DNA from: Hyaloraphidium curvatum SAG 235-1
Taxonomy: Eukaryota > Fungi > Monoblepharomycota
DNA: 64,000 nt
Assembly: GCA_025558095.1 (NCBI GenBank)
Contig: JAIVFI010000040.1
Location: forward strand, 310,001 to 374,000
Direction of reading: 5' to 3'
Both the position numbers and the translations under genes were made by a program. The notes under the pieces were generated by a model. It worked only from the letters and a program-made list of their open reading frames with translations. It had not been told where the DNA came from and ran no database searches. This document shows, piece by piece, positions 1 to 64,000 of the stretch. The stretch's first letter is position 1, and each line of letters begins with the position of its first letter.

Positions 1-957
1 GCGTGACGTGGGAGCCAAGAAGCCGGCCACGACGGCGAAGAGCTCGAGGGGGAGCGGCGGGCCCGTCGCTGCACTCCGGCAGCCCGCTGCATGATTGTGC
101 TCGATGCGACGGCGCTTACGCGGCGGGGGCATCGCTTCGTTGGTTCGACTGGTTTGCGTGCTTGGTGGCCGGTCGACCAGTCATCGATCGGCGTCCATGG
201 GCTTGAGTGCTCGAACCACGTAGCGTCGCGTCTGACAAAAGCGTCGCTACTTTGGATGGATTGCATACTCGTGGAAGCGCGTCTGCTATGGTCCAAAGTA
301 GTAAGAGCAAGTTGCCGGAGGCGATCCTCAACCCGTCGCGCGACCGACTGATCGCAGGAGGATATCGGAAGCTTGCGGATCCGATCCACTTCGCAATGGC
401 GCGGTCTTGCATCGGGTGAGCGGGAGGTGGCCAGTGCGATACACAGCAGTGGCCGCGCGGGGGGATGCGGACCTCCGGCCCGGCCCTGGGTGGGACGGAG
501 ATTCATCGCGCTGCGGCCCCGTCCTCAAACCGGATTCCCGTGCCGAAACCCGAATCGTCCGAAACATCGCTTGGCCATACATGGCCGAGTACCGACGGCG
601 GCCGGAGACTTTTGGCTCAGCCGGCCGGTCCCGCGCAAGGACGCAGGCATATGAGGCGTCGGCGCAACGCCCCCCGGACAGGACGTGCATCCTGGGTGAA
701 CCCTCCCGAAGGGAGAGACCGGATCCAAGTCGGAGTGCAATGCTTGGATTCCGCCAGCATTTGCTGCGAGATCGGAGCGTTCGAGGTATCGGGGGGACCA
801 GCGGCGGTTCCGGCCGCGGAACGCTCCACCCGCTGCCCTTCCGCAGGCGACGCCGCGCGCAACCCGCCATGCAACGCCGCCGCCCGGCCCGGGCTAAAAG
901 AACGCGCCTTGAGACGGGAGAACGCGCCTCCCGCGCCCGCCGCCGCCGCCGCCCGCC

Positions 958-3900
958 ATGACCGCCGCGGATCCCGCGAAGACGAAGGCCGCGCTCGCCC
1001 CGCCGGGCCCCGCGTCCCACGCCGCGGACGTCTTCGCGCTCTCGACCGCCGACCTCTCGAAGATCATCGACTTCGACAGCCGCGGCGACGCCGACTACGT
1101 GCAGCGCGTGTTCCACGCAGAGGCCGGCGGCCAGGCCGGGCTCGCGCAGGCCCTGCGCACCGATTTTGACAGGGGCCTCGACTGCTTCGCGCCGGGCGAG
1201 GCCGGTGCCGCTGTGCCGCAGGCAGCAGCCCGCTCCGGCTTCCTCGGGGGTCTGTTCGGGGCCGGGACAGCCAGCGAGAGCTCGCAGGCGCTGCAGCCCC
1301 GCGACGCCGCCGAGCGCGTGCGCCTCTACGGCATCAACAAGGTCGAGGTGCCACCCAGGCCCTCCCTGCTCAAGTTGATCTGGGACTTCATCAAGACCGA
1401 TGTGCGTTCCGTGTTGTCTGCCGTCTGCTCTGCGCACCTGACGTCGGATCCGCCACAACCCCTCAGGTCATCGTGCAAGTGCTCCTCGTCGGAGCCACCA
1501 TCGTCCTTATTCTCGGCACGGCCACCAACCCCGAGCGCGGATGGTACGAAGGGACCGCCATCTTCGTCGCCGTCGGCATCGTCCTGGTCGTCACGAGCCT
1601 GAACGACTACATCAAGGAGGGCAAGTTCCGCAAGATGATGGAGCTGGGCAACGACAGGACGGTCGGTGTTTGCAGAAGCCGAGGCTGCCATTCGCATTCC
1701 GACTCAAAAGACGTCTGCAGATAAAGGTCATTCGCGGCGGGCAGTCCATCACCGTCTCGACCTTCGACCTCCTCGTCGGCGACGTCGTCATCCTCTCGGT
1801 CGGCGACGAGATTCCCGCCGACGGCTTCGTCATCAGCTCCTCGCGCCTGGCCGTTGATGAGTCCCCGCTCACGGGCGAGCCCATCGCCGTCAAGAAGGAT
1901 CCCGTGTCGGCACCCTTCGTGTTCGGCGGCACCTTTGTCGGCGAGGGCTCCGGCACCATGTGCGTCACCGCCGTCGGCCGGCATTCTGCTGGCGGCAAGA
2001 TCCAGCACCTGCTCTTCCTCCGCGGCGGCGGCAAGGCCGACGACGGGGACAGCATCGCAAGCAGCACTTCCGACTTCAAGGGCGCCACCGACAACGTCGG
2101 CACCGCCGAGATGACCCCGCTCCAGCTCCGCCTGCGCAAGGTCGCCATCCTCGTCGGCAAGGTCGGCGTCGCCGCGGGCATAGTCACCTTCCTGGCCCTC
2201 TCGATCCGCTGGGCGCTCGGGCTCGCGAACCAGCTCAATTCGGGGACCCCGTTCGAGGCGAGCATGCTCATCGGAGTCGTCGAGGCCTTCGTGGTCGGGG
2301 TCACCATCGTCGTCGTCGCCGTTCCTGGTGCGTGCACGGCGCCCTTGTCCAGCGCAGACTGTTGACTTCCACCGCTTCCCCCAGAGGGCCTCCCGCTCAC
2401 CGTCACCATCCTGCTGGCCTACTCGATGCTCCGCATGATCAAGGAGAACTGCTTCGTGCGGCACCTGGACGCCTCCGAGACCATGGGCGAGGCCACCTGC
2501 ATCTGCACCGACAAGACCGGCACGCTCACCGAGAACCGCATGACGGTGGTCAAGGTGCTCTCCGGGGGCCGCAGCGTCGAGCTGGAGCGCGCGGGGGCCG
2601 CCGCCGAGGACCCCGCGGCGGCGTTCGGGGCGCCCGTGAGGGAGCTGCTCGCCGAGGCCGTCAGCGTCAACTCGACCGCTTTCATCAGGCAGGCCGAGCC
2701 TGCAGCCAAAGGCAAGCCCGCCGGCGGGGCGCCCGAGTTCGTCGGCTCCGCGACCGAGGGCGCCATGCTCGTGTTTTCGGGCAGGATCGGGTACCCCGAC
2801 TACGAGGCCATCCGCAAGAGCACCGAGACGGCCGAGAATGGGGTCTGGCCCTTTTCTTCGGTCCGCAAGCGCATGTCCACCCTCGTCGTCAAGCCCCACG
2901 GGTACCGCCTGCACGTCAAGGGCGCCTCGGAGATCCTGCTGGGCCTCTGCACCCGCCGCACGTCGTCGACCGGGGACATCGCGCCCGTTCCGATCTTGCC
3001 CGCGGAGCGCGCCGACCTCGAGCGGACCATCCGCGAGTGGGCCTCGGAGGGGCTCAGGACCATCGGCATCGCCTACAGGGACGTGGAGAAGCTGCCCGAC
3101 ATGTCGGCCGGCGAGGCGTCCGGCGAGGGCGCCAACCCGCTCGAGACGGACCTCGTCTTCCTCGCTCTGGTGGGGATCAAGGACCCGCTGCGCAAGGAGG
3201 TCCCCGCGGCGGTGGCGGCCTGCCAGGGCGCGGGCATGGTCGTGCGCATGGTCACGGGCGACAACATCCTGACGGCGACCAAGATCGCGGCCGAGTGCGG
3301 GATCCTCGACGTCAGCAAGGGCCACGTCGCCATCGAGGGGCCCGAGTTCCGCGCCATGACGGACGACGAGAGGCGGGCCATCCTGCCCAGCATGCGCGTG
3401 CTCGCACGGTCGAGCCCCTCGGACAAGTTCATCCTGGTCTCGTTGCTCCGGTGGGTGGTCTCGGGGCCCACTCCTCGCGCATCCACTGACCTTCCTTCCC
3501 GTCTCCAGCGCGCTGGGCGAGACGGTTGCGGTCACGGGTGATGGTACCAACGACGCCGCCGCCCTCAACGAGGCCGACGTCGGCTTCGCCATGGGCATCT
3601 CGGGCACCCAGATCGCCATGAACGCCTCCGACATCGTGCTCACGGACGACAACTTCTCCTCCATCGTCAACGGCATCCGCTGGGGCCGCAACGTGTACGA
3701 CGGCATCCGCAAGTTCCTGCAGTTCCAGCTCTCGGTCAACGTCATCGCCATCGTACTCACCCTCGTCGGCTCCGTCGCCTGGGGCCGCGCGCCGCTCAAC
3801 ACCGTGCAGCTCCTCTGGGTCAACCTCATCATGGACTCGCTCGGCGCGGTCGCCTTGGCTTCGGACCGGCCTGGCGAGGAGATCCTCAAGCAGAAGCCGC

Positions 3901-4639
3901 ACTCGCGCAGCGAGCACGTCATCAACAAGGGCATGTACTTCTACATGGGTTGCATGATCGTGTTCCAGCTGGCTATGCTCCTGTGTCTGTTGTTCTTCGG
4001 CGAGACCATGGTGGGTGGACGTCACAAGCCGTTCAGCATCGCACTGGCTGACGATCTCCGCAGGTCATGTACACCGAGACGCCCGGCGAGGTCTGCGACT
4101 ACAACCCGTACACGGTCGGCCACGAGGCGACCTGGCTCGACAGCTGCCGCGGCACCTGGATCCTCACGGTCACCTTCACCACCTTCATCATGCTCCAGAT
4201 CTTCAACCTCGTCACCTGCCGGCAGCTGGACTTTGGCCTCAACGTCTTCCGCGGCCTCGACCAGAACTGGATCTTCCACGCCATGATCGCCGGCATCGTC
4301 GCCGTGCAGGTCGTCGTCGTGCAGTTCGGCTCGGGCTTCGTGGGCACCGTTCCGCTCGGCTGGCGCGAGTGGCTCCTCTGCACCGCCTGGGCCTCGCTGC
4401 TGCCGATATACGTCGTCCTCACCCGGATCGCGCGGAGGGTGTTCCTCGCCTGGTGGGATCCCAGCCACCCGCAGCCCGCGCGGGGGGAGATGGTCGAGGC
4501 GGGCAAAGCGGCCGAGGTCGCGATTGCGGTGCCCCTGGCGCCGCTGCGGGAGTCGCCTTCGGAGTCGACGCTGGGTGGCGGGGAGGAGGTCGGGAAGGAG
4601 GTGGACAAGGTCAAGCGGGAGGGTACGGACCTCGTGTAG
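958..4639 (+). CDS. PMC1: P2B (PMCA/PMC1-type) calcium-transporting P-type ATPase, multi-exon
   Basis: Motifs: DESPLTGE, PEGLPL (rebuilt across intron 2328-2384), ICTDKTGTLT, KGASE, MVTGDN, VTGDGTNDA, QFQLSVN, VQLLWVNLIMD. Introns at 1402-1466, 1662-1720, 2328-2384, about 3451-3508 and about 4011-4063. Stop TAG at 4637-4639. Confidence 0.95.
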
Positions 4640-4994
4640 ACTGCTTTAGAGGCCCATAGCTTAGCTTGGGGCGGGGAGTGGGGAGGGATGGGAAGCATAC
4701 ATCCAACATAGACGCTTCATTCTCAACTACAGCGGTCGCCTGCCGACGGCTACATGCTATCCATTCTCGGCCCTAGAATGGGCAGTATCTCCATCGTTTC
4801 CCGTCGACCGCTCCATTCACCATCTCCAGCTCGCAGCTCGCGTCGGGACGACGATGCTTGTGCTGACCCGCAAGAACGAAGTCTCGCGCAAAGATCCTCG
4901 CCTCCACCAAGACCCTCTCGGCCCGAACACCTTGCGTCTTCAGATGAACGAGTCGCGCCTTTTGAGACGGACGCACGTTCCGGCCGCGCTTCCA

Positions 4995-5585
4995 ATGTCC
5001 ACTCGACCATTCCTGCCCCCCCTGGAGCACCGCGAAGGCGACGTCATGCTCCGAGCATATCGTCCGGGGGACGGCGAGGCCCTCCGCGAGTCGATTGTCT
5101 CCTCCTACGAACACCTCAGACCATGGATCCCGTGGGCCACACAGGAGCTCACGCCACGCGAGGCCGAGGCCAAAGTGCGGAAATGGTGCGCAGAGTACCT
5201 CGAAAACACGGCGTTCAGGGTGGGCATATGGGTTGAGGGGCGGCACGTCGGCGGGACCGGCTTCCTCCTCCGTGGAAAGGATATTTCGGAGGGGAACGGC
5301 GAGATTGGTATGTGGCTCGCGGCCGAGCAATCCGGAAAGGGTTTCGGGACGATAGTGCTCGAGATGGTGCTGCGATGGGGGTTCTCGGACGAATGGCCGT
5401 GCTGGCAGAGGCTGTTCTGGTGCACGGACGCGAAGAACGTCGGCAGCGCGAGGGTCGCGGAAAAGGGCGGCATGAAGAATGAGGGGACGCATCGGGGTGA
5501 GGTACTGGACGTCGAGGGGAAGAGAGCAGACCTCATGGTGTTTGCGCTGTTGCGGGAGGAGTGGGTGGAACGGAGCAGGGCATAG
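4995..5585 (+). CDS. RimJ/RimL-family GNAT N-acetyltransferase, intronless
   Basis: LRPWIPWA, EIGMWLAAEQSGKGFGT (acetyl-CoA motif A) and NVGSARVAEKGGMKNEG. ATG at 4995 chosen as the likely start. Confidence 0.88.
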   Translation: MSTRPFLPPLEHREGDVMLRAYRPGDGEALRESIVSSYEHLRPWIPWATQELTPREAEAKVRKWCAEYLENTAFRVGIWVEGRHVGGTGFLLRGKDISEGNGEIGMWLAAEQSGKGFGTIVLEMVLRWGFSDEWPCWQRLFWCTDAKNVGSARVAEKGGMKNEGTHRGEVLDVEGKRADLMVFALLREEWVERSRA

Positions 5586-5758
5586 CATTCAGTTCGCAAA
5601 CAGCAGTACTCCATGCAATCATCAATCGACTCAGCTTGTCCATCATCGCTCGTGAGCAGTTAGGGAAGCTTGCTTTGGCGGTGAATCGACGCTGGTGACT
5701 CATCAGCGCCAAACGTCGCATCTCCACTGAGTTGAAGATGGTCTTCCACCACCAAGGC

Positions 5759-6124
5759 ATGAAGACCGCCGATGCCTCCGCCTCCCTGCTCCTCCGCGCC
5801 GCGGCAGCCGTCAACCTCCTCGGCGCCATCGGCTTCGCCCTCCAATCCCGCCGCTCCGTTCCGCGCCCGGCCAGCACGTACCCCGCCGACCTGGCCGCCT
5901 CTATGATCGCCACTTTCGGCCTCGGGTATCTCCTCGCGTCGCTCGACCTCCCGCGGTTCTGGCCGCTGGCGGCGCTGGGTGTGTTCGGCAAGGCTTTCGC
6001 GGCGGCGGTGATGCTGGCACACGCCGTGAGGGGCAAGGAGGGAATTTCGGCGGCGGCGTCGGCGGCTATCGACGGCACGTTCGCGGCGCTCATGTACAGG
6101 ATGCTGCAGCGGCACGCTCTCTGA
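5759..6124 (+). CDS. small 3-4 TM membrane protein of unknown function
   Basis: Coding-like codon usage and hydrophobic segments such as TFGLGYLLASLDLPRFWPLAALGVFGKAFAA. Confidence 0.6.
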   Translation: MKTADASASLLLRAAAAVNLLGAIGFALQSRRSVPRPASTYPADLAASMIATFGLGYLLASLDLPRFWPLAALGVFGKAFAAAVMLAHAVRGKEGISAAASAAIDGTFAALMYRMLQRHAL

Positions 6125-6254
6125 GGTGGGAGCGCCCTCGACCGATTTGGACCACATTGATAACCAGCGCCATGCAGGCTTTCGAATCTTTAGCTTCTTC
6201 CGTCTTGACCGTCAATTGGACTTCTGGGAACGAACATGTCGAACTACAGGCCCG

Positions 6255-8379
6255 TCACGCCCAACCAAAGTACTCGTTGGCCAGCCACTCCGTGCCCTCC
6301 TCACCTCCATCGAGCCAGCACAAGCACGACACGTTGTCGTTCCCCGCCCTCTCCCCGATCCTCGTCCCCGCCATCTGCTGCGTCCGGAACGCGGCGTCCA
6401 TCATCGGCCCCGTGTCCCACGCGCAAACCTTGCCAAGTCCGAGCCTGCGCGCCTCGCCCGCGCATGCTAGGAGCAGCGCGGCCGCGTGCCCCTCTCCATC
6501 GGCGCCAGCTGCGAGCCGGGTGCGCTGCACCCGCAGCGTCGACGAGGGAAAGTCCGCGTACACGGCGACGTACGACCACGGTTCCCCGGAGGCGGGATCG
6601 CCGACCGCGAACCCGGCCTGCATCTCCGCTTCCCGCGCGCCCGGGGCGCCGATCTCGGCCTGGTAGAAGAGCGACCGCGCGCGGAGCCACCTCATCGCAG
6701 CAAGGTCGGGGAGCACGGCGAATGCGCGCTTGCCGGCCAGGCTTGCGCGGGCGAGGTCAGCGATGAGGAGGGAGAGGTCGGCGGGAAGGTAAGATTCCAG
6801 GAGGGTGGCCTCGAGGAGGGGCTCCGCTGCGGGGAGGCCGGGTGACTCGGGCAGCGGGGCGTTGCCGAGAAATAGCACGGCCTCCTTGGAGGGGAAGGAC
6901 GCCCAGCCCAGCGCGGCGTAGAAATCCCGGCCGATGCCCGAGTAAAGCGTCGAAGCCACAAGCGGCGGCCCCTCTGCCCGCAAACGCTCCCTCAGCTGCC
7001 TCATCATCTCCCTCGCGAACCCGCGCCCGCGCAGGTGCGCCGACGTGCACACCGCCCCGACCACGGCGACCTCGCCGCGGTGCACGTCCCCCTGGACCGC
7101 CCACGCGCACGGCCGGACAAAGGTCCGGCACGTCGACGTCCATTTGCCGCCGGCCTTGAGCACCCAGTTGCGCGCGGCCGCACCAAACGGCAGCGCGCAG
7201 AGCATTTCCTCGCGCGCGAGGTACCGCTCGAGGGGAAGGGGCGCGCCAAAGGAGGGGTGCTTGCGGATTCGTTGCCGGACCACCTCGGAGGGCGCATCGG
7301 CGGGCTCCAGAATGAGCTGGGGATCCGAAGCCAGCGATGCAGTTGGTCCAAGGGCCACCTGTTGGTGGGAGCCTGGATCAGCGATCCTCGCCTCCGGGTG
7401 CGGCGGGGCTGGCGTCGACCTCGGGCCACGAAGCAATCTCGGCGCCGCGCCTCTTCATGATGTCGGCGGTCCTCGACTTGATCCACCGCGTGTTGCCCCA
7501 CCATCCCCACCCGGCGAGGAAGCGGGCATAGTCGAGCAGCGCGACCTCGAAATCGTCCATCATCCGCTCGAACGGATACGCGAATTCCAGGTCCGAAGCG
7601 CGGGCGAGCTCGACGAGCCGCCCGTGGTAGAAGGCGAGCAGATCGCGCTCCTTCTTCGCCAGCAGCTGCGCATTGACAGACGAAGCCAAGACGTACGCCA
7701 CGTCCTGCACCCCGAGCCCGCGCCCGGCGTACTGGAAGTCGCACGCGGCGCAGGCCGAGCCGTCCCTCGAGAAGAGGAAGTTCTCGGCCTTGGCGTCGCC
7801 ATGGACCAGCGTCCGCCACGGGACGTCGCTGCGCAGCCTCACATCGAGCTTGGCGGCGAGTGACTTTAGCTCCTTGTGGGAGTTGGGGATCGCGGCTAGC
7901 TCGTCGCCGCGGGTCGCCAGATGCCAGTAGGTTCCCTGCTCCCAGAGTCCCTCCCCGTCGTTCCCGACGAAGGCGGCATGGAACGCCGCGAGCCACGAAA
8001 GCACGGCCTTGGCCTCGCGCTCGTCCAGCTCCTCCCTGGACCCCGGAAACCGCACAGCCAAATCCTCCAGCACGAAGCGGAACCTCCCCTCGGTCGCCTC
8101 CAGCCCGTGCACCGCAGCCACCTCGGCCCCCGTGCCGCGCAGCCGCGCCGCGTAATCTCTGTAAAACCACATCTCGTTCGCGTAGGAGCGAAGCCTCCTC
8201 GCGTGCGCGACGCCAGAGCCGGAAGGCGGGAGCACGAGCTTCTCCACGCAGGGCTCGCCCGACGGCAGGCGGCCCCGGACGAGGGTGCCGTAGCCGGCCC
8301 ACAGAGATTGGATTGGCGAGGGAGAGAGGAGCGGGGGGAGCGCCGGAAGGGCCGAGGAGGCATCTCGTCGGGGGCCCAT
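6255..8379 (-). CDS. fusion of an ecdysteroid-kinase/choline-kinase-like (APH superfamily) phosphotransferase with a LYC1-type GNAT acetyltransferase
   Basis: N-half: IQSLWAGYG, SYANEMWFY, TLVHGDAKAENFLF, DFQYAGRG...DVAY. C-half: VCTSAHLRGRGFAREMM, STLYSGIGRDFYAALGW, WLANEYFGWA*. A 61-nt intron at 7419-7359 (GTCGAC...GCTGAT...CAACAG) joins the halves in frame. The GNAT half has no ATG ahead of its first conserved block. Confidence 0.75.
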
Positions 8380-8565
8380 GCGACGCGTTCGGGGCGCGCT
8401 GGACGCGTTTCCAGGTCGTTCCTGCGCTTGAACGCCAGAGCTTTGCGTGCGATATTCAAGATCAAGTTGGAAAACAGCTCCAATAGCCGCTCGCCCCGGA
8501 GGACGGCACAATGCGAGGGGCGGAAGGGATTGGATCGTTTTCCCCAACGAAGTCCTCGGATCAAA

Positions 8566-9930
8566 ATGGCAGCCGTCGAGGCCGCTCCTCCTTCTTTGGC
8601 GACGCAGCCGGCGGAGATCCTCTTTGCCGTGTTTGTGGACCTGGACCTGGCCGACCTGTATCGCCTGCGCGTGCTCTGCCGGGGGGTCGGGACCGCGGCC
8701 ACGGACGCGTTCCTGGCCCGGGTGAAGCCTGTGCACCGAAAAGGACCCCGATCTGTTCCTTGATTTCGTGAAAAGCGTGCGTGCAGACGACCATTGGACG
8801 TTGCATCCCCTCGCCGTCGATCCGCTCGGGGTCAGGTCCATCGGCTGCCTGCTGCGGCGCTGCGGGGTGCCGGCGAACTCGTTCGCCGCTTGCGCCGTGT
8901 TCGACTATGTTGCCGAGCTGCGAGACATGTGGGCTCATCCGGAGGGACAACTGGGCTCTTTACCTGGGGGGCTCGGGGCCGCGCTCGCCGACATCAGGCT
9001 GTTCTTCAAGCGCGAGTTCCTCAATACAAAAGTGGAGTTTCGGAACCTGCTCGGCGAGGACGATGATGAAATGCCCGACAAGACTCCCGTGCGCAGGTTC
9101 TTGGACGGGGCCGGGGTCCCAGTGGCGGAGCGGACCCAAATACTGCTGGAAATGCGGGAGCTCAGCTTTGGCGAGAAGTGGCCCCTGATCGCCGAGGGGG
9201 AGGGCTGGTGGAGCCCTGATCTGGACGATGAGGTCGAGGAGCTCGAAGAGTTCTTCGGCAGCGGCTTCGCGCGGATGGTCGCGGCAGCTCGCAAAGAATC
9301 GGCTGGTAATCGGCCACGCACCATCTCCCTCCTGGAATCCGCACTAGGACATTGGGCACTTGAGACGCTTCCTATGTGTTCGCTTTTTCTCCCGCCCTGG
9401 ACTGGCACGATAAGGCGCTGCTTTTCGAGGAGCTTGTCACGCGCCAAGCTCTGGACACCACGCTGAGCTTTGACTTGTTCCATCGATTCTGGGACTGCGG
9501 CGGGCCGGACTTCCCTTTGCCTTGCGTTTCCGCCGATGACAGCCGTCTCTTCCTCCATGCCATATCTTCCCATCCGTGCTTTCCCGGTCTCGTGGCGGAA
9601 ATGGTGGTTCGGCATGCGTGGCCCAGGCACGTTGACCCGGAAAAGCCGCACCTCGGTCTCGACGGTGCGCTTTCGACGCTTTCGTTTGCAGCCGCGTTCG
9701 AGCAGCGCATCTGTTCCGAGGCCGACGCCCGAACGGCCGAGAATCTTGAGGACGGGCTCGTCGCCTTCTTCCGCGCCAACGACGGCGCCATCCGCGAAGC
9801 ATGGTGGGAGCTGGACGTGCGTTCGATCATCAAGCACACGGGGCACTTGTTTGTCGAGCGTGCGCGCATGCACATGCTCCAGAACGCAATCTTTAGGGCT
9901 AGGGGCAGGTCCGTTGGGATCCGGGACTAA
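8566..9930 (+). pseudogene. F-box-like protein (family A) with two frameshifts
   Basis: N-terminal F-box-like SLATQPAEILFAVFVDLDLADLYRLRVLCR. Frameshifts near 8728 and 9371. The second is confirmed by colinearity with the paralog at 15237-15825 (LLESALGHWALETL.YVFAFSPALDWHDK vs LLEAAIGHWSDRDIAYVFALSPALDWPDK). Confidence 0.7.
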
Positions 9931-10073
9931 GCTGAGTACACGGACCCTTCGCAAACCGAATGAACTGTAGGTTGCCGAATGGACTGTGCATTGGAAGGAT
10001 GTAAAGCTTCGGTCATGGCTTCTCCCTGCATTCCCGCGGATTCCGAGCCCTGCTTCCGTCCCTGAACGCTCGC

Positions 10074-12360
10074 TCACGCCGGTTTGACCGTCAATGCGGC
10101 AGACCCGCTCGATGCCAAAAGCATGGCGTTCCCGTCGAACCGTGCGGCGATCGTCGACGCCCCGATCCGCAGCGTCCTCGGAGCCGTGTAGACCGTGAAC
10201 GCCACCCCGCGGCCGTCGGTCCTCGCCCGTCCGACGGGCGCTCCGTTGACCCTGAACGCCACCTCGACACCCGCCACCGCCCGCCCGTTATCCGCCCGCG
10301 CCAGCGTGGCGTACAGCCGCACCCTGCCCCCGCGCCGCACCCTTGCCGCCAGCACGCTCAGCGCGGTCTTGAAGGGGAAGCCCCGTGTGGTCGGGCATCG
10401 CACGCTCCCGCCCCATGCGCCGTCCCACTTGAGCACATCGCCCGGGGAGGCCGCCCACTTCGCGCAGGTTCCGAACGGCCTGCAGCTCCTCGAACGAGGA
10501 TTCCAGGTGTAGAACTTGCACGCCCGGGTGCGATCGGAGAAGCACGTAAGCTCACAATCATCTTGCGAAGCCAGGATCCGCTCGCCGAGGGGAGCCTCGA
10601 AGCAGGTCCTGTTTGCCGCACAGATCCCGAACCCTTTGTAGCCGGGGGGCAGCGCGGGACACGCCCGGACCCTGATCGAGGGGCAGTCCGCAGCGTCCTT
10701 GGCGCCGAAGAAGTTTCCGGGTGCCGGACCCGAGCTGCCCTTCGGGCACTTTGAGTCCTGGTATTGGCGGCACGTCCGGGCCGTAGGGTCGTAGCTGATC
10801 AGGAGACAGTTCAGCGCCTGATAGCAGTCGCTCTCGCAGAAGGCGAGCGTGGTGTTGTAGAAAACGAAGTGGGGTTCCCCGCAGCAGGTGCGGTTCCGGC
10901 CACAGTCGCCCAAAGAGATGAAGCCGGAGCTCGGCGGGCGAGGAGGCGGCACGGGTGGCACGAAGACGGCTGCGCGGTAGCCGGCGACCTCTGCCGCCAT
11001 GTTGTTTATCGTGCGCGCGTTGTCTGAGCGGTCGGCAATGCCCGTGGCGCGGCTCTTGTAGGCAACGTCGGGGTTGGAAAAGTGCGGGATGATCGGGCAC
11101 GGGTGTTCGATGAATGGGTTGTCCCCTTCGCATTCGTAAGCCATGATGGTGCGGAAAACGTCGGGGATCTTGTAGCCGTACGAGTAAGGGAACGCGCCCC
11201 GCCCGGGGTTGGGCCCGTCGGCGCCGGCGGCCTCGCGGTCGTGCTCGCAGCCCATTGTGTGGCCAAGTTCTGTGCAAGGGTGCGGAAGCGGAGTAATGGG
11301 CGTCACCATCGGCCAGGAGCGCTGCATTGGCGAGGGACCCACCATGTGCCAGGGTGAAATCGGCGATGCAACTCATGCTGATGACAGCGAACCCTTTCTG
11401 GTCGTTGCCCGCCGCGCCAGGCACCTCCGGGAGCAAGGCAAGTCCGCAAGTGTCCCACACTGTGGCATACAGTGCGACCAAGTCCGCCCCGTACTGATTT
11501 CGCAGGGCGGGGATGCCTTCCATACCGTTGGTTGCGTTTGCGAGGTGGTCAAGGGCGTTGTAGCTCATCTCTCCGTAGGTTGTGGATTCCACGTAGGCCA
11601 CCTGCGCGATGTGCACGAGACGGACGCGGATCGAGATGTTGCTGTTCCGGTACGCATCGTTCGCAAGCTGCAGGTCGTGATAGACGATGAAGTCGATTGT
11701 GCGGGTCAAGCCCAGATACCGGGCCACAGCCGGCGTGTAGACAACGAGGAGGTCGATGGTGCGTATGACCGGTGGGGCTGGGTCCAGGGCTGAAGTAGGA
11801 GGTGAAGACCTTGCGACATTTGCTGCGGGCCCGTCGTTCGTCAGGGGTCCGACGGCAACAGCGGGAGGTATGCCGGAGGTCGAGCGCGCGCTGGTGGTTC
11901 CGCACCGTGGCTTGGCTGGGCGGTTCACCTCCCGGAGCGTGTGTACGCCTCCTTCGCCGGGCATGATGTCGAACGCGGCACCACCGGCGAGGACAGTGCC
12001 GATGATTGAGCCTTCCGGGCTGAACGAGATGGCAACGTAGCCCGGCTCGGCACCCTCGATCGAGCCGAACCAGGTCTCCGCATCGCCGCCGGCGCTGCGG
12101 TGGCCGAAGACAACCGTGAAATTTACGTCGGCGAAAAACGGCAGGGCTATGCGTTCCGGTCCCCCCGCACGGAGCAGCGCGGCGTCGGCGGCCACCCGAC
12201 GGGCGCGGCGGGCGAGCGGGTCGGCGACGGGGAGCTCGTCGGCGGGCGGCAGGTCCGAGAAGAGCGCGGGGGCGGCCGCAGCCACCCCGACGAGGGCGAC
12301 CGCCGCGACCGCGTAGAGCAGGAGCCGAGGGGCGAATCCCGTGCGGTCACACCGCGCCAT
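10074..12360 (-). CDS. secreted metzincin (reprolysin-like / peptidyl-Asp metallopeptidase-like) with Cys-rich PAN/apple-like repeats and a C-terminal bacterial Ig-like domain
   Basis: Signal peptide LLLYAVAAVALVGVAAA and a prodomain. HELGHTMGCEHD is rebuilt across intron 11342-11270. Met-turn FRTIMAY, then IPHFSNP and DNARTIN. Two Cys-rich modules follow, then VAGVEVAFRVNG...ARTDGRGVA...ARFDGN. Confidence 0.85.
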
Positions 12361-12976
12361 GCCGGGCAGAGTGCTCCACAAGTGCACAGGAGGCGTGCTG
12401 ACCGGGGAAAAGGCGACGACGGTCACCTTCGTGACGCACGCGGCGGCTGGAACCACTATAGCCGCCCGCAACTCAAATGACGATATGCCGGGTCGCCTGA
12501 TCCGCGAATCGCAAAAGTAGCTCGACGCCACAGGGCAGCGTTCGGTGAGATTTGCCGCCGGCACAGGGTCACGGTTGATGCGAGGTCGCACGACGGACTT
12601 CTCCACTTCCCCGCCCGCATCAATTGGCGCAAGAGCTTGCGATCATATAAGTCGAATGTCAAACTGGGCTCAGGTAAAGATCTTTCAACGTCCTTTGGGT
12701 TGCTTCAAGCCTTGCGAGCCGGCTCGCCATGTGGCAGCCTGCTGTGGGCTGCGCCACATACCAACGCCCCCTTCTAGAAGTCGGACGCTCCGACGGAACG
12801 GAGACGACGGGACGGAAGGACGTCCTCGGCGCAGCATCCGAGCACGATATAGTCCACGCGTCCCGAGGACTGTAGCCCATCGGAATCCTTCAAAGAAGCT
12901 CGTTTTCCAACCCCCCACCCCCCCCGCACGAGCCAGCTCCAAACAAACAACCACCACGGTCTCCCCCCCATCGACC

Positions 12977-14089
12977 ATGCTCGCCCTCGCTTTCGACCAG
13001 CCCAGTGGCACGCTAGGAGTGTCCAACGTGCCGATGCCCACGCCGCGGGCGGGCGAGGTGCTCGTCCGCGTGCTGCGCGCGGGCATCTGCGCGACGGACC
13101 TCGAAATCGTCTCCGGCTATGTGAAGGGCTTCCGTGGCCCGCTCGGCCACGAGTTTCTGGGCGTCGTTCACGCGGCCGCCGAGGGCGCGCCGCCGCCCGG
13201 CACGCGCGTCGTCGGCGAGATCAACTGCGACGACGCGCACTACGCGGCAACCTGCTCGGACGCGGTGTTTGCGCGCAACCACGCCGCCGGCCGCAGCGTG
13301 CTCGGCATCATCAACCGCGACGGCTGCTTCGCCGAGTACGTCGCGCTGCCGGCAGGGAACCTGCACGCCGTGCCCGAGGCGCTGAGCGACGCCGAGGCAG
13401 CATTCTGCGAGCCGCTGGCCGCAGCATGCCGCATCGTCGAGCAGGGCCTGGTCGAGGGCGCGTCGTTCGGCCCGAAGGACAAGAAGGATGAGCAGAACGG
13501 ACAGAAGCAGCACACTGCGGGCCAGCAGGGGCCGCAGCGGATCGCCGTAGTAGGCGACGGCCGCCTCGGGCTGCTGATCGCGCAGGTGCTCGCGATCCAC
13601 GCGCCGGGGCGCGTCACCCACTTTGGCCGCCACCCCAAAAAGATGGAGCTCGTGAGCGGTACGGCCGCGAAGGTGGTCGTCGCCGGGGACGGCGAGCCAT
13701 CTTCTGCCCCCTCGCAAGAGCACGCCGGCGCGTTCGATCTCGTCGTCGAGGCCTCTGGCTCGAGCGACGGCATTCGTCTCGCGCTCGCGCTCGCCCGGGC
13801 GATGGGCACCATCGTCCTCAAGACGACCGTCTCTGCCGCGGCGCAGGCGGCCGTTTCGTGGAGCGAGCTCTGCAACGACATCGTGGTCAACGAAAAGATT
13901 CTCGTCGGCAGCCGGTGCGGGCCCATGGACGCGGCGCTGGACGTGATGCGGGACCACCCGGAGGTGCGGGCGCTCCTAAAGTCGATGCTGCAGCACGAAG
14001 TGCCTCTGTCGCGCGGTGTAGAGGCCCTGGAGCTCGCGCGTTCGAAAGGCGTACTGAAAGTGCAGCTCATCTGCAGTGGAGGGAGCTGA
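12977..14089 (+). CDS. zinc-dependent MDR alcohol dehydrogenase (threonine-dehydrogenase-like), intronless
   Basis: AGICATD, PLGHEFLG, DGCFAEY, CEPLAAA, VVGDGRLG and GSRCGP. Confidence 0.9.
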   Translation: MLALAFDQPSGTLGVSNVPMPTPRAGEVLVRVLRAGICATDLEIVSGYVKGFRGPLGHEFLGVVHAAAEGAPPPGTRVVGEINCDDAHYAATCSDAVFARNHAAGRSVLGIINRDGCFAEYVALPAGNLHAVPEALSDAEAAFCEPLAAACRIVEQGLVEGASFGPKDKKDEQNGQKQHTAGQQGPQRIAVVGDGRLGLLIAQVLAIHAPGRVTHFGRHPKKMELVSGTAAKVVVAGDGEPSSAPSQEHAGAFDLVVEASGSSDGIRLALALARAMGTIVLKTTVSAAAQAAVSWSELCNDIVVNEKILVGSRCGPMDAALDVMRDHPEVRALLKSMLQHEVPLSRGVEALELARSKGVLKVQLICSGGS

Positions 14090-14145
14090 GGGTGCTCAGA
14101 ACAGCACGAAGTGAAACTTGTATTTCGTCCACAACGACGGGCTCA

Positions 14146-15003
14146 TTACATCGAGCTCCTCGCCCACGTGTTCCCCGCGTTCCCGCTCCCCTTGGCCCCT
14201 TTGAACAAGATCGCGCTCCTCCTCTCGAAGACCGCCTCTTGCCTCCTCACCGCGTCCGGGTGCATGTCCGCCTCGGGCGGCGCATCGTGCAGCCAGTTCC
14301 CCGTCGCGTCCGTGCCCCGCACCAGCATCGCCGAGTCGGCGTCGGAGAGCACCTGCTTCACGCGCGGGGACAGGTACCTTATCGCCAGCCCCACGCGCGG
14401 CCAGGGCGCCCTGTTGGGCCCGGATCCGTGCACCGCGAGCACGTGGTGCAGCGACATCTCCCCCGGCTGCAGCACCAGGTCGACAATGTCCTCCTCTCGG
14501 GCGTCGAACGCGACCTCCTGCCCGCGGGTGAGCATGTTGTCCTTGGCGTAGGTCTCGACGTGCTCGAGCTGCTCCAGGTGCGTGCCCGGGACGATCCGCA
14601 TGCAGCCCGATTGCGGGGTCGAGGGGGTGAAGGCGACCCAGGCCGTGACCACGTCGGCGGTGGAGAGGCCCCAGTAGGTTTTGTCCTGGTGGAACGAGAC
14701 GAAGGCGGGGTCGCCGGCGCGCTTCGTGAAGAACTGGCTCGAATAGCACATAATGTCCGGGCCCAGCACGGATTCCACGGCGTCGAGCACGGCGGGGTGC
14801 CGCACGACGTCGCAGATCCACGGGAACAGCAGGTGCGGCCCGGCGTTGAGCTTGCCGACCAGCTTGCCGCCGACCGCGCGCTCCGTGGCGTCGAAGCGGG
14901 AGAGAAGCGCGGCGGCGTCGGCGTCGGAGAAGACGCGCACGGGGGAGTGGTAGCCGCGCGAGCGGTAGGCCGCGGCCTCGGCGGGCGTGAGGGAGGGGGC
15001 CAT
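14146..15003 (-). CDS. phytanoyl-CoA dioxygenase (PhyH)-family Fe(II)/2OG dioxygenase, intronless
   Basis: FHQDKTYWG (HxD), VTAWVAF, GCMRIVPGTH and HHVLAVHGSGPN...R. Confidence 0.92.
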   Translation of the reverse strand: MAPSLTPAEAAAYRSRGYHSPVRVFSDADAAALLSRFDATERAVGGKLVGKLNAGPHLLFPWICDVVRHPAVLDAVESVLGPDIMCYSSQFFTKRAGDPAFVSFHQDKTYWGLSTADVVTAWVAFTPSTPQSGCMRIVPGTHLEQLEHVETYAKDNMLTRGQEVAFDAREEDIVDLVLQPGEMSLHHVLAVHGSGPNRAPWPRVGLAIRYLSPRVKQVLSDADSAMLVRGTDATGNWLHDAPPEADMHPDAVRRQEAVFERRSAILFKGAKGSGNAGNTWARSSM

Positions 15004-15236
15004 CGCGGCGGTTGTAGGATGTACTCTGAACGGTACCACGTCGTGCAAAGCCCCTGGCAAGTGGAACAACGGCGGAGCTTAGGCCGTCGGCTGCTGGAGG
15101 CGTGGGTGGAGAGAGAAGAGGACGAAGAGGCTGTCTCCCAGCGCGCGTCAGACCCTTCGACGGAGTATCATCGATCTGGCGAAGGCCTCGAATCTCTGGC
15201 CGTGTAGAAGCTCTAAGCCCTTAAGTTCTGCATCCT

Positions 15237-15825
15237 TCACTGGTCTTCGATCTCGACGGGCCTGCCGGTAGCCCGAGCGATCGCGTTCCGCAGCACGCGC
15301 AGGCGGGTTACGGTGCGGGGCTTTGTTCCTACGAGTCGGAGGATCGAGCTCTCGTCCAGCTCCCACCATCCTTCGCCGATGGCATCGAGGTTCGCGCGGA
15401 GGAACTTCGAGAGCCGCCCTTCCAAGTCCTTGACGGTCGCGGGGCCGTGCAACCAAGTGATCTGCCGCGCAAACTCGAAAGCAAGCGACGGCGTCGAAAG
15501 CACGCCGTCGAGGAAAAGCTGGGGCTCCTCGGGGTCGACGTGTTTGGGCCATTCCCACAGCAGCACCATCTCTGCAACAACGCCAGCAAAGCATGGGAAA
15601 GAAGACAGGGAACGGAAGAAACGACGGGAATCATCGGCGGAAACAGCAGGAAAGCGAGCGAAGTCGCTGCAGAATCGTGCGAAAAGAATCATGCAATCGG
15701 CGCCCTTATCAAAGAGACCCTGGAAAATCATTGCTTTGTCCGGCCAGTCCAAGGCAGGGGAGAGCGCAAACACGTATGCAATGTCGCGGTCCGACCAGTG
15801 CCCTATCGCAGCTTCCAGGAGTGAG
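15237..15825 (-). pseudogene. C-terminal fragment of F-box-like family A
   Basis: Aligns by eye to 9320-9930 (FPAVSADDSRRFF, PCFAGVVAEMV, WPKHVDPEEP, FLRANLDAIGEGWWELD). It lacks the family N-terminus. Confidence 0.75.
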
Positions 15826-16276
15826 GCAGGAACAAGCCGTCTTCTTCGAATATATTGTTCATCCGCCGACGTTGATGCCGGGGCCGCACTTGAAGATGTT
15901 CTTCTCTTTGTCGTACGAGTTGAACTTCCGCGATTTACCGGAGAGGTCGATCTGGATGTTGTCGCCGTTGGTGGACGATGCCCCGAGGTATTGGTGGCCG
16001 CCTGACGACGAAGCACAGGAGTGAGCAACATGTCGATGCACGGCAAGGACTCTACCCACCCGTCCTAACTGCGATGGCGATGCCCTTTGCCGCGGCGTAC
16101 TTCACCGCGGCCTTGACGTCTTCCACGTCCTCCACGTAGATGATGGCAGCCGGGTCCAGCTTCCCCTCCGGTTGACTTGCGTAGCAATACTGGTAGCGGG
16201 ACGGGTCGAAAATCTTGTCGCCGCGGTGCACGACCCAGCCTTTGAACGGCGGAAGGTCCGTGAGAACGGGGGCCAT
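15821..16276 (-). pseudogene. truncated FAD-binding (BBE-like/VAO-type) oxidoreductase, N-terminus only
   Basis: PAAIIYVEDVEDVKAAVKYA...AVRTG|GHQY (RxGGH rebuilt across intron 16059-16002), then IDLS and KCGPGINVG. A 1-nt frameshift near 15863 continues as MNNIFEEDGLFLPH, where the gene breaks off. Confidence 0.8.
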
Positions 16277-16698
16277 CTTGCGCTATCGGGCGGGAGACGG
16301 GGGAGGCATTACGATCGATTCACGACAACAATACGGGAGTGGGATGAACTTCGAGCACGGTAACGTAACTGAGTGTCATAGAGCACGACAGAGCGCCTTC
16401 CAGTTTGCTCAAGTGTCGAGGCTGTCGGCAAGTCCAATCCGCGGCACCATTCGACCCGGAGCTCTTCTCCACAAACGGGGGTTGCATGATGCATAGTCGC
16501 GGCATTCAAAACCGACAAGGGGCTGGCGATGTCCCCCAGGGTGGGTCCGGGCACAGGCGAGGCGGAGGCGGACCAGCCTGTGCAATGTCGTGGACCCCGA
16601 AGGAGTCAGCTCCGGGCCCTGACCACGATCTCCGCAAGCGCGACGGACAACATTCTGCCGCAGGACACCTGCTGCCCGCCGGACTCCAGCAAGCCGCG

Positions 16699-17374
16699 AT
16701 GTCCTCCTCAACCGAGAAGCGCTCCGAGCCTCAGGATTCCGCGAAGCCGAAGGACGCGAAGGAGGCCGGCCCCCGCAAGCCCGCGTTCTGGGAGCGGTAC
16801 ACGCTCGCCGAGGTGTTTTCGGCGTGCAAACGCGTACCGCTCATCGGCACCTGGCTCTTTGGCTTCGTCGTGGGTTCCCCGCTTGCGCCGCTGCCCTGCC
16901 ACCCTGACCTCGCCTGACAAGGTCGGCGTGCTCGGCCCCTTCTCGGCCAGCATCTCCGCCTCCTTCCGCGAGGTCTCCAGCACCACGGACCGCTCCACCG
17001 TGCGGCTCACCCTCCCGGACCGCCGCTCCAACAGGAACCACCTTTCCTGCATCCACGCCAGTGCGCTCTTCTGCGCCGCCGAGACGGCCTCCGCCATGTG
17101 CGCCACCGTCGCCGGGGTCGCGCTCTCGCGGGCGGCCGAGGCAAAGGGCGACGCGAGGAAGGTCGGGGTGATCCCGAGCGGGGCGCAGATCGACTACGTC
17201 AAGAAGGCGCGGGGGCCGATCGGGGTCGAGTGCGTGGTGGAGCACGCGGAGATGGAGAAGGCGCTGGATGCCGGCAAGGAGATGTGGGTCGTGGTCAGCC
17301 TGAGAGACAAGGACGGCAAGGGGGACAAGGTCTCGGAGCTGCGGCTGAGGTGCAACCTGAAGAGGATGGGCTAG
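16699..17374 (+). CDS. hotdog-fold thioesterase (DUF4442/PaaI-like)
   Basis: NRNHLSCIHASALFCAAE and IDYVKKARG. Intron at 16870-16921. Confidence 0.85.
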
Positions 17375-17499
17375 TTCCTCATCCGGCATTTGAGTTCCTG
17401 TGGGGCACGGATCCCGACGGGACTTGGGCCAAATGGGATCGTTGGTTTGTCAAGAGCCTGATGGGAGACATCGTCACGATACAATCTTTGTTCGGATCT

Positions 17500-18924
17500 T
17501 CATCCTGTCGCCAGCCACGGGAGCACCGCCCTTTGGTCTCCTCCATTTCCCCGCGCCGGTCCGACCAGCAGCCTCCACACCGACGCCTCAGGATCGGTAT
17601 CCTCATCCAGCTCCTCGTCCACAGCCTCCCCATCGCGATACTCCTCGACCACGAACGCGACGATATCCAGCACGCATCCCTGTGGCTTGGCACGGATCGC
17701 CGCCTCGATCTCGCCAAACTCAATGTCCCCATGCACATCCACGAAGTCCCCATGGTTCCCGCGGCAGAGGCGCAGCTTCAACACCCATAGCGTCTTGAGC
17801 GTCGACGGTAGGCCGTGCACGAACGCGCACGACGAAAAGAGCCTGACGTCGGCGCTCTCCAGGCCGCCTTTCCGCACGAGCAGCTCCCAAACGTCGCGGC
17901 AGGCACCCTCGTCCAGCCAGATCTCCGAATCGGAAAAGATGCGGCGCGGCTTCAGCGCATCGCGGAGGAGCACCGTGTGCAGCTGGTTCCATTCGTCGAA
18001 CCAGAGGGTATGCATCCGCGAGGCAACCCAGTCGGAGACCTCCGGGAACCGGCCGGGATGGTCGCCGTCCCCCGCGAGGATGTGGTCGACGTGGATGTCC
18101 AGCACTACGCGGTCCTGCTTCTGCGCTTCCAGGGCAGCGAAGAAGGCCGGGAAGAACCTCCCCCGGTACTGGCATTCCCTGAGGTCTGCGAACCGCGTTC
18201 CGATCGGGCCTTCCCGCGAGGGCCTGATGTAGATGGAGAGGTCCAGATTCACCAAGGTTGACAGATCGGCCTGTACAAACTCGAGGAAAGCTTCTTCCGA
18301 CTCGATGTCGCAGCTCAGGTCCCTCAGGTTGGTGAACATAGGGAGGAGAGGCCCGAAGAGGGCAAAGGGGACCGTCACAGTGGCACCGTTCATGACGTCA
18401 CGGCTGAGCACGAGCCTGCGGACGTAAGAGAGCTTGTCCTTTGGCAGCGGCGGCGCCGCGGAGTCGAAGAACTGGCCGAAGAAAAGCAGCGCGTGCCTGA
18501 ACTCGGCGCGGTGCTGCTTCCAAAAGTCCCAGTGCTGGTCTGCCAATCTGTTGTCCCTCCTCACGGCAGCAGCGTGGAAGTCCAAGGTGCGGAACATGAG
18601 CGGAGCGACGTGAATGTAGCACGATTTCGACACCAGGGCGAGGACAAGTCGGTCCTTGGGTCCGAGGAACCGCGCGACCTCGCGGACCACTTCCGGGAGC
18701 ACGGCCGGTGAATGCGACGAAGCGATGCACGAGTTGTTTTCGCCAGGCGCGGTATCGCGCGCGGAGAGCAGCGCGGTCGGACCCCTCAGGGGGCCGCGTT
18801 TTCGCTCCCCGGGCTGCTCGTCGAGCCGGACGTCGGCCACACCGCCGCAGAGGGCGGCAAGGTCCGCCTCGGGAGCCGATGCAGCATCTCCGATGCTCGA
18901 TTCGGCGTCTCCATCGTCATCCAT
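17500..18924 (-). CDS. F-box-like/LRR-like protein (family B), copy 1
   Basis: VLPEVVREVARFLGPKDRLVLALVSKSCY followed by degenerate LRR-like repeats. Intronless. Confidence 0.75.
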   Translation of the reverse strand: MDDDGDAESSIGDAASAPEADLAALCGGVADVRLDEQPGERKRGPLRGPTALLSARDTAPGENNSCIASSHSPAVLPEVVREVARFLGPKDRLVLALVSKSCYIHVAPLMFRTLDFHAAAVRRDNRLADQHWDFWKQHRAEFRHALLFFGQFFDSAAPPLPKDKLSYVRRLVLSRDVMNGATVTVPFALFGPLLPMFTNLRDLSCDIESEEAFLEFVQADLSTLVNLDLSIYIRPSREGPIGTRFADLRECQYRGRFFPAFFAALEAQKQDRVVLDIHVDHILAGDGDHPGRFPEVSDWVASRMHTLWFDEWNQLHTVLLRDALKPRRIFSDSEIWLDEGACRDVWELLVRKGGLESADVRLFSSCAFVHGLPSTLKTLWVLKLRLCRGNHGDFVDVHGDIEFGEIEAAIRAKPQGCVLDIVAFVVEEYRDGEAVDEELDEDTDPEASVWRLLVGPARGNGGDQRAVLPWLATG

Positions 18925-19149
18925 GCTGAGGAGTGCAGGAGAGGACGGGCTGCAGGCGCCACCACGGTTCAGGACGAGTCAAGCAAAGGAGGCGCTAGGC
19001 GGCGTTCAATGATGATCGCTCACGAATGACGATGGAATGGAAGAGAGCACGTGTTTTGAATCCTGCCCATGTGGGCCGGGGATTCGTCGCTTGCCCAACA
19101 GTTCCGGGTCTACCCCCGACCTGGCCCGGAAAAGTCCCCAAGAGGCCAG

Positions 19150-20616
19150 CTACCTCCCTTCATCAAGTAGCCAAGATGAAGCGGGCAGCACAAACTCCGG
19201 GAACGCCTCTTCTCCCGCGTTTCGTGAGGGCCCGACAAGCAGCCTCCACTCCGACGCCTCGGAGTCGGTGGCCTCGTCCACCTCCACGTCCACCGGCTTC
19301 CCGTCGCGATCCTCCTTCACCACGAACTTGCCGACGTCCAGCACGCATTCCTGCGGCCTGCCCCGGATCGCAGCTCGGATGTCAGGGAACTCATCGCCGT
19401 GGGCTTCCTCGACCTCCCCGTGCGTCCCGTGGCACAGGCGCAGCTTGTCCACCCTGAGCGTCCCGAGCGTCGCCGGCAGGCCGTGCACAAGAGCGCACGA
19501 GGAGAACAGCGCCAGCCCCGCGCTCTCCAGGCTGCCCTTGCGCACGAGTAGCTCCCAGGCGTCGCGGCAAGCGCCTTCGTCCAGGGAGAAGTCAAAGTCG
19601 GAGAAAATGCGGCGCGGCTTCAGCGCATCGCGGAGGAGCACCGAGCACAGATGGTCCCACTCGTGGAACCGGAGCGTGTGTATCCGCGAGGCCACCCAAT
19701 CAGAGACCCGAGGGAGCCGCCAGGGAACGTCGTCGTCCTCCGTGAGATCGGAGTCGGACGAGTGGTCCTCTCCGAGAATGTTGTCGGCGACAACATCCAG
19801 CACGACCCGGTCCTGCTTCTGCGCCTCCAGGGCCGCGAACAAGGCCGGCACGAGCGTGTCGCGGCACTGGAACTCCCTCAGGTTCCCGAACCTGATGCCC
19901 AGCTTCGCTTTACGCGAGGGCTTGAAGTAGATGGCGAGGTGCAGCGTCTGCAGCGTCGTAAAATCGGCTTGCACGAATTCGCGATAAGCGGCTTCCGACT
20001 CGATGTAGCAGCTCAGCTCCCTCAGGTTGGTGAACAGCGGCAGCAAAGGCGCCAAGAGGGCGAAGGGGACCGTCACCGACAGCCCGATCCTCGTGTGGCG
20101 GCTCAGCACGAGCCTACGGACGTAGGAGAACTTGTTCTTCGCGAGCCGCGGGGCCGCAGAGTCGACGAACCGGACGAAGGAGACCACGGCGTGACTGAAC
20201 TCGCGGCGGTGCCGGTCCCAAAAATCCCGGTCCTGCTCGGCCAATCTGCGGTCCTTCCTCACGGCGGCAGCATGAAAATCCAAGGTGCGGAACATGAGGG
20301 GAGCCACCTTGAGGTAGCACGGCTTCAAGACCAGCGCGACGGAAAGCTGGTCCTTGGGTCCGAGGAACCGCGCCACCTCGCGCACCAACTCCGGGAGCAC
20401 GGCCAGCGCGGGGCCCGACTCCTTTTCGACCAGCGCGACTTCGGAGAGCAAAGCCGCGAGGCGATGCGCCCCGGCGCGGTTGCCGTCCGCGCGGCCTGCG
20501 TCGAGCCGGGCGCGCGCGGCGGCGGCGAAGGCGCCGCAGAGGTCCACCGGCGCGTCGTCGGAAAGCGCCGCGGGCATTGCTTCAGCGCGCTCGTTGGCAA
20601 ACGTGGCGGAGGCCAT
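19150..20616 (-). CDS. F-box-like/LRR-like protein (family B), copy 2, tandem duplicate of copy 1
   Basis: VLPELVREVARFLGPKDQLSVALVLKPCY. Long identical DNA stretches are shared with copy 1 (for example gcggcgcggcttcagcgcatcgcggaggagcaccg). Start uncertain (20616 or 20577). Confidence 0.75.
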   Translation of the reverse strand: MASATFANERAEAMPAALSDDAPVDLCGAFAAAARARLDAGRADGNRAGAHRLAALLSEVALVEKESGPALAVLPELVREVARFLGPKDQLSVALVLKPCYLKVAPLMFRTLDFHAAAVRKDRRLAEQDRDFWDRHRREFSHAVVSFVRFVDSAAPRLAKNKFSYVRRLVLSRHTRIGLSVTVPFALLAPLLPLFTNLRELSCYIESEAAYREFVQADFTTLQTLHLAIYFKPSRKAKLGIRFGNLREFQCRDTLVPALFAALEAQKQDRVVLDVVADNILGEDHSSDSDLTEDDDVPWRLPRVSDWVASRIHTLRFHEWDHLCSVLLRDALKPRRIFSDFDFSLDEGACRDAWELLVRKGSLESAGLALFSSCALVHGLPATLGTLRVDKLRLCHGTHGEVEEAHGDEFPDIRAAIRGRPQECVLDVGKFVVKEDRDGKPVDVEVDEATDSEASEWRLLVGPSRNAGEEAFPEFVLPASSWLLDEGR

Positions 20617-20873
20617 CTGTGAATTTGACCCCTGCAAACTAGTGCCCAGAGCCCCGGACTCAGTTCCCTGCTACTCCTCTGATCCTGATCTTCGGTCGAG
20701 CCATCGCCGCCGAGCAATCAAAGCAGAAAGCTGTACGGTCTCCAGCGTGTGGCCTCGATCGGGGAATGCCGGAACTCAGCCCAGGAGAACTATGACCTAA
20801 TTGACTCACCCTGTCTCGACGGAAACCGTCGCCACTCGGCGTTGGCCGAGGGCCTCTTTTACGCTCATCAGCG

Positions 20874-23280
20874 ATGGCCATTGAGCCCGCCGGACCGCAG
20901 CACTTGTATGCAGCCGGGATTCGCGAGGGCCCGCCCCGCGGACCTTCGCATTGCCGAGCCCAAGGACGCTGCGGGGGACGTGCGGCCGCCGCCTTCCTCA
21001 TCCTCTTCCTCCTTTTTGCGTTCGCCTCGCCGTCCGCGGTCACCGCGCGCCGTGTCACGGCGATTGCCGCCGGCGGCGGACATAGCCTCGCCCTGCTCGA
21101 CGACGGCACCGTGCGCGCATGGGGCCTGGACCACCGCGGCCAGACGGACGTGCCCCGCGGGCTCGTCGGCGGGCGCCAGATCGGCGCCGGCGGTGATTTT
21201 TCCGTCGCCCTCCTGTCGAATGGATCCGTTGCGGTGTTCGGGGAGGGCGTGTGGAACCAGACCCGTGTGCCACCCGGAATCCAGGGCCACATCCGGGAGG
21301 TGGCCGTCTACGCGTGGCACACGCTTGCTCTTTTAAGCAACGGCTCTATTGTCGGCTTTGGGGACAACACCTACGGCCAGTCGGATGGCCCTTCTTCGGT
21401 CTGGCCCCTGCGGCAGCTCTCGGCCGGCCGCGGAGGCTTCAACCTCGTGCTCCTGGCCAACGGCACCGTCGCCGCTTGGGGTGACGACAGTTCGGGGCAG
21501 TGCAAGGTACCCAACTTGGGCCCGAGCGTGCAGAGCGTTTCCGCAGGAGGGGACCATGCCATTGCGCTCCTCGCAAATGGATCCGTCGTTGTCTGGGGTT
21601 CAAACCAGCTAGGGCAGCGGATGCTGCCGCCAAATCTCCCAGAAGCGAGACAGATCGCTGCCGGGTACTACTGCTCCCTCGTGCTCCTCAGGAACGGCTC
21701 CATCGTCGCGGCCGGGGACAACTCCTTCGGCGTCCTGAACGTGCCGCCCTTCCCACCCGGACGACGGCCGCTCAGAATATCAGCCGGATTTGCCCATGCG
21801 CTCGCGTTGATGGACGATGGCGGCATCATCGGCTGGGGTTGGAACCACGAGGGACAAGCCACGGTACCTGAGGATCTGCGCAGCCGACCGAATGAGTCCC
21901 TCGTACCTACTTCCCTTGTACCTACTCTGTCGAGCGCCACGAGTACTTTCGCAACCACTTTTGCCATTCCGACAACAGCCCGCACAATTGGAACTGAAGC
22001 TACGATGACACTCACGTTGACATCGTCCTCGGCGACCGCCAGCCTTGAACCAACTTTAGGCGCTTTGGGAAGCTCGACAACACTTGCGGGTCCTCCGGTC
22101 GGAGCCATCATCGGCGGAATCGTTGGAGCCGTGCTGGTTCTGCTTGCCATCGGTGGGCTCTTGTGGTGGCGGTCGCGGCGTCGGACTCGTGCCCGGGGCC
22201 CCGATCCATACAGCCCCGAGGATGCCAAAGAGTGCTCAGACCCCCAGCTGGATGCAAAGAGCACGACAGAGGCCAAGCTGGCCGATTCCGGTCACAACGA
22301 GGCGCCTGATTGGACGCTGATTGCGTCTTCAGCCACCGCCGTCGCATCGAACGCGCTCGTGTCATCCTCCCGGGCAACATCTGTTCCAGCCGTCACCGAA
22401 CACTTCGTGGTCATTTCTGGGCTCAGGACCGTGCAGGCTTCCGACATTCAGGTCGACGAGTCGAGGAAGCTGGGCGAAGGGGGCTTCGGCACGGTGCACG
22501 TCGGCCTCCTCCGCGGATCCGTCCCGGTAGCCGTCAAGCGGATCAAGGGCGGGATGGACGAGAGCACGCTGCGCTCCTTCAGGAAGGAGGTCCAGGCCTG
22601 GACCGGGCTCGTGCAGCGCAACGTGCTCCCCCTCATGGCCGTCTGCCTGGATCCGCCGATGATGGTCACGGACCTCGTCGAGTGCGGCAATCTCCGGCAG
22701 TTCCTATCGCAGAGGGACTGGGACGTCCGCATCGCGCTCGCCCTCCTGCTAGACGTATCGCACGGCATGGCCTACATCCACTCGGAGGGGATCGTGCACG
22801 GGGACCTGAAGCCTCAGAACATCCTCGTCGACCGCGGAAACCGCGCCATGGTGACGGACTTTGGGCTGGCCCGCCTACAGCGGGAGACGACGACGACCGC
22901 CACGCCGGGGACCCATGCGCCCGGGACGCTGGCGTACCTGGCGCCCGAAGTCCTGGGGGGCAGCAGGCCTCGGAAGCCGGCCGACGTGTACTCTTTCGCC
23001 ATGACGGCGTACGAAGCCCTCGGCGGCGGTTGCAAGCCATTTGCTGGTATTCCTACGGAGGCCGTGAGTGAAAAGGTCGCCGGCTGGACGATTTCTGATT
23101 CGCATCCAGGTCGCCTTCCAAGTACTCGCAAACCGGCGGCCTGCTCGACTACACGAGCTTACGCAAGACGCGTGGGCTCTTTGCGAGGACTGCTGGACGC
23201 ATGCCGCCAAAGAGCGGCCCACTTTTGCCGAGCTTGTGCCGAGACTTGCCTCATTGCAAGATCGCCAGGCGGGACCGTAG
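20874..23280 (+). CDS. receptor-like TKL protein kinase with an extracellular RCC1-repeat domain
   Basis: Signal peptide FLILFLLFAFASPSAVTA, about 7 RCC1-like repeats (IAAGGGHSLALLDDGTVRAWG), Ser/Thr-rich stalk and TM IIGGIVGAVLVLLAIGGLLWW-RSRRR. Kinase motifs LGEGGFG, VAVK, HGDLKPQN, DFG, GTLAYLAPE. Intron 23064-23109, last exon ...CEDCW...RPTF. Confidence 0.9.
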
Positions 23281-23380
23281 CTTTGCGAATCAACCAGATT
23301 CTCAATTCAATCACCGAGGCAAACACAAATGTGTGCAATGGTTTCGAAGCTCGTTTCCCGCCGCCGCCCGCTGCGCCTCC

Positions 23381-24904
23381 TCAACCGGGACAGAAGCTCT
23401 CGAGGGTGAAGAACACGCCGACCCCCTTGAGCAGCGTGTAGAACGCCGCAAGCACCGTGAGCCCCGTCACGACGGCCGTCCGAAGGGCGCCGTAGTCGAC
23501 TACGAACCCGAGATACCGGGCCTGCACCTTGGAGACGTCGGCGAACGAGTCCAGGAGGGCAAGGTGCTCTCCGATCCTGGCGGCGGCGTCCCGGGGCGGG
23601 GAGGGCGAAAGCAGGAGCAGCCGGCGGAGCTCTGTCCGCGCTGCCGCGTAGAGGGATCCTACGGCGGCTACCTCGCGGTTGGCTTCGGCGACGTGGTACA
23701 TGTCCGTCAGGAAGAAAATGAGGTCCAGCAAGATAACGGCTATGGACCACGCGGTGATGCACGATCCGACGGCGACGTTGATCACGAGGTTGACCACTTC
23801 GGAGAGGAGAAAGATGGTGAAGAGGGACTGAGAGGCAGCGGTGGCGGCGAAGATGCCCGGCCACGTGGAAGAGAGGCTGGCGTGAAGGCGGATGTAGAGC
23901 TCCTCTTCAGGGGGTTGGGGGAGGGGGTCTCCGTCTCCAGACGCTTCCAGGATTCCTTGGCACCGGGCGAGCAGCGATCGTAGGGACAGCCTCACCGCAC
24001 GGTTTTGAAGCCGAAAGGTGCCGGGGAAGACGCGTTTAAAGCGCAGCATGATGCCGGACCAGCCCCACAGGAAGATGCCGACGAGCAGCAATAGAGCAAA
24101 GATGCACCAACCCGACGTAAAGAGCTCGTGGCCGAAAGTAACGAAGGCCGTGTAGCAGCGGAAAAAGACGAAGGCGATCCATAAGAGATATTGCCCCGCG
24201 GTCTGCGCGATCCATCTGGCGCCGTAGTCCTTGGGCAGGGGCCCGGCACAAGAAGCGAGGGGACATGGGCAGCGCTGGTCGCCGGAGCGATGGTCCATGA
24301 GCAAGAAGTCAAAGTCGTGCGGGGTCTTTGAACCGGGGACTGGGCGGGGGCTCGGGACGGACGGGGCGTCCTTGCCAATCTCGGCGTCCGCGTCGGCGCG
24401 GCCTAGCCCCACGAGCTCTTGCCAGCGCACGACACCAGCCAAGAAGTTGCCGTCCAGGGTTGCCGGCCGGGCGGCCTTGGGCGATGACCCGACCAGGGCC
24501 GAGCGCTCCCTCCTATGGGTGCTGAGCGCGAAATACAGGAAGGGCAGCCCGAACGAGATGCACAGGGCGACGGTGCCACCGGCCAGTTGCCTGGCACCGA
24601 AGCGGCCGTCATTGAGGCGGAATGATGCGGCTATGAGTCCGCTCGTGGGAATGCTGACGAGGAGCAGCTGGAGCGCAGCCGGCCGGCGGAGGATGGGCCG
24701 TACGGCGTGGTGCAGCCGAAGCATGAGCCGGAGGGCGCGGTGCGGCCGCAGAGTGCGGAGTGCGGCGTCGTACGTCAACGGCGACGCGTCGCGCGCCTCG
24801 GCGGCGGGGTCGGTGTCCGGAGGCAGGAAAACAGCGTCGCCCGGTCCCGGGGGGGAGGGAAGGAGCGCGAGCCACGCGCGTGGCGCAAAGTCGCCCGCGG
24901 CCAT
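23381..24904 (-). CDS. 7-transmembrane protein, candidate 7TMIC (gustatory-receptor-like / DUF3537-like) ion channel
   Basis: Seven hydrophobic segments, long helical linkers between TM4-5 and TM6-7, and a C-terminal ARYLGFVVDYGALRTAVVTGLTVLAAFYTLL. Intronless. Confidence 0.6.
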   Translation of the reverse strand: MAAGDFAPRAWLALLPSPPGPGDAVFLPPDTDPAAEARDASPLTYDAALRTLRPHRALRLMLRLHHAVRPILRRPAALQLLLVSIPTSGLIAASFRLNDGRFGARQLAGGTVALCISFGLPFLYFALSTHRRERSALVGSSPKAARPATLDGNFLAGVVRWQELVGLGRADADAEIGKDAPSVPSPRPVPGSKTPHDFDFLLMDHRSGDQRCPCPLASCAGPLPKDYGARWIAQTAGQYLLWIAFVFFRCYTAFVTFGHELFTSGWCIFALLLLVGIFLWGWSGIMLRFKRVFPGTFRLQNRAVRLSLRSLLARCQGILEASGDGDPLPQPPEEELYIRLHASLSSTWPGIFAATAASQSLFTIFLLSEVVNLVINVAVGSCITAWSIAVILLDLIFFLTDMYHVAEANREVAAVGSLYAAARTELRRLLLLSPSPPRDAAARIGEHLALLDSFADVSKVQARYLGFVVDYGALRTAVVTGLTVLAAFYTLLKGVGVFFTLESFCPG

Positions 24905-25172
24905 CGCAGTGAAGGAAGCGCGGGACGTTCGGGCGTTGATCGCGGGGACAACGGAGAGGCGCAGATCGTCCGCGCACGCGCCGGAACACCGCACCCGAGA
25001 GCATATGGCGAGCGCCTTCCATCGCGGCCGCACCCAGGAGCACGTCAGAGCGTTGAAGATCTCTAGCTTGACGCCACTCAGTCAACATCATGGCGTAACA
25101 CGCGTGGCCTGCCCGCCGTCAGTTGAATTCCGCTCTCTTTGGAGCCATTCTAATCGGCATTCGTGTCCACAG

Positions 25173-25373
25173 GACAAGGAGCGGAAAGCAATCGTCGAGA
25201 ACGTGCTGTCACTGCGCAAACAGGGAACGGATAACGACCTGTGGTTGCTAATCGAGAGGTGTTGGGACGAGGATCCACTCAAGAGACCGAAAGCTCCTGA
25301 GGTGGTGCAGAAGCTCAAGTACATCATTGCGAAGAACAAGCTGGCACGACCGGCGGAGCTGGGAGGAGGCTAG
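25173..25373 (+). pseudogene. orphan terminal exon of a protein kinase (subdomain XI)
   Basis: Branch point CTAAT and acceptor ...TCCACAG at 25172, followed by DKERKAIVE...LWLLIERCWDEDPLKRPKAPEVVQKL*. No upstream kinase exons are adjacent. Confidence 0.65.
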
Positions 25374-25395
25374 GATTCTTTGTTCTCATTGCGAA

Positions 25396-27528
25396 TTACA
25401 GAACCCTGCGCTCGAGCGACCTGATCAGCCCCGTTGCCTCGTCCAGCACCACCCCGAACTCGACCCTCCCTCCCCCGGGCATTCTGACCACCGTTCCCTC
25501 GAACGGATCCTCCAGCGCGTGCCTCTGCATGCCCGGTCCGCCCTTGTTCCCCGGCAGCATCCCCACCAGCTCCGCGATCTGCTCCCTCCCCCTGGCCACC
25601 CCCGCCGGCGAGCGCGGGTCCCACGACCCGTCCTCGGCAAACAGTGCCGCGGCCGCCTGCCCGTCCCTGGCGTCGACGGCGCCCAGGAACCTCGCCAGAG
25701 CCTCGCGCGGCGACCTGCGCGGGGCGTATCCGCGGTGGAACAGCCTCTCGGCCTCGTGCGAGCCGGGCTTGCCGATCCCCGAGGCGTACAACGCGGCGAC
25801 GTCGGGGTTCTCGTGGCTGCGGCGATAACCCGACGCCCGATCGGCGGCGTAGATCCCCTTTGCCCGCTTCTCGAGGATAAGGGGGTCGTCAGACTTGGGC
25901 TCCCCGCCGCCGCCGAGGCACCCGCCCACGCAGGCCATGACCTCGATGAAGGCGAACCGCTTCCAGTCGTCCGTGGAGAGGAGTTCCTGCGCCGCGGCGA
26001 TCCCCGAGCACACGGCGACCTCGCCCAAGCCGTCGACCTTGGCCGACTTGACCCCCTTGCGCACCCCGCGCACGGCGTGGAAATCCAGCGCGCCCAGCTC
26101 GGTCTTGCCGGCGAGGTGGAAAGCCGAGCGCAGCGCGGCCTCCATCACCCCGCCGCTGGCCCCGAAGATGACCGCGGCCCCGGACGACCCGCCCAGGGGC
26201 GAGTCGTACGCGCCGTCGTTGTCCAGCGAGGCGAAGGGGATCCCGCGGGCGCGGATCATGCGCGCCAGCTCGCGGGTGGTGACCACGGCGTCGATGTCCC
26301 CGCGCAGGTCGGGCCGTACGGCCTCGTCCTTCTTGGCCGTACAGGGCATCACCGACACGACAAAGGGCTCCTTGGTGCCGTCGGCAAAGGCGGGGCCGAG
26401 GGAGGACGGGAAGGGACCGCGCTTGGCGAGGGCGCCGAGCATGCCCTGCGGCGATTTGGTAGTCGAGAGGTGCGGCAGCAGGTCGGGACGGTTCAGCTCG
26501 AGGTAGTTGACCCAGCCGGGGCAGCAGCTCGTGAACAGCGGGAGAGTGCCGCCGCTGCCGACGCGCTCGAGAAGCTCGGTGGCCTCTTCCACGATGGTCA
26601 AATCCGCGGCAAAGTTGGTGTCAAAGACGTAGTCGAAGCCCAGCATGCGCAGCGCGTTGACGAGGCGGCCCGTGGAGACGGTGCCCGGTGCCAGCCCAAA
26701 CTCCTCGCCGATGGCGATGCGGGTGGCCGGGGCCGTCTGCACGACCATGATCCGCTCGCGGGCGTCGAGCTCGTGCAGCACGCGGTGCCAGTCCGGCCGC
26801 TCGATGAGGGCGCCGACGGGGCACACGGCCGTGCATTGCCCGCACGAGATGCAGGGCGTCTCGCCCAGCGGGCGGTCAAACACCGTCACGGGCACGGCCG
26901 ACCCGCCGCGCTCGGCGAAGCCGATGGCGAAGATGGCCTGGCCCTCCTCGCCGCAGGCCTGCGCGCACAAGCCGCACTCGATGCACTTGTCGATGTCCCG
27001 CCAGATGGACGGCGACGTGTGGTCCGTCAGGGCGTGCTTCTGGCGCTCGGGGCCGCCGGGCTCGCCGCGGGGCAGCTTGGGCCACCTGTCGTTGAGCTGG
27101 TTCTCCTTGACGAAGGCCTGCAGCTTGCACGCCCCGTCCACCTCGCATTTCTGGCAGTCGTTCGGGTGCCGCGCCAGCAGCAGCTGGGCGTCGGCGCGGC
27201 GGAACGCCTCCAGCTCGGGCGTGTGCGTCCGTATGCTGTCCCCGTCGACGGCCTTCGTCGCGCAAGCGGGCACCAACTTGGAAGAACCCTCGACCTCGAC
27301 GAGGCACATGCGGCAGCGCGCGTGCGGCTCGTAGCGCGGGTGGCGGCAGAACGTCGGCACGCGGCCGCCCGCCGCAGCGACGGCGTCGACGAGCTTTGAG
27401 CCGGCGGGCACCGAGACGGGCCGGCCGTTGACCGTGAGCCGCAGGGATCCCGCGCCGCCGCCCGGAGGCGCCGCCGTCGCAAGCCGACGCGCAGGCTGCG
27501 CCAGGCGCACGAGGCCCCGGGCCAGCAT
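25396..27528 (-). CDS. hydA: [FeFe]-hydrogenase (CpI-like long F-domain) with a predicted mitochondrial presequence and a C-terminal SnoaL/NTF2-like domain
   Basis: H-cluster motifs L1 FTSCCPGW, L2 MPCTAKKDE and L3 EVMACVGGCLGGGG. [2Fe-2S] site (PTFC...CRMCLVE...PAC), His-ligated cluster (HPNDCQKC...CKLQ) and two [4Fe-4S] sites (CIECGLCAQAC; CISCGQCTAVCP). Small-subunit motif RRSHENP. N-terminus MLARGLVRLAQPARRLAT. Intronless, 710 aa. Confidence 0.96.
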   Translation of the reverse strand: MLARGLVRLAQPARRLATAAPPGGGAGSLRLTVNGRPVSVPAGSKLVDAVAAAGGRVPTFCRHPRYEPHARCRMCLVEVEGSSKLVPACATKAVDGDSIRTHTPELEAFRRADAQLLLARHPNDCQKCEVDGACKLQAFVKENQLNDRWPKLPRGEPGGPERQKHALTDHTSPSIWRDIDKCIECGLCAQACGEEGQAIFAIGFAERGGSAVPVTVFDRPLGETPCISCGQCTAVCPVGALIERPDWHRVLHELDARERIMVVQTAPATRIAIGEEFGLAPGTVSTGRLVNALRMLGFDYVFDTNFAADLTIVEEATELLERVGSGGTLPLFTSCCPGWVNYLELNRPDLLPHLSTTKSPQGMLGALAKRGPFPSSLGPAFADGTKEPFVVSVMPCTAKKDEAVRPDLRGDIDAVVTTRELARMIRARGIPFASLDNDGAYDSPLGGSSGAAVIFGASGGVMEAALRSAFHLAGKTELGALDFHAVRGVRKGVKSAKVDGLGEVAVCSGIAAAQELLSTDDWKRFAFIEVMACVGGCLGGGGEPKSDDPLILEKRAKGIYAADRASGYRRSHENPDVAALYASGIGKPGSHEAERLFHRGYAPRRSPREALARFLGAVDARDGQAAAALFAEDGSWDPRSPAGVARGREQIAELVGMLPGNKGGPGMQRHALEDPFEGTVVRMPGGGRVEFGVVLDEATGLIRSLERRVL

Positions 27529-27830
27529 GGTGTTTCGATGTGGAGGAGTTGGCGGTGAGTCGGAGCGCGGTGACTCACAGTGTGTCCCCATCCCCACGTG
27601 AACGTCATTGCCTCCCAGGACGAATCTCGTAAAGAAGAAACAGGGGAAGGCGAGACAAGGCCCATCACGAGTGGGAAGGACTTTTCTTCTAGATGCCAGC
27701 AAACTACGAATCTCTCACTGACGGTCTCATGGAGGATTGCGGCGACTGGGATCGTGGATGATTCTCCAGCGAGCTGGGGCCTCATACGCCCCTAAACTTC
27801 CCTGTTCACACGACACGAACCATCGGCAGC

Positions 27831-29177
27831 ATGCTGGGCAACGAAAAGAACCCCGCATGGAATATCCGCGATGTCGCTGCGGCCTGCAGGGCCCCCGAGG
27901 AGGACTTTGCCGCCCTCTGCGAACGCGCCGCCGAAATCGCGCGCCTGCGGTTCGACGCGCTTCGCTCCCAGGGCAAACGCGCAGCCGCTGGCCGCCTCGC
28001 CGACCGGCTAGCCGGCATCACTCTCGTGGAGAAGAGGGCGCGGGATTACGCGTCATTTCCGGTCGTGCTCCCCGAGCTGCTCCGCGTCGTGGCGCGGTTC
28101 CTCGGGCCCCAAGACCAGCTCTCCCTCGCGCTCGTATCGAGGGAGTCTTACTAGCAAGTCGCACCGCTGATGCTGCGCGAGATTGACTTTGCCAAGGCGA
28201 GCCGGGGGCGGTACCTGAGGATGAAGGCGCTCGGATTGTTGCCTTCGCCAGCGGAAATGTGGCGGACTGCTAGCCCTGCCTACCACCTCTTCAAGGAGTT
28301 CTCCGCCGACAGGGCTCCGCGGCTGCCGCAGAGCAAGTTCTACGTCAGGAAGCTCGTCCTTGGCACCGACCCATTCGACCACTTCAACGTTAGCTACGGC
28401 TCCTTCTCTTTCGGCACAAAGTTCCCATCTGCCTTGACCAGCCTGACGGACCTGACGTTCGCCACGGACTCGAATGGCTGCATGGCCACCTTTGGCGAGG
28501 CCGACCTCTCGATGCTGACGCGGCTCGAGATCCGCTTCTACAAGGAGCAATCCGACTACGTGATCCCCATCAACACCAAGTTCGGCGACCTGCGTGAGCT
28601 GCGGTACAAGGGTTTCCAAGTGCATTCGCTGTTTGCCGCTCTGGAAAGGCAGCGGCAGGACCGCGTGAGGCTGGACATCCAGTTCTTCCCGGAACCCCAC
28701 CGCGAATTCCGGGACGTGTCCGACTGGACCGTGTCTCGGATCGACACCCTTGGCCTATTCAACTTCGAAGACGCCGCAGACATGCTCCGCCGCTGGTCCG
28801 CCCTGCACCCGCGCCGGATCTTTGTCGACCCGCAGGAGGAGTACTGGAACAAGCAGCTCTGCACCCTTTCGTGGGCACACCTGGTCCGCAGGGGCAGCGT
28901 CGAAGAGCTCGATCTGTGGCGGCTGCCGTCGGCCGCGCTCGCTTACGGGTTGCCGCCGAAGCTGAAGCGGCTCAAGGTCGCGAGGCTGGTGCTCTGGCAC
29001 CGGCCGGCGCAGTTCGCGGCGATCGAAAAGGTCCTGTTGGAGAAGCCCGCGGGGTGCGTTTTGGATGTGGGCGAGATCGGAACGGACGAGCGCGCGCTCG
29101 ATGAGGATAGTGACCCCGAGGCATCGATGTGGCGGTGGATGGTCGGGCCGGCGCAAGAGGCTGTTGCGAGCCAGTAG
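27831..29177 (+). pseudogene. F-box-like/LRR-like protein (family B), copy 3, with a premature stop
   Basis: VLPELLRVVARFLGPQDQLSLALVSRESY*QVAPLM. The in-frame TAG at 28152-28154 sits where the paralogs have I or L. The rest of the frame is open to 29177 (DPEASMWRWMVGPA). Confidence 0.78.
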
Positions 29178-29309
29178 CAGAAATGACACGATGCGAACCA
29201 ACATTCGACGATGCTCGTTAGCGAGTCGCAAGGCATGGCTGTGCACAATCGGGTCGAGAGTTGTTGCGAGGCCGCTTCGATTGCCGCAACATTTCCGCAC
29301 CTTCAAATC

Positions 29310-30744
29310 ATGGACGTTGCAATCATAGGAGGCACGTGGAACTCATCGGTACCGGCACATCTGCAACTGATCTGCTTGCGGACGCGTCGCAGGGTCGATC
29401 AGCGGGCTCACCGCCGGAATGTCGGTGTCGCAGCGTGTCTGCCTCCCACCCAATGCCTAACGCGTCCTTTCTCCAGTTCCCTCCTCCGCGGCCTCCAATC
29501 GCCAAATGTCACGATCTACGAGCGCTCTTCGTCTTCTTTGTCGGAGCGCGGCGTCGGACTGGCCGTGGTCCCCGCGATGTTCGGCGAGCTCTCCGGAGAT
29601 CCGTCGTGTCGCACGCTGCGGCACGTCCCTTGCAACGGCACGGTGGTCATCGCGGACGGAAAAGGCGGACTCGTCAAGGCCGCAATGCCCCAGGTCGCGT
29701 TCGTCTCGTACGATTCATTGATGTCAGGTGGGGAGGACGCCGTCCCGTGCCGAACAGTCTGAACGGGACCGCTCGCAGCGCTACTCCCGGCTTTCCGGGA
29801 TCTCGGTGGCAAATACATTCCCGGCAAACGCTTCGTCTCCATCGAAACCTCGGGATCCTCCAAGGTCGCCATTCAATTCGCCGACGGGTCTGCCGTCGAA
29901 GCCGACCTGGTTTGCGGTTGCGACGGCTCCAACAGCGAGGTGCGGAACCAGCTGCTGAAGCTTTCCCCTCCCAAGGCAGCCGAAAGCATGCAGTTCGACG
30001 GGCTGGTCGGCGTGAGGGGGGTTCTGGAGACCGCGTCGCTGCCCGAGGGCGTCCTCGAGAGCATGTTGCCCAGCTTGGAGGGAAAAACGGCCTACAACAT
30101 TATCTACGATCCCGTGGAGCTGATGAACTTTGTGAGTTCCTTTTGTCGCACGTGGAAGGACTGCGAGAGCTGACGAATCGTTCCAGGTCGCGTACCTCAT
30201 CCCCTCGCACTCCAGCAAGCCCGGCGGCCCTCCCCGCCTCAACTTCGGCTTTTACATGCCCTGCTCCCCCGACCTGCTGGATAGCCTGCTCACCGACAAG
30301 CAAGGCCGGAAACAGGAGAGCATACCGCAGGGAGGCGCCAGCGCGGAAACGACACGCTCGATTTTGGACTTTACCCGGTCTTCGGCGCTAGCGGATCACC
30401 CGCAGGTCATTCGGATGGCCGAGATGCTGGCGGAGGGCAGCGGATTCCTGCTCACGCCGATCAAGAGCTTCAGGCCGCCCGCGATGGCCTGGCCCGACTG
30501 CAGGACCTTCCTCCTGGGGGATGCCGCCGCGGTGGCGAGCCCCATGACAGCGTCGGGCTTCGCACGGGCCTATGCAGATGCCAAGGCGCTTGTCGAGGCG
30601 TTAAGGGGCGGGACTTCAGTTGCCGAGGCGCTCCGGGAAGCCGAGGGGAAGAGGCTGCCGGAGCTCAGGGCGATCGTGGAGTCGGGCAGGCGGAGGGAGC
30701 CGTTGCTGCGGCAGGTCGAGCAGCTCAAGAAGCTGATTGCGTAG
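29310..30744 (+). CDS. FAD-dependent monooxygenase (aromatic-hydroxylase class A, DHPH-like)
   Basis: MDVAIIGG|SISGLTAG, TIYERS, DLVCGCDGSNSEVR and FLLGDAAAVASPMTASG. Introns at 29332-29392 (GC-AG), 29421-29476, 29728-29778 and about 30132-30187. Confidence 0.88.
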
Positions 30745-30764
30745 CCCGGTGGCTTCATCGAATG

Positions 30765-30990
30765 CGAAGATAAATCGCCTACAGAAGAGCAAGTTGCAGG
30801 GGTGCGAGCTAGACATTCGCAAGTTCACCCACGGGGAGGATCGCGACGGGGCTTTTGAGGAAGAGGGTCTGGACGAACATACGGACCTGGAGGCGTCCTC
30901 GTGGAGGTTGCTGATCTGACCAGCGCGGAAGCGTGAAGCGATTACTGCGGGTTCCGCGACCGTTGGAAGCTGGTGGATGAATCGCCGAAA
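30765..30990 (+). pseudogene. 3' relic of F-box-like family B
   Basis: KLQGCELDIRKF...EDRDG...LDEHTDLEASSWRLLI*PARK matches the copy 1/2 C-terminus (KPQGCVLDI...EYRDG...LDEDTDPEASVWRLLVGPAR). The Gly codon has become TGA. Confidence 0.75.
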
Positions 30991-31342
30991 ACTCGCTTCG
31001 TGAGCTCTTGATAGTTCAGAGTTGCCCTTTGCCTCGTCGAATCTTTGCCTCGTCCAGACTGTTCAACCTTGTGCCAAGCTTTTGCCACGAACTTGCCACT
31101 TCTGGGGGCTCCCGAGGCACCTCGCCCCGACGAACGTCTATCACTCCTTCGAACTGTCCACCGGCCGCCACCTGGTCGACAGCCTGACCGGCAAGGTCCA
31201 CCAGCTCGTCTCTGCGGGGGCGCCCGCCGTCTTGGTCATCTCCGCCGAGTCAGACGCGAACTGGCCCCGCCTTTCGCATTCGAGCGGAGCTAATGGCTGA
31301 AGTCGCGAAGGAGGACGCGAGGCAGCGCTTCGGTCCGGAAAT

Positions 31343-33946
31343 ATGGAACTTGGGCTTCGACCCGGAGCAGGTTTGACCCTGCGCTCTGCCTTTTCCTTTC
31401 TCCTCTAAGCGTCGACCGCAGCTCCGGCTCCGTTACGTTGAGGAGAGGGACCGGAGGATTCGCTCCGACGCCGGGGAGCAGTTCGTGACCGTCGTATGTG
31501 CTTGCTCCGCAGTGGCCCACGTTTGCGGGTTCTAAATGTGTCCGACAGGGCGAGGGGAAGGGCGCAAAGTTCAGTGACTGGCTCACGGATCCCTGGGTGC
31601 CGAGGAAGGAGCGCGCTCCCGAGACGTTCACGACTTCCGCGCTCATCGTCGGTGCGGGCTTCACGGGGCTGTTGCTCGGGTCGCGGCTCCGGCAGAATGG
31701 GATTTCGGACTTTCGAATCATGGACAAGGCGGGCGACTTTGGCGGGACGTGGTGTAGGTCCAACCGCGGCCACTTCTCCTCTCGCGTCTGATCCTCGGAC
31801 GCCGTGACCAGATTGGAATCGCTATCCGGGGGCCGCGTGTGACTCGGAAGGTGCGTCCCTCGAGGACGCACATCCTGTTTGGTCACTGAAGTCCTTCCCG
31901 AACAGCCTACTGCTATCTGCCCATGTTGGAGGACACGGGGTACATGCCGTCAAGAAAGCAAGTACCGCTCTTTGTCCTCGGGGACGTGACCTCATCGATC
32001 GTCCGCAGATACGTCCCAGCTCCCGAGATCCTTCGCTACGCCCAGCGCATCGCCAAGCAGTTCGACCTCTACTCGAACGCCATGTTCCACACGTCCCTCA
32101 TAGAAGCTCGCTGGGACGACACCGCCAAAGTTTGGACTGGCTTCACCGATCGTGGGGACAGGTTCACGACCAAGTTCCTGATGGTTGTCGGCGGCCGTGA
32201 GTTCTCGAATCGGCGGGTACTGGCTCTCTAGCTGGGCTCACCGAATGTACGTCCCGCCATGCAGCTTTAAACTGCCCGCACCTTCCCGACGTGCCCGGCA
32301 TCGACTCTTTCGAGGGCAAGGAGTTTCACACGGCGCGCTGGGACTACGCCTACACCGGCGGCGATCCGATGAAGGAGGACTACAACATGACCAAGCTGGC
32401 GGACAAGACGGTCGCCATCATTGGTGAGGCGACGTCCTTGGTGGCTAGATGTCGATCGTCTCATGACTTCGGCCCATCCAGGAACCGGAGCTACGGCAGT
32501 CCAGTGTTGGTCTCCCTTTCTTAGCTCCGCAATTCACACCAGCTCACCTCGTTGATGCAGGCATTCCTTACCTCGCCGCCTCGGCCAAGAAGCTCCTCGT
32601 CTTCCAGCGCACGCCCGCCGCCGTCGACGTACGCGCCAACCGCCCCACCGACCCGGCGTGGTGGAAGGAGCTCACAAGCCACAAGGGCTGGCACGCCGCG
32701 CGGGACGAGCGGTTCCAGCGGGGCGCCCTCGTGGTGGGCTACGACAACCCGCTGGACGACGGGTTCTCCAACTCGCTCGTGGAGTGGGCGGCGTTCGCCA
32801 CGAGGAAGAAGCTCAGCGGGGGGAAGGAGGGAGCGGGCATCTCCACGGGGGCGCTGTATCAGCTCGGGGACTACAGGATCATGGAGCGCATCCGCAAACG
32901 CGTCGAGGACACGATCGTGGACAAGAAGCTGGCAGAGGCCCTGAAGCCGTGGTACAACCTCTGGTGCGTGCTCTTCTGGCGTCGGGTATCTTCAGCACTC
33001 AATTCCATGGCCCGTAGGTGCAAGAGGCCAGTATACAGCGACGAATACCTCCCGGCTTTCAACCGCCCGAACGTGGAGCTCGTGGACTGCTCTCAAGAGA
33101 AGGGCATCGAGGCAATCACCCCGCGGGGCATCGTCGTCGGCGGCAAGGAGCATCCCGTGGATTGCATCGTCTGGTCAACGGTGAGTGTTCGGTCGGTCTC
33201 GTTGATCTTCATAATGCTCACGCGGCCCGATCGCAGGGCTTCACGATCGCCGCCAACCTGGAGATCAAGACCGACTACAAGATCATTGGACGGGACAACC
33301 TCACGCCGAGGGAGAAGCACGCCAAGTACAAGTTCTCGACCCTTTTCGGTGGGGCGCACACTTCCTTTACCCGCAACGATTCCTTACGGATCGACCGCCA
33401 AAGGCGTCTGCACCAACGGCTTCCCCAACGCCTTCAACTTCGGCATCGCCCAGGCCGCGGGCTCGCCCAACTTCACCTCCATCTTCGGCATCCAGGCGAC
33501 CTTCGTCGCCGGGCTGGTTGCCGAGGCCCTGCGGCGCGGCGTCGCCGTGCTAGAAGTCACCCGCGAGGCCGAGGAGGCCTGGACCAAGGAAGTGCAGAGA
33601 TCGGGGCCCGACAACTCGAAGCAGCGGGAAACGTGCACCCCGGGCTACCGTACGTGCGTCTTGGAAGCAGACCGGGTAAAATTCGCTGATGGCGCTGCCC
33701 GACCGCAGTGAACGCCGAAGGCGATCTCGAGAAGCTGAAGGTCATCGTCGACCGTGCGCGTCCCCACGGTGCCGGCCCCCTCGTCTACCGGGACCGCATA
33801 TTTGGACACCTGGCCAAGGCAAAAGAGGTGGGTGTCTGCTGCATTCCAGTGCTGGATGGCTCACAGTTGTGATCCGTCGGCAGACGGGCGTTTTCGATGG
33901 ATTCGCGGTGTCGTACGCTGCGGGCAAGGGTGATGCGCGGTTGTGA
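31343..33946 (+). CDS. Baeyer-Villiger monooxygenase (type I, PntE/PtlE/CPDMO-like), many introns
   Basis: LRLRYVEERDRRIR, IVGAGFTG, GGTWYWNRYPGAACDSE, BVMO fingerprint FEGKEFHTARWDY, VAIIG-TGATAVQ, FQRTP, CKRP and CTPGY. Start approximate. Confidence 0.9.
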
Positions 33947-34129
33947 AAAGTTGTAGGTAGCCAAATAGACAACGCGCCGCAACAGCGACTAGTAAATTGT
34001 GCCGGGGGCGACAGCAAGAGACAGCAAGTGGCGGTGGCGACGGACCACGATCGACCCCGGTCCACAACTGTCTCCCTCGCTGCCAAACAGACCCGCACTC
34101 GTTCCACTTCTGCCGCTCCGCTCGGCACG

Positions 34130-35003
34130 ATGTCGCTCGTCCGTTACGAAGTCAGCGACCCGGTCGCGGTCATCACCCTCTCCCGGCCCGCGCAGCTGAA
34201 TGCGCTCACGTATCCCATGCTCGCCGAGTTCCGCGCGCGCGTCGAGGAGGCCGAGGCCGACGAGCGCGTCGTGGGGATCATCGTCACGGGAGACGGCAGG
34301 GGGTTCTGTGCCGGGCTGGACGCCGAGGTGCTCAAGGCCACGACGTCGCCGGGCGGCAAGAGCGTCGCCACCGAGGGGGCGGCGCCCCGGCCCGACGATG
34401 TGCCCGGTGGGTGGCACGCTTCCTGTCCTCTACCGGAAGGAAATTTGAACAAAGGAGTTTCCAGGCCTCTTCACGTACCTGCTCAAAATCAGGAAGCCGA
34501 TCATCGCGGCCGTCAACGGCCCCGCTGCCGGCGGCGGCTTCATCCTTGCGGTCATGTCCGACATCCGCATCGCCTCCACCGCGGCCTCCTTCACCACCGT
34601 GTTCTCCAAGCGCGGCCTGCTCTCGGAGCACGGGTCCACCTGGATCCTGCCCCGCATCGTCGGCACCGGCCGTGCGCTCGACCTCCTGTGGAGCTCGCGC
34701 AAGGTGGACGCGCAGGAGGCGCTCCGGATCGGCCTGGTCAACGAGGTCGTGGAGCCGGGGCAGCTGCTGGCGAGGGCAAAGGCCTACGTCAAGGAGCTCG
34801 CGGACTTTGCGTCGCCGGGGTCGTTCGCCGACACCAAGGCGCTCGTTTACCGCCACATGGGCATCGGGTACCCCGAGGCGCTGCGCGAGGCGGACAAGCT
34901 GCAGTGGGAGGTCATCGCGAGGCCCGACGCGCTCGAGGGGGCCATGTCGCTCATCGAGAGGCGGCCGCCCAAGTTCCAGCGGCTCGGCAAGGCCAAGATC
35001 TGA
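34130..35003 (+). CDS. enoyl-CoA hydratase/isomerase family protein
   Basis: ITLSRPAQLNAL, RGFCAGLD, KPIIAAVNGPAAGGG and RGLLSEHG. Intron at 34407-34464. Confidence 0.92.
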
Positions 35004-35222
35004 GGCCGTGCGGAGATGGTGGGACATGGCAGTGGGCCAGATGGCGCACGATGAAGCAGCGACCAAACGGACAATGTCTTTGGGGGACCGGTGGGAAGTC
35101 GACGTGTTGGAGAAGGTGAATTGTGAAAGATGTCGTCCATCCCGGCGACATCGCGTCCAAGTGAGCCCATTCCCGCGGCATCCCGTCACCATGCATAAGC
35201 ATAGCCAGTTCCCGTCCAACGG

Positions 35223-35714
35223 CTAGCTCTGCTTGGGCCCCTCTGCCTTCTGCTCCCCCGGCCGCACCACGCCCGCCCTCTCCCGCTCCCTGTCCACAAA
35301 GTCCCTCTTCTCCTCGCCCGCGAGCTGCCTCGCCAGCTCCCAGAACGCCTGCTTGTTCACGCCGGCCTGGCCGACCAGCCTGCGCGCCTCCTCGCCCAGC
35401 GGCGAGTCCACGGCCATCAGGCACGCGGTGCACTGGATCGCGGTGAACCGCGTGCCGAACAGCGCCATGCCCGCGGCGATCGCCGAGACGAGGAGGAACT
35501 GCGCGCCGAACGCCGCGGTGCGCGGCGGCCGCGCGGTGAGCAGCGCGGGGTCGATCATGCGCCAGCCGAGCAGCACCGTGCCGGCCATGGTGCCGCCGAG
35601 CGCGTACGTCGAGTGGCTGCGGAACCGCGAGAGGCACGCGGCGTCGCCGGGCACCGAAGAGTGCTTCTCGCCGAGAGCGGCGAGGTGCGCCGCCAGCCGC
35701 TGCTCGAGGAGCAT
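35223..35714 (-). CDS. hypothetical 2-TM protein
   Basis: Strong codon bias, two hydrophobic segments and a C-x2-C...DSPLGEEAR motif. Function unknown. Confidence 0.6.
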   Translation of the reverse strand: MLLEQRLAAHLAALGEKHSSVPGDAACLSRFRSHSTYALGGTMAGTVLLGWRMIDPALLTARPPRTAAFGAQFLLVSAIAAGMALFGTRFTAIQCTACLMAVDSPLGEEARRLVGQAGVNKQAFWELARQLAGEEKRDFVDRERERAGVVRPGEQKAEGPKQS

Positions 35715-37330
35715 CGGAACGGTTTGTTGACGTCGCGTCGTCCCCACTCGGCGTCGAATGTCGAAGATGCGCATCAACAGAGCGCCGACGTTTGTCCTTG
35801 ATGGAATGATACAGCAACTAGACAGCAAGGGTGATTCAAAAGCAGAGCTTTTCAAGTCTTCGTGGTTGATGTCTTCTCGTCCCACTGTCCTCACGTCTGA
35901 CAGTCAGAGCCGCAGAGACCTGGGACAGAACTCGGCTCGAGGACCTTGTTCGGGCATTCAAAGAGACCTCTTCATGTCCCAATTGACTTTTGTTTATTCT
36001 ACAAGGAAGAAGGGTGGAAGACCACCAAGGCCATCCGCTGTCCTGTCCTGCACCAGGCAAGCAGACATTCTTCAATCCGACTCTGCGACGGGGGCACCGG
36101 CCCGGACTCGGAGCTCGAACCGGCTGTGGCAACTCCTCCTCCACTGCCGCCCTGTCACTTGCCACGGTGGCCGACAAGGTGCGGCCCGCGGCCGACCGGG
36201 CTTCTACCTACCGCAGCCGCTCTGCACAATGCTCGGCCGCCGCGGCCGCGGGGCAGCGGGATATCCACCGGGGAACGGTCGCGTAGTATTCCGACGGCTA
36301 CCGCGCTCTGAGACGTCCTCATGGATCGGGGACAAGGGGCTGACGGAGATAGGCTTCGGTGGTTTGGGTGCCGCTTCCCCGCTGCGTCCCATTTCCCGGA
36401 TTCGGGGACGCAGACCCACTCGAGGACCCGAAAAAGGGAGAAGCCAAGTAGGATACTGTAGGGACGTTGTCAACCGGTGGTTGTTTCTTCGCCGTCAGCC
36501 CCCTAGCCGACAAGGACCGACCGACGCCGACCCGTCCGACCCACCAAACGGATAAGCAGCCGGTCCGCGGCCGCCGACCGAACCACCCGGCCACTTGCCA
36601 CCGGCGGTCTCCCCCGCCGATCTTGATCGGTCCGTTCGGGACGCAGGGCCCGGAACCGTCGGCCCAGCCGGGGTGCGGTTCGGGACGGGTCGGGGAGGCG
36701 GACGCCGGATGCAGCGCGGACTTTGCACGATCGGCGGCCTCGGGGCCGGGATCGGTGGGGCGGGAGGGTGGAGAAGGTGCCGGCGGTGGTTCTGGGTCGG
36801 GAAAGGCGCGGTGTGGGTCGTAGGGGAGTCGGAGGTGGGGACCGGATGCGTTTCATTGCGGCAGGGTGGCTGGCGCGGCGGCAAACACCTTCGCGACCGC
36901 TGCTGGTTTCGGGGCCACGGCGGGCTGCCGCCGCCCACAGAGGCGCCCCGGTTGGTCATTTGCGTCTCCTTCCGAGGGCTACGAGGGTTTTGGGCGCGCT
37001 GTGGTCGCTGGGGCGCCGGCGGCAAACGCTGACTAGCTCGAAGGGACCTCTTTTTTATTGCGGCGGGGTTCGGCTGCGGTTGCGGTCGGTCGGCAACTCG
37101 GGGCCTAGGCCAAAAGCTTGCCCTTGGCCCCCTGCGGCGGCCTCGGCAAAAGGCGTCCCGTCTGCGGAAATCCATACTCACCACCGACACTCAGCGCCAC
37201 CGACCGCTCCCACGGCGGCCGCCTAGCTCCGGCGCACCCGCCGCCCGCCTCTCTCTCCCCCCAGGGCCCGGCTGCCCCCCGCCCGCCCCCGCCCGCCCCG
37301 CCCCGCCCGCCCCCCCGGCCACCGCCCGCG

Positions 37331-39406
37331 ATGGCGCCGTCGACACAGAACGCGCACGACCACGCGGCGCAGCTGCCCGAGAACTACGTGCTGAACGGCA
37401 CCTGGGTCCTCGGCCGCGTGCTCGGGACCGGCTCCTACGCCACGGTGCGGCTCGCCCGCCACGCCGTCACCGGCCAGCTGGCCGTGTGCAAGACCACCAC
37501 GGTCAAACCCTCGGCAAACCAGAAGGACATGGAGATCCAGCGCATCAGGCTGCAGCGCGAGGTCGCCTGCCTGCTGCACCTCGACGGCCACCCCAACATC
37601 GTGCGCATCTACGACGTCGTCGCCGACCTGCCCAAGGACACGGTGCACATCGTCATGGAGTACGTCGAGGGCGAGGAGCTCTACGAGTACCTCAAAAAGT
37701 GCCCCGACCGCCGCGCCGACGAGGAGACCGTGCGCAACATCGCGCGCCAGGTGCTCAACGCGTTCGTCTACATGCACGAGCAGAAGACCGTGCTGCACCG
37801 GGACATTAAGGTGGGTACCCGCCGCGAGCGGCAAAGGGGCCGCGGTCTGACTTTTCGCCCCGCGAAGCTCGACAACATCATGCTGAGCAAGGACGGCCAG
37901 GTGAAGCTCATCGACTTCAACCTTTCGACCATGTTCTCCACCGACCCCTCCCGCAAGCTGACCGAGAGCGTCGGGTGGGTGTTCGCCGGCGGCAGAGGCA
38001 GTTTTCGGCGGCGCTGACCGGCCTTGCCCTCTCCCAGCTGCATCCACTACGCCTCCCCCCAGATCCTCGAAGCCGCCCACCGGATACCCTACTCGGCCGC
38101 CAACGGCTGGTCGGACGTGTGGTCCTTCGGCGTCGTCGTCTTTGCCCTGCTCCAGGGTGTGTTCCCCTTCAAGGAGCTCACGCCGACCAAGCTCCACGGC
38201 GAGATCCAGCGCCGCGGGGGCAAGAACCTCACCTTCCCCGTGCCCATCTCGTGGCAGGCGCGGATGTTCATTACGGACGTGCTTGACCCCTACCGCCGCT
38301 GGTGCGCGCGGGACCTGCTCAACCATCCCTTCGTGGTGGGCGTGGGCACGCCGATCTGGGACACGGAGAGCTCCAACACCATGTCGTCGGCCGGCACGCT
38401 CGTCGGCGCCACGCCGTCCGAGTCGAACGGGTTCGATTTCCTCAACCTCCCCCGCGGGCGCTTCCAGCAGCCCGCGACGCCGATGCACCCCTCGCTGGCG
38501 CTGCTCAAGGAGCAGCTGCCGGCCCCGCGGACGCCCAACACGGCCACGGAAATCACCTTGGGCAACATGGGCAGCCAGAACTACTTCAACATACAGCCGA
38601 TCCCGACGCCGACAGCGGCCGGCCAGATGATGCCCTCGGCGCAGCCGAGCCCGGACTTCTCGCGCCAGCAGGCGCAGCAGCAGGCGCCGCTGCAGCCCCT
38701 TGGCACCCCCGCGTTCGGCACCGGCCGCACGACCACCCCGGGGGAGCGCTCTGGAGCGCAGTACTTCAACCTGCCCCGCAACCTCACCTTCCCGAACCCC
38801 TCCACCCCCTCCTTCCTTCCCAACAACAACTACCCGCAACCGGCCGCGTCGCCGAACCCCACTCCCGCCGCACCCCCGCCGAACCCGGCATTCCGCGGGC
38901 TGCAGTGCCCCCCCGCCCGCCTCCGCGGCTCCCCGCGCACGGAACAGCCCGTGGGCCCCTCCCCGCTCTCCGGCCCCCCGGAGTCGCGGGCCCTGGCCGT
39001 GCAAACGCCACCTGCAACCCCCGGCCTGGTCGGCCCCATCCCCATGGGTGGCGCGATCGACTTCCTCTCCCCTTCGCCGCCCGCCACCGAGCCCGCCGCC
39101 CCCGTCGTCCTCGGCCCCATCCCCGCCTCGCAGCTGCCTACGCCCTCCACCCCGGGGCAGAACAACGGCGCCCGCACGCCCGGCTCCACAGTGTCGACCG
39201 ACTCGGCCGGCAGCGGGTGGAAGGTGCAGCTGGCGGCGCTCAACAGCTACTCGAAGCTGCTTATGCGCGACGCGGCGGCCAAGCTGGACGCCGCGACGGG
39301 CGGCCAGGCCAAGGCGGAGGAGAGCTTCGAGGCCGAGGCGTCGGGAAGCATGACGAGGTTGCAGAGGGCGGCGTGGAAGATGGGTGTGCACAACCTGCTG
39401 AACTGA
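37331..39406 (+). CDS. CAMK-group Ser/Thr protein kinase with atypical DFN and SPQ motifs and a long Pro-rich tail
   Basis: LGTGSYATV, AVCK, HPNIVRI, HRDIK|LDN, LIDFNLS, ESVG|CIHYASPQ and SDVWSFGV. Introns at 37811-37867 and 37975-38037. Confidence 0.9.
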
Positions 39407-39762
39407 GCTGCTGTGGAAAGGTGGAAGGACTCTGGCACGGAGATACCCGATGTAAATGCTATGCACGGTGACTATTGAGAGATCTTGAGAGAGCGACGAT
39501 ATTTGCTTTTGTGCGAGTCCGAGTCCATCACTTGTGATTTGGAGCGCAAGCCCGATCGGAGTTGGTGCGACCGCCGCCACGAACGGGGCGGAGTTACGGC
39601 AAGGCGCTTAGGGACACAAACCCAACGGTCACGACACCTCAATTGCTTTGAGTGCGCACTCAGCTTTGGACCGCCTGGGCTACGAAGGATCCGCCTCTGG
39701 CGAGACCTGAGCTGTCTGCGGCGTCGGCGTCGACCGGCCGCCGAACCCGAGTCCTCGCCGCC

Positions 39763-41406
39763 ATGTGGCCCTCTTTCCTTGCCTCCCTCTTCCTCGCCTT
39801 CTTCCTCTCGCTCCTATCTTCAACGACGGCCCTCCGGATCCTCACGCTCGTGGATCCACCCTCCCCGATGCTCGCCGGCGCCGCGACTTCCTTGCGCCTC
39901 CTCCTGCGCGACCCCATGAGGCGCATGCAGCCCGCCACCATCGACTCCCTCGTTCCTCCTCCTTCCCTGGACGGCCGGGCCGGCGGCCTCGTGCACGTCT
40001 TCGCCGCCCTCGCGGAACCCCCGGGCCTGGCCCATGCACGGCTCGTGGCGTCGCAGGACGCCGAAAACGCCACCCTGTTCCTCGTCCGCACGTCGTTCCC
40101 CGTTCCTGGAATCTACAAGCTTCGAGCAAGGTTCGCCGTTCTGAACCCTGGGACCCCAAGATGGGACGATCCGGCGGCGATGACGAGGACGAGGGAAGTC
40201 GAAATGGTCCAGCTGGGCAGGGGCGGGGAGGCGTGGGCGGTCGACGAGGCAGCGGATGAGACACTGCTTGAGGACGAGGTGGAGATTGTCGTCGGGGTTG
40301 GGCCGATTCCCGTGAAGGAAGGTCTGATCACGGACGGGGTGGCGGTGGGGAGAAAGGACGAGGCTGGATGGACCGTCTTTGGAGCCCGGCCGACACCGGA
40401 CGCGGACGTGAGGATGGATGCCAAGTGGCTGCCCAGGTTGAGGAAGCCAGAGACTGTGATCGACGACCGATGCAACCTGCTTCTGGTCACGTTCTCGCGC
40501 ACGCTCGGGAAACGGGGATCGGAGACGGCGGCGCCGATCATGGGAACGGATTGGATCGAGCCCATCACGGATCTGATTTCAGGTGGGCTTTGCAGCATTT
40601 TCTCTCGGGACCAGAAGCTGACGGCGACCTCACTGCCGTAGCGGCGCGGATTGGCAACTCGGACGTGGCTTCGCCCTTGCACATCACCACCGTTTCGGAG
40701 AAGCGGATCGCTCATTCGAACATTGCCATCCCCTTGCATGCCGTCGCTGACATCAGAACTGGGGCCGTTCCGGACCTTTGCACCAGACAGGTCATGAAAG
40801 CGTGAGTCTGATGGGCCGGCCCACTACTGCGCTGCTTCGCTGACCGACTCCTCGATCCTTTGCTACAGAGCGTTGAACCGATCTTTGGCTTCCGCGACCA
40901 ACTTTCGGGACGGCATCGAGTACCCTTGGCCGGACGACGGTTCGTACGGCAGCGCCGTGGATCCCTGGAGTTTGCGCTTCGGACCTTCTTTCGTCGTTCC
41001 CCTCGTCTTGCCAGCAAATGGAAAGCACCGGGTGGTGGTCGAGGCCCAGACCGCCAGCGGGGAGGGTATCGTGACCTCGATCGTGTTCTCCGTCGGTCAT
41101 GGGCCGGCGATTGCGGTTCAGGTAGGGCGCGGTCAGGCTGCGGCCCTTGCGATCACATTTGGGATGCTCGGAGCAGCCTTTTGCTTCTCGGCTCTGGGCT
41201 TCGCGGTCTTCAAAGCCTCGCAGAAAGCCAAAACGCTGCCCGAAGGTGTCTACGCGGAGTTGCCGGGCGTGCCTTGGGTGTCGCCCGTTGACGGTTCGGG
41301 TACGGCCAAGACGGAGCTCGCGGATGAAGTCAAATCTCGGGCCGGCGAAGAAGATGTGCTTCTGGAGGCGACGCTGGAAGCAGGGAGAAGGGCAGATGGT
41401 CTTTGA
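39763..41406 (+). CDS. type I membrane protein with two repeated beta-rich (YtkA/Ig-like) extracellular modules
   Basis: Signal peptide. Repeats FPVPGIYKLRARF and LPANGKHRVVVEAQ, each preceded by an H-hydrophobic strand (VHVFAA; LHITTV). C-terminal TM. Introns at 40583-40641 and 40802-40868. Confidence 0.6.
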
Positions 41407-41493
41407 TTGCTGCATTGTTGCTTTTTTCTTCTTCGGAATGAAGAAGGAAGCCTTGCGAGTTGACGCGGTCCCCCTTCTCTTTGTCACCCAAAA

Positions 41494-42027
41494 ATGCCCA
41501 CGACCACGCAGTCATTCCGCCTCAGCCACCGGTTTGCGGGCATCTCGCGTTCCAAAGTCCGAGAATTCTATACGGACCTCCATCGGTTGCGGGATATCCA
41601 CCCGTTCATCGTGGAGATTGAAGAAGTGGGCCTCGACGGACTCAAAATCGGCAATAAGGAGCTCGTAAAGCTCCCGCCTTCGGCGCCGCCTGGCTCGGCC
41701 GTCGGAAAGGCATATCGAATCACCGACAAGCTTCAGCTGTTCTCTTTTCTGCCCTTCACCATCGTGTACGAAACAGTTTGCGTCGAGGACGACGCGTCGG
41801 CCGACGGCCAGCCGCTGCAGTTTACTGTATTCCCGGGCTCGTACACTCGCATGAAGACGAGCTATACGTTTAAGGAGGATTCGGACGGCTCGTGTATCTT
41901 GGAAGAGACTGTTGAGGTCGTAGGTGAAGGTTGGGCGGGCTGGCTCCTGGTTGGCGAGACGGCCCGCGGAGCCCAAAAGGGCCACTTGGAAACGTTTCGG
42001 AAGCTAGAGGAGGTTCTTCGTGGATAA
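41494..42027 (+). CDS. SRPBCC/START-like ligand-binding domain protein
   Basis: LRDIHPFIVEI, YRITDKL and YTFKEDSDGSCILEETVEV, with a C-terminal amphipathic helix. Confidence 0.65.
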   Translation: MPTTTQSFRLSHRFAGISRSKVREFYTDLHRLRDIHPFIVEIEEVGLDGLKIGNKELVKLPPSAPPGSAVGKAYRITDKLQLFSFLPFTIVYETVCVEDDASADGQPLQFTVFPGSYTRMKTSYTFKEDSDGSCILEETVEVVGEGWAGWLLVGETARGAQKGHLETFRKLEEVLRG

Positions 42028-42131
42028 AGCTGGAGAGCATTGTCGCTTGGGAGACAGTTCGTCGGGAAGCCGGCCATCACGACCGCTGACTGGTCGCTCA
42101 CACCGGACCCAACACCCACTTCCACGAAGCC

Positions 42132-43781
42132 ATGGACGTGCGTGACGGCTCGCGGAAGCGGGGTCGGCGCGCTCTCGCGATGGCGAGCCAGGGGAAACTC
42201 GCAGCGCCCGGTTCGGTGACCGTATCGGACGGCAACATCGTGGCGGCTGCGCCCCCCAAGAAAGACATCGAGCTCATCGAGATCTCTTCCGATGACGACG
42301 AAGGGCCTCCGGCAAAGATGACTGCTCAGCGGCGTCGCGCGGTTCCTCGGGACAGCGCCTCTGTGCCCGCCTCGACTCCGACGGGAGGCCCGGTCGAGCC
42401 CGCGAGCATCTTCAACCGCGGTCAGCTTCGGTTCGCCCTGCCCGAGATCTGCCGCTTGTTCGTGAAGACGTTCCCTCGCCAGCCGAGCATGCTCGCTCTG
42501 GAGGACATTCTGGACGCCAAGAACCTTCTCCGCGGCATCGTGACCAGCTTCGATTTCGACGATCACTTGCTGAAGAGTGCTCTGCGCGACGCGTCTACGG
42601 ATCTTCACCTTTGGATCGGCTTGCCCGAGTCTGAAAAGCAAGAGAGGCCCGCCGCCGGAGTCTACCCGTTCTCGTCGGATTGGAAGAACGTGAAGATCGT
42701 GGTGCTCGAAAAACCCCGTTGCACGGGCGACAGCACTCCAAGCTGATGGTTCTGGAGTTCAAGAACTTCGTTAGAGTGGTCGTCTCGTCGGGAAAGTGAG
42801 TGAGGCCGTCGCAGAAGGTGTCCTGTCCGCTGATGCCCCTCCAGCATCACGAAACGCGAGCTTCTCAACGTGGAAAACACCATGTTCGTGCAGGACTTTC
42901 CGCGCACTTCCTTCTCGCCGTCGAAACCGGCCGCAAGCCTCTACTCCAAGGTGATGAAGCAAGATGCTTGGAATCCGACCTTCGGAGAGGCAGTCCTCGA
43001 CTTTCTCCAGGCGTTTGGCTTTCCGCCGGAGGCGACCGAGTGGATCAGCGGCTTCGACTACCAGACCGAGGCTGTCTTTGTCGGCTCGAGGCCCGTACAC
43101 CAGCTGCCCGACTTTGATCGCGTGCACAAGTACGGGCTCGCGCGGCTCAGCGGTGCTGTGAAGCAGATGGGCTTCGGCGGAAGGAAGATCGAAGTGGAGT
43201 TCGCAACGAGCACCTTGGGAGCTCTGGATACGGCCTGGATCGAAGAAGTCAAGCGGGCTGCTGCTGGTCTACGCCCTCGGTCTGCGTCAACGCACGACAC
43301 CAGGTTCAAGATCCTCTATCCGACGCTGAGCACTGTGCAGAGCTCGCTGGCAGCTCGCGTGAACACCAAGGAGCACTTGGTCATCTTCGAATGGGGCTCC
43401 GAAAAGTGGAGCAAGTGCACCAAGGACGTCAAAGCGCTGTTCCACGACTACGAGTCTCGCCGCCAGCTGCTCCTGTCGCACGCCAAGTTCATGCTTGTCG
43501 AGAGCGAGATCGCCGCGCCCAACGGAGTCTACGGTTACCGCTTCGTGGGATCGCAGAACCTGACCAAGACGGCGTGGGGACAGTGGACCAAGGACGGGAA
43601 GCTTTTCGGATGCCTGAACTGGGAAGCGGGGGTCTTGGTTCCGAGCAAGCTCGGCAGCGGAGGCACGCCGGCAAGGCGCTCGATCCCGACGCCGTACAAG
43701 AGACCTGCTCGGCCCTACGGCAAGGATGACGTTCCAATCTTGCGCCGCGAGCACTTTCCCAAACCCAAGTCGCCGCCCTGA
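42132..43781 (+). CDS. TDP1: tyrosyl-DNA phosphodiesterase 1 (PLD superfamily), apparent 1-nt frameshift near 42715
   Basis: First HKN motif HSKLMVLEF...RVVVSSGN (frame-shifted; intron about 42796-42844), ENTMFVQDFP, and second motif HAKF...GSQNLTKTAWG...NWEAGVL. Confidence 0.85.
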
Positions 43782-44007
43782 AGTCGCTTGACTCGAAGAC
43801 GGCGTGGAAGACCAATCCACCGCCGTGGCTTTCCCAACTCGCCGCCTTGAGGTCGATGCACTCGAAGTGGCTAGATACCATCTTGCATCATTTGTAGTTG
43901 GACTCCGCGAGCAAATCATACCCTTTGGAACGTTGATTCGAGGCGTGTCCCCGATGGGATTGGGGCAGCCGTGCCGATCCGCTCGACGATCTTCCAACAC
44001 CTCCGCC

Positions 44008-47000
44008 ATGCCGGTCGAAGGCAGCGGCGGCTCCGCGCAGGGTCGCGTTATCCTTCCGACACTGTGCAAGCCTGTCCATTATGACCTGGTGCTCGAGCCG
44101 GACTTCGGGACGTTCAAGTTTGACGGACGCGTCGCCATCGAGTTGGTGTCTCGTGCAGGCCATCGGATGCCGCCGCAGCCCTCCTGACGGGTCGTTCGCG
44201 GTGCTAGACTCGCTGTTCTCAAGCCTACTTCGGAGATCGTCCTGAATGCTACCTACCTCAAGGTCCACTCTGCGAAGCTCACTTCGGAGAGCGGCAAGTC
44301 GGAACTCAAGTGGGCCAGGGCCGCCATTCGGCCCGTCGGCGCGTCTCATTCTTCTCTCTCCATTGGCGTTCTTTGCGAACTGCAGCCAGGAGGCCACCGG
44401 GATTGAGCTGTCTGCCGCGGACGAGACCTGCACTCTGAAGTTTGCCAGCGAGCTCCCCGCGAACGCCAAGGGGCTTCTGACGATCGAATTCACTGGCGAG
44501 CTCAATGACCAAATGGCGGGTTTCTATCGAAGTGGCTGGACGGACGCTCAAGGTGTCAAGAGGTGAGCTTTGAGTACTGTTCGGCGCCGACGGAGCTGAA
44601 CACATCGGCCTTCAAGGTGGATGGGTGTCACCCAATTCGAGTCTACCGACGGTTCGCTCTCTTCATTGATTGGGCCTTCAGCATCTCATTTCGCCCCTCG
44701 TACCCAACTTAGCTCGGCGTTCCTTCCCGTGCTTCGACGAACCCGCTCTCAAGGCCACGTTCGACATTTCCTTGGTGGTGGACGCGGATCTGACCGCTAT
44801 CTCCAACATGAACTGTGTCGAAGAGAAAGCGCTCGAGGAAGGCTGGAAGCTGCTCCCCTCAGGGGCGTCCAGCAAGGGACCGGACGCCAAAGGACCCGAT
44901 TCCAAAGGACCCGATGCCAAGGGACCGGACGCCAAAGGTCCTGACGCGAAGGGCCCCGATGCCAAGGGACCGGAAGGAGGCCAGGCCACGGGAAAGGATG
45001 CCAAGGGACCAGAAGCGGCAAAAGGTTCCGAAAAGGGGCCCGCCGCGGCGCCAAAGAAGAAGCTGTTCAAGTTCGCGCGCACGCCGGTTATGAGCACATG
45101 TGGGACTAGTACCCCACCCGTGGTTCCCTGCTCACAATCACCGACTTCACAGACCTTGTGGCTTACGCCGTCGGCCCCTTTGGGTACGTCTCGAACGCCG
45201 ACCCCGGTCACAAACGCGAATCGAATATCGACGTCCGCGTTTACGCCCCTGCTGGCATGGAGGGCCAGGGTCGGCTCGGTGTAGAGGTGACCGAGAAGAC
45301 GCTCAACTTCCTCGAGGACTTCTACGGCATCGCGTACCCGCTTCCCAAGTGTGACCTTCTCGCGGTGCCTGATTTCGGGGCCGGAGCGATGGAGAACGTG
45401 GGTCGATTGGCTCGCTATGTTTATTTCCGTTGACTTCGTCACAGTGGGGCTTGATCACCTATCGGACCGTCCTCCTCCTCTTCGATCCCGAGAAATCGAG
45501 CGCCAGGGCTCGGCAGAACATCACCTACGTCATTGGCCATGAGCTCGCACACCAGTGGTTCGGAAACATCGTGACCATGGCGTGGTGGACAGGTAGGATT
45601 GCTTTCCGGTCGGTCCCGATGTTTTTTGACCGCATCCGCCCCAAGATCTGTGGCTCAACGAGGGCTTCGCGACCTTCGTCGGTTGGCTGGCCGTGAACCA
45701 CCTGTACCCGTCCTGTTGGTTCGATTTGGCGGCATTGCCAGCTGTTGTCTGACCGTTTTTCCCCGCCAGGGAACGTGTGGACCATGTTCACTTCTGACGA
45801 TCTGCAGCGCGGCCTGGGCCTCGACTCGCTCCGATCCTCCCACCCTGTCGAAGTTCCCATCAAGGCGGCCTCCGAAATCCCGCAGATCTTCGACGCGATC
45901 AGCTACTCCAAAGGCGCCTCCGTCATCCGCCAGCTGGAGGGCTGGCTCGGTCCCGACGTCTTCGTCAAGGGCGTTCGTTCCTACCTGAACAAGTACCTCT
46001 ATGCCAACGCGACGACGGACGATCTTTGGCGCGAGCTCGCCGTCGCCAGCGGCAGGGACGTGGCCGGTGTGATGGGCCTTTGGACCCGGGAGACTGGCTT
46101 CCCTCTTGTGACGGTGCTGTCGGAGAAGGCCGAGGGAGGAAAGGTCACGGTCGAACTGAAGCAGGAGCGGTACCTTTCCACGGGCGACCTGACCAAGGAA
46201 GAGGACGAGAAGGGCGTCGTGATGATGATTCCGCTCGGACTGCTCACGGAGAAGGGCCGGATAGAGCCGCACGACCAGCTCCTGTCGACGAAAGTCGGCA
46301 GCGTGACCTTTGACATGGCTGCCGAAGGCTTCTTCAAGCTAAACGCCCACCAGACCGGATTCTACAGGGTCAAGTACTCGTCGCCGCAACTTGAGCGCCT
46401 GGGCAAGAACATCTCGAAGCTTGATTCAACTGATCGCGTCGGTCTGGTCGCGGATGCTTTCGCGCTTAGCCAGGCCGGCTACTCAACCACCGTGGACGCG
46501 CTGGACCTCGTCAAGTACTACGAGAGCGAGGAAGACTACGTGGTGCTCTCCGAGATCGCGTCTCGACTGGGCCAGGTCTCGGCCGCGTTCTACAGCGAGC
46601 TGGAAATCATCGAAAAGGGCGTCAAAGTCATATCTAGGAAACTGTTTTCGCGTCATGCGAAGAAGCTGGGCTGGGAATACCCCGCGGAAGAGAAGGGAGA
46701 CCACCTCCTTGCCCTGAAGCGAACGCTGGCCATTTCGCAAGCCAGCAAGGCGGACGACGAGGAGTGAGTTATCCGCCTTGCTGCTCTTCAATGTTCGCTA
46801 ATCAAGTTCTCGCGCAGAGTGATCAAGGAAGCCCAGCGGCGTTTCGACCTCTTCACGGACGAGAAAAACCCCGACCCGAATGCCATTCACCCCAACCTTC
46901 GCGGCGTCGTCTTCGCCACCGTGCTCAAGAACGCCGCGGACGTCGATTCTGGACGCGCGATCTTCGCCAAGATCATGAAGGTCTACAAAACCGCCGACAC

Positions 47001-47536
47001 CGCCGACCAGAGGCTGGCCGCCCTCGCAGCGCTGGGCGCCGTCAAGCAGCCGGAGCTCGTCGAGGACCTGCTCGGCCAGGTCCTCGACACCGACGTCGTC
47101 CGGCCGCAGGACACGATGTACCCCTTGAGCAGCCTCTGCAGGGAAGGCGCCGATCCGGCAAAGACCAGGCCGCGGTGAGTCAGGCTGCACTCCCTCTGCG
47201 AGCCCTTCCTCACCATCTTTCCCTGCCAGGGCATGGAAGTTTGTGCAGGACAACTGGGAGACTCTTTACACCCGATACCACAGCAGCCACTCCCTGCTCG
47301 GCCGGATGCTGCAGATCGCGGTCGAGGACATCACGTCGCCGGGCATCATCGACGAGGTCAAGGCGTTCGTGTCAGGAGAGGGCCTGCCGGAGGAGGAAAA
47401 GAAGAAGCGGCTGGAAGAGGTCAAGGGCATCCAGATGGGCGTGGCGCAGAGCTTGGAGAAGATCAAGGCGAACATGGCGTGGGTCGCGAGGGATGGGCCG
47501 GCGCTCAAGGCGTGGGTCGCCAAGGGCGGACTGTAA
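44008..47536 (+). CDS. APE2: M1 family (puromycin-sensitive / Ape2-like) aminopeptidase with ERAP1-like C-terminus
   Basis: [61 protein letters not shown] and [11 protein letters not shown]. Multiple introns. Confidence 0.95.
44874..44978 (+). repeat. 15-bp coding tandem repeat, ([15 protein letters not shown]) x7, inside the aminopeptidase
   Basis: aagggaccggacgcc aaaggacccgattcc aaaggacccgatgcc aagggaccggacgcc aaaggtcctgacgcg aagggccccgatgcc aagggaccggaagga. Confidence 0.9.
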
Positions 47537-47729
47537 GCATCCGTTGAGCTCGTGAATATCCTGAATCGTCAAAGAGCGTCCCGTGCCTATGGCGTGGTCA
47601 GCGCCAAGCCCGCGGCCGCCCGACGCCAACGGCGTTCGTGACGCGGCTGATCGATTGGCCCGCCGACGCAAAACGTCTCCCTCAATTGCCGCCCCCGCTC
47701 GCTGCCCCTGCTCGTCCGCTCAAAACACC

Positions 47730-49093
47730 ATGTCGAAGAAGGAGCTCGCCATCACGGAGCACACATTCACGGGCCCGCCGCGGGACGGGCATAATGGACA
47801 CACTACGTACTACCTAGCGGCCGGCCCCGAGAGCGGAACACCCTGCATCATGGTCCACGGCTGGCCCGAGAGGGCCATCTCGTGGAGGCACGTCATCCCC
47901 GTCCTCGCCGGACTGGGATTCCGCTGCTACGCGCCCGATATGCGAGGCTACGGGAACAGCTCGGTCTACAAGGGCAAGCACGATGATTACCGCCTGGAAC
48001 TCATTGTGAAGGACCTGCTGGAGCTTGCGGACCACGTTGGCGCGAGGAAGGCCGTCTGGAGTGGGTGGTAATCTTTGTTCCGCGGTGAACGAGGGGTTCA
48101 CAGTGCCCAACTTGGAAGTCGGTCACGACTGGGGTTCGCCGGCGGTCGGTGCCTTTGTCCAGCACCATCCCGAGAGAGTCCACGGAGCTGCTTTCCTCTG
48201 CGTGCCCTACTTCGCCAAAGGCATGGTGCCGTGCCCCGCCTTTTGGCATGCTCTAACACGATCTGGCGACAGGTTTCACCCCCGAAAACTTCCTGCCTCT
48301 CGTCGACCGCGACATCTACCCGGAGGACAAGTACCCTTGGGGACAGGTATGAAACGAGTGCTGGCTGCCAAAGCGTTTTATCTGACTCCCCTGGCGGCCC
48401 TAGTGGGACTATCAAAGAGAGTTCTCCAAACGTTTTTTGCTTCGTTTGTACTGACTTCTGCTCCTTTAGGATTCTACCAGGTCGACTTTGGCTCTAGCCA
48501 GCGCCTCTTCGAGAAGGACGTGGATCGCACCTTCAAGCTCTTCTTCCGCGCCGGCGATCCCTCCTTCAAGGGCCAGCCCGTGTACACGGCGACCATATGC
48601 GAGCAAGGCGGTTGGTTCGGCAATATTTCGGAGCTTCCCGACCTCCCGATCGACGAGAGCATCATCACCGAGGACGATCTCAAGGTCTTTGCCGACGGGC
48701 TCCGCCAGAACGGCTTCTTCGGTGCCGATTCGTGGTACATGAACCACGACCTCAACGGAGAGTACGCCAAGAAGGCGCCCAACGGTGGCATCCTCGACTT
48801 CCCCGTCTTGATGATCCATGCGCGTTACGACTGGGTTTGTGAATCCGCGGGCACCCGCCTTGCCGACCCCATGCGCGAGAGCTGCAAGGACCTGACCGAG
48901 TTTGTCGTCGACGCCGGGCACTGGTGGGTCCTCTTGCGCGTCTAGCCGACCAAACGCATGCTAATCGCCAGCTTCCGGCAGGATTGCCCAGGAGAAGCCG
49001 GCGCAGGTCTCGTCGGCGATCGCGCAGTGGCTCGCGAGGCGGCTCCCGGGGGTCTGGACCAAGGACGGGTCGGAAGAGATCACGAGGAAGTGA
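47730..49093 (+). CDS. soluble epoxide hydrolase-like alpha/beta hydrolase
   Basis: VHGWPE, APDMRGYG, W|IGHDWG, GQ|WDYQR|FYQ, SWYMN, RYDWVC and DAGHW|IAQEKP. Includes a GC-AG intron (48221-48272), a 13-nt exon (48404-48416) and an apparent GA-AG intron (48417-48469). Confidence 0.88.
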
Positions 49094-49239
49094 TGTGCGG
49101 TGTGCTGCAAACAGTGGATCGTTTCCAGAGAAAGAGGCGTTGATTGGGACGTGCTTGGCGCCGCCGGGCCCCGCCCCTCCACCTCGATCCTTTGAGACTT
49201 CCTGCCGGATCGCTGGCCACCACTCTTCTCCGTCGAACC

Positions 49240-49692
49240 ATGGAGGGCAGTCGCATGCCGCCGACGCAGCTCCGGCCGCACGCCAAGGACGCCCACCCCG
49301 AGGTGCCAACACTCTTCCAGCTCCTGTGCGAGCTCCTCCTCCCACGATGCATCCCGCCCGAACTAGTCCTCAAGATTCTCCCCCACCTGGAACCCCTCTG
49401 TCCGCACTGCCTCGTCCCGCACGGGCGCGAGCAGATCCCCTGCTCCGCCTGCGGCCTCGTTATGTCGGCCTGCGGAAGCCGCTGGGCACCGAACTGCCCG
49501 AAGTGCTCCCACCGGCAGTGCCACGTCTGCGAACGCGGCGCGGTGTGCGACGGCTGCTACCCCGACGAGGCGATGCTGAGGATAAAGGTGTGCTATACGT
49601 GCGGACAGCCGGCTTGCGTGGCGTGCTATGACATGTGGGAAGGGGACGTCGTGTGCAGGGCGTGCGGGGTGCTGTTCTACGGCATCGCGTGA
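49240..49692 (+). CDS. small Cys-rich protein (8 CxxC pairs) with an F-box-like segment
   Basis: CIPPELVLKILPHL followed by CPHC, CSAC, CPKC, CHVC, CDGC, CYTC, CVAC and CRAC. Confidence 0.7.
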   Translation: MEGSRMPPTQLRPHAKDAHPEVPTLFQLLCELLLPRCIPPELVLKILPHLEPLCPHCLVPHGREQIPCSACGLVMSACGSRWAPNCPKCSHRQCHVCERGAVCDGCYPDEAMLRIKVCYTCGQPACVACYDMWEGDVVCRACGVLFYGIA

Positions 49693-49864
49693 GCGATAGG
49701 GGCGTTGGCAATGCGGCTTCGGGTCTCGCAGGCGAACATTGGACCTTGATCTCCTCGTCAAGGCCGTGAACCGGCGCGGAACTGCAGCGAATCGCCCATC
49801 TATTCCCGCTCTCCCTCCCGCCGAACTCTCTGCTTCCTCCAACGGCGCTTTGGGATTCGCCGCT

Positions 49865-51321
49865 TTACGGCTTCTTGACCTTGGGCACTAGCTCAGTCTC
49901 AATCTTCTTGATGAGGGCATCCTGGTGCGGCTGCAGGTCCTGGCCACCGCAAGCCTTGAACATACCTTCGGAATCGTGCGTCAGCGGCCGTCTCGTTCGC
50001 CCGGGACGTGGCACGTACCGGCATAGAACCCGTCGACCACGTCGGTCTTGATCCCGGTCATCTCCTCCAGCGTGGCGATCCCGCAGAAGGGCACGTAGAC
50101 GGGGCTGTAGCCGCCCTCGTGCACCATGGCCACCTTGCCCCCGCAGACCTCGTCGGCGACGGCCAGCATCAGCTTGGTCATCTCGCGGTACGTCTCGGAG
50201 GTGGCCATCTGCCGGCCGAGGGGGTCCATCACGCTGGCGTCGAAGCCCGACGAGATGAGGATGATCTCGGGTTGGTACTGGCGGATGGCGGGGACGACGA
50301 TGCGCTCCACGGTGGAGACGTAAGCGCCGTGGCCGGAGCCGGGCGGCAGGGGGACGTTAATGTCTTGGGGAAAGGAAGTCAACAGAATGGTCGCGGGTGC
50401 CGGGAAGAGACCCACTGTAGCCCTCGCCAGCGCCCTCGCCGTTCTCCTCGACGAAGCCACAGTCCTGCGGATAGTACCTGGCGGGGCGTGGCGGTCAGGC
50501 CGACATTTGAGCTCCGAAAGCCACCACAACGAACCTGTCCTGGTGAATGGAGATGAACAGCACGCCGGGGTCGTTGTAGAAGGCCTTTTGGGTGCCGTTT
50601 CCGTGGTGCACGCTGGTCGAGCAGATCAGACCCCGTGACCACAGCAAGGATGGGGGGGGGAAAACTTACTCCCAGTCAAGGATGGCGACCCGCTTGAGGC
50701 CGCGCACCTTCCTGGCGTGCTCGGCCGCGATCACGACGTTGCTGAAGATGCAGAAGCCGCGGCCCTGGGAGGCCTCGGCGTGGTGCCCAGGGGGGCGGTT
50801 GAGGGCGTACTGGGGTCCGGCGGCGGGGCCATCAGCGCGGCCAGGTGGTGGCGTCAAGTGCCACCCACGATGTTGTCGACAACGCCGTCAAGGACGGCGT
50901 CCACGGCGGCGATGCACGCCCCCGCGGAGAGCTTGGCGATCTCGTACGAGTTCTTGCCCACGGGCGCGAGCTCGCCCGCGTCGCCGAAACCGGCGTCCGA
51001 CAGGGCCTTGACCTTGGCCATGTACTCGGCGGGGTGGTAGTACTGGATCTCCTTGTCGGTCGCCTCGCGCGCCTTGACGTGGACCAGCGAGTCGAAGAGG
51101 CCGGTGACCTCGACGAGGTTGCGGAAGCGGCGCTTGGAGGCGGGGGACTCGAAGTGCAGGTCGGGCTCGTTGTACTCGCCATTAGAGGGCAGGAAGCCCT
51201 GCGCGCAAACGGGGGTCAGACGGCGAGGCGTAAGGCAACGACGGGAGGCACATACCGTGGCGACGCCGGTGTTGTGCCACATGAAGCGCTCCTCCCAGAT
51301 GAAACCTGTCTTGCGGGGCAT
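49865..51321 (-). CDS. class II histone-deacetylase-family amidohydrolase (bacterial HDAH-like), multi-exon
   Basis: [74 protein letters not shown] and HEGGY. Last exon ends VKKP*. Confidence 0.92.
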
Positions 51322-52212
51322 CGTTGCGGGGCGCGTGCGGGGGGGTTCGTGCGACGTGCGCGTGTGGTTGGGAGGGGTTTGATATGCCGCGGGACGCGTG
51401 CCGAGGCGGGATGCGGGCCGGTTGGGCAAGGGAGACACGGGAGGCGTTGGCCGGAGCGGAAAGTGATGGCAGGCGCCGATGCCGCCGTTGATCGACGAAC
51501 CGAACCGTTCCGTGTGGCAAGGGGACCAATAGGAGGCAACGAACATCTACAACTGGTTGATTTCAGATGTATTTGAGCTACTGACTCTGATCTGAGGACG
51601 AGATGGTCCGGTACGAACGCGAGCCTGATCACGTGCCGGGCTCTTGCCCTGCCGCTGCCCATCCGCCCCTGCTGCGGTCCAAACCTCCTTCCAAGTGCGG
51701 AGACTGTTGTTAGATGCTGCCGTGATAACTTTCATTGATTTTCCGATGACCTTCTATGGTCGTGCGTTTGATCGATTTTGGGAGGACGTCTCACCAGCCG
51801 CCGGGGCCCGGGGATCGCTCTGTCGCTTTTCGGCACGCCCCTGCTCCGCTCCATCAGCTCCGGTCATTGCCGGAGCAGCATGGCGCCTAATTCAGGCGGG
51901 CGACCCCGGGGGTCGCGGGGGCCGATGGCGAGGGATGAGTTGGAAAGGGCGGCGGGCAGCGGCGGGGCGCAGCAGCCGGTCAACGGACTCGAAGTCCGAC
52001 TGCGGACCGCCGCAGCTCTCCACGCTCCCCCGCGCCACTCCTGCGGCGGCTCCGTGTGCCCTGCCGACCGGCGATTCGCTGCTGAGACTCCGCCGGCCGG
52101 AGCGAGTGGAGCGGCGGAGTGCCCCGCCGGGACCGCAACGCCGCCGACGCCCGGCCGCGCACCGCACGGCAGCGCGAGCCCGCGCCCCCCCCGCCGCCCC
52201 CCTGCCGCTGCG

Positions 52213-54194
52213 ATGCACGCTGAGGCAGCCATGCCACGCCGATCCCGCCCCGCGCCGGCCGCGGGCGCTCGCCCGGCGCTCCTCGCCCTCGCGCTGGCCG
52301 CCCTCGCAGCGCTGCTGGCCCTCGCGGGCCCCGCTGCCGCCCAGCTGCCCGTAAACTGCCCCGTGACCGCCGGGCAGTACGATCCCAATGCGGACTACTT
52401 CCCGAACAAGGTCGCGCCCCGTGAGTGCCCCAGCGGGCCGGCGATCCGCGATCGCGGGTCGCCGCAGCACCCCCCCCTCTTCTGACCCCCCGTGAACCCC
52501 GATTAGGGATCGCGCAGTACCTGTCGGTCTCGTACCAGAAGTCGTACAAGATCCTGCGCAACTCGCTGCGCAACGAGACCTACGTCCTGTACATGTGCAA
52601 CACCCCGCGCCCGCCGCGGGACACGATCCCCGGCGTCGCGGCCAATGCCAGGCTCAAGTACTTCGAGATCCCGCTGAGCGACGTCGGGTGCTCTTCGCGG
52701 ACCGCCGTGACGTACCTCGAGGTGGGTTTCGCGGGTGGTTGGGGCGCTGCCAGGAGGGGGCGAGCGTACTGCTCTGAACAGTTAAGGCGGCGTTGGCACG
52801 GCCCGCACGGGAAGACCGATGGTGCGAGGACCATACTTTCGTCAGCCAAGATTCCAACGGACCCGCCCCGTTGGCCCTTTTCTGGACGAAAGCTGACCCC
52901 GTTCCCCCGAACAGCGCCTCGGCCTCCGCCCGGCGATCCGCTATGTCTCGTCGACCTCCATCATGACCTCGCCGTGCCTCCTCAAGATGGCGGCCGACGG
53001 GAACCTCCAGTCGTATCCCGCGCAGGGCAACGTCAGCGGCATCGACGCCAACTTTGCCCGCGGCCCCGGCCCGGCGCAGACCAACGCCTCGGTCGAGGAC
53101 ATCTCCATCACGCTGTCGGCGGTGTGGGAGGACACGCCGCTGCAGAAGTTCGAGTGGCTGCTCTTCATCTCGGCCTTCTTCAACCTCGAGTCGCAGGCCA
53201 CGCAGACCTTCCGCGACGTTTCGGAAGGCTACTCGTGCAACGCCGCCAACGTGCTCAAGCTGGCGGACCGCAAGCCCGTCGTGGCGTGGCTGACGGCGCT
53301 CGAGGACGGCACCTTTGTCACGGTGGACTGGACCTACAGGACCCAGCTGCTCCTGGATGCTGGTTAGTGCCGGGGAGTGTGATCGTCTCTACACGGGTCC
53401 GCTGACCTCTTTCCCCTTTCAAGGCGTCACGGCGCTAATCTCGCCCTCCGTCGCCCCCCTCGCCGACGTGCAGACGTCCATCATGGACGCCGACGTGGTC
53501 ATCGACGACACCACGGGCATCCAGTCGTTCGACGACTTCCTGACCGTCTACGGCCTCAAGGGCAACAACACCGGCATCTCGTCGCCGTTCAAGTTCCTCG
53601 CCACCAGGAGGGTGTACAAGACCGACAGGCGCCGGAACGGGTTCGGGATCGACGACTTTGCCCAGAGCAGCTGGGCGCAGCCCGACGTCGTCCAAAATGG
53701 TGAAGACCCCATCTTCCATTCCCCGTCCCTGTCTCACCCCATTTTGCCCGACAGACCTGATCAGCGTCCTCTGGCCGCAGTACCTCCGCGACTGGAACCC
53801 CGTCTACATGCGCAACCTCGCCTTTGGCGAGCAGTTCTCCCTCGTCACGGCCGCGCAGTGCCCCAACAACGACACCGCCTCGGCCACGCAGATCCCCACC
53901 GCCGCGTGCACCCCCATCACCGGGTCCGCGAGCAGCAGCGCCGCGTCGGGGAGCACGGGCGGCTCGTCGGTGCCCGTCGGCGCGATCGCGGGGGCGGTGG
54001 TCGGCGGCGTGGCGCTGATCGCCGGGGTTGGGGCGGGCGCGTACTTCTACCGCAAGAAGAAGGCGGAGCAGCCGGCAGCGGAGGAGGAGGCGCCGCGGAG
54101 CGCGGACACGAGGGGGTTCGTGCGGATGGAGGACGGGGGGGAGGTGATCCCCGCAGGGGCCGAGAGGGTGCTCGAGAGAAGGGGGACGAGGTAG
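52213..54194 (+). CDS. CBA1-like cobalamin-acquisition / helical-backbone substrate-binding protein, membrane-anchored
   Basis: Signal peptide, YDPNADYFPNKV, SVSYQKSYKIL, YVLYMCNTP, TAVTYLE|RLGL, PLQKFEWLLFISAFFNLE and DDFAQSSWAQPDVVQN-DLISVLWP. C-terminal TM followed by RKKK. Start at 52213 or 52231. Confidence 0.75.
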
Positions 54195-55317
54195 CTGGCC
54201 GCGACGAGGGCGAGTTGGAGTTCCAGGGAATATGTATCGGAAGATATTTCGATTTGTTGCTCTCTCTTTGCCTCACTCGTGGAGGCCCGCACGGCCACCC
54301 ATCCGCCGACATACTGGGGACAGGATGCCGCGATCACCCCCTCCGCCCGGTCTCGGCAATGGATGAACTGTGAGTCAGTAGCTCTTTGACATTGGTCGCG
54401 CGGTGTTTTCGAATCAGAAGAACTGGCATTGAGAATGTACACCCAAAGGCGAGACGGCCCCCCATTTCCCCCTTTCTAGGGTCTCCGAAAGAATCATATC
54501 CGCCTTTTCGACCATTGGAGGCGCGGCGATGAGCCTCTTTCGGTCGATGGACGCGTCGGCGGCCCTCTGTGGCAGCCCTGGGGCGAATTGCTCGCCGGAT
54601 CCAAGCGTGTGCTGAAGAGGGCAAAGCAGGCCGACGAGCGATGGAGCCGAGAAGAAGCAAGAGTTGCGAGATCTTCAAACTGCTGAAAACGCCTCGATGT
54701 GCCTCTTTCGGCCACTGAGCGCGTTGAGGGCCCTCCGCGGACGGCTCAGTGTCGTTCCCAAAGGTTCGGGGAATCTGCGCACGCGGGGAGCGGACGTCGT
54801 TCACACGTGCCGAGGCAACGCCTTTGCACATCGGGAGACAGGATTGTGGCGATTTGCCGGCGCCTGCGACGCCCGCCGACGGAGCACGTTTGCGGGAGGC
54901 TGACGGGGACGCCTTGCGATGAGGTGGTCTCGGCAGGTCACGGATCGTGTGATTGCAGCCGCAGAGGCAAACTTTTGCTTCTTTCTCGCTCCATGAAAGT
55001 CCCATGCTCCCGTAATCGAAGAAGGACGGATCGCCGCGCTGCTGAGGCTTTTGCCATACGTCCAAGCGATCGAGAGGGACTACCTCAAGAACTCCGGCCG
55101 GAGCGCGCTCACCCGGTGCCTCAAGCCGCCGCCGGCGGGAAGCGGGCGTTCAGGAGCTGGATGCTATGCTGGAACCTCGGCGACGGGAGCGCTTGATTTG
55201 TCTGATGTGTCGGAAGCCGTCTCTCGCTGGTGCATGGAAGAGAGGTCGTCTCTCGGCAGGCGGCAGGGCCTCGCAACGCCCTCCCATCCCTCGTTCCGCC
55301 CCGCACCCGCTCCCGCG

Positions 55318-56489
55318 ATGCCCACCGTCCTCTCCACGCCCGCCAAGCTGGCCACCGTGCCCATCGCCCTCGCCGTTGCGCGGCAGTTCGGCCGGGCGTT
55401 CGCGCACCTGGACGCCGCCATCGCCCAGCTGCCCAAGGACGACGCGCGCCTGCAGGTCTCGTTCAAGACCGGCATCGCGCCCGTCGACGGGTTCCTCAAG
55501 GCGATCGTGCCCGTGGGCGTCGTTTCCACGCGTTTGGCGGGGGGCGGGACGGCTCCGGCTCGGCGTGAACGACGTCCTGACTTTCCGCGCTCTCCTCGCA
55601 GTTCTTTCGGTTCGCCCTGGCAGAACCGGCAGCGGGCACGTATCTCGACGCGATGACGGGCATCATGGCGCCCTTTTTCTTCTACGCCGCGTTCGAGGGG
55701 CTCAAGCCCGGGGGCAACGCGCTGCACCTCCTTTACCCCGCGATGGGCCTCGGCATGCAGGTCCGCTTCCTGCCCGCACCAAACGGAACCGCGTCGCTGA
55801 CACCGCATGCAGCTCTTCGGCGTGGGATTCGTCACCCCCCTCGTCTGGGTCCCCATGATGCTCTCGTACCCCCCGACCGGTGCGCTCCCCGCGGACGCGA
55901 GGACGACGCTGGGCGCGGCGATGGTGTTCCTCGGGCAGGCGGCCAACGTGTACGTGTCGGCCAACATGGGCGCCGAGGGGGACAGGGGGACCAAGTTGCT
56001 GGCGTGGTTCCAGGTGGTGGGTTGTCCGATCTCCATGACGTAGCGGAGGGCGATTGACGCAGCGCCTCCGATCAGGCACCGGCGCTCGCGTGGCTCCTGT
56101 GGTCGTTCGTTCCCTACCTCCCCGAGAACTCGCCGATCCTCAAGAACCTCCCCGCGGCGCCCAAGGACCTCGCCAAGAACGTCTACCGCGCCGCGGCGCT
56201 GCTCGCCCTCCCCGGGCACGCCAAGCTGCTGCTTTCCTTCTTCCGCGACCCCGCCCGCCTCAAGGAGGCGCTGGCGGTGTTCGACCCCGCGGTCGCGGCC
56301 GGCGCGCCGGGGAAGGCGGCGGCCAACTTCCTCGCGTGGGACTTCGTCGGGCTCGCCGCGGGCTTGGGGTGGCTTGCGGCGGCGAGGAACGGGTTCGATG
56401 CGGGGAAGGTGGGCGGGTTCCTGGCGAGGGCGCTGCTGCTGGGCCCGGGGACGGCGCTGGGGATGGACATGGCGTCGTGGGAGGCGTAG
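55318..56489 (+). CDS. multi-pass membrane protein, CtvD/AurD-like
   Basis: TGIAPVDGFLKAIVP-FF, MQ|LFGVGFVTPL, FLAWDFVG and LLLGPGTALG...WE. About 3-4 short introns. Confidence 0.6.
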
Positions 56490-57048
56490 GTCGGTGCCGT
56501 TGGGTGAAAGTTGTTGCAGCCCGGTGTACCTTGCGTTTGATGTATGGCAGTGATCTGCATGGTATCTGATCGGAAGCTCGGTGGACGCCTCGACACCCGG
56601 TGCGGAGTTGCGCGCTGGCCCTGGGGGGCTGTTGACCGCCGCGGATCTGCGTGAATCGGGGTCCGAAACCCCACGGCAGCACGCATTCGACTCGTATAAT
56701 GGCAACGGGATGGCGGATGGATCGCTACGGTGGCTGCCGTGTGGGGATTCGGGCGCCAGGTTCGCGGCGGAGCGCGAGGGTCCGCAACAGTCACGCCCGG
56801 CCGCTCCCTCCACCGCGGGCACAACCCGGCAACCGCCAGTGCCGGCGCGACATTGCAGCTGGTCTTCGGGAGGCGCTGTACTCGAGGAGTTATTTTTCTT
56901 CGGCGAGGCGGCCGGGCGGAAGAGCGGCGGGGCGGCGTGGCAGGTCACCGGACAATGGAGGGCCCTTCGGGCCGCTAGCGGCGCCCACCGCCTGCAAAGG
57001 ACCATTCGCGGCCTGCGACGGACACGCGGTCACCGTAAACCGCCGGCA

Positions 57049-60000
57049 ATGTCGCGGGCGGGGCGGCCGGGGCGGCTGCCGCCCGGCGCGTTCCCGGACG
57101 ACGACGCGGAGCCGCGCCGGAGCCCCGACGGGCCGCCGAGCGGGGGCGCGGACGGCGGGCAGCATTTCGGCGTGCAGGAAATCCCGCCGACGCCGCTGGA
57201 CGGCAGCCCGCCCGACGAGGCCGACGGCGGCCCGAGCACGCCGCCCGACGCCGCCGCGGGCCCGCCGCAGCCGGCCGCCGCCGTGCTGCTGCCGCTGCTG
57301 AAACCGCCGTCCGATCTGCACGCGCGCGTCATGCACCGCCGCAGCGCGTCGGCCGAGTCGGCGGGCTCCGTGGCGAGCTTCCAGTCGGCGCCAGAGGCAG
57401 GCGACGCCAAGCGCGCCGCCGCGGCGGGCTCGCCCGGCGACGACGACGCGGGGGCGGAGCTGGAGGACTATTCGAGCAGCACGGGGAGCCCGATTGCCGG
57501 CATGCTGGACGTGGACGCGCCCGCGCCGCTGGTCTCGGGCGCGGTGCCCGTCGAGGACGCCGGCGTCGGCATCAGGCGGTCGGCGTCGCTCAGCGACGGC
57601 CAGCTCACCGATACCCCGTTCCATTCGTTTCACTCTGCCGGGATCGCAGTCTCGGCGTCGGCAGGCAACCTCGCCGAGACCGCTAGCGCGAAATCGGATT
57701 CGGGCTCGCCCGCCGACTTCCCCGACGGCGCCGCTTCCTCTCTCCCTCCGCGCCAACGCCCCCCCAACATCTCCGCCATCCGCCCACCGCGTGCCCCCGC
57801 GCGGCTCGAGGGCTTCCCGCTGCATCTGTTCCGCCGCTGGGTGGGCTACTTCCTCGTCGTCGGGTTCGACCTGGAGATGGGGCAGAGCGTGGAGCGCGTG
57901 TGGCCGGACGATTTGGTGCCGGCGAACAGGGATATCGGGCACAGGCTGACGGATGCCGAGCGGAAAGTCATGTGGGTCAAAGCGGCCGGGGTGGCGCCTA
58001 CGAGGTTCTGACGCTTGTGTCGCTTTACCCCACAGCTCCTTCGCCTCCTTCCCCGACTCCAACTCGGCCGCGCACCTCGGCGACTCGGTCTTCACCTTCC
58101 GCGTGCGCCGCTCGCACCCCTCCCTCGCCTCCCCTTTGCCCGCGAGCCCCGTCGCGCGGCTGCCGAGCGGGCTGATCTCCTCGGCCGCGACGGTCGAGAG
58201 CCCGCGGCCGGTATCGCCCGGTCCCGGGGCCGAGGGCGAGGACGAGGGGCTCGAGGACGTGGACGGGTGCGTGTTCGGGTACGTGTTTTTCAGGCAGATG
58301 AGGGACGAAGGGATCAAGAGGGGTTTCTTCCAGGTGGGTCCGAAGGGGCTGGCGTCTGCTCGACGAAGCTGACTTCCAGTCCGTGAATGGTGCCACAGAA
58401 ATCGCTCGTCGTCCTCTCGCCGCACCCATACCCCGGCCTCTTCACCCGCATCGTCCGCCTCGTCGGCAAAAAGTACTTTGACATGCTCCAGGAGGGCGGC
58501 CACCGCGGCATGCCCCAGGCGGAGCTGCAGGACCGCCTGGACACGGCCCTGGGCAAGGTCGCCGCCGAGATCGCGCGCTGGCCGCCGCCGCCGGACACGC
58601 AGAGCTACGACGCGTTCGCGGGAACGCTGTACGGGCAGCGCACGCTCGGTAGGAACGGGTCGAGCCGATCTCGGGAAGGCCGCAGCTCGGGGTCGTCGGA
58701 GCACCTCGCCGCGCTCCCGCTCCTCTCCCGCGCGCAGACCTCCACGGCAAACATCCCCCTCCCCTTCCTCGGCAAGCTCTTCAACCTCTGCTTCCCCACC
58801 GTCCCCACTCCGCAGTACTTCCCTCCCCCCGCGCCCGCGCTGCTCGTCCCCGAGGCCCAGGGCCCCGCCCCCCCCGATCCAGCGCGCCCGTGCCGCCTGC
58901 ACGACCTGATGCACCTGCACCTGGACCAGCTCTGGACCATCTGGGAGCTCGTCCTGCTGTGCGAGCCCGTGCTGGTGCAGGGCGACACCCCCCGCGCCGC
59001 GGGCGAGGCCGTGTGGTGCCTCGTGGAGATGGCCAGCCCGCTCGAGTACGCGGGGCAGTGGAGGCCCTACTTCACCGTGCAGGACCCCGAGTTCCGCGCG
59101 ATGAGGGGCGGGTCCGGGCCGGCGGGCAAGGGCAGGGAGCACGGCGCGGGGCTGGGCTGGAGGGGGGGGATACTGGGGACCACGAACCCGGTGTTTGGGA
59201 AGGTGCTGGGGGAGGCGTGGGGGAGGAACGTGATGGTGGTGAGGAGGGTGCCGCTGGCGCCGAGGGCTGCGACGGCGCCGGGAGGGGCGGCTGTGCCGAT
59301 AGCCGCAGTGCCGGAGGGCGGGGAAAAGGGGACGGGCGGGGGCCACCCGATATCCGAGTCGGAGCGGGACAGGAGGGACGCCGAGGTGCGCGCGAGGAAG
59401 ATGCAGGGCGAGGCGACGGCGGCCGCGGACAGGCTCACCGAGGCGGTGGTCAACCGGCAGTCGCCTTCGGCGACGGGCAGGCTGGCGGCCTTCTTCAAGC
59501 TGAGGCCGCGGTCGCCCGCGCGGGCGGCGACGCACGAGCCCGCGGCGGTGCAAGGGCCGGCGGTGCTGGGGCGCCACGGGCATGCGCACGGGGGGCAGCA
59601 CCATACCGAGGTCGTGCAGAGCTTCCAGACCAAGCACAGGCCGTTCCTGCTCAAGGACAAGGCGGTGATCAAGAAGGTCGCCGAGGCGGCGATCCGCGGC
59701 CAGCCTTGTGGGTGTCGTTGCTGTTTGCGACGGCTGAGGTGTTGCTCATCGGCGGTGTTCCATTTCAGCGCACGTCCTGAACAACATCCTCCGTCGGCAT
59801 TTCGCCGAACTCACCACCGCATTCCTCGCTCCCCTGGACCAGTACTTCGAGACGCTCCTGGACGAGGCCACCAAGCGGCCGGCCTTTGCGCCCGATGCGC
59901 AGTGGACCGCCAAGCAGCTGTCCATGGAGCTCCCATCGCTCCTTGAACCGCCGGACGTGAGGCCGTTCGGGATGGACACCTTCCTCGCCTTTGTGCAGGC

Positions 60001-60454
60001 ACACCCGCCGTCGCTGCCCGTGGGCCACAGCAGGCCGCTCGCGGGGTTGTACCAGGCCTTCCTGCGGACGCCCAACTTTGCGCGCTGGCTGCGGAGCAAG
60101 TACCGCGCCGTGTACGGGGAATGGCGGCACCGCTACCTCGCCGCGCTCTGCGGGTTCGACGCGGCCGAATTCTGCGACCGCCATGACGAGGTCGAGGTCG
60201 TGGAGCTGCTGCTCCGCCTGCGCGAGGAGCTGGAGCGGTTCCGCGGGGGGCCCGGGGCGGCGCCCGCGCGATCGGGCGGGCGGACGCGCCACGTGGTGGA
60301 TGACAGCGACCTGCATTCGTTCGCGGACCTGGTGCCGCCCACGAGGGAGCAGGCGGCGCGGGCGTACGAGCAGGCGGGGAGGGTGATCGAGAGGCTGCCC
60401 GAGGGGCTCAGGGACAGCGTCGAGTGGCACCGGCAGATGGCCGCGACCTTCTGA
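57049..60454 (+). CDS. DENND6/FAM116-like DENN-domain Rab GEF
   Basis: VVGFDLEMGQ, SFPDSNS, VFTFRVR, FGYVFFRQMRD...KRGFFQ|KSLVVLS, LWTIWELVLLCEP, RPYFTVQD, ILGTTNP and LYQAFLRTPNFARWL. Confidence 0.9.
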
Positions 60455-60653
60455 ACCGCTGGATGGATGGTCCGCGGAGGTGCGATGTAGGCCGCAGGTC
60501 GAATGGAACGCCCGACGAGCGATCGGTGGTTGCTGGAGGCACTGGGGAAAATGGGCTAGTGGCGCATTCGCGGGTCCTGGACCACCACCCGCTCGCGCGC
60601 CGCACCTCACCCAACCCCACTCCCCCATCGGCAGCAAGCGGTCCCCCGCCAGG

Positions 60654-61216
60654 ATGCGCGTCCTCACCGGTAAGGGCGGTGTGGCGATCGCGCGCGCGGC
60701 GGCGGCTGACGCGCCGCAGTCCTCCTCGCCGTGCTGGTCGCGGTGCTCGCGATCGCGCTCGTGCAGCCCGCCGACGCGCAGAAGGGCAAGAAGGGCAAGA
60801 AGGGGAAGGGCGGCGCGGCCGGCGGCGACGCCGCCATCACGCAGCTCACCACCGACGTCGCGTCGCTCAAGACCGCGCTCACCGGCCTGCAGAGCGTGTG
60901 CGGCGGCGGCGCATCGGGCGACGACCTCAGGCGGCTGTTCGCCCGCGGCAAGAAGGGCAAGAAGGCCGGCAAGGGCAGCAAGGGCGGCAAGGGCAGCAAG
61001 AAGGGCAAGGGCTCCGGCGCCGGCTCCGGCTCCGGCTCGTGCGCCGCCGCCGCCGCCCCCGACGTCAGCGCCATCCAGGCCGACGTCACCGCCATGCTCG
61101 CCCTGGTCAACGGCCTCACCACCTCGTGCGGCCCCGCCGGCGGCGGCGGCGATGGCGGCATGGGCGGCGACGAGGAGCCCGCCGTCGACGAAGAAGTTGC
61201 GGCCGACGAGGAGTGA
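60654..61216 (+). CDS. small secreted Gly/Lys-rich two-repeat protein
   Basis: MRVLT|VLLAVLVAVLAIALVQPADA signal peptide (intron 60670-60718). GKKGKKGK tracts, two amphipathic helices ending in Cys, and an acidic tail. Confidence 0.75.
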
Positions 61217-61362
61217 ACGATGAACGATCCCGGACGCTTGATGGCTGCCTTCGGGCCGCATTGAGATGCAGAAGAGTCGAGCGAATGGAAGGAAAGCACG
61301 CGATGTATTCTATGGACATATGGGGAAGAGCCTGTCGTACGCCGAACTCGACCATTCTTCGC

Positions 61363-62450
61363 CTAGTCGTCCTCCGGCCAGCCCAATGTGACGCACGGCA
61401 GGGTCCTCCAGAACCGCAGCTCGCGATCAAAGTCCGGGTCCTCGACCTCCCAATCAATGGAATCCGCGGTGTAGTAGTCGTCAATGACGATGCTGGCCCT
61501 GGTGGTGCTAAGCACTGCCGCAATCGTATCCATGACGGCAGGTTCCAACCCGATGATGCAAATGCTGTGGATCCTCAGCTCCTCGCGAGGTTCTTTGGCA
61601 TGCCCCAAGAAAACCACTCCCCCAAGAACCGGGAGAGCGAAGCCTTCCGCAGCGAGTCCGTGCCGATTGCGGCATCCCAATTCTCCCCGTGGATCATGGT
61701 TTCGGCGCGGAACGGGCAGGCTTCGATGGCGACGGGGTGGAAGGCGTCCGAACGGTGTTGGATCGAGAAACCAACCTCCAAGTTGACGTAAATCCATGTT
61801 TTGGTCTTGGCCAAGAACTCCTCGGGGATGAACGACTCAAAGTCCTCCGACGGCCATTCCCGGAGCTGGCACTCGACCGAATCCAGGGAGGGACAGCCCC
61901 GTGCCACGGCCTCGAAGAGCTTGCTCTCGCAAGGGCCGAAGTGCCTGAAGGTCCGCAGCGCGGGCAGGTCGAGCTCAAGGGCCTGGCTATTCCCATAGGA
62001 ATAGTCCAGGTGGAGCGTGAGGCGGCGGAGCCTGTGCAGCCTGGAATCGCTCCTGATCTCGGAAAGATCCCGCGCTTCCTCGATCGACGGGAAGTCGAGA
62101 TCCAGGTACTCGACGCCGTCGCCGCAGAGACGCACTATGAACTTGAGCACCTCCCACGCGACGCCTTTCTTCCAGCCCAGGGTGAGCTTCCTCACGAAGC
62201 GAAAGCTGGAGTGCTTCATGCCCCAGTCCACGAAGTTGAGCATGCGGGCAAGGGTATCGAACATGGCCTCCGTGTCCACTTCGGAGATGAAGTGCGGCCG
62301 CACGAGTTCCCGCATCGCCCGGCACGCGCACATCATCTCGACCAGGGTCCGCGACCGAGCCGGGAAGCATTTCACGATCTTGAGGATGAGTTCGGGGGGC
62401 AGGACGGGCTTGTCCTCGTCCGCGGAAGGATGCTTCCACAGCTCTCTCAT
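61363..62450 (-). pseudogene. F-box/LRR-like protein (distant family B) with a frameshift near 61585
   Basis: PVLPPELILKIVKCF...CRAMRELV and LRR-like repeats. WGMPKNL continues as EELRIHSI...RELRFWRTL only after a frame change. Confidence 0.72.
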
Positions 62451-63006
62451 CCACGCAATTTCTCGCGACCGTCCTTCTCTGGAAGCTGTGGAGTGCAACC
62501 TGCGCAATCTTCCCAACGACTGGCACCTCTCCTTCCCCCCCGCGATCTTGCCAAAGATCACGAGCTGGTTCAATTGGATTGGAACTTCGCTTTCGCCGTT
62601 GCTCCTCGACGCAGTGCCTGGATCCCCCGTGTTTGCTCCTTCTGAGCTGGTTTGCAAAGGCTTTCCATCCGAGGAGGATTGGGATGCGATCGCGAGGCTA
62701 GTTTCCGTCCGCCGTCTTGTCTTGCGCACAATGGTCGAGGGTGAGGCGTTGCTCCGGAACCTGCCCCGCCATTTCAGTGTTTTCGAGGTGTATGGGCTCG
62801 TGATCACTGGGTTGGACCTTTCTGTCTTGCAGGGCATCGGAGAGAATTTGGTCGGTACCGGAGCGAGGATCATCTTGCACATCATCGGCGCTCGGACGCC
62901 GGAGCGGACAGCAGCTGCGGTGCAGGAGCTTGACTTTTGGCGGTCTTCTGGCCGGTGGGAGTGCATAGTGGCACCGTGGGTCGAGGACTTCATCCGCTCG
63001 GACTAA
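62425..63006 (+). pseudogene. 5'-truncated F-box/LRR-like paralog in inverted orientation
   Basis: HAISRDRPSLEAVECNLRNLP...ILPKITSWF aligns with the neighbour's EAVARGCPSLDSVECQLREWP...FLAKTKTWI. It ends QELDFWRSSG...RSD* and has no N-terminus. Confidence 0.7.
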
Positions 63007-63051
63007 TGGGAGCCGGAAAACGGGATCAACAGGAGCTGTACGCCAATGCCG

Positions 63052-64000
63052 CTATACATTGATCCCCGCCCTCGCCCACACCTCCTTGGTCGACTTCCAG
63101 ACCGCCTCCCTCGCTTCCTCGGTGTGCCCCGAGGACTTGCCCACGTCCTGCCCCGTCTTGCCAATCAGCACCAGCCCCTTCCTCGCGTCCTTGTCGTCCG
63201 CCAGCAGCGGCGTCGACAGGAACTCGGCCGCGTCCTCCTTCTTGGTCGCAAACACCATCATCGCCCGCGCCGCCTTGCGCGCCAGCCAGGGCAGCTCGGT
63301 GCCCCAGTTGGTGGCCACCACGCCCGGCGCGGCGTGGGCAAAAGTGATGTTGGCATTTGCGGGGTCCCGGGAAAAGGTGTCGAGGCAGAGGTCGGTGTAG
63401 AAGCCGGCGGCGTCGGCGGCATTCTTGAGGCTGTAGGTCGTCTTCAGCTCCGGGTCGGTCTTCCAACCTGCGTACGGGGAGTGCACGCCGGCAGAGAGGA
63501 CAGAAAGAACACGCGGGGAGGGAGATTGCCGCAGGAGGGGGAGGAGGAGTTGGATCAGCGCCATCCTGCCATCTGACCAAGGACGTGTCAGTGAAGAGTC
63601 GAGCGCCGATAATCCAATCGAGTGAAACCCACAGTAATGAAGCTGCATCTTCACGTCGATGCCCTCCGCCGTCTCCGTACGGCCCTGCATCGTCGCGATC
63701 CCCTGCGTGACGACGAGCACGTCCAGCTTCTTCCGCGTCTCGGCCAGCTCCTTGAGGTTCTGGAGAAGCGACGCGTCGACCTTGAGAAACTCGAGGTTCT
63801 GGCCCTCGCCCCCTCCCGCGGCCTCCTTCATCTCTTTGACCACCTCCTCGCCGGCCTCGACCGACCGCCCGGCGACGGCAACGTCCATTCCTGCGGCGGC
63901 GAGGCGCACCCCGATCGCGCGGCCGAGCCCGGAGGTGCCGCCGACAACCAACGCCGAGCGGCCGGGGAAGCGGCGCGCGTTGAGCGCGCGGGCGGCAGCG
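63052..64000 (-). CDS. short-chain dehydrogenase/reductase (5' end beyond the window)
   Basis: ALVVGGTSGLGRAIG, LKVDASLL, LDVLVVTQGI, LHY|YGRM (in-frame intron about 63573-63632) and HAAPGVVATN. Confidence 0.9.
   Translation of the reverse strand, partial: AAARALNARRFPGRSALVVGGTSGLGRAIGVRLAAAGMDVAVAGRSVEAGEEVVKEMKEAAGGGEGQNLEFLKVDASLLQNLKELAETRKKLDVLVVTQGIATMQGRTETAEGIDVKMQLHYCGFHSIGLSALDSSLTRPWSDGRMALIQLLLPLLRQSPSPRVLSVLSAGVHSPYAGWKTDPELKTTYSLKNAADAAGFYTDLCLDTFSRDPANANITFAHAAPGVVATNWGTELPWLARKAARAMMVFATKKEDAAEFLSTPLLADDKDARKGLVLIGKTGQDVGKSSGHTEEAREAVWKSTKEVWARAGINV

What the first reader, a model, noticed from the sequence alone, without database searches (positions are those of the whole stretch)
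25396..27528. Mitochondrion-targeted [FeFe]-hydrogenase in an apparently oxygen-using fungus-like genome
Seen in sequence: an intact, intronless 710-aa ORF with all three H-cluster signatures, including the proton-transfer Cys (TSCCPGW) and the L2 Lys, plus four accessory Fe-S sites. It starts with an Arg-rich, acid-free leader (MLARGLVRLAQPARRLAT). Established knowledge: these motifs separate true hydrogenases from Nar1/NARF, and among fungi H2-producing hydrogenases are best known from the hydrogenosomes of anaerobic Neocallimastigomycota. Inference: the neighbours include O2-dependent enzymes (PhyH, BVMO, FAD monooxygenase), so this organism may have a facultatively H2-producing mitochondrion. 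No maturase (HydE/F/G) is in this window.
Basis: partly seen in the sequence, partly recalled or inferred. Interest (0 to 1): 0.85.

Follow-up and report, generated by a model that had tools for sequence, protein, structure and literature searches.

The report
Orphan iron hydrogenase gene in aerobic fungus
The aerobic water fungus Hyaloraphidium curvatum carries an intact, transcribed gene for an iron-only hydrogenase with a mitochondrion-type leader, but it is an unusual type with an extra tail domain, and neither the fungus nor the bacteria that share it have the helper enzymes known to build the hydrogen-making metal centre.

Summary
Window 25396-27528 (-) is an intact, intronless 710-aa [FeFe]-hydrogenase gene. 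It has every H-cluster and accessory Fe-S ligand and a 28-residue basic, acid-free leader.

- The genome is Hyaloraphidium curvatum. The gene is truly fungal: it has host codon usage, lies 22 bp from a spliced kinase gene, and is covered by RNA contigs. An uncultured relative has it too, at 67% identity.
- It is not the hydrogenosomal type. It belongs to a separate, fully supported clade marked by a C-terminal NTF2/SnoaL-like domain. That clade also holds aerobic sulfur- and iron-oxidising Proteobacteria and a choanoflagellate.
- HydE, HydF and HydG were not found in the fungal genome, nor in 17 of 17 bacterial carriers tested. The fungus also showed no true PFO, no PFL and no second NuoF.

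What remains is a conserved hydrogenase catalytic pocket kept under purifying selection without any known maturation system.

The mRNA 5' end is unresolved: the public model starts at Met74 and lacks the leader. A word search of earlier scan notes for hydrogenase or maturases returned nothing.

The parts
25396..27528 (-). hydA coding sequence, 710 codons plus stop, no intron
   Evidence: GC3 is 0.93, like host genes (Elp3 0.96).
27445..27528 (-). Codons 1-28: N-terminal extension that resembles a mitochondrial presequence
   Evidence: Absent from bacterial homologues. It has 4 Arg and no acidic residue, with a hydrophobic moment of about 0.7. pLDDT is below 50 for residues 1-24. The relative P0002 and Acanthoeca P0285 also carry basic extensions.
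27220..27444 (-). 2Fe-2S ferredoxin-like domain (residues 29-103)
   Evidence: Pfam Fer2_4. C61, C72, C75 and C89 are invariant.
27091..27198 (-). His-ligated 4Fe-4S site (residues 111-146)
   Evidence: Pfam NADH-G_4Fe-4S_3. H121, C125, C128 and C134 are invariant.
26788..27006 (-). Two 4Fe-4S ferredoxin motifs (residues 175-247)
   Evidence: Pfam Fer4 families. Eight invariant Cys, 182-236.
25906..26751 (-). H-cluster domain (residues 260-541)
   Evidence: Pfam Fe_hyd_lg_C, E 1e-79. Motifs at 333, 394 and 529.
25717..25878 (-). Small-subunit-like domain (residues 551-604)
   Evidence: Pfam Fe_hyd_SSU, E 4e-16.
25399..25713 (-). C-terminal NTF2/SnoaL-like domain (residues 606-710), the mark of this clade
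   Evidence: Pfam SnoaL_4 over its cut-off. Domain model pLDDT 87. Foldseek matches 5tgn (E 1e-6) and ketosteroid isomerases (TM up to 0.65). The tail is present in all close relatives.
27529..27720 (-). Probable 5' untranslated and promoter stretch. It holds an in-frame upstream ATG at 27591.
   Evidence: GC3 of the open upstream frame is 0.53, against 0.93 in the gene. Sequence read. RNA contig 2 covers it.
27332..27463 (.). Gap between the two RNA contigs, 79% G+C
   Evidence: Contig 1 ends at 27331 followed by adapter letters. Contig 2 starts at 27464. GC.
20874..25373 (+). Convergent neighbour: RCC1-repeat protein kinase gene. Its stop lies 22 bp from the hydA stop.
   Evidence: Pfam RCC1_2 and protein kinase. 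The last exon is read.
25118..25172 (+). 55-nt GT..AG intron of the kinase gene, spliced out in the RNA contig that also covers hydA
   Evidence: Joint 25117 to 25173.

Best explanation
This is a genuine nuclear gene of Hyaloraphidium curvatum, inherited vertically within its lineage and transcribed. It encodes an M3-type [FeFe]-hydrogenase with a probable mitochondrial presequence and a C-terminal NTF2/SnoaL-like domain.

It belongs to a distinct clade. That clade is shared with aerobic sulfur- and iron-oxidising Proteobacteria and at least one choanoflagellate. The gene stands alone in the two bacterial loci examined, and none of the 18 genomes tested (this fungus and 17 bacterial carriers) has HydE, HydF or HydG.

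Mechanism, inferred. Electrons from a low-potential matrix donor enter at the 2Fe-2S cluster. They pass over three 4Fe-4S clusters to the H-site. The intact proton relay and cofactor pocket point to proton/H2 chemistry there. Any di-iron part of that site must come from a route other than HydEFG, because the gene has evidently worked after moving between domains as a single gene. It is not part of a PFO- or PFL-fed hydrogenosome-type pathway.

Confidence by step:
- Identity, ancestry and absence of maturases are shown (about 0.9).
- Organelle targeting is inferred (about 0.65).
- H2 chemistry at the H-site is inferred (about 0.4-0.5).
For: Gene and domains.

Fungal origin:
- The genome holds NCBI's H. 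curvatum Dbp7 at 100% identity.
- Codon usage matches the host.
- An RNA contig splices the adjacent kinase intron and runs across hydA to 27331.

Vertical descent and constraint:
- P0002 lies on a eukaryotic contig with VTC/SPX and Dbp7 genes.
- Its Dbp7 is 58% identical to H. curvatum and roughly 33-43% to other named fungi.
- Its hydA is 67% identical to this one.
- dN/dS is about 0.16.

Clade:
- SH-aLRT support is 100.
- Eukaryotic rows fall outside a 99%-supported proteobacterial crown.
- The Acanthoeca member was found.

No maturases:
- In the fungus.
- In 17 bacterial carriers: HydG 0, HydF 0 over the cut-off, HydE 0. The same searches found true HydG, HydF and HydE in Thermotoga and Bacteroides controls.
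- HypD is in only 3 of 18 genomes.

Stand-alone loci.

Pocket and proton path: APATR, TSCCPGW, KSP, MPCTAKKDE, FGASGGVMEA, EVMAC..GC and the TIVEE..E..R residues are invariant or nearly so.

Model: pLDDT 89.8, pTM 0.90, with the tail well ordered.
Against: - No known way to make the CO/CN-ligated di-iron centre exists in these genomes.
- The hosts are aerobes, and the known enzyme class is O2-sensitive.
- Three Thiomicrospira species that Greening et al. assigned a group A1 [FeFe]-hydrogenase (presumably this type; their sequences were not compared here) did not consume H2 in culture (PMC4744846).
- RNA contig 1 stops at 27331 with adapter letters. That fits a transcript start just before Met74 and the public 637-aa model. 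Such a product would lack both the leader and two 2Fe-2S ligands.
- No targeting predictor was available.
- Absence calls rest on six-frame family searches of one assembly of 55 contigs.
Confidence: 0.45

Rival explanations
1. The protein never receives a di-iron subcluster. It carries only standard Fe-S clusters from housekeeping assembly. It acts as a redox or gas sensor, an electron-transfer module, or an enzyme with different chemistry at the open cubane, with the NTF2-like tail binding a small hydrophobic ligand or partner.
For: - No HydEFG in 18 of 18 genomes, and no HypD in 15 of 18.
- The genes stand alone in their loci.
- The hosts are aerobic.
- The clade has an added ligand-binding fold.
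- No H2 uptake was seen in Thiomicrospira species reported to carry a group A1 [FeFe]-hydrogenase.
- A gene kept after moving between domains as a single gene argues for a function that needs no dedicated helpers.
Against: Residues needed only to hold the di-iron centre and to relay protons (C335, K399, M394, M531, E314, E318, S359, R322) are invariant or nearly invariant in alignments of this clade with working hydrogenases. In Nar1-type proteins, which lack the centre, these are known to be lost (established knowledge).
Confidence: 0.33
2. One reading: a classical, facultatively H2-producing mitochondrion like that of Acanthamoeba, or a hydrogenosome-like pathway as in anaerobic fungi.
For: - Intact catalytic motifs and an MTS-like leader.
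- The gene is transcribed.
Against: - No HydE/F/G.
- No true PFO: best 78 bits, against a cut-off of 911.
- No PFL, and only one NuoF.
- The gene lies in a different clade from the canonical eukaryotic HydA sampled here (Chlorella, Pedinophyceae, Paratrimastix).
Confidence: 0.07
3. The main product is the annotated 637-aa form starting at Met74. It would be cytosolic and lack a 2Fe-2S cluster. The upstream codons would be untranslated leader sequence.
For: - RNA contig 1 ends at 27331, 22 nt upstream of the Met74 ATG at 27309, followed by adapter letters.
- The public model P0001 equals residues 74-710.
Against: - Residues 29-73 align with bacterial homologues and with the relative P0002, including ligands C61 and C72. 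dN/dS there is about 0.36.
- Coding-type GC3 begins exactly at the ATG at 27528.
- RNA contig 2 covers 27464 onward, which includes that ATG.
- The 132-nt gap is 79% G+C, which can cause coverage loss.
Confidence: 0.12
4. A bacterial contaminant, an assembly artefact or a decaying relic of a recent transfer.
For: The closest named relatives are bacterial, and the gene has no intron.
Against: - It lies inside a 476-kb contig between intron-bearing eukaryotic genes.
- One RNA contig joins it to a spliced neighbour.
- GC3 matches the host.
- It is shared with a related fungus at 67% identity under purifying selection.
- It branches outside the bacterial crown.
Confidence: 0.02

Closest known systems
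Putative group A1 [FeFe]-hydrogenases of Thiomicrospira, Hydrogenovibrio, Thiomicrorhabdus, Thioclava, Hyphomonas and similar aerobic Proteobacteria (listed by Greening et al., discussed in PMC4744846)
   Same: - Same domain order, including the C-terminal NTF2/SnoaL-like tail.
- 59-62% identity over the full length.
- Same clade with 100% support.
- The genomes likewise lack HydEFG.
   Different: - The fungal protein has a 28-residue basic N-terminal extension.
- It shares two short deletions in the tail with its fungal relative.
- It branches outside the bacterial crown.
- None of these proteins has been characterised biochemically.
Hydrogenosomal and other canonical eukaryotic HydA (Neocallimastix, Trichomonas, Chlorella HYD1, Paratrimastix)
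   Same: H-cluster domain, catalytic motifs, and in part the M3 accessory domains. Some carry organelle-targeting extensions.
   Different: - Only 42-48% identity to the representatives found here.
- No NTF2-like tail.
- A separate clade.
- By published accounts those organisms have HydE/F/G and usually PFO or PFL. This fungus has none.
- No Neocallimastix sequence was in my tree.
Thalassiosira pseudonana hydrogenase gene
   Same: [quoted passage not shown] It is treated as an outlier among eukaryotic HydA (PMC4989108).
   Different: I had no handle on its sequence. Whether it has the tail or belongs to this clade is untested.
HydA subunit of electron-bifurcating HydABC (Thermoanaerobacter kivui, 8a6t)
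   Same: The best solved relative. It has the same four accessory clusters and small-subunit domain.
   Different: - No HydB or HydC partner genes next to the bacterial relatives.
- Only the single complex I NuoF in the fungus.
- The solved protein has no NTF2-like tail.
Nar1/NARF cytosolic Fe-S assembly factor
   Same: The hydrogenase large-subunit fold.
   Different: This protein keeps all the H-cluster pocket residues and the accessory domains. The fungus has a separate Nar1-like gene on contig 2.

Membership tests
[FeFe]-hydrogenase, group A (M3 architecture) | H-cluster motifs L1 (TSCCPGW), L2 (MPCxxKxxE) and L3 (ExMxCxxGCxxGG) | tested here: met
   At residues 333, 394 and 529. Invariant with canonical enzymes. 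Fe_hyd_lg_C E 1e-79.
[FeFe]-hydrogenase, group A (M3 architecture) | Accessory 2Fe-2S, His-ligated 4Fe-4S and two 4Fe-4S clusters, plus the small-subunit domain | tested here: met
   Pfam domains. All 16 ligands are invariant. Aligned end to end with 8a6t HydA1.
[FeFe]-hydrogenase, group A (M3 architecture) | HydE, HydF and HydG maturases in the same genome | tested here: not met
   Positive controls passed in Thermotoga and Bacteroides.
[FeFe]-hydrogenase, group A (M3 architecture) | H2 evolution or uptake activity and a CO/CN-ligated di-iron centre | not testable with these tools
   Needs gas chromatography, infrared spectroscopy or EPR.
SnoaL-tailed proteobacterial/eukaryotic HydA clade | C-terminal NTF2/SnoaL-like domain after the small-subunit domain | tested here: met
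SnoaL-tailed proteobacterial/eukaryotic HydA clade | Placement inside the clade | tested here: met
   SH-aLRT 100 in three trees.
SnoaL-tailed proteobacterial/eukaryotic HydA clade | No maturase genes in the genome | tested here: met
   0 of 17 bacterial carriers and the fungus.
Hydrogenosome-type H2 pathway of eukaryotes | Pyruvate:ferredoxin oxidoreductase or pyruvate formate-lyase as electron source | tested here: not met
   The PFO model's best hit is 78 bits against a cut-off of 911 (partial PFO-like domains only). PFL gave no candidate.
Hydrogenosome-type H2 pathway of eukaryotes | HydA in the canonical eukaryotic clade | tested here: not met
   Chlorella, Pedinophyceae and Paratrimastix fall outside the query's clade.
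Hydrogenosome-type H2 pathway of eukaryotes | Organelle location | tested here: inconclusive
   There is a basic leader, but no predictor was available and the 5' end is not settled.
Electron-bifurcating HydABC | HydB (NuoF-like) and HydC (NuoE-like) partners | tested here: not met
   A single NuoF locus in the fungus. No such genes beside the bacterial relatives.
Nar1/NARF | Loss of the di-iron pocket residues and of the N-terminal ferredoxin domains | tested here: not met
   The pocket and domains are kept. A separate Nar1-like gene lies at contig 2.

The most novel reading that the evidence does not exclude
The SnoaL-tailed enzymes are a maturase-independent hydrogenase lineage. They are present in the mitochondria of at least two opisthokont lines (a fungus and a choanoflagellate) and in aerobic Proteobacteria. 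Either they acquire a catalytic di-iron centre by an undescribed route that needs only housekeeping machinery, or they perform new chemistry at the H-site. The eukaryotic copies may descend from one early acquisition: a tree with the three eukaryotic sequences together is not rejected and scores slightly better.
Probability: 0.25. Interest if true: 0.9.

Novelty: new variant of a known kind. Interest (0 to 1): 0.62.

Why it matters
How hydrogenases in organisms without HydE/F/G become active, if they do, is an old open question (Giardia, Entamoeba, Thalassiosira). This clade makes it testable. It offers culturable aerobic bacteria and a culturable fungus that each carry a single stand-alone gene with an intact catalytic pocket.

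A hydrogenase that matures without the three helpers, or that tolerates aerobic hosts, would matter for H2 biotechnology. A non-hydrogenase use of this fold would be new enzymology.

For fungal and mitochondrial evolution, it shows a second, independent kind of HydA in Fungi. It also warns that a 'hydrogenase' in an aerobic eukaryote's genome does not by itself indicate anaerobic H2 metabolism.

Tried and rejected
- Family searches of the whole genome for HydE, HydF and HydG found nothing beyond generic GTPase domains.
- As a check on sensitivity, I found all radical-SAM loci and classified them: MoaA, CDKAL1-like, HemW, Elp3, two RlmN-like, lipoyl synthase and one unclear. None was HydE or HydG.
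- I tested the [NiFe] Hyp machinery as an alternative source of CO/CN ligands and rejected it. HypD is in 3 of 18 genomes and not in the fungus.
- Bacterial gene neighbourhoods showed no conserved partner.
- The look-up of the window's own gene model returned nothing.
- Literature searches for Hyaloraphidium, monoblepharids, Acanthoeca, Thioclava or SnoaL together with hydrogenase found nothing relevant.
- A search from the choanoflagellate protein found no further named eukaryotes.
- The metagenomic contig of P0271 could not be assigned to a domain.
- Only one run held the locus, and it is kept as contigs. Expression level, strand and true transcript ends could therefore not be read.
Full report
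**Observation**

The minus strand is open from 27702 to 25396, and the ATG at 27528 gives a 710-residue protein.

Pfam finds these domains:
- a 2Fe-2S ferredoxin-like domain (residues 29-103)
- the His-ligated 4Fe-4S motif of NuoG-type proteins (111-146)
- two 4Fe-4S ferredoxin motifs (175-247)
- the hydrogenase large-subunit domain (260-541, E 1e-79)
- the small-subunit domain (551-604)

The best solved relative is HydA1 of the Thermoanaerobacter kivui HydABC complex, aligned end to end at E 2e-145.

The three H-cluster motifs lie at residues 333, 394 and 529. In a 46-row alignment that includes canonical enzymes, all sixteen accessory-cluster ligands are invariant. So are C335, C396, C533, C537 and K399, and the proton-path residues E314 and E315. 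E318 and R322 are nearly invariant there, and invariant within the 12-row alignment of the clade.

**Whose gene it is**

Earlier notes of this scan named the organism as Hyaloraphidium curvatum. I tested this. A Dbp7 helicase that NCBI assigns to H. curvatum is encoded at 100% identity on contig 9 of this genome, with one short intron.

The hydrogenase gene lies inside a contig of 476 kb. Its stop codon is 22 bp from the stop of a convergent RCC1-repeat protein kinase gene.

The one public run that holds the locus is RNA in practice. Its 9,168-letter contig omits a 55-nt GT..AG stretch (25118-25172) of the kinase gene, then runs on across the hydrogenase gene to 27331.

Third-position G+C of the gene is 0.93, like host genes such as Elp3 (0.96). 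The open frame upstream of the ATG has 0.53, typical of non-coding DNA. Contamination and assembly error are excluded.

**A relative has it too**

The closest protein in the databases is P0002, at 67% identity. It sits on a 55-kb contig assembled from a public run. That contig also carries a VTC/SPX gene, a split homogentisate dioxygenase gene and a Dbp7 gene.

Its Dbp7 is 58% identical to that of H. curvatum, roughly 33-43% to other named fungi and 34% to Gonapodya. P0002 therefore comes from an unsequenced relative of Hyaloraphidium.

The hydrogenase is at least as conserved as this housekeeping helicase. Non-synonymous change is about one sixth of synonymous change, which is itself near saturation. 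Both proteins share two small deletions in the tail, and both have N-terminal extensions. The gene was present in their common ancestor and has been kept under selection.

**Which hydrogenase it is**

About 120 of the best database matches are 690-residue proteins at 58-63% identity. Where named, they come from Thioclava, Hyphomonas, Thiomicrospira, Hydrogenovibrio, Thiomicrorhabdus, Pleionea, Thioalkalispiraceae, Gallionella and Acidithiobacillales. All have the same C-terminal tail.

A model of the tail alone (pLDDT 87) matches NTF2-like proteins and ketosteroid isomerases. In the full-length model (pLDDT 89.8, pTM 0.90) the tail is well ordered and residues 1-24 are disordered.

Outside this group, identity drops to 48% or less. 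The canonical eukaryotic enzymes I could name (Chlorella HYD1, a pedinophyte, Paratrimastix) are 45-48% identical.

The trees show the following:
- The tailed proteins are one clade with 100% support on a long stem.
- The proteobacterial sequences form a 99%-supported crown.
- Hyaloraphidium with its relative, a metagenomic sequence, and a 755-residue protein from the choanoflagellate Acanthoeca spectabilis (EukProt, with a basic N-terminal extension) all branch outside that crown.
- A tree holding the three eukaryotic rows together is not rejected and has a slightly better likelihood (AU p 0.64).

The number and direction of transfers are therefore open. What is clear is that this is not the enzyme type of the anaerobic gut fungi. 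No Neocallimastix sequence was in my trees, so that statement rests on the other canonical eukaryotic representatives and on the tail.

**Maturases and electron sources**

Family models for HydG and HydE found no candidate at all in the 31.9-Mb genome. The HydF model matched only the generic GTPase part, at 32 bits against a cut-off of 326.

To test whether the search was simply blind, I located every radical-SAM domain in the genome (eight loci) and classified each one. They are MoaA, a CDKAL1-like enzyme, HemW, Elp3, two RlmN-like enzymes, lipoyl synthase and one unclear protein with weak likeness to activating enzymes. None resembles HydE or HydG.

Other results for the fungus:
- The PFO model gave only partial hits of up to 78 bits, against a cut-off of 911.
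- PFL gave no candidate.
- There is one NuoF gene, the complex I subunit, and no second copy.

The classical hydrogenosomal or Acanthamoeba-type pathway is thus not encoded.

**The same holds for the bacteria**

In Thiomicrorhabdus xiamenensis and Thioclava pacifica the gene stands alone, with no hydEFG or hydBC nearby. Nineteen of 98 genomes in the Thiomicrorhabdus family carry it.

In 16 full-length carriers plus Thioclava, the counts were:
- HydG: 0 of 17
- HydF: 0 of 17 over the cut-off
- HydE: 0 of 17

The same searches scored true maturases in the Thermotoga and Bacteroides controls. HypD of the [NiFe] system, another conceivable source of CO/CN ligands, is in only 3 of 18 genomes and not in the fungus.

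The literature knows these bacterial genes only as putative group A1 hydrogenases without biochemical data. Three Thiomicrospira species reported to carry a group A1 [FeFe]-hydrogenase did not consume H2 in culture (PMC4744846). I did not compare their sequences, so I assume rather than show that they are of this type. A parallel in eukaryotes is Thalassiosira pseudonana, whose hydrogenase gene has no identifiable maturation factors (PMC8003979). I could not test whether that gene belongs to this clade.

**How it most likely works**

Shown: a chain of four accessory clusters leading to an H-site. The cubane ligands, di-iron pocket and proton relay of that site are all conserved under purifying selection, in hosts that lack every known route to the di-iron centre.

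Inferred: because the gene has been retained after crossing between bacteria and eukaryotes as a single gene, its function must need nothing beyond housekeeping Fe-S assembly. Two readings fit.
1. The pocket does receive a catalytic centre by an unknown route, and the protein exchanges electrons with protons or H2. In the fungus it would probably act as a redox valve in the matrix under low oxygen.
2. The site holds only the cubane, and the protein senses or transfers electrons, or does other chemistry, with help from the NTF2-like tail.

But the two are close (about 0.45 against 0.33).

**The start of the protein**

The public gene model equals residues 74-710. RNA contig 1 ends at 27331 with adapter letters, 22 nt upstream of the Met74 ATG. 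This fits a transcript start there.

Against that:
- A second RNA contig covers 27464 onward, which includes the ATG at 27528.
- The uncovered 132 nt are 79% G+C.
- Coding-type composition starts exactly at 27528.
- Residues 29-73 align with the bacterial proteins and with the relative, including two cluster ligands.

I judge the 710-residue form likely. The targeting claim remains an inference, because no predictor was available.

**Novelty and verdict**

I found no paper on a hydrogenase in Hyaloraphidium, monoblepharids or Acanthoeca, nor on a SnoaL-tailed hydrogenase. A word search of earlier scan notes on this genome returned nothing on hydrogenases or maturases.

The finding is real and of moderate to high interest, but for a different reason than proposed. 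It is not evidence of an H2-producing mitochondrion. It is a fungal member of an uncharacterised, maturase-less variant of the [FeFe]-hydrogenases.

Noticed in passing
window 27307-27528 (-): The public gene model for this locus (P0001, 637 aa) equals residues 74-710. It omits the leader and two ligands of the 2Fe-2S cluster, so surveys based on annotated proteins would miss the presequence.
   Followed up: yes
window 27890-28132: Short stretches here also match other parts of RNA contig 1 on the opposite strand, with a few mismatches. This suggests a repeated or paralogous element upstream of hydA.
   Followed up: no
G000:C25:233511-234746 (locus L017:1012-2247): A radical-SAM open frame of 412 aa has only weak likeness to AmmeMemoRadiSam and anaerobic ribonucleotide reductase activating enzymes. 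It is the one radical-SAM gene of the genome I could not classify.
   Followed up: partly
G000:C17:14025-16847 (L016) and G000:C26:440987-442870 (L019): Two RlmN/Cfr-like radical-SAM rRNA methyltransferase genes, one inside a 941-aa open frame. This is a bacterial-type enzyme, present here in two copies.
   Followed up: no
G000:C11:566627-567463 and G000:C25:313451-315259: Partial PFO-like domains at two loci (50-78 bits). These are probably parts of other enzymes, such as a Met10-type sulfite reductase, rather than a pyruvate:ferredoxin oxidoreductase.
   Followed up: no
P0121 (EukProt, Cyanophora paradoxa, 4122 aa): A predicted protein with seven hydrogenase-like stretches. It is either a tandem array merged into one model or a true multi-hydrogenase fusion.
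   Followed up: no
L021 (ENA metagenome contig, 12.5 kb), gene at 2051-4354: A deep-branching tailed hydrogenase (P0271/P0122, 767 aa) has an acidic, Gly-rich insert in the tail. Its contig consists mostly of unannotatable ORFs plus an ankyrin gene. The host is unknown and may be another eukaryote.
   Followed up: partly
L006:12181-14378: In Thiomicrorhabdus the hydrogenase gene is followed by selenophosphate synthetase and tRNA 2-selenouridine synthase genes. This is not conserved in Thioclava.
   Followed up: no
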